Part shown: positions 1-59,489 of the stretch, one piece after another | Numbering within the stretch: position 1 is the first letter of the stretch | How the letters are laid out: the number at the start of each line of letters is the position of its first letter | Source of the DNA: Saccostrea cucullata | Lineage: Eukaryota | Assembly (NCBI RefSeq): GCF_032062105.1 | Contig: NW_026937605.1 | Span: forward strand, 1-59,489 | Length of the DNA: 59,489 bases | Direction of reading: 5' to 3' | Program-made: the position numbers and the translations under genes | The notes under the pieces: model-generated | What the model was told of the DNA's origin: nothing | The model's database searches: none | The model's input: the letters and a program-made list of their open reading frames with translations, nothing else

Positions 1-24700: not shown

Positions 24701-27700
24701 TCTATATGCTTTGCAGAAAAAGCACAAGTCACTGTCTTCAAAGGTTATCCGCTATCTTCAAAAATGCTTTAATTATTTACTAGCACAAAACCAGGGAAAC
24801 CCAAAAGGAATAGAAAAAGCGCTTGATGCCCTCTGTAACCACCCTTTCGGAAACCATGAGTCATGCAGCGATTCCTGGTGTCAGCATGTCAACAATCCGA
24901 AGCAAAGGTAGAATAATCATAAATATGACTAATTTGTCAGACATACTGTATGTGTACTAAAAAAAGCAGGCTTCATATTTAAGCGGGTATGGCGCAGACA
25001 ATGATGCGCTAATTCATGAATATATAAACTGCTAAGAAATCATTGAAATATACAAAAAACTGCACGGATATAAGTAGTGCGAATTCATGAATAATAACTC
25101 CATACCCAGTGACTGCACTATATACTTTGAATACATCAAATTAAGTACATGCACAATAACTAGGATGTAATTCACAATCAATTTGAACAAATTAATATAC
25201 TTATAAACATTTATCTTATTTTGTGCAAGCTTTATTTTTTACACTTCTTAATCCTGATTTAATTGATTCAATTTATGTTCAAAATAAATTAAAGGTACAC
25301 TTCCTTGCCTTATGGAAAGCCATTAAAAGACTCGGCCCTTCAAGATTCTCTACATTCGTTATGCAACCAATGGAAGCAGAACAGCTGTAAGATTTCCAGG
25401 CTGGGAAGCACCCAACCAAATGAGTCCTTCAATAGGACTGTGTCACTGAAAGCTCCGAAAAACCACTACTTTAGCGGCTCAGCTAGCTTAAACTACAGAG
25501 TAGCAGCATCTGTGGCAGAAAAAAACTCCGGAGCATCTTATCTTGTTGCTGTGAGTATATTATATATACCGGTTGTTTGTAAATTCATATTAAAAAAAAA
25601 AAAAAAAAAAATAATAATAATAATAATAATAATAATCATTAATTTTTTAAGTCATAATATAATAAATGTGTACAAGCAATTTTTGTAATTAACATTCTCT
25701 CTTATAAATGTTTAATGTTTTTTTTGTTGTAATAGGTAAACAAAAAGATCGGGTTATCTCCAGGAAGGTTTACGAGAAAGTTGTGCTACCTCAGGGAATC
25801 CCAGACCAGGAAGAGAAAGGCGATCGCCAAAACTAAGGAGGCCAAGAGAAGAAGGCGTGAGTTGAAGGCCAGGAGGTAATGTAAAATAACCTCACATGAA
25901 TGATTCTGGTAATCAGTTTGGTTTATTGCAATACATGACTTTCTATTAGACTAAGCATTTATTCTCAATTCTTAAAGATCCTTGAGTACAACTAGAAAAG
26001 AAATTCATGAAGGATCCACATATGAATCTGGAATAGGGTTAGGTCCTCAGCAAGATAACATCATTACAGAAATTCCAGTCCCATGCCCAAGGCCACAGAT
26101 GGAAACAGTTGATGTTGAAAATCATACACTTATCTTATTTGATTTAGAAACTACAGGATTAGGTAATGATCTAATAGTTTTTATCTGATATTTAGGCATG
26201 CCATACATGGTGAAATTTATTCTGTATAATTAAAAAGCAGTAAATATACTCCACTAAAGTACTATTATTGTCTGTTGGCCAGGAGAGAATATATTTACTT
26301 GTTCAAACATAAACTGGTGCGCTAAACAGTAATATTTTCTTTTAGCTCGCACTTCTCATATTGTTCAGTTGGCAGCGGTACAGAAAGAGGATAGATTTTC
26401 TTCATACGTTATCCCTAAGAGGCCCATAACGCCAACAGCTTCCGAAATAACAGGACTCACTGTTAGGAATGGGAAACTCTACCATAACAACAAAGAAGTG
26501 GGAGGCATTTCTCTGGTGGCTGCAATGGATTCTTTCTTGAAATTTCTTGAAAAGTACAACAACATCATTTTAGTAGGTCACAACGTTAAGGTTTTTGATT
26601 GTCCAGTGCTTTTTCGAGCTCTTGAATCATGTTCAATGTTACCAAGATTTTCAAGAAAAGTGAAGGGGTTTATTGATACAAAGCTTTTGTTTCGAATATC
26701 TCATCCAAACCTGAGCTCTTATAGCCAGCAAAATCTTGTAGAAAGTCTACTTGCATGTTCATATGAAGCACATAATGCCCTTGAAGATATTTTAGTGTTG
26801 CAGAAGTTGCTAGAATTAGTGAATTTATCAGATGAAAAGCATAAAGGTGCTACATTTTCACTTGATTATGCAATGAATGTACTGTCTTACCAAAAGGAAG
26901 TTGACAAAAATTTTCCTTCCTTACAAATTCTTGTTCAGAAAAAGGTGTTGAGTGTGTGTATGGCTAAAAGAATAGCTGGAAGTGGGTTAGATTTTGATAG
27001 TTTGAGACTAGCTTACTCTAGAGATCAGAATGGTATCCATGCATTGTTTACTGAAGTCTGTAGCAACAGTTCTGTGAGCATGGTGAGGGTGACAAAGTCA
27101 AACAAAATTATTGAGGCTGTGAACTCTTTTTTTCTGTCATTAAATGAAAGTTAAATATATTATAATGTGCATTGTATTATTTAAATGAAAGCAATTCAAT
27201 GGTATTAATTTATTTTCATCAGCTTTTTTTAAAATACAAATTTAGCAAGTTTATAATCTTCCAGGTTTTTTTTTTTATACCAAAAAAAAAAGATTCTTGA
27301 AGGCGTATATTTAATATATGTTTTGAAGAAAATTAAGATATATGTTATTGTGTGCAACAATGTTAAAAAGTACAGCTTGTTCTCATCAGTATGTATTTTT
27401 GATGTATTCTATTAAATAACAGATTACCAAATGCATATTCATCTTACAATTATATTTTATACATCATGTATTTTATACCGACATGTACATGTACAATTGT
27501 AGTTCGTGATTGAGACCTGCCTAACGTTGTATGATAACCTGGCAAAGAGGTAATAGATTGATTATGTAATTGTGCAAAGCGAATTATTTAAGTTTAATTA
27601 ATTTTCCTGCCTCAAATTAAGGTATAGACTGTTATAACGATTAAATATTTGTTGTAAGATATTTTACACTTTTAAAATCCATAATCTTGTAAGATGTGAT

Positions 27701-28689
27701 AAGTTTTTATTATTATAACGTTAAAATCTTTTATTCCATGCATTTTCTTATGTTATCAAAATTAGGTCACAAAAAAGAAGCCATTGAGATATATGCATGT
27801 AAAGATCAATTAAATCATATTTTTGTGTATATATATATTTTTTAAATATAACATTATAACAGATGTCGTACAATATATCTCTGAAAAACGTGTACAGTAT
27901 AAATATTTCATTACATTTTCAATATTCATCAAAAAATGTGTATCAAAATGTAGTTGTACAAAATATTGCATTTATTGATCAAAGTATGACAGAGGAAATT
28001 CTGATTAAAATTTTGGGATTTAATGACAACCAAAGCTTTTTTTTGTTATATTTACAAAACCATATTTTTCTGATATAGTGATGCATTTGAAAATCTTATT
28101 TGGTTAAAAAATTATAAATATTTTTTAAAATATTTCATTTAACTACAAAATATAGTGGATTGGCACTGTGAAAAAAAAATGAAAATTTTTCAAGTCAAAA
28201 TTTCTGAAAAATTTGACCATTGACCCCATATTCATTTTTTACCAATATAATAAAGAGAATTTAAGTCTTCAATAAGTATGATTTATTTATTTTTCCTATC
28301 AGTGGGATTTTTTTAATTTATTGATGAAAAACTGGTTGAATTTTGAAAATGACAGAGGAAATTCGGACTTCAATAATTTTTAATTTTGTTGGCCCAAATC
28401 TGAAAATTATTTGGTAATTAGCAACCCTTACTATTATATAATACATTTTATATACTAAAAGATTTCTTATACTTTTCATATTTTGCTTGAAAAGGAAAAA
28501 ATGGCCATAGTGTTGATTTTGGGGGAATTTTCCGGGAAATCTTGGGTGGCCAATAGCAAAAAAAGTAGGTCATTGACCTAGATATTTCAAAGTGAAAAAT
28601 GACACTACTGATTGGGGTCTATAACATACTTTTTATGGTTTGTCGTTCCTATCAGTGGAATTTTTTTTATTTCTGAGTAAAGGTATACC
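21783..28689 (+). mobile_element. Autonomous Kolobok DNA transposon (DEDD-nuclease type)
   Basis: TTAA TSD at 21779-21782 and 28690-28693. Imperfect TIR GGATTACGTTTACTC versus reverse complement GGTATACCTTTACTC (12/15). It encloses a spliced transposase gene. Confidence 0.88.
22026..27154 (+). CDS. Kolobok DDE transposase fused to a C-terminal DEDDh 3'-5' exonuclease, 10 exons, 899 aa
   Basis: Exons 22026-22288, 23026-23270, 23366-23546, 23801-23886, 23987-24124, 24511-24907, 25295-25550, 25736-25875, 25978-26162 and 26346-27154 are phase-compatible and total 2700 nt. Transposase motifs: GRRVVEL, CxxC..C, VSVDAGWQKRG (D), CRIC..HDC, IADDD (D), DKNHIRK, TQPNESFN (E). Exonuclease motifs: FDLETTG, GHNVKVFD, HNALED. 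Confidence 0.88.
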
Positions 28690-29470
28690 TTAAATTGAAA
28701 TAAAGCATTTTACATTTTGGTGTTCGTAGAGTATTGAAAATGCATATAGTTCCTACTGTGTATTCTAACGCGCGGTGACAAGGTTTCACGACTGTGTTAT
28801 AGAAATTTGAACGTCGTAGATTTCTAATGGATTTCATAAGGAAAATTACACTGAATGTAAATTTAATTTTATTTTGGAGACCTGTAACTATCTATGGTAA
28901 TTGTATCCATCCTTGTGCACCGTCTATCATCGGTCGTCCATTAACATTTAAACATTCTCAGCTTTTTCTCTGAAATCACTGAATCAATTTTAGCATATAG
29001 CATCCATGGGTTATAGGAGCAAAAATTGTGTACATGTATTTCATGGTCCCTGCCCCCTTGGGGCCTGAAGGGTGGGGCAAATCCTTGTTAAAATTAATGC
29101 AATCTTCAAAATCTTCTTTATTCCCGGACATCAAGCAGTCAAACTGTTGGCATGATTGTAATTGGCATTGAGTTCTCTATCAATATTGTAAAACTCATGG
29201 CCCCAAGGTCAAGGCAGAGCTGCCAACCCTTACGATTTTGGCGTAAGGCTTACGAATTGAGGGTCTAAAATACGCCTTACGATTTCTCTCTTTATTCTTC
29301 CGATTTCCACTTTTTCTCGATCAAAGTTTGAAATACCGGAATTTTCATAGCTGGCCGTCTACAGGTTCTACTATTATAATAATATATTCAGAATCTTTAC
29401 AACGCTTGCTTGTATCGTCGGTTATAGAAAAGCCGATCGCAGTCATGTCAATGCTTTAAAAGTAAACAAA

Positions 29471-29924
29471 AGGTTACAGGATACTAATTTTACCCCTATT
29501 TCATTGACCACGCAAAGAGTTCCAGATTAAAAATAGAGTTTTTTTCTTAAAAAATCTTGGGGGTGTATATGGGGTGGAATGGGGTTATTTTAGGGCATAG
29601 ATGGAAAGGAGAGGGTCTGAAAAAAATTATAAAATTAAGAATAATGGGAATTTTGCTATTAAGTGCGTAGTAGGAAGGGTGTAAAGAGGCCATTGTTGAC
29701 CTATTTCTCAAAGGGAAATGGAAATATGCAGGGTAGGGGTAAATTGCAGTGCCATAGCAAGGCTTGTAGACTACAGAATTTTCTGAGACTTGAGAATATT
29801 TTTGGCCTTGGATGGATCTAGCTCTGTGCCAAATTTCAGGTGAGTTGAGGCGGTGAATTTTTTTTAATGATTTTTTATGTTATAAAGGAATGTATAGCAA
29901 AATAATTGGTAGTCCGTGTCCTAT
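29471..29924. repeat. Left long terminal direct repeat (454 bp)
   Basis: AGGTTACAGGATACTAATT...AATTGGTAGTCCGTGTCCTAT. No difference from 33526-33979 seen by eye. Its own ends form an imperfect inverted repeat. Confidence 0.95.
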
Positions 29925-30115
29925 CAGGTCAAAGTTCAAAACTCACGTTAATCATCTTTACGGCCATTTTTGTATACTATGGGATTAGTATTGATTAAAT
30001 ATGACAAAATTCTAAACAAAATTCTGATTTTGAAAAATATTTGGGGAAAAGATATGAAAAAAAGGGGGGGGTGTTTCCTTTACATTAACTGTTTGACCTA
30101 CTTTATGCAAATGAG

Positions 30116-30601
30116 ATGCGGCGTGATATGATTGACGTGAGTTTTGGCCTCGGTCTAGTAGTTTTCCTACTTTCGTCTGCTAACTTTCACTTTATTTCTC
30201 GAAGATTAACCATGAATGCATTTTTTACTAAGTATGTTGCCAAGGTAAACTCGGGCTCTGCCCCTGGATTGAATGGTCAGTGTCGCATTTGGACGGGGGC
30301 TAGAAGCAGCAACAACAAGTATGGTGTTGTGTGCTACAAGCATCCGATAAAGAACAGGTGGCAGACGATGCATGTGCATAGACTCAGTGTCATGTTACAT
30401 CATCGTTACCATGAGTTGGATGCATCAGTTGTTGCATCTCACTTATGCCACAACACGCTGTGTGTTGTTCCAGAACATATTGTTCTGGAGCCGCAGGGCG
30501 TCAACAACCAGCGACAGACCTGCAAATCTGGGGGCACCTGTCTGGGGCACCCACTGCCATATCCACCCTGTCGCCTTGAGCTGCGTATGAATGACGATTA
30601 A
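30116..30601 (+). CDS. His-Me finger (His-Cys box, homing-endonuclease-like zinc-binding) nuclease
   Basis: CRIWTG..YG..HVHRLS..SHLCHNTLCVVPEHI..EPQGVNNQRQTC..C.GH..PPC. The real start may be the internal Met of MNAFF near 30212. Confidence 0.9.
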   Translation: MRRDMIDVSFGLGLVVFLLSSANFHFISRRLTMNAFFTKYVAKVNSGSAPGLNGQCRIWTGARSSNNKYGVVCYKHPIKNRWQTMHVHRLSVMLHHRYHELDASVVASHLCHNTLCVVPEHIVLEPQGVNNQRQTCKSGGTCLGHPLPYPPCRLELRMNDD

Positions 30602-30772
30602 CAATCTAGGTAAGTTTATCACATTTATTATTATGTTACACCGCTGAAGATGGGAGAGGCATGCATCACTCCTCACAAAGTTAGTTAGTAAGTATTTGTC
30701 AATGAAAAAGTTAAAAGGTAATTATTAATGTCATTTTCATGTAACTTATTATTTTACAAAGTTCATAGCGAG

Positions 30773-32819
30773 TCACTCTCTTCCATGACGTGGCCTTAGA
30801 TGGTATCGTAATCCTCCATTCTTGTGATATGGGTGATCACGGGCAGCAGGTGAGTTGAAGTCAAGTTGACCTTTACGGTAATCTGAAGTTCCTCTTTGTT
30901 CCTCGCGGTACTGGTGATGCTCTGCCATTTTCCTTGCCAGCTGTCTGTTTCTTCTACTCTTTACTCTCTCTTTTCTGTGATAGGCTTGATTGTAGAGGAA
31001 CTTCTGCTCTAGTCTGTGTAGTTGTCGCTTTCCCTGTTCCGAGTACTGTATTCCAGCAGATTCGCATTTCAGTCTCGTCGAAGTACCAGGTAAGTTGTTC
31101 CGTCTGTGTATCATGGAATGAAGACGACCCTCCATTGTTCGAGAGAACTTAATGTTCTTGGGCATGTTGCAACTGGCACTGCGGTGGTAAGATTCATTGG
31201 CATTTGTGTCAGTCAGCAGCTTCATGGCGTTGATGGCTTCTACACTCAGTTTCATTTTAAGGATTTCTGTCACAATTTTAATGTCATTTTCACTCATTTG
31301 CAGTGTGGTGATCTTATATTATAAACTGCCAAATTGCGGCTGAAGTTCCAACAGTTGGAAACGCACCCACCATCACACACAAGCGAGTACGCCACACACA
31401 TTGAACAGTCACCAGTGTAACAGAGGACAGTGGCCTCAAGGACTTTAGGTAAGAAATCACTCATTTTCTGCAAGTCGCTGTTAAATCTTGTAAACAGTTC
31501 TTTAACTTAATCAAAGCACATCTTGACTTTAGGTCATTGCTGAACACCCTCTGAAGCTCTTTCTTCTGTTCTTTAGTCTTTGTATGGAACATTGCATCAC
31601 TGTAAACTGCTCGGTTGCTGGCACGGAACTGTGACTGCCCAAGGTGGACGGGGTCAGCAAGACGCTCTACTTTCCATAGGGGATGTAGAGCTCGCATGGC
31701 TTCGTCCACTCCTTTGGCACCTTGGGCGTCGCCGTCTGTGGTAACATACCGGACTAATACATCTTGTAGTGCGAGCTGTGTGCCGATGTCCTTCCCCATC
31801 TCGTACTCGGAAAATGGTGCTGCCCGTGGTAGATTGGAGGTACACTCAGGATGGCCACCTGGACAATCCACTTCCATTCCCTTGCCCCTTAGCCATGCAC
31901 CTGTCCAGCAGAGCTTATTTTGCAGAGCACAGGCAAGTATGTATTTTCTATCAGTGTTGGTTTCAACGGCCAATGAGAAGGCTTGACTGGCATTCTGTCC
32001 GGGAGTCTTACGGCTGAACATGATGTTACTGTTGTAACGGGCATCTGTTGAGATGTTGATGACATCCTCTGGATGGCCTCGGGTCCTGTTGATCTGTTTT
32101 ACTTTCTGTATCTTCTGATGCATATCTTCTTTGTTTAGCTTTGTAATATTTTTACTTATTTTAAACAGGAGCTTCTGGAGAGAGGCCTTAGTGGGAGATG
32201 GGATGTCCATGCAGCTAAGGAATTCTATAACCTTCTCAGCTCCTAGTGAAGTGTCCTGAAGGGCATATGCCAGGGCCATGTTTGATGCTGATGCTTTGCG
32301 TCCAGGACCCCCTTGATGAATTTCTTGGAATAGGGCAAACTCGGGTGAGTTGAACTGGCAATTAACACAAGTCAGTGAGTATTTCCAGGAAATTCCTACT
32401 TTTTTTGAGTACTGCACAGTAATGTTCGGTGCGGTACAAGTGGTAGACTGGTGAAGTTGTATGGTTTGATTAATCATCTCCATCATCTTGTCTTCGTCCA
32501 CTATACGTCGACCGCCTAAGTATTCGCTACTCTTTGGTATTTGTTTTTTGCAGTTTGATGGACGTGGCCGCAGAATGCAGGTTGATCCGCTCTCACCGTC
32601 GCAGTCCGGAGTTTGGTATGAATGGCTGTCGAGACTTGGTTTGGTGACCAGGGCATGATCTGTTGAATTCAGCCTGACAAATGATCTTCGACCAGAATTT
32701 GGCTGTTTTTCCATCTTGAAGCCGTGGCTATTTCCTTGATGAAATCCTCCTTGCCTTGGGAGCTTCCTCTTGCAGAGTTGCTTCCCTTTGTTCCAGGGAA
32801 CCATATTTTTCTTAAACAT
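30773..32819 (-). CDS. Kolobok-family DDE transposase, intronless, two frameshifts
   Basis: GRRIVD, CVNC, ISTDARYNS (D), TTDGDA (D), DPVHLGQ and TNANESYH (E). ORFs 31461-32996 and 30773-31297 are bridged by a third frame (KELFTRFNSDLQK..CYTGDCSMC). The lesions are +2 near 31506 and a 5-bp duplication at 31314-31323. Confidence 0.85.
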
Positions 32820-33525
32820 GATGGTGAGTAGAATACTACTTATTCTTGCAGATTCAGGCAATAATGCCTTGGTTTTTCTTATTTCAACCATATTTATAGT
32901 GCTTAATGTTTGATTATTCTTAGTATGGCATCTTGTATATATCCATGACATTTTTAATGTGACCAGGGATAATCCAGCATGACCTGTAAGTGCCACTTCC
33001 TGATATTGGCTGCTGTGGTCATGTTTGCTTATCTGCTCACAACAAAGGGATTAATCTGTTTTTATTATCTTTTACTGTTGTTTTTTATAGCCAATATAAT
33101 GTAGAATTTTTTCATAATTTTTATTTTGTAAATTTCTATTGATTAATATTTTATATAGGGCAGTTTTTAAGAAATTTCACCATATTTGGGGGTATTTTTT
33201 CAAAAAAATCTTAAGAATTTTATCTGCATAATTGATCAAAGTTGTTATCAGAATTAAGTAGAGGGGATATTAAAATTATAGAAAAAAATAATTGGTAAGA
33301 AATTTATTGTAACATATGTGATATGTGAGTATTTCAAATTTGTGCATTGTGTGTCTGATGCTCATTTCATCCTCTGTTTTCAGGAGATCCAGTCATCACT
33401 GAAAAGGGCCATAACTCTGCTGTTCAGATGACAAATCCAATGAGACTTCAGAGGGGTGTGTAGTATGGCTTTAGAAGATTCTGTGCCAATTTTCATCAAA
33501 ATCAAAGAAGGTTAGTGTCTTTATT

Positions 33526-33979
33526 AGGTTACAGGATACTAATTTTACCCCTATTTCATTGACCACGCAAAGAGTTCCAGATTAAAAATAGAGTTTTTTT
33601 CTTAAAAAATCTTGGGGGTGTATATGGGGTGGAATGGGGTTATTTTAGGGCATAGATGGAAAGGAGAGGGTCTGAAAAAAATTATAAAATTAAGAATAAT
33701 GGGAATTTTGCTATTAAGTGCGTAGTAGGAAGGGTGTAAAGAGGCCATTGTTGACCTATTTCTCAAAGGGAAATGGAAATATGCAGGGTAGGGGTAAATT
33801 GCAGTGCCATAGCAAGGCTTGTAGACTACAGAATTTTCTGAGACTTGAGAATATTTTTGGCCTTGGATGGATCTAGCTCTGTGCCAAATTTCAGGTGAGT
33901 TGAGGCGGTGAATTTTTTTTAATGATTTTTTATGTTATAAAGGAATGTATAGCAAAATAATTGGTAGTCCGTGTCCTAT
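33526..33979. repeat. Right long terminal direct repeat (454 bp)
   Basis: Copy of 29471-29924. Confidence 0.95.
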
Positions 33980-33982
33980 CAA

Positions 33983-46552: not shown

Positions 46553-46947
46553 AATTAAAATTTCGATACGGCACTAATCTTTCAGAATATATAGAAGTTT
46601 TTTTCTTTTTAAATATGATTTTTCCCCCGTTTTCATATATGAGTAGGATCAGGTTATTTAAAAACGACCACAAGTTGGGGGATCTAGATTTAAAGGGATC
46701 ATCTACATCTCAAAGATCCTCCCCAGTACCATCTTTCCTAAAAAAAAATCTGGTGTAATCCTTGAGAAATTCTTTGTGTTTATTTTTCTGTGCATACAGT
46801 ATGTATTTTGTATTAAATTCCAGAAGCCATTATAACTGGCTAAATATTACATGTTTTCAATCGATCGATGAAATGCCCCGCCTACTCCGAATATTAATGT
46901 GACACAATTAAAACCCAACTCGGACAAGCGCAGCATTCCGGAATTAA

Positions 46948-48294
46948 GGTAACGGGATGTTTCGCGCCGATGCATGGTTCGCACCGCGATGTTTCGCGCC
47001 TATTCTGTTTCGCGCTGAGATGGTTCGCCCCGCGATGTTTCGCTCCCAGAACATGAAATGTATGCTATTTATTTCGTTCGTTTTGAAAAAATAAATAAAT
47101 AAAAATTTATCATGTCAGTTAATATTGATGTAAGTATCGAAATTTTGTAGAATATTTATTAATATTTTGATTGTAGAAGTTTATTTGAAGTACTTAGTCT
47201 AATTGTTTATTATTTTTACACTGATAATTATGTTCATAGTAGTTACTTTAGCATACCCCCATCTAATTAAGTAATTCCGTAATTATTGCCGGCTTGGGGA
47301 ACCTATCAACTTATAATTTGCTGGCTTGGAGAAATACAACATTTTCTGTATAATATCATGAATTACATATTGTAAAAGTATTTCAAATGAAAATAAATAA
47401 AAAAAAATCTTATTTCATGTAAAATTCATTGAAACTTCAATTCTTAATAATTAAGAATATATTAACTTCAGATCTGTGTCTATGCACCTATTAAAAAAAG
47501 TTGGTGATCTAGATTGTATAAATCAAATGTCCCTTTTGCATACGCATAAATGCTGAAAACTTTTAATTCTTTCAAATTTTATTTCATCATTTCAATGTTA
47601 AAATATTTTATTGATTTGTTTAAATGAAAACAATTAGGTTTTTTTGAATGAAAATTGATTTCTGACTCCTGTGAACATTAAATAATTGGTAAAATAAATA
47701 AAATGTATACAGTAAGGGGGTTGTCATCTTTTTTGGAACATAATATTGATTAATAATACTGATTGTAAAATTGATAAAATCAGATTCATGTATCATGTAA
47801 AACCAGAAAAAAAAAATTGGCCATTTATAAAGCCAAGTTTATCGACTAAGAAAATATGTTTATAGCTCATTAAATTTTACAATCAAACTTCCTGGTGGAT
47901 TATTCTATACACAAGTTCTCATTAACAAAAATTATATTTTTTCAAGTTCACGCAGATAATTGCTGTACGACTTTATAATTGCTGTAATAAATTAATTCTC
48001 ACCTTTTGATCTCCAACTAATTACAACTAAATAGCTGAACACACACGCTGAGCAAACGGGCGCCATATCAAAATTTACGATCCGTTACCTGTGGCACCGC
48101 ATATTATAAAGTCATGATTCTGAGCATACAACACTTATTTATATCTAAGATTTAATAGATGGTCTTAAATTATTACAAAATAAATGAAATATTAAAAAAA
48201 AGAGGGGAGATGTTTCGCACCGAAATCGGCGCGAATCATCCTGGCGCGAAACATCGCAGTGCGAAACAGAATCGGCGCGAAACATCCCGGATTC
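46948..48294. mobile_element. Non-autonomous TIR element with 9-bp TSD (MULE-like)
   Basis: Termini GGTAACGGGATGTTTCGCGCC / GGCGCGAAACATCCCGGATTC with GTTTCGC sub-terminal repeats. CGGAATTAA at 46939-46947 and 48295-48303. Confidence 0.85.
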
Positions 48295-48543
48295 CGGAAT
48301 TAACACCCAGTACATGGCTTTTTAAATTACCATTTATAAAATATAATGCGCCGTTTTTAGTTTGAATTTTTGCAAGTGATATACCACAAAGATAACAAAG
48401 TATGAGTTAGGTGTAAAATTATTACGATTTGAGTTAATAAACCTTTTCGCGATAATTCTCACACATGCGCATAAATGCTTCCGGACGGCAACATCCGCAT
48501 TCCTGTGATATTGACATTAGGCTTAGCAACACTGTCAACAATA

Positions 48544-51164
48544 ATGTCAAAGCGCGAAAATTTGAACAAATTAAAGGTAAATTCGCTAAAAGAAATAGCT
48601 CGCGATCAAGGAATAGAAATTAAGAAGAAGAAAAAAGAAGATCTAATTAGAGAAATTTTGACTAGCCAAGTGCCATTGATCGACTTAACACCGGTGACCA
48701 AGTCTAAAGAAGTCCTAGCAGAATGTATCTCACCTGCAACAGGAGAAAACGAGAATTTGCCACCTTATAACGCTGTACATTACAAGATACATGACCAGTC
48801 ACAGATTCCAACCATTTCATTTTCTGATATATATAACTTCATGATTCTGAGACCCAAATCGACAGGATCAGGAGGTAGTGTGAACAATTTTAAGGGGTTG
48901 GACAGAGCAGTGAAACATTTTGAAGCTGGCCATGTCCAGGAGATTAGCGTGTCAGAGGTAAACAAACAAGGGTTTTGTTCTGTTAAAGACATAGATCTAA
49001 ATCCAGTACTCCTTTTCAGTGATAAGTGCACATAGTTAATTATTTCTGTCGAAATTCTGCTACAGTAAGTATTTTATTTTTATAATTTAATAGTGGTGCT
49101 CATTTGTACTTATTAAGTATAATATGTTCATTTTCATATTTGTAAATGTTAGAATTAATAAATTGTGTTATTGTTACAATGTTGCTGGTATGTTTAAAAT
49201 ACTCTCTATTTGATTTTTAGATAAATACTACTATTATATACATCAGTGCCAAGTGCCAGGCTTCGATGAAGAAGCACCAATACCAAGTTTACATATGTTT
49301 GTCTAGGAATGGACAGTCTGTGACTAACATACATCATGGATATTGTCAGTGTCCTGTGGGGTATGCATATTTTCAGAGTTTTATGCAGACAATTTTTTTT
49401 TACTTCATTGATTATAACTTGATCTAAAATCTATGATATTTTTAAAATAGGCTAGGCCAGAGCTGTAGCCACATTGGGAGTTTACTCTTTGCGCTGAGTC
49501 ATATCAAGCCCCAGGAAAGCTGCACAAGTAAGCCCTGCAAATGGGTAGTACCCAAAGGAAGATCTAAAAAACCCACTGGTAAGTAAATTTTTTTATAGTC
49601 AGATTGTTAACAGATAACAAAAAACATATGAACTTTGAAGCTCTTTAACTGGCAAGTAACATAAAACCAATATAAACAGGTCCATTAGAAACCTTGAGGT
49701 CAAAAGCAGATAAAATGGACACTGAAACCAGTGATATAGAGGATGCTTCATTTGACCCTCGCCATACCACAGACAGAGACTTCGACATAAATACTACATT
49801 GCTTCAACTGAGAAATTTAAAGGATATTTTCCCAAGTACAGGTACAGCTAGGTTTAAGAAGGAAAATGTGAGAAAACAAATTTTTAAATGCCGAATTACA
49901 ATTTACTTAAAACGTGATACAAACATACTCCAGACTTTTAATTTCTATGATTCTCATGTTATTGAACAAAATGAAAATTCAGGTATGAGCCATTTGTGGA
50001 ACATCCCAGATGATGCCCCTGTAGCTGAGAGGGAGATTGAGGTGGAGACATATGAGGATCCATTGGAAATGGCATCCAAAGCATTGATCTTGTCAAATGA
50101 GAACTGTAAGAAAAAATAGGAATTACATTGTATATAAGAAAATATCTTTTATATGTTTCATGAACATTAGATTCATTCATATACATATCATTACAGTGCC
50201 AATCCCAATTTCAATTGACGAAAATTTGAGCGCCTATGTTGAAGAAAGAACTAAAGGTCAAAGAAAATGTTCTCTTTGGACCGAACTACGCAAAGGAAGA
50301 ATTACGAGTTCTCTTTTCGGAGCTGTTTTACATGCTGGACCTAACCCACGTAGTCTTGTGGACCAAATTATACATGGATCCAGTTTACAAAGGTTTAATG
50401 GAAATTAAAATATTAATAAAATATTAAATATATAAATAAAAATAATTGTAAAAATTCACATTAAACAAATTAATTCAGCATTTCAACCAATTTATATTTT
50501 TAAATATTAATTATTCTATACATCACAGGTATCAGACGCTTCCTCGTCCAGTCCAGTGGGGTGTGGACCATGAGGAAGAAGCGGTCAGAGACTACCTGAC
50601 ACTGCAGAATGCTGTCTCTGATGTAACAGTGGAGGCTGCAGGGCTCACTATTTATCCATCCCATGCCTTTTTAGGTGCCAGCAGTGATGGGTGGATTTGT
50701 GACAAGTCTATGCCACTGGGGAGTCAAAGAGGGGTACTTGAGATTAAGTGCCCGTACTCAATCTCTAATGAAATAATTGTAGAAAAAGAGGTATTTTTCA
50801 TATTACATTGTATTAATGTCTTTCATTTTGTCAGTTTTAAAGTTAACATAATTTTTTTAACATTTTGTTTATACTATTTATATAGGTCCATGAGCTAGCC
50901 GGAAAAGAGGGGTTCTGTCTGGAGAATACACCCGAAGGACCGCGTTTGAACCGTAGCCACAAGTACTATGCTCAGATCCAAGGAGAGATGGCAATAATGG
51001 GGTGTCCTTGGGGTGATTTTGTTGTTTGGACAGCTGCCAAGGACAGCAACTGTTTTATAGAGAGAATTGATTTCGACTCAGAGTTCTGTACTCGTATGAT
51101 GCCAAAACTAGTTGAATTTTTTGTTCACCACATCTTGCCTTTTTATAAATGTACTGAGAATTAA
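48544..51164 (+). CDS. SWIM zinc finger plus YqaJ/lambda-exonuclease (PD-(D/E)XK) protein of ISL2EU, 8 exons, 567 aa
   Basis: Exons 48544-48957, 49221-49360, 49451-49578, 49680-49841, 49983-50105, 50197-50392, 50529-50790 and 50886-51164 are phase-compatible. Motifs: CQCPVG..CSH (SWIM), SCTS..CKW, TKGQ..W..RKGRITSS, WG..HE, GASSDG, EIKCPY, YYAQIQGEM. Confidence 0.9.
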
Positions 51165-52848
51165 TTCACTTCCTGAGCCAATGGCTAATGTGAGCATTAC
51201 CTAATGATCAAAAAGTGTTCAGCTTCTGTCATCTGTAGACATTTGTTCACATTTTTGAATTTTTCTCCATCCACTGGGTGAGTTACTTGCCTTATTAAAG
51301 GATCCTTGGGTAAAGGGGAGATAATTAAGAATTAGTGTTGATTAGGGGGTATCAAAGTAATGCAGAAATATAAAGGAAATGTCTTTTAAAATCTTTTTTT
51401 CAAGAATAGCAAATGCATGATAATTAAGTCATATTAATCCAGGTAGTGTAGATTTAAGTATAGTTTTAAGTTCAAGTATATGGTAAGACATGCATAGATT
51501 ATTGTAAAAAAAAAATCACATTTGCACCTATATATAGTAAAAGTGAAAGAAAGGAAAATCAATATGGAATCAGGTTATATTTATTTTTCAATGTAATTTT
51601 TTTTCACATTACTCACATTCCTTGCTGTTATGGATTTTTTTGTAACATAAATTCAAATTTGATTTAAAAGAACAAAATATTATTTATTTTCATACATTTA
51701 AATCTGTTCAACTTCATAGACTGCATGAGTATGTAGTATACTGTTCAAAACATATGGTATCTGCTAAAAGTATAAATGAGATCAACATATAACACAAAAA
51801 TAATTTAAAGAAAAATTGAGTTTTATGACCTTTTAAATTTTACTCTCTGTCAGTATGATTAATCCATAATTTTTGTGTAGAACATTTTTTAGGTACCTTA
51901 AATATAAACAAAACCTCCTATACTCAAAATATTTTGAACACAGTAATTCAATCATTTGGAATTATAACAACCAGCAACACCAATTGCAAGTTTATATTAT
52001 GTCAAAATGTATTCTAAAAATTTTGTTTTGTGTAATTTTTAACATTTCATTCCAGAAACCAATGCCATCCAATGGCATGTAATTCATTGGGCTTTTCCAT
52101 TTTAAAATACAAAATGATTTAAAGGCATCATTTCAATCATAAGATTTTTCTCACAATAGGTACTTCAGAACCAATAGAGAAATGGACATTATTTTGTGTA
52201 CATCAAAGAATTTCCAGATAATATCAATAGGTTGATAAGGCTCTCTTGAATTATATAGTTTATAAAACATAGCTTTTATTATGGTTTTTTGTACAGGTTA
52301 GGATATACAGGCGGTGGATGAACCTTTTTGTAAGAACATTATACAAATACATATGTATACTGAAAGCCTTTTTATAACATTGTTATGCAAAAATTAAAAT
52401 TGAAGAGTTGCTCCCCTTTAGACATCTCATTCAGTTTATAGAAGAAAATATTAAATACTGGTTACATTACTTATGATACCAAATAATGTTAACATGTATG
52501 AGTGATTTCTTAACTATTTTCAAAATATCTTTAAAAGTAACACAAATTGTGAAATTGGCAATTCAAGAGATTTTCAAAATAATTACAGGATACTCTAGTC
52601 TACTCTGATATCTCCATTGTAGGAATGCCTGGCAAGATGCCTCATATTTTGTGAGGAATCTTCTTTCTTTGTGTGAAAGTTACAATTTAATAATTCAATG
52701 ACAAGCTGTCTTGAGAAAAATTTTATATTAGTGTGAAAATTGTTGTCAATATCTAAAATGAATATACATCATATATCTAGACTAAGTGTATTCCAATTAA
52801 AATTTGATACATTGAATTTTGTTATACATTGTATATAGCAATGACAAA

Positions 52849-55800
52849 TTAGTTATTTACCAGAGGAACATCAAGATTTGTGAGCCAACATACAACTTGA
52901 AACATTTTGGTCAAAAGAGGCTTAAGAGTAAGTGGCATAACACCATCAAAGATATGAAAATTCTTTACTCTGCCTATGCTTCTCTCAACATGAATACGCA
53001 GAGAAGCGATATCTTGGGTTTCAAAAACTTCATCCGTAGAGAACTGTGGTGCACTTCCTCTAAAGGGTGGAATGTTTAACTTGCATTTCTTTTTCTCCAA
53101 CAAATCCCTAATGGTAAAACCTTTATCAGCCATAACACTATCATTTTCATCTAACAATTCAATTAAACCTGAAGATATTGTGAGTTCTCTATCAGATGTT
53201 TTTCCAGGCCAACCTTCAGATACAAATGTTATAACTCCAGATGGACTAATACCAATCAAAAATTTGGCAGTGGTATGGTGCTTGTAATTTGAAAAAGTTA
53301 AACTTTGGGTGTCAAGACGAGATGATTTTTGTATAAAAATTTCTGTACAATCTATGATAACTCGAACTGAAGGATATCTGATTTTAAATGAAGATGGCAT
53401 AGTTCTTTGAATAATATCTCGAGACGGGAAAGGGTTTAAACATTTCAATTCTTGCCACAGTAGACAGATCCATGTAGAAAAATATTTTGAAAAAGTACCC
53501 TCTGAAATTTGAAATCGTTCAGCAATATCGCTGGTCAAGAGTCCAACCTTCAGTCTAATAAGAACTGCAAACATCTGATCGATGTAATCCAATGCCCCTG
53601 CTGATGCTCTCTTGCGGTCAGAAGAAATATCTGTGCTTGTCCCTAGCCAATACTTCATTTTCTCTGCCTTTGGTTTTAGAAAGCTAAAAGCATGCAAAAA
53701 ATTTTGTCAGTACATGTACATGCAATTTCATAAAATTATGAAAAAAAAGTTAAAAAACTGATAATAAACCCCATCGTCTCAAGCCACGGTCCGGAGTCCG
53801 CATATATAGCTATCTCCTACCCGTGGCTGCTTGATCACAAAAAGAGTCATATTCTTGAATATTTAAATTTACGCCTCTCTATTGTGATGTCATATTCAGT
53901 CAGTGGCCAATACTGTTTCCATCGCAAATGAAATCAACAAATGATGTCAACAGTATACAAGACATATTTCCTATACTGCGATTGGATATTGAAAGGTCGC
54001 AATAAAGTTCATCATCCGACTATGCTTTACTCGCATTGGTCAATATTTTAATGAGCTACAAAGAATTCTTTCCTCGTTCAACCAAGGCCAGAATGGGAGA
54101 GGATATCGTACATTTTGGCCGTGGTTTGTGACGATGAATAAATCTTTGCAGAAGTAATAGTAAATTTTTATACATGTTATAAACATACCTGAATAGCCAC
54201 ATGAATACAGCAAATGTTGGAAGTCCAGTATAAAAGCGGGTCTTGGAATCATCATCTGTAATTTTCTGGAAACTCCATTTATGTTTCTTCACTTCTATTT
54301 GGAGGTCTTTCACCTGTTTCTTTAATGAGTCATTTTCTGCCATCAAAGGGTCAGTGTCACACTGCATACCTATGGTCAGTCATGAAAAACATGTTTAAAA
54401 GAAGTGTAAAAATGCCTTGTGAAATTATTGTTATATAAGGGCAAACATTAAAGCCATATATGGCGTAACTGATCAAAAAAATATATTTTTGAAAAATACA
54501 AAATTAAGTGAAGAAATTTAGTTAATACATTTAAATTAAAACTTTCGTACAATTCTGAACACGGAGAACACCTCGTTTCAACTAAAAATACGATTTTATC
54601 TTCTCTGTAATGTGTTATTTAAATATTTTGTATTTTCTTCCGAGTCGGAGAAAATTCCGAGAATCCAAATTAAATTGTGATATGTTTATAACGCAATTGA
54701 CATAGATTTTGTAATTTACGGAAAAGTTCTATCTTTATTTAAAGTAATGATACAAATATTAAGTTCTTATAATTTTAGTCTTATAATTTTCATTGTACAT
54801 ACGCCATATATGGCTTTAATGTAAATATATACTGTATACAGGGTTATTTTTCGCCCCGTGTTATTTTTGCCCTTTCACATTTGGAAAGAAGTTTGCCCGG
54901 GCATTTTAAAATTGCTCAGAAAGATTTTTTTAAGATATTATACTATTTTAATACTATAAACCTAATGTATATTAGTTTTGTGTATCTTTTTCCTTCTTTT
55001 GAATTTTTTTTCCAACTAATATAGAGGAATGTGTCAAATAAGAATAATAGATATCCTCAAAATAGAAAATTTATTTTATATTAAAACTTAGCTCTTTACC
55101 TTTCTCTTTGAAAGTCTTGATGTTAACATCATCTACAGGTAAATCTATGCAAGAGCTGTCTGTAAAAGGTGGGATATCTTCATTTGTTGTTCCTTGGTGA
55201 CAATAGCTGTGAGAAAACAAGCTAAACCTGAGATGCTGCTGTAGAGTCTGTGTTTCTCTTTCCTCTTGCTCATTTAACTCCTGTTTAAAGGAAAGATTTA
55301 TGAATTTGCAGTTGTTGGAAGAATAAAGACATATAATCATGGGAATATAAAAATATTTGATCAATGTGAATTACTATGTAAAATTTTTCCCCAGGAGGTA
55401 GTGGGGTAATAATGCTTGTGGTCTAGTCATACTTTTGGAGTTAGACAAGAGTTGTGGAGTGTGTATATTAGCAAGGTCCAGGGATTAAACTACAAGCTTT
55501 AACAAATTTTAACTATCAGTAATAGTAATTTAAAAAAAACATATTTGACAACATTAATTAGTGTTATTTCAAGTATATAACCTGTAAGAATTAGGTAAAT
55601 AGTATGGTGTCTGATAAATTTTAAATGTCTAAATATGTTTACTAGTATGTGGTACTACATAATTATATTGTGCAAGATGCACTCACACTTTGACCCTTTA
55701 TAATTGCAACAATATACTTAATTAAATGTACATGATTGTATAATTAAGTAAAAATAAAAGGAGAGATTTCAGAAAATAAAAAACACATTAGGTAAGGGAT

Positions 55801-56253
55801 AAGATAATGAATTATTTACAATTAAATAGGGCAACAAAGAACCTTTAGACAGTATCCATACATCATAGTGAGCCCATTTAGCTCTAAACAAAGTACTCAA
55901 TAATGAACTTATTAATTAAGTAAACTTATTCATAAATTCACCTGAAGTAAATTTCTTTTGCTATGTCTGGCATTGCGGGCAGTCTCCGACTTCGACTTTG
56001 GCTTTATTTTATATTTAAATAAGGTTGGACGATAGTTCTCATCTGCAGGGTCGTCACTGTGCCATGATTCCACAAAATGTTCGGAACAAACCCTGCTGTA
56101 CTCATTTGGAGACCAGTTATCTCTATTGATGGCCCCAATCCAAGCTGCTCTCTTCTTCCTGTCTTTAGGGAAGCGAAAAAAACTCACACCTTTCTCTTTG
56201 GTTTTACTTCCTTGTCTGTTAGAACATTTAAAAACGACGCATTGTATTACCAT
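52849..56253 (-). CDS. THAP-domain Harbinger-type DDE transposase of ISL2EU, 4 exons, 502 aa
   Basis: Exons 56253-55942, 55280-55100, 54369-54189 and 53683-52849 are phase-compatible. THAP motif CVVFKC..FPKD..W..VCSEHF, then FYTGLP, IDCTE (D), YKHHTT, ADKGF (D) and RIHVERSIG (E). Confidence 0.92.
53772..54136. mobile_element. MITE in a transposase intron (CAT..ATG termini)
   Basis: CATCGTCTCAAGCCACGG / CCGTGGTTTGTGACGATG. Flanks AATAAACC(C) and AATAAATC are an imperfect duplication. Confidence 0.7.
54452..54815. mobile_element. Non-autonomous Kolobok-like MITE
   Basis: Perfect TIR AGCCATATATGGCGTA / TACGCCATATATGGCT with TTAA on both sides. Confidence 0.85.
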
Positions 56254-57669
56254 TGTTTACGTTGCTAATGTAAACTCTGGAATGCCGTCCGGAAACATTT
56301 ATACGCATGCGCTAAAAACAGGACCGCAGTTAACGTGAAAAGGCTTATTAGATAAAGTTACAGGTGTCCAAAAAAGGGGCAACGGCACTATATATGCTTA
56401 AGTGGAAACATTCTTTCCCTAGGCAGGGACATACATGTTTAGGACTGGGTGTTAAAACATTTGTTTCTCATTGTAATATACTGTCATGTCACCTTATAAT
56501 TCATTTACTTACATCACTTTGATATAAAATATTATATCAGAATTAAACAGTGACAGTGGTACACATTTTAAATTGTTATTCATAGCATTTCTGAACTTGT
56601 CTTAACTGATACACATGTATAACATCAATTAATATGTATTATGCTATCAGAATTCCAGTTGGCAGCAACAGAATCACTTGTCTTTTTAAAAACTCAGCAT
56701 AACATACACATAAAGTCAACACATGCATATGATTAATCACTGATATATCAAATGTTGATGCTTAGACATCCATTAATCCAAAATGGTGCCTTAATTAAGC
56801 TTAGCCTCATCAGTATCACCTCTCAGACTTTTTTCAATGCTCTGATGACAAAAAATCTTTAAAAATTTCAATAATGGTTTGTCTTAGTATAAATAATACA
56901 CAAACAATCCTGATGGTTTTTTTTTTCATCTGCTGTTTTCTTAATGGCAAGGGGGTCTTGTTTTTCTCAAGCTGATATGTGGATTGTAGAAGATTATTTG
57001 GTCTGCTCTGTAGACTGAAGATTCTCTCTGTTAATGATGTAGTTCTAAAACTTTACTGCACAGCTGATTTTGGTAAAATCTTTAAAATCTATAAGTATGC
57101 AACACAAATAAATGTAACAAGTGCTTCCTAATCAATTAAAAAAGAAATTTCAGAAGTATTGATTTACTTCAAATATTACTTCAAGTATATACTAATTTGC
57201 TTGGGTCTCTATAACAGCTTAAAAACATTGATGTAAAGAATAAGTGGCTCAAGAGATTTTGATGCTTTGTGGAAACATTTTCAGATACATTTCTCTTTCT
57301 CCATCATCAATTGTAAATCACCAAACTAACCGAAGCTCATATTGTGTATATATATATATATACATACACACATGTAGCCTGTTGAAATTCACTGGGACAT
57401 TCTGTTAAGACACTCGGGTGAAGATTCTTTTGTTTCCTCGTGTGTTTCCTCGTGTGCGTCATCATTGATCCTGAATTCAAACAATATTTCATTAAAAATA
57501 AATAATGGATTTGACTTGGAATTTTTTGAATGCCTTTTAAAAACAAATTAATTTACAATTAACTATCCTTAGTCTTTTTTTTCTTTTACCAACACTAAAT
57601 AAGTACCAATAATGCTCATAACAAAAATAACAATTCATGTTTCATTTTACTGAATCCTCAGACAAGTTT

Positions 57670-57868
57670 CATGCGCGGATCTAGAGGGGGGGGGTCGGGG
57701 GGGTCAGGACCCCCCTTGGAATTTACCAGGTTAAAAAATGTATATACTAAAACAAGAAAAAAGTTACAATGGACCCCCCCTGGAAAACGCTGACCCTCCC
57801 TGGTGAACATGAATATTTGTGAAATGGGTATGAAAAGTGAAAGATTTGAGGCAATAGAAGTCACCACT

Positions 57869-57901
<33 letters not shown>

Positions 57902-58044
57902 AAATAGCTTTTTGACGAGTTTAGGTTTTTTTTAATTTTTTTAATTTTTTATATTTTTTTGCTTGTCAAGAAATTTCTGGGATTGGATTCTTTTTTCTGA
58001 CTGGGGTGGACCCCCCCTGGAAAAAATTTCTGGATCCGCGCCTG
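57670..58044. mobile_element. hAT-like MITE with apparent 5-bp TSD
   Basis: CATGCGCGGATCTAGA / TCTGGATCCGCGCCTG, GGACCCCCC repeats, and AGTTT at 57665-57669 and 58045-58049. Confidence 0.8.
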
Positions 58045-59083
58045 AGTTTTCATAATTAAGCACTTTACATTGATATCTTCTTGAATAATGTATACAGGAT
58101 TTAAAACGTTATATAAGTTTTTTTCCGCTTAACATATACTTTTCTAAATCAGTAAACTTACCACTCATCTTGATACTTTAAAAGTAGTCTGCCTTTCTTG
58201 ATTACTGACACTGGTGCCTATCATGCTTATACAGTCAGTATGTCATGACCCTCAAATGCTACAAATAAGATTCAAAAAGCTATACACTAAAACAGTACAG
58301 ATACAATCACAAGCATTTTAAAGATAATTCAGAATATATTTTTGCAGCATTAACTCTTTCGAGAACCTATATTCAGTTCACCGAGTCCACTTTAGACCTG
58401 TTTAGGTCTAGTCCGAGTACTGCCTAAGTTCAAAGTTTGTAGATCACGATATTATTGTACGTGAACTTATATTGCATAATCCATATATTGTTCGCTTTAT
58501 TTTACCCCTACATTGTCACATTATCACTAACTTTGACATAAATATACCTGAAAGACTTATTGTTTTAAAGGACAGTCGTTTTCGGTCTTACACATAACAT
58601 GACTTGATCAGCTGTTTATGCACATAAACACTTACTTTTTCGTGTTTTGGACTAATAAATGAATAAATCTCACCTTGTAAATTCTTTCCGGATACCTGGT
58701 ATCATAATTACATTTGACCTGTTCATGAGACTTCACAATTTTCTGCAATACAGCAGATACGTTACGTTTAACGATGTCATCTCGCAGCATCCAACAGCTG
58801 TGTTTTGTCGGAGTTAATGGCAGACAACTTTTCCGCGAATCTGATTGGCTGTGTGGAGATAGCAACTGCGTCACCCGTGACAATGTGGAAGCGTGAATTG
58901 GTTGCTTTTGTAAAGTTTTAAGTCCCAATTGCATGCTACTTTTCTTTTCCTTTATTATAAGTACAGACCAGGAGAGCTACAGTCTTGACAGAGACTTCTG
59001 GTTTTTTTTTTATATGTTAAAAGTAAAAGTGAAATGTATAGGATTTTTGTCATGAATGAATTAACTGCTTTCTGTAACAACAG

Positions 59084-59296
59084 CATTCATCTGTCATGAA
59101 CACAGCTGACCAGCGATTGTATATGCACCAGCTTTTAATTATCTGGAGGACGAAAAGGGGATGTCTGTATTTTTGACATCCGTCAGCGACAGCTTGGACA
59201 CACCTTCCAAGCACACGATGTACCAATCAGATGTCTAGCCTTGGATCCAGAAGAGGAGTACTTTGTCACCGGGTCTGCTGAGGGAGATATGTTTAG
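59084..59296 (+). pseudogene. DMXL: Degenerate exon of DmX-like protein (Rabconnectin-3 alpha), C-terminal WD40 repeats
   Basis: FICHEHS*PAIVYAP, a frameshift, then SGGRKGDVCIFDIRQRQLGHTFQAHDVPIRCLALDPEEEYFVTGSAEGDM, which matches the DMXL1/2 C-terminus as I recall it. CAG acceptor and GTCAGT donor. TGA at 59107-59109. Confidence 0.85.
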
Positions 59297-59489
59297 GTCA
59301 GTAATGAAAGAGAATACAGAAAAGTACAAGCACCAGACAAAGATTTTAAAAAAGGTCCCCTGGAAATTACTAGTAAAGTGCTTCATCAAGGCATCCTGCC
59401 ACTGGCAATTGAACCTGGCTGACTCCCAAACCTTTTGATCAGAGACTAAAGAATTTTCTCATTAAACTTTATTTTAAACAAGAGAACAC

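Follow-up and report, generated by a model that had tools for sequence, protein, structure and literature searches.

The window analysed here is a stretch of 59,489 nucleotides from Saccostrea cucullata (contig NW_026937605.1). The element at positions 29472–33976 is a KolobokP monomer, a member of a known family. Two identical direct repeats, offset by 4055 bp, enclose nuclease and transposase open reading frames. Both repeat copies (29472–29921 and 33527–33976, minus strand) are 450 bp long, in line with the KolobokP repeat length of about 450 or 660 bp, and their GG..CC tips follow the RR..YY rule of the family, with imperfect inverted ends that agree at 13 of 20 positions in register. The ends were placed by homology: because nearly all published repeat consensus ends on display read GG..CC, with a few that start with GA or CG, the repeat is taken as 450 bp. 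The nuclease frame (30116–30601, plus strand, second ATG at 30212) is of the His-Me finger, His-Cys box type (PF05551, E 1.2e-11); it retains the I-PpoI active-site motif with the catalytic motif residues present. On the opposite strand, a DDE transposase (30773–32951, minus strand; PF20700, E 1.6e-62) is split into two open reading frame pieces, 31461–32951 and 30773–31318. Compared with other copies, this one carries small insertions near 31314 and 31508. In runs X1 and X6 (region 29350–34100) the repeats exceed the interior in summed contig depth by a factor of tens to hundreds; summed depth is not copy number, but the excess suggests many solo repeats or non-autonomous relatives.

A small element (34003–34645), its inverted arms 64 nt long, begins about 20 nt to the right of KolobokP, and an open reading frame of 680 aa with a hAT dimerisation domain (PF05699, E 3e-08) follows at 34934–36976. 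Tandem arrays with units of about 156 bp and of 164–173 bp are found at 37997–40940, 41951–43490, 15887–16395 and 28921–29216, and a fragment of the second tandem family lies directly left of the KolobokP element. Long near-perfect hairpins are present at 21306–21534 (arms of 78 nt), 11387–11526 (58 nt) and 44917–44989 (35 nt), and open frames of 269–321 aa at 12703–14411, 26333–27154 and 52849–53706.

Of interest are the junctions between repeats and interior. An earlier note, made from the letters alone, read each of them as an end motif, a single base and a start motif, and took the element to consist of three end-bounded modules. Both junction strings that it quoted are where it had placed them, but the parse differs. 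The spacers are of 4–6 nt: on the left, the repeat's CC is followed by TATC and then AGG (or by 5 nt before GG), so that inner spacer 1 is TATC or TATCA (29922–29926, plus strand), and on the right 6 nt precede GG (inner spacer 2, 33521–33526, plus strand). Identical words occupy both places in KolobokP-4_CGi, 4N1_CGi and 1_CHo, the nearest families in a comparison by eye of the published end sequences. Nor are the termini asymmetric, as had been proposed; they are symmetric GG..CC, the A that precedes the outer GG being part of the flank. AGG..CCT was rejected as the repeat termini, given the published GG..CC ends and the base before GG, which is mostly T in the families with A-N-N-T targets. 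A palindrome scan of the four junctions in the window did not separate inner from outer ones (best 4–5 of 7).

The supposed one-sided AT extension is the start of TATC at 33977–33980 (plus strand), four extra bases between the right repeat and a likely target copy. These four bases after the outer CC equal the first four of the interior, a coincidence expected in about 0.6% of cases by chance, and they are likely a carried spacer. The likely target duplication is AAA, at 29469–29471 and 33981–33983. It is read from one contig of run X6 that joins 29468 to 33981 and whose short side has only 23 letters; this one weak joint fits a 3-nt AAA duplication plus the four extra bases. A published solo repeat of 6_GiAe displays the same footprint as the element and its flanks at 29469–33983, namely target copy, repeat, TATC and target copy.

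The earlier note was right that the interior carries end-like motifs. After the 5-nt spacer the left pseudo-end (29926–29938, plus strand, which also holds a DR1-like motif) matches the repeat end motif in register at 6 of 8 positions, and after the 6-nt spacer the right one (33515–33520, minus strand) does so at 5 of 8; the background rates are 0.5% and 3.5%, jointly about 0.003. Base 33520 is C in high-depth contigs of runs X1, X5 and X6, so that the match to the repeat tip extends to a full 6 nt. Contigs that share the repeat diverge from the interior about 33 and 40 nt in, with loose ends at 29954 and 33487; from contigs alone, this suggests a relative that keeps just the outer 33 and 40 nt of the interior (29922–33526).

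The echo of the repeat within the interior, also pointed out earlier, is real. Positions 33405–33495 (minus strand), 31–122 nt from the interior's end, resemble repeat positions 29748–29838 with 60 of 96 columns identical, and a 15-nt motif at 33481–33495 recurs in both repeats. Its score of 42 came up once in 500 dinucleotide shuffles, never in 500 local shuffles and in 2 of 728 background windows. The likeness continues weakly to about 33195, some 330 nt, an extension that 5 of 500 shuffles equalled. At the opposite end of the interior no repeat echo was detected (274 of 500 shuffles reach the score). A spaced module recurs close to the start of many published interiors, AAAyTTGG with AArTTT about 45 nt on and then AGTTAT; as the echo is a form of this module, it may represent a shared subterminal module.

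Do the inner junctions recur in other families? Counts were made by eye on published consensus ends, among which related families are not independent, with a criterion fixed after the first set: an interior start counted if G stood at +5 or +6, an interior end if C stood at −5 or −6. The first set of families gave 13/25 starts and 22/24 ends. Of two held-out sets, the second gave 22/30 and 18/30, one ambiguous base being scored as a miss, and the third 15/28 and 20/28. The control was the first 60 full rows of published 1_MeMe insertion flanks, with G in 28/60 and C in 25/60. Against it, the pooled held-out sets stand at 38/58 for ends (p 0.008) and 37/58 for starts (p 0.046). Over all sets, the C motif is present in 60/82 interior ends vs 25/60 genomic flanks (p 0.00015, by eye); enrichment at the starts is weak (50/83 vs 28/60, p 0.075), the first and third sets not being significant. 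Genomic flanks display a milder C/G bias of the same sort, 42–47%, and the Amphioxus families mostly do not have the motif (starts 3/11). The first and last 4–5 nt of the published interiors are often one identical word.

In the clade of 4_CGi, taken from the tip order of the published tree and chosen after the data had been seen, 46/48 interior ends carry T at +1 and 36/48 carry G at +6, vs 7/78 and 23/78 of the published 6_GiAe target flanks. Targets of 6_GiAe are mostly A-N-N-T; the inner word is T-N-N-N-A followed by G, which none of the 78 flanks matches. As the bases at the interior ends differ from those of the target flanks, the inner word is not simply the target that 6_GiAe prefers. 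A long in-register end match (at least 9/12) was found in 4_CGi, 1_CHo, 3_CGi and 4_MyEd among about 49 published families, with 0.17 expected; two of the four are sister families, two are A-rich, and most families show none. 4_CGi, 4N1_CGi and 1_CHo no longer have the tip GG, and 4_CGi and 1_CHo retain the nine bases after it. A looser match of 7/12 was dropped as a criterion, as it is no commoner than chance (6.6 of 49 expected). The conservation over families on which the earlier note had staked its reading therefore holds in part: the minimal motif, a spacer and then G/C, recurs in the published consensus ends, but long end-likeness is confined to about 4/49 and GACAC is lost even in the closest families. 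Together, the evidence supports the inner junctions as conserved, roughly two-fold symmetric sites.

Published insertions offer a second line of evidence. In 25/39 rows that lack an exact duplication, the terminal 4-mer of the interior makes up one flank, where 9.7 are expected; the expectation derives from 18/174 clean rows, the test is post hoc, and three rows whose whole flank equals an interior end were excluded. By family, the terminal 4-mer is found in 4/4 rows of 5_GiAe, 10/11 of 4_GiAe, 2/3 of 3_GiAe, 4/11 of 6_GiAe and 5/10 within the first 60 rows of 1_MeMe. Many of these words substitute for a target copy with the length unchanged. This suggests that the intermediate brings a spacer with it and that repair then decides between the two words, as has been described for IS30 (PMC9333248), rather than a deletion from a cryptic end. 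Leftovers on the right side end after 4 nt, directly before AG, in all three cases (the element at 29472–33976 and two 6_GiAe rows). The inner spacer thus likely travels on the transposition intermediate, much as it does in copy-out circles, and the comparison of the inner junctions with copy-out junctions, drawn in the earlier note, agrees with these footprints. Two rows of 1_MeMe, one reading repeat-TATA-repeat and the other a repeat inserted 4 nt from the end of another repeat, fit circles that recombine back or insertion beside an end. A contig of run X1 (depth 114) joins the repeat end at 29919 back to the start at 29472 with 16 letters between, a stretch too long for a spacer, and the joint is not counted as a circle junction. 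It may represent two repeats inserted side by side.

If the interior were a mobile unit in its own right, insertions of interior alone, or of interior plus one repeat, should be found. Among the published orphan cases 3–6, the one solo interior is not an insertion from its own tips inside a clean duplication, and one of three interior-plus-repeat units is compatible with such an insertion. In cases 3, 5 and 6 the spacer of the interior is still present and target bases have been lost, so that they look like leftovers of repeat excision. Case 4, an interior-plus-repeat unit that starts at AG within a clean 4-nt duplication, fits either a mobile interior or the excision of a repeat together with its spacer. 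The interior is likely not moving alone.

How might such junctions work? Starting from the observed anatomy, its recurrence over families and the interior's terminal words at outer flanks, we infer the following, to which a probability of about one half can be given. The inner junction would consist of a repeat end, a 4–6 nt spacer and a degenerate end-like motif; the transposase would recognise it as a joined-end site and cut at the repeat tip, with the spacer taken along, and the interior would probably not be mobile by itself. Repeats or monomers would then leave inner-junction donors via a copy-out circle, in which, as the footprints suggest, the spacer is the terminal word of the interior. 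Host repair would sometimes retain this word in place of one target copy or in addition to it, and the four bases at 33977–33980 would arise in this manner. Less firmly, the pseudo-ends may descend from the ends of an ancestral autonomous Kolobok, an origin that would also account for the echo of the repeat. The most conjectural step is the persistence of the pseudo-ends as docking sites for IS30-like insertion beside an end, by which composite and multimer forms could be rebuilt. A wider proposal, that KolobokP is a eukaryotic copy-out transposon that actively keeps its composite form, with attenuated interior ends serving as docking (or nuclease) sites and spacers recording the source junction, is put forward only tentatively.

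Other origins of these motifs have to be weighed. The three-module reading of the earlier note would have interior-only or repeat-plus-interior units move from true cryptic ends, and the four extra bases would mark where an interior-plus-repeat unit was deleted from a former dimer. Case 4 and the right-side leftovers that stop before AG in 3/3 cases speak in its favour. The reading is weak, though, because three of the four published orphans resemble repeat-excision leftovers, with their own spacer kept and the target bases gone, and case 4 can also be a repeat and spacer excision. Interior words replace target copies at constant length, which deletion cannot do, and the tip GG is absent in 4_CGi, 4N1_CGi and 1_CHo. 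Three equal mobile modules are accordingly improbable. Frozen target-site relics are a better candidate, if still rather unlikely: repeats would have inserted, and would re-insert, into an ideal target, the interior ends being mere target halves. The shared first and last word of many published interiors and the C/G bias of genomic flanks speak for such relics. They conflict with the difference between the A-N-N-T targets of 6_GiAe and the inner word, seen in 0/78 flanks, and leave the echo and the in-register end match of the 4_CGi clade unexplained.

Could the inner junctions be recognition sites of the His-Me nuclease instead, the interior and the repeat tip forming a semi-palindrome in which a cut at the spacer induces unequal crossover? 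His-Cys nucleases act as homodimers that leave 4- or 5-nt 3' overhangs (PMC9548176), the lengths of most spacers; the active-site motif of I-PpoI is intact in the frame at 30116–30601, and one junction in 3_MyEd and 7_MeMe has 11 consecutive bases in common with the I-PpoI site (PMC2602781). Just four of these 11 bases, however, are not already dictated by the TTAA and GG rules of Kolobok, the far half-site in the same published junctions mismatches positions where I-PpoI is strict, and the junctions of the Saccostrea cucullata element do not match the 15-bp site at its strict positions. Cutting every copy of itself would also be at odds with the usual logic of homing, and on balance this function is rather unlikely. 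Most improbable of all is that the left-junction motif (29926–29938), which we take to resemble the DR1 consensus of nuclear receptors, is retained because a host transcription factor binds there, upstream of the nuclease gene. It is the sole exact match to the pattern within the window, it lies 190–290 nt upstream of the nuclease ATGs, and 4N1_CGi, in its published form, has a perfect version; but a DR1 site would explain one junction alone, and its second half-site is altered in the autonomous 4_CGi and 1_CHo. The joined-end reading of the inner junctions remains the preferred one.

Much of the framework is already in print. The KolobokP elements described by Kojima and Bao (2022; PMC9587614) have the same 450-bp GG..CC direct repeats and a transposase and a nuclease on opposite strands; those nearest by their ends, 4_CGi, 4N1_CGi and 1_CHo, also have the same inner spacer words. 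The authors propose circles with a spacer like those of IS3 and IS256, excision of solo repeats and nuclease cutting at abutted ends; their abutted-end circle and the His-Me cutting concern repeat-repeat junctions, and the upkeep of the composite form, the involvement of circles and the target of the nuclease were left open (PMC9587614). As late as 2026, a review describes the model as unconfirmed (PMC13565253). On interior tips, the main text of PMC9587614 has just one family whose interior starts and ends with TATA; pseudo-ends on the interior, an echo of the repeat and interior words next to the outer ends do not figure in it. Nor were pseudo-ends, an echo or a carried-spacer footprint encountered in the text of the openly accessible papers on KolobokP and on the terminal direct repeats of Kolobok. 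One metagenome scan returned two loci, both chance 20-nt matches with no surrounding repeat. The interior pseudo-ends, the echo and the carried-spacer footprint are therefore a modest, testable addition to an element family and a circle idea that have been published. The inner-junction motif defines 30-bp substrates for both enzymes, and the carried-spacer footprint gives, for animals, a sign of a copy-out-like intermediate that is readable from sequence and can be tallied in every genome assembly.

Two known systems invite comparison. The homing nucleases of the I-PpoI/His-Cys box type share the active-site motif of the KolobokP nuclease and have semi-palindromic sites with 4–5 nt overhangs; I-PpoI and its kin cut the intron-less rDNA site, whereas the junctions of the Saccostrea cucullata element do not match the I-PpoI site. 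In the 660-bp clade and the 3_BF group, published repeat ends often begin with GGTAGC and, taken together with TTAA, look like the right half of the rDNA site of I-PpoI, a likeness that may be chance. IS30 and IS911, which transpose by copy-out-paste-in, offer joined ends, a spacer of target length, correction of mismatched bases at integration and targeting beside an end that rebuilds junctions (PMC9333248). They are bacterial elements in which each junction joins two full ends and the transposase gene is flanked by the ends that belong to it, whereas in the element described here one partner of the inner junction is a degenerate end. By inserting beside its own ends, IS30 creates new joined-end junctions (PMC9333248).

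Follow-up and report, generated by a model that had tools for sequence, protein, structure and literature searches.

Identity and boundaries of the element

How does an element that encodes a DDE transposase and a homing-type nuclease come to carry LTR-like direct repeats that are identical to each other? The question is raised by a locus in Saccostrea cucullata (NCBI RefSeq assembly GCF_032062105.1, contig NW_026937605.1, positions 1 to 59,489 of the forward strand; this whole stretch of 59,489 nucleotides is called the window). The sequence at 29472-33976 is a KolobokP DNA transposon whose transposase gene is broken; the family occurs in animals and has already been published (Table 1). The KolobokP class is known, with 228 published families; what the sister copies add is the resetting of its direct repeats (LTDRs) and the presence of interior-tip fillers at its outer junctions.

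Table 1. Features of the KolobokP copy and its insertion site, in window positions.
Feature	Positions	Strand	Basis
Left target copy, AAAA	29468..29471		Empty sites L052 and L053 read AACAAAA TGG
Left LTDR, 450 bp, GG..CC, weak TIR	29472..29921		Clean TSDs of sister copies; KolobokP-4_CGi LTDR is 451 bp, GG..CC
LTDR-interior junction, TGTCC TATCA GGTCA, 15-bp semi-palindrome	29917..29931		Candidate nuclease site, predicted from sequence
Interior (INT), 3,605 bp, start TATCA, end TTATTA	29922..33526		Tips are those of KolobokP-4_CGi-I
His-Cys-box (His-Me finger) nuclease, 129 aa, intact	30212..30601	+	PF05551; I-PpoI alignment
DDE transposase, broken in the window copy	30773..32951	-	PF20700; near-identity to KolobokP-4_CGi_1p
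Right LTDR, same as left LTDR, including 4 copy-private substitutions	33527..33976		LTDR comparison across sister copies
Filler TATCA (interior 5' tip) + AA, remnant of right target duplicate	33977..33983		Empty-site comparison

The original prediction described two identical 454-bp repeats with imperfect inverted ends and a CAAA target site duplication (TSD). The identity holds (450/450 at the true termini, within 456 matching nt that start at 29471/33526), but the length is 450 bp, and the inverted ends are weak (8/13 ungapped matches, read from the alignment) and were misplaced. The reading of 454-bp repeats with a CAAA duplication is ruled out by the TSDs of sister copies and by the empty sites, which show that the target was AAAA. 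When the repeat is read GG..CC, a clean 4-bp TSD is found at 37 of 61 paired ends, in a sample enriched for odd junctions and with two of the ends representing one insertion. The window copy is inserted at the start of a hAT transposase gene, the final A of the left AAAA target being the A of the ATG in the host hAT element. Its filled site reads AACAAAA, element, TATCA AA TGG, with the right target duplicate partly replaced by TATCA and just 2-3 of its bases remaining; TATC + AAA parses equally well as TATCA + AA.

PMC9587614 describes KolobokP elements as LTDR-INT-LTDR, with an LTDR length of about 450 or 660 bp, ends of the form 5'-RR..YY-3', a short imperfect TIR and a TSD of 3-5 bp (mostly 4), occurring also as solo LTDRs and (LTDR-INT)n-LTDR multimers, with an I-PpoI-like His-Me nuclease (S97 H98 H110 E114 N119) downstream on the opposite strand. 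The element described here shares the LTDR-INT-LTDR architecture, LTDR length, RR..YY ends, family TSD, both proteins, solos and multimers, in agreement with its predicted KolobokP membership. The genome has 139 LTDR-interior junctions of the form seen in the window copy, and the proposed count of solo repeats and tandem arrays gave 15 solo LTDRs with a clean TSD and arrays of 3 to 8 LTDRs that lie 0-6 mismatches apart. The family also has a non-autonomous partner, about 2.9 kb long. A possible cargo capture at L208/L209, in which an LTDR recurs every 4.8 kb around unrelated DNA, was rejected, as the flank DNA is also found outside the first LTDR and in L210; a larger tandem duplication, whose outer ends lie outside the sequence examined, is the simpler explanation.

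Proteins encoded by the element

As predicted, the transposase and nuclease ORFs are convergent and unaccompanied by retroelement genes: no retroelement ORF is present among the listed ORFs of the element, and scans of the three interior ORFs returned a DDE transposase and a His-Me nuclease only. The transposase matches PF20700 on the minus strand (E 1.8e-62), contains the motifs STDARY, a CCHC finger, TTDGD, DPVH and TNANE, and is of the KolobokP DDD/E type, with C/DxxH and the CCHC finger after the first D. Its core is identical to KolobokP-4_CGi_1p at 166 of 179 residues (counted by eye from the alignment), which supports a placement inside the KolobokP clade, as judged from this identity. 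In the window copy two private insertions, one of 2 bp (31508-31509) and one of 5 bp (31314-31318), split the gene and give it two frameshifts. These insertions may be mutations or assembly errors; both are absent from RNA contigs of other copies, and the frame is open over 723 aa in L001, L003 (two units), L004 and L005 and over 704 aa in L007. The transposase dN/dS is 0.084 (L001/L003), the out-of-frame comparisons with L007 and L216 having been left out.

The nuclease matches PF05551 (zf-His_Me_endon) on the plus strand (E 1.3e-11), and a profile search retrieved I-PpoI (E 8e-10), with S76 H77 H89 E93 N98 aligning to I-PpoI S97 H98 H110 E114 N119. An alignment-based structural prediction reached a pLDDT of 95.7 (a single-sequence fold gave 31), and its best Foldseek rows are I-PpoI, none at E<=0.001. 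The nuclease dN/dS is 0.19-0.38 and the active-site residues are retained. In RNA, the ORF is covered about 2x by divergent reads in X23 and has zero coverage in X24, X18 and X6. The LTDR-interior junction is the likely predicted target of this nuclease, the one feature tying the two together being the junction's semi-palindrome. The interior tips are rich in TA and could be remnants of Kolobok TSDs.

Resetting of the direct repeats

The identity of the repeats had been attributed to either a recent insertion or repeat copying during transposition. The window copy carries 20 private substitutions over 3,453 columns of its interior, from which about 5.2 LTDR differences are predicted; because none is observed (P 0.005), recent insertion alone fits poorly. 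The copying explanation fared better: 4 substitutions private to the window copy occur in both of its LTDRs, which supports the copying of both from one template. Across 35 multi-LTDR elements, the closest relative of an LTDR is its partner in the same element in 20, the remaining 15 being ties among young copies or aged pairs with <=18 differences. A total of 58 private substitutions, distributed over 21 of the 35 elements, are common to all LTDRs of an element, and only 1 variant is specific to the left or right LTDR, versus 197 minor variants that occur on both sides.

Six pairs of copies of one insertion, arising from duplicated loci, yield no copy-specific change shared by both LTDRs. They retain 17 left-right differences in both copies and show 18 changes in one LTDR and 1 crossed site, over what is a short time span and with some of the single changes possibly being assembly errors. 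Because of these pairs, homogenisation of sitting copies is not apparent and smoothing by the assembly is unlikely. The LTDRs therefore appear to be reset to identity along the transposing lineage and not in sitting copies, which narrows the pathway.

Interior tips at outer junctions

Of 81 outer right ends sampled (83 matches minus 2 interior variants), 9 begin with TATSA, on 8 distinct flanks, versus 0.05 expected from the TSD base matrix, and left outer ends show the mirror image of these fillers. Where filler and interior allele (TATCA or TATGA) can both be seen, the filler is the element's own allele in 5 of 6 elements. We found 15 distinct tip-bearing insertions with both flanks (11 right, 4 left), a number that is not a frequency, most of these loci having been picked by the tip pattern; in an unselected top-hit set, tips occur in 4/10. 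The fillers are graded, with an intact TSD outside T, TA, TA, TAT and TATCA on the right and TA and TATTA on the left, while others partly replace the TSD. Those of 1-2 nt could be chance. Fillers can also be common to several copies of a locus, 3 copies in one case and 2 in another.

About six non-clean junctions have no tip explanation (L146, L148, L159, L172, L180 and L208/L210). L140/L141, initially taken as left fillers, proved to be interior-end variants and were dropped, as were L137, L157 and L191 (local duplication, truncation or mis-pairing). In Fig. S4 of PMC9587614, KolobokP-6_GiAe has its family's tip at the outer junction in 10 of 115 rows (by eye). Fillers in that 2022 supplement stand unremarked there, and we found no discussion of LTDR resetting or interior-tip fillers in the accessible main text of PMC9587614.

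A proposed array donor and its alternatives

We consider it reasonably probable that the window copy, with LTDRs from one template, was cut from a head-to-tail (LTDR-interior)n array by transposase supplied from an intact sister. The observations behind this explanation are the identity of the repeats, the element's ends, the frameshifts, the grouping of repeats by element, the tip fillers and the homogeneous arrays. One LTDR-interior unit would be amplified to an array, giving identical LTDRs, possibly after the I-PpoI-like nuclease cuts the semi-palindromic junction and repair copies the whole repeat. This initiation by a junction cut is the weakest step of the cycle and is offered tentatively. 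The DDE transposase would then excise LTDR-INT-LTDR monomers or single LTDRs at the GG..CC ends. Within an array, the sequence next to the excised unit is interior DNA, so flaps of 1-5 nt (TATSA or TATTA) would travel with the element. Most flaps would be removed to leave a clean 4-bp TSD, and at about 1/10 of right ends the flap would be ligated, extending or partly replacing the TSD as in the window copy. The donor could equally be an extrachromosomal concatemer derived from a one-LTDR circle. That nearly every KolobokP transposition passes through a one-unit array or concatemer, launched by the nuclease, excised by the DDE transposase and free of reverse transcription, is a broader proposal that we consider doubtful.

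A rival pathway would be ordinary monomer cut-and-paste, with LTDRs later homogenised in place by gene conversion or expansion/contraction and with fillers as footprints of later excisions, in which an interior-plus-LTDR unit exits a dimer or monomer via TIR-like sequence at the interior ends; we judge this unlikely. These ends do resemble LTDR ends (GGTCAAAG after TATCA, GTGTCY before TTATTA), the final 500 bp of the interior shows weak similarity to the LTDR (alignment score 86; shuffles 50 +/- 7, maximum 73), a graded filler series of this kind would also result from trimming of the ends, and LTDR excision with a loss of 1-5 bp is reported in PMC9587614. However, a search for interior starts preceded by a non-A base gave 0 matches, and six candidate matches comprised variants of the spacer, internal duplications, joints between two interiors, a deletion at an LTDR end and one ambiguous contig end. 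In all 100 listed of 117 matches, the interior 3' end was followed by the beginning of an LTDR, intact or slightly altered, in a search that took in normal junctions and serves as a plain census. Excision of abundant monomers predicts more right fillers on solos than on full-length elements, the reverse of what is seen (4 versus about 10 distinct), and the six duplicated loci lack post-insertion homogenisation. The idea that the interior core is mobile on its own cryptic ends likewise found no support in the interior-start and interior-end searches.

Copy-out-paste-in via circles of the IS3/IS256 type, in which an LTDR end attacks 4-5 bp beyond another end to form a CC-spacer-GG circle, appears a little less likely still, as does the insertion of one-LTDR circles or their recombination with solo LTDRs to rebuild monomers (Fig. 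5b of PMC9587614). L004 does contain LTDR-TATCA-LTDR, in which the spacer and next 103 bp have non-autonomous-subfamily alleles within a resident-type repeat, chimeric elements occur (L121), and spacer length is near TSD length. Against this, there is 1 such junction versus 139 normal ones, and its sole upstream diagnostic base could be CpG decay. A circle recombining with an unrelated solo would also yield two hybrid LTDRs and not an identical pair with private variants, and a circle formed by an entire chromosomal monomer would have host DNA as its spacer, not interior tips. For the preferred array donor, in turn, it counts as evidence against that no intermediate was seen: the assembly has just this 1 head-to-tail joint with a TATCA spacer, and such joints were absent from contigs of 4 DNA runs, a material that drops rare forms. 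The one end-to-start joint in the DNA contigs has 16 other letters and matches the L159 flank, indicating a neighbouring insertion. Depth in X1 (DNA contigs) is very high. Finally, it is very improbable that the fillers reflect target preference for TATSA-like sites and the identical repeats a very recent insertion or assembly smoothing. TSDs are AT-rich and the assembly has indel-rich contigs, but the empty site lacks TATCA, fillers track the element's own allele, the duplicated loci keep their left-right differences through assembly, and the absence of LTDR differences is improbable given the interior's private changes.

The two genomic signatures, reset repeats and interior tips at outer junctions, narrow a KolobokP pathway that PMC9587614 and the 2026 review PMC13565253 leave for testing. 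An array or concatemer donor is what they predict, and they make the 15-bp junction the leading candidate substrate for the nuclease. If true, a DNA-only cycle can maintain LTR-like repeats, and LTDR divergence can date KolobokP insertions. Intact transposase and nuclease copies in the Saccostrea cucullata genome make a test practical.

Comparison with known systems

LTR retrotransposons and TRIMs have TG..CA ends and carry gag/pol or depend on them. They share with this element direct repeats that are identical at birth, clock-like divergence, solos and tandem arrays. In contrast, the window element has GG..CC ends, no reverse transcriptase or gag ORF and a Kolobok-type DDE enzyme; its ends and its interior ORFs exclude an identity as either, and we infer that the LTDR reset must be DNA-based. 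MuDR/Mutator elements have long TIRs and an 8-10 bp TSD; this identity was also rejected, despite the Mutator-like label of PF20700, given the 4-bp TSD and ends that are direct repeats. Bacterial composite-type transposons resemble KolobokP in having two direct-repeat, TIR-bounded modules around cargo and short donor-derived spacers beside the ends. Unlike them, KolobokP has its transposase in the cargo and not in the repeats, is eukaryotic and carries a homing-type nuclease. The relevant bacterial systems (composite and pseudo-compound transposons, IS26 translocatable units and IS3/IS256 circles) are discussed in PMC9587614.

I-PpoI (PDB 1A73, 1EVW) shares with the nuclease the SHLCHN-C-H-E-N motif, catalytic His and Asn and zinc ligands, and is its top sequence and fold match. 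It differs in length (163 versus 129 aa), identity is about 18% over the fold (TM about 0.5, Foldseek E 8e-3), and it is encoded in an rDNA intron, the KolobokP nuclease being encoded in a transposon.

The nearest known elements are KolobokP-4_CGi and KolobokP-1_CHo (Kojima and Bao 2022, supplement of PMC9587614), which match in transposase and interior tips and have the convergent nuclease, solos, arrays and a partner of about 2.9 kb; the architecture is, as had been suspected, not new. KolobokP-4_CGi is 4,510 bp long versus 4,505 bp for the window element, with LTDRs of 451 versus 450 bp and a 4-bp TSD in both; relative to it, the window copy has a frameshifted transposase and a partly replaced TSD. 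Neither the LTDR start nor the nuclease motif turned up in searches of the supplement of PMC9587614. The KolobokP-4_CGi LTDR is clearly unlike that of Saccostrea cucullata, and because of this difference we regard the Saccostrea cucullata element as a sister family in another genome.

Element boundaries and target site

The two identical direct repeats of the original prediction were recovered as a 456-nt exact match from 29471 and 33526, and its convergent transposase and His-Cys-box nuclease ORFs were found in the interior between them, as a DDE transposase on the minus strand (PF20700, E 1.8e-62) and a nuclease on the plus strand (PF05551, E 1.3e-11). A search of the same genome with the repeat retrieved 438 candidates, 40 of which were scored, with matches of 86-100%. 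Once the repeat, a long terminal direct repeat (LTDR), was read as GG..CC of 450 bp, a 4-bp target site duplication (TSD) was clean in 37 of 61 paired ends of sister copies, a count in which two represent one insertion and whose sample is enriched for odd junctions. Because these TSDs set the ends at GG..CC, the element was delimited as in the table.

The copy sits in a repeated hAT-type element, at its ATG, and the empty site can therefore be read. At loci L052 and L053 it is AACAAAA TGG, and the filled site in the window is AACAAAA / element / TATCA AA TGG. The CAAA TSD proposed originally would require a three-A empty site and was not upheld; the target is AAAA. In the right duplicate, two to three of the AAAA bases are left, with TATC(A), the start of the interior, ahead of them. 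A one-base A-run error may be present at this junction; the added interior bases (filler) remain in either case. A MITE is inserted ~20 bp further right.

Features of the window
Feature	Position	Strand	Remarks
KolobokP element	29472-33976		4,505 bp; ends from clean TSDs of sister copies
Transposase-splitting insertion, +2	31508-31509		private to window copy
Transposase-splitting insertion, +5	31314-31318		private to window copy
RNA joint, GT..AG	31442-31571	plus	crosses transposase region
RNA joint, GT..AG	31445-31767	plus	crosses transposase region
RNA joint, GT..AG	32343-32553	plus	crosses transposase region
RNA joint, GT..AG	32822-33383	plus	crosses transposase region
Region with the hAT-type host element	29215-36976		ORF with PF05699, 34883-36976
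MITE	34002-34646		645 bp; 8-bp TSD GTCTGGAG
B-box + NHL-repeat (TRIM-NHL-like) gene	12703-14411	minus	two overlapping frames
Satellite-like arrays	15682-16488 and 37258-43490		periods ~156 and ~167 bp
YqaJ-like exonuclease exon (PF09588), convergent DDE_Tnp_4 transposase (PF13359)	48475-53706		resembles an ISL2EU/Harbinger-type element
PF20700 transposase pieces, then DEDDh/exuperantia-like exonuclease ORF (PF22123, PF00929)	24450-27154		

Reset of the terminal repeats

In 20 of the 35 elements that have at least two LTDRs, the element's own pair was strictly closest, and 58 substitutions were private to one element and common to all its LTDRs, in 21 of the 35; the window copy carries four, common to both LTDRs. 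Across these elements, one left- or right-specific variant was found, versus 197 minor variants present on both sides; plain monomer cut-and-paste would be expected to pass left and right repeats on as separate lineages. Over 3,453 columns, 20 substitutions are private to the window interior, a number from which 5.2 differences between the paired LTDRs would be expected at equal age, and none was observed (P 0.005).

A duplicated-locus test drew on six cases in which a single insertion is present as two copies, either haplotigs or segmental duplicates. In these six pairs there were no copy-specific changes common to both LTDRs, 17 left-right differences were kept in both copies, and 18 single-LTDR changes and one crossed site were seen; the test spans a short time, and errors may account for some of the single changes. 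These pairs place the LTDR reset in the lineage that transposes, no later than insertion, and not steadily in place.

Interior tips at outer junctions

The interior begins with TATCA or TATGA (TATSA) and ends with TTATTA, and these tips recur at outer junctions with host DNA. A search for the right end followed by TATSA and not G gave 20 matches, four being interior variants and the other 16 having ~13 distinct flanks. In a sample not picked for fillers (83 matches, less two interior variants), TATSA begins nine of 81 outer right ends (eight distinct), where the TSD base matrix expects 0.05. In five of six cases the filler, TATCA or TATGA, is the allele found in the element's own interior, the exception being a chimeric element. 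Left ends show the mirror filler TATTA at least nine times among the matches listed (100 of 124), with at least six distinct candidates in that set once duplicates and one clean TSD were removed.

Both flanks are known for 15 tip-bearing insertions, mostly fetched for their pattern; among ten unselected top-match insertions with both ends, four have a tip and six a clean TSD. Fillers form a series, starting with 1-5 nt that leave the TSD whole outside and ending in its partial replacement, as in the window copy. Two of the loci, L079 and L123, read AGTT / LTDR / TATCA AGTT and AAAA TATTA / element / AAAA, respectively, and ~6 odd junctions are not explained by tips. For KolobokP-6_GiAe, the family's tip stands at the outer junction in 10 of 115 rows of Fig. 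S4 of PMC9587614, counted by eye, while the accessible main text of that paper discusses footprints for LTDR excision only.

Proposed array donors and alternative pathways

If the donors were (LTDR-interior)n arrays built from one unit, one repeat would be a copy of the other, interior DNA would flank every end, and both signatures would follow. By general DDE chemistry, on which this reasoning is based, cleavage leaves a flap at the donor flank. Because array ends adjoin interior DNA, the flaps would be interior tips, which repair would mostly trim and at times ligate in. We infer that an array donor accounts for both the reset and the fillers. Arrays with three to eight LTDRs, 0-6 mismatches apart, occur in the genome, and it has been suggested that arrays could release monomers (PMC9587614, accessible text).

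The fillers might instead derive from later excision through the interior ends, which are TIR-like, but reciprocal products were not found in genome pattern searches, and such excision predicts fillers to be commoner on solo than on full-length elements, the reverse of what was observed. Circle-based copy-out draws on one junction, at L004:544-1448 (contig G000:C5954), the genome's only LTDR-TATCA-LTDR junction found, against zero in contigs of four DNA runs. The third repeat of L004 carries alleles of the non-autonomous subfamily in its first 103 bp. At three further loci (L208, L209 and L210), an LTDR without TSD recurs at 4.8-kb intervals and encloses 4.4 kb of unrelated DNA; this is probably part of a larger tandem duplication, with cargo capture as a possible alternative.

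Under the array-donor reading, the nuclease might act at the LTDR-interior junction, TGTCC TATCA GGTCA, a 15-bp semi-palindrome, the kind of site that I-PpoI cuts; I-PpoI cleaves an rDNA site leaving a 4-nt 3' overhang (PMC2602781). Our guess is that the nuclease would break this junction and that repair would copy a whole LTDR. The TA-rich interior tips may be relic TSDs.

Coding capacity and expression

The transposase of the window copy is split (table); the 723-aa frame is open in five of nine other interiors compared, with a 704-aa frame in one more, and dN/dS between the sister copies L001 and L003 is 0.084. The nuclease is intact, with I-PpoI residues S97, H98, H110, E114 and N119 all present and invariant or nearly so across 101 aligned homologues. 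I-PpoI was the sole match of the nuclease profile against PDB (E 8e-10) and ranked top in Foldseek for the predicted model (pLDDT 95.7), albeit with zero rows at E 0.001. Among four subfamily copies, one of which (L121) has a stop, nuclease dN/dS is 0.19-0.38. Divergence from the window interior (29922-33526) is mosaic, L003 differing most at 30400-31500 and L007, another copy, at 30000-30200 and 32400-33400, a pattern that points to recombination between subfamilies.

The transposase region is thinly covered in RNA runs, by reads of various copies. Three of the four joints have 3-7 raw reads in run X24, and there are contigs in X18 and X6. Being plus-strand GT..AG, the joints imply spliced RNA that runs in the direction of the nuclease and antisense to the transposase, perhaps initiated in host genes. 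RNA coverage is nearly absent from the nuclease frame. Donor-like sites occur after the stop codon of the nuclease (30611) and close to where the interior ends (33511).

Comparison with published elements

A more numerous non-autonomous partner of ~2.9 kb (L182-L192, L199, L200 and L234-L242) has LTDRs 82% identical, lacks the nuclease and retains a transposase relic only; the longest arrays are its own. The interior's final 500 bp (33021-33520) align weakly to the LTDR (score 86; shuffles 50 +/- 7, maximum 73), and GTGTCY ends both, possibly a relic of common origin. The transposase and exonuclease at 24450-27154 match the KolobokD layout described in the accessible text of PMC9587614.

According to the same text, KolobokP is defined by LTDR-interior-LTDR architecture with both proteins. 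The window element has the architecture of Kojima and Bao (2022) and a core near KolobokP-4_CGi_1p, in agreement with the lineage originally predicted; by sequence, it is a broken copy of this class. Judged by the likeness to KolobokP-4_CGi alone, the host is probably a bivalve related to oysters. The class being already published, the novelty of the element itself is low; the LTDR reset and fillers, from the copy census, render KolobokP's untried pathway directly testable. The available part of a 2026 review states that the model still awaits confirmation (PMC13565253), and our literature search, with Repbase Reports and most subscription journals outside its reach, found no further mechanistic paper on KolobokP. 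As published, KolobokP-4_CGi has a GG..CC LTDR of 451 bp, a 4-bp TSD and a total length of 4,510 bp, compared with a 450-bp GG..CC LTDR and 4,505 bp here; its interior tips and 166 of 179 transposase core residues, counted by eye, are the same as those of the window element, whereas its LTDR sequence is clearly unlike.
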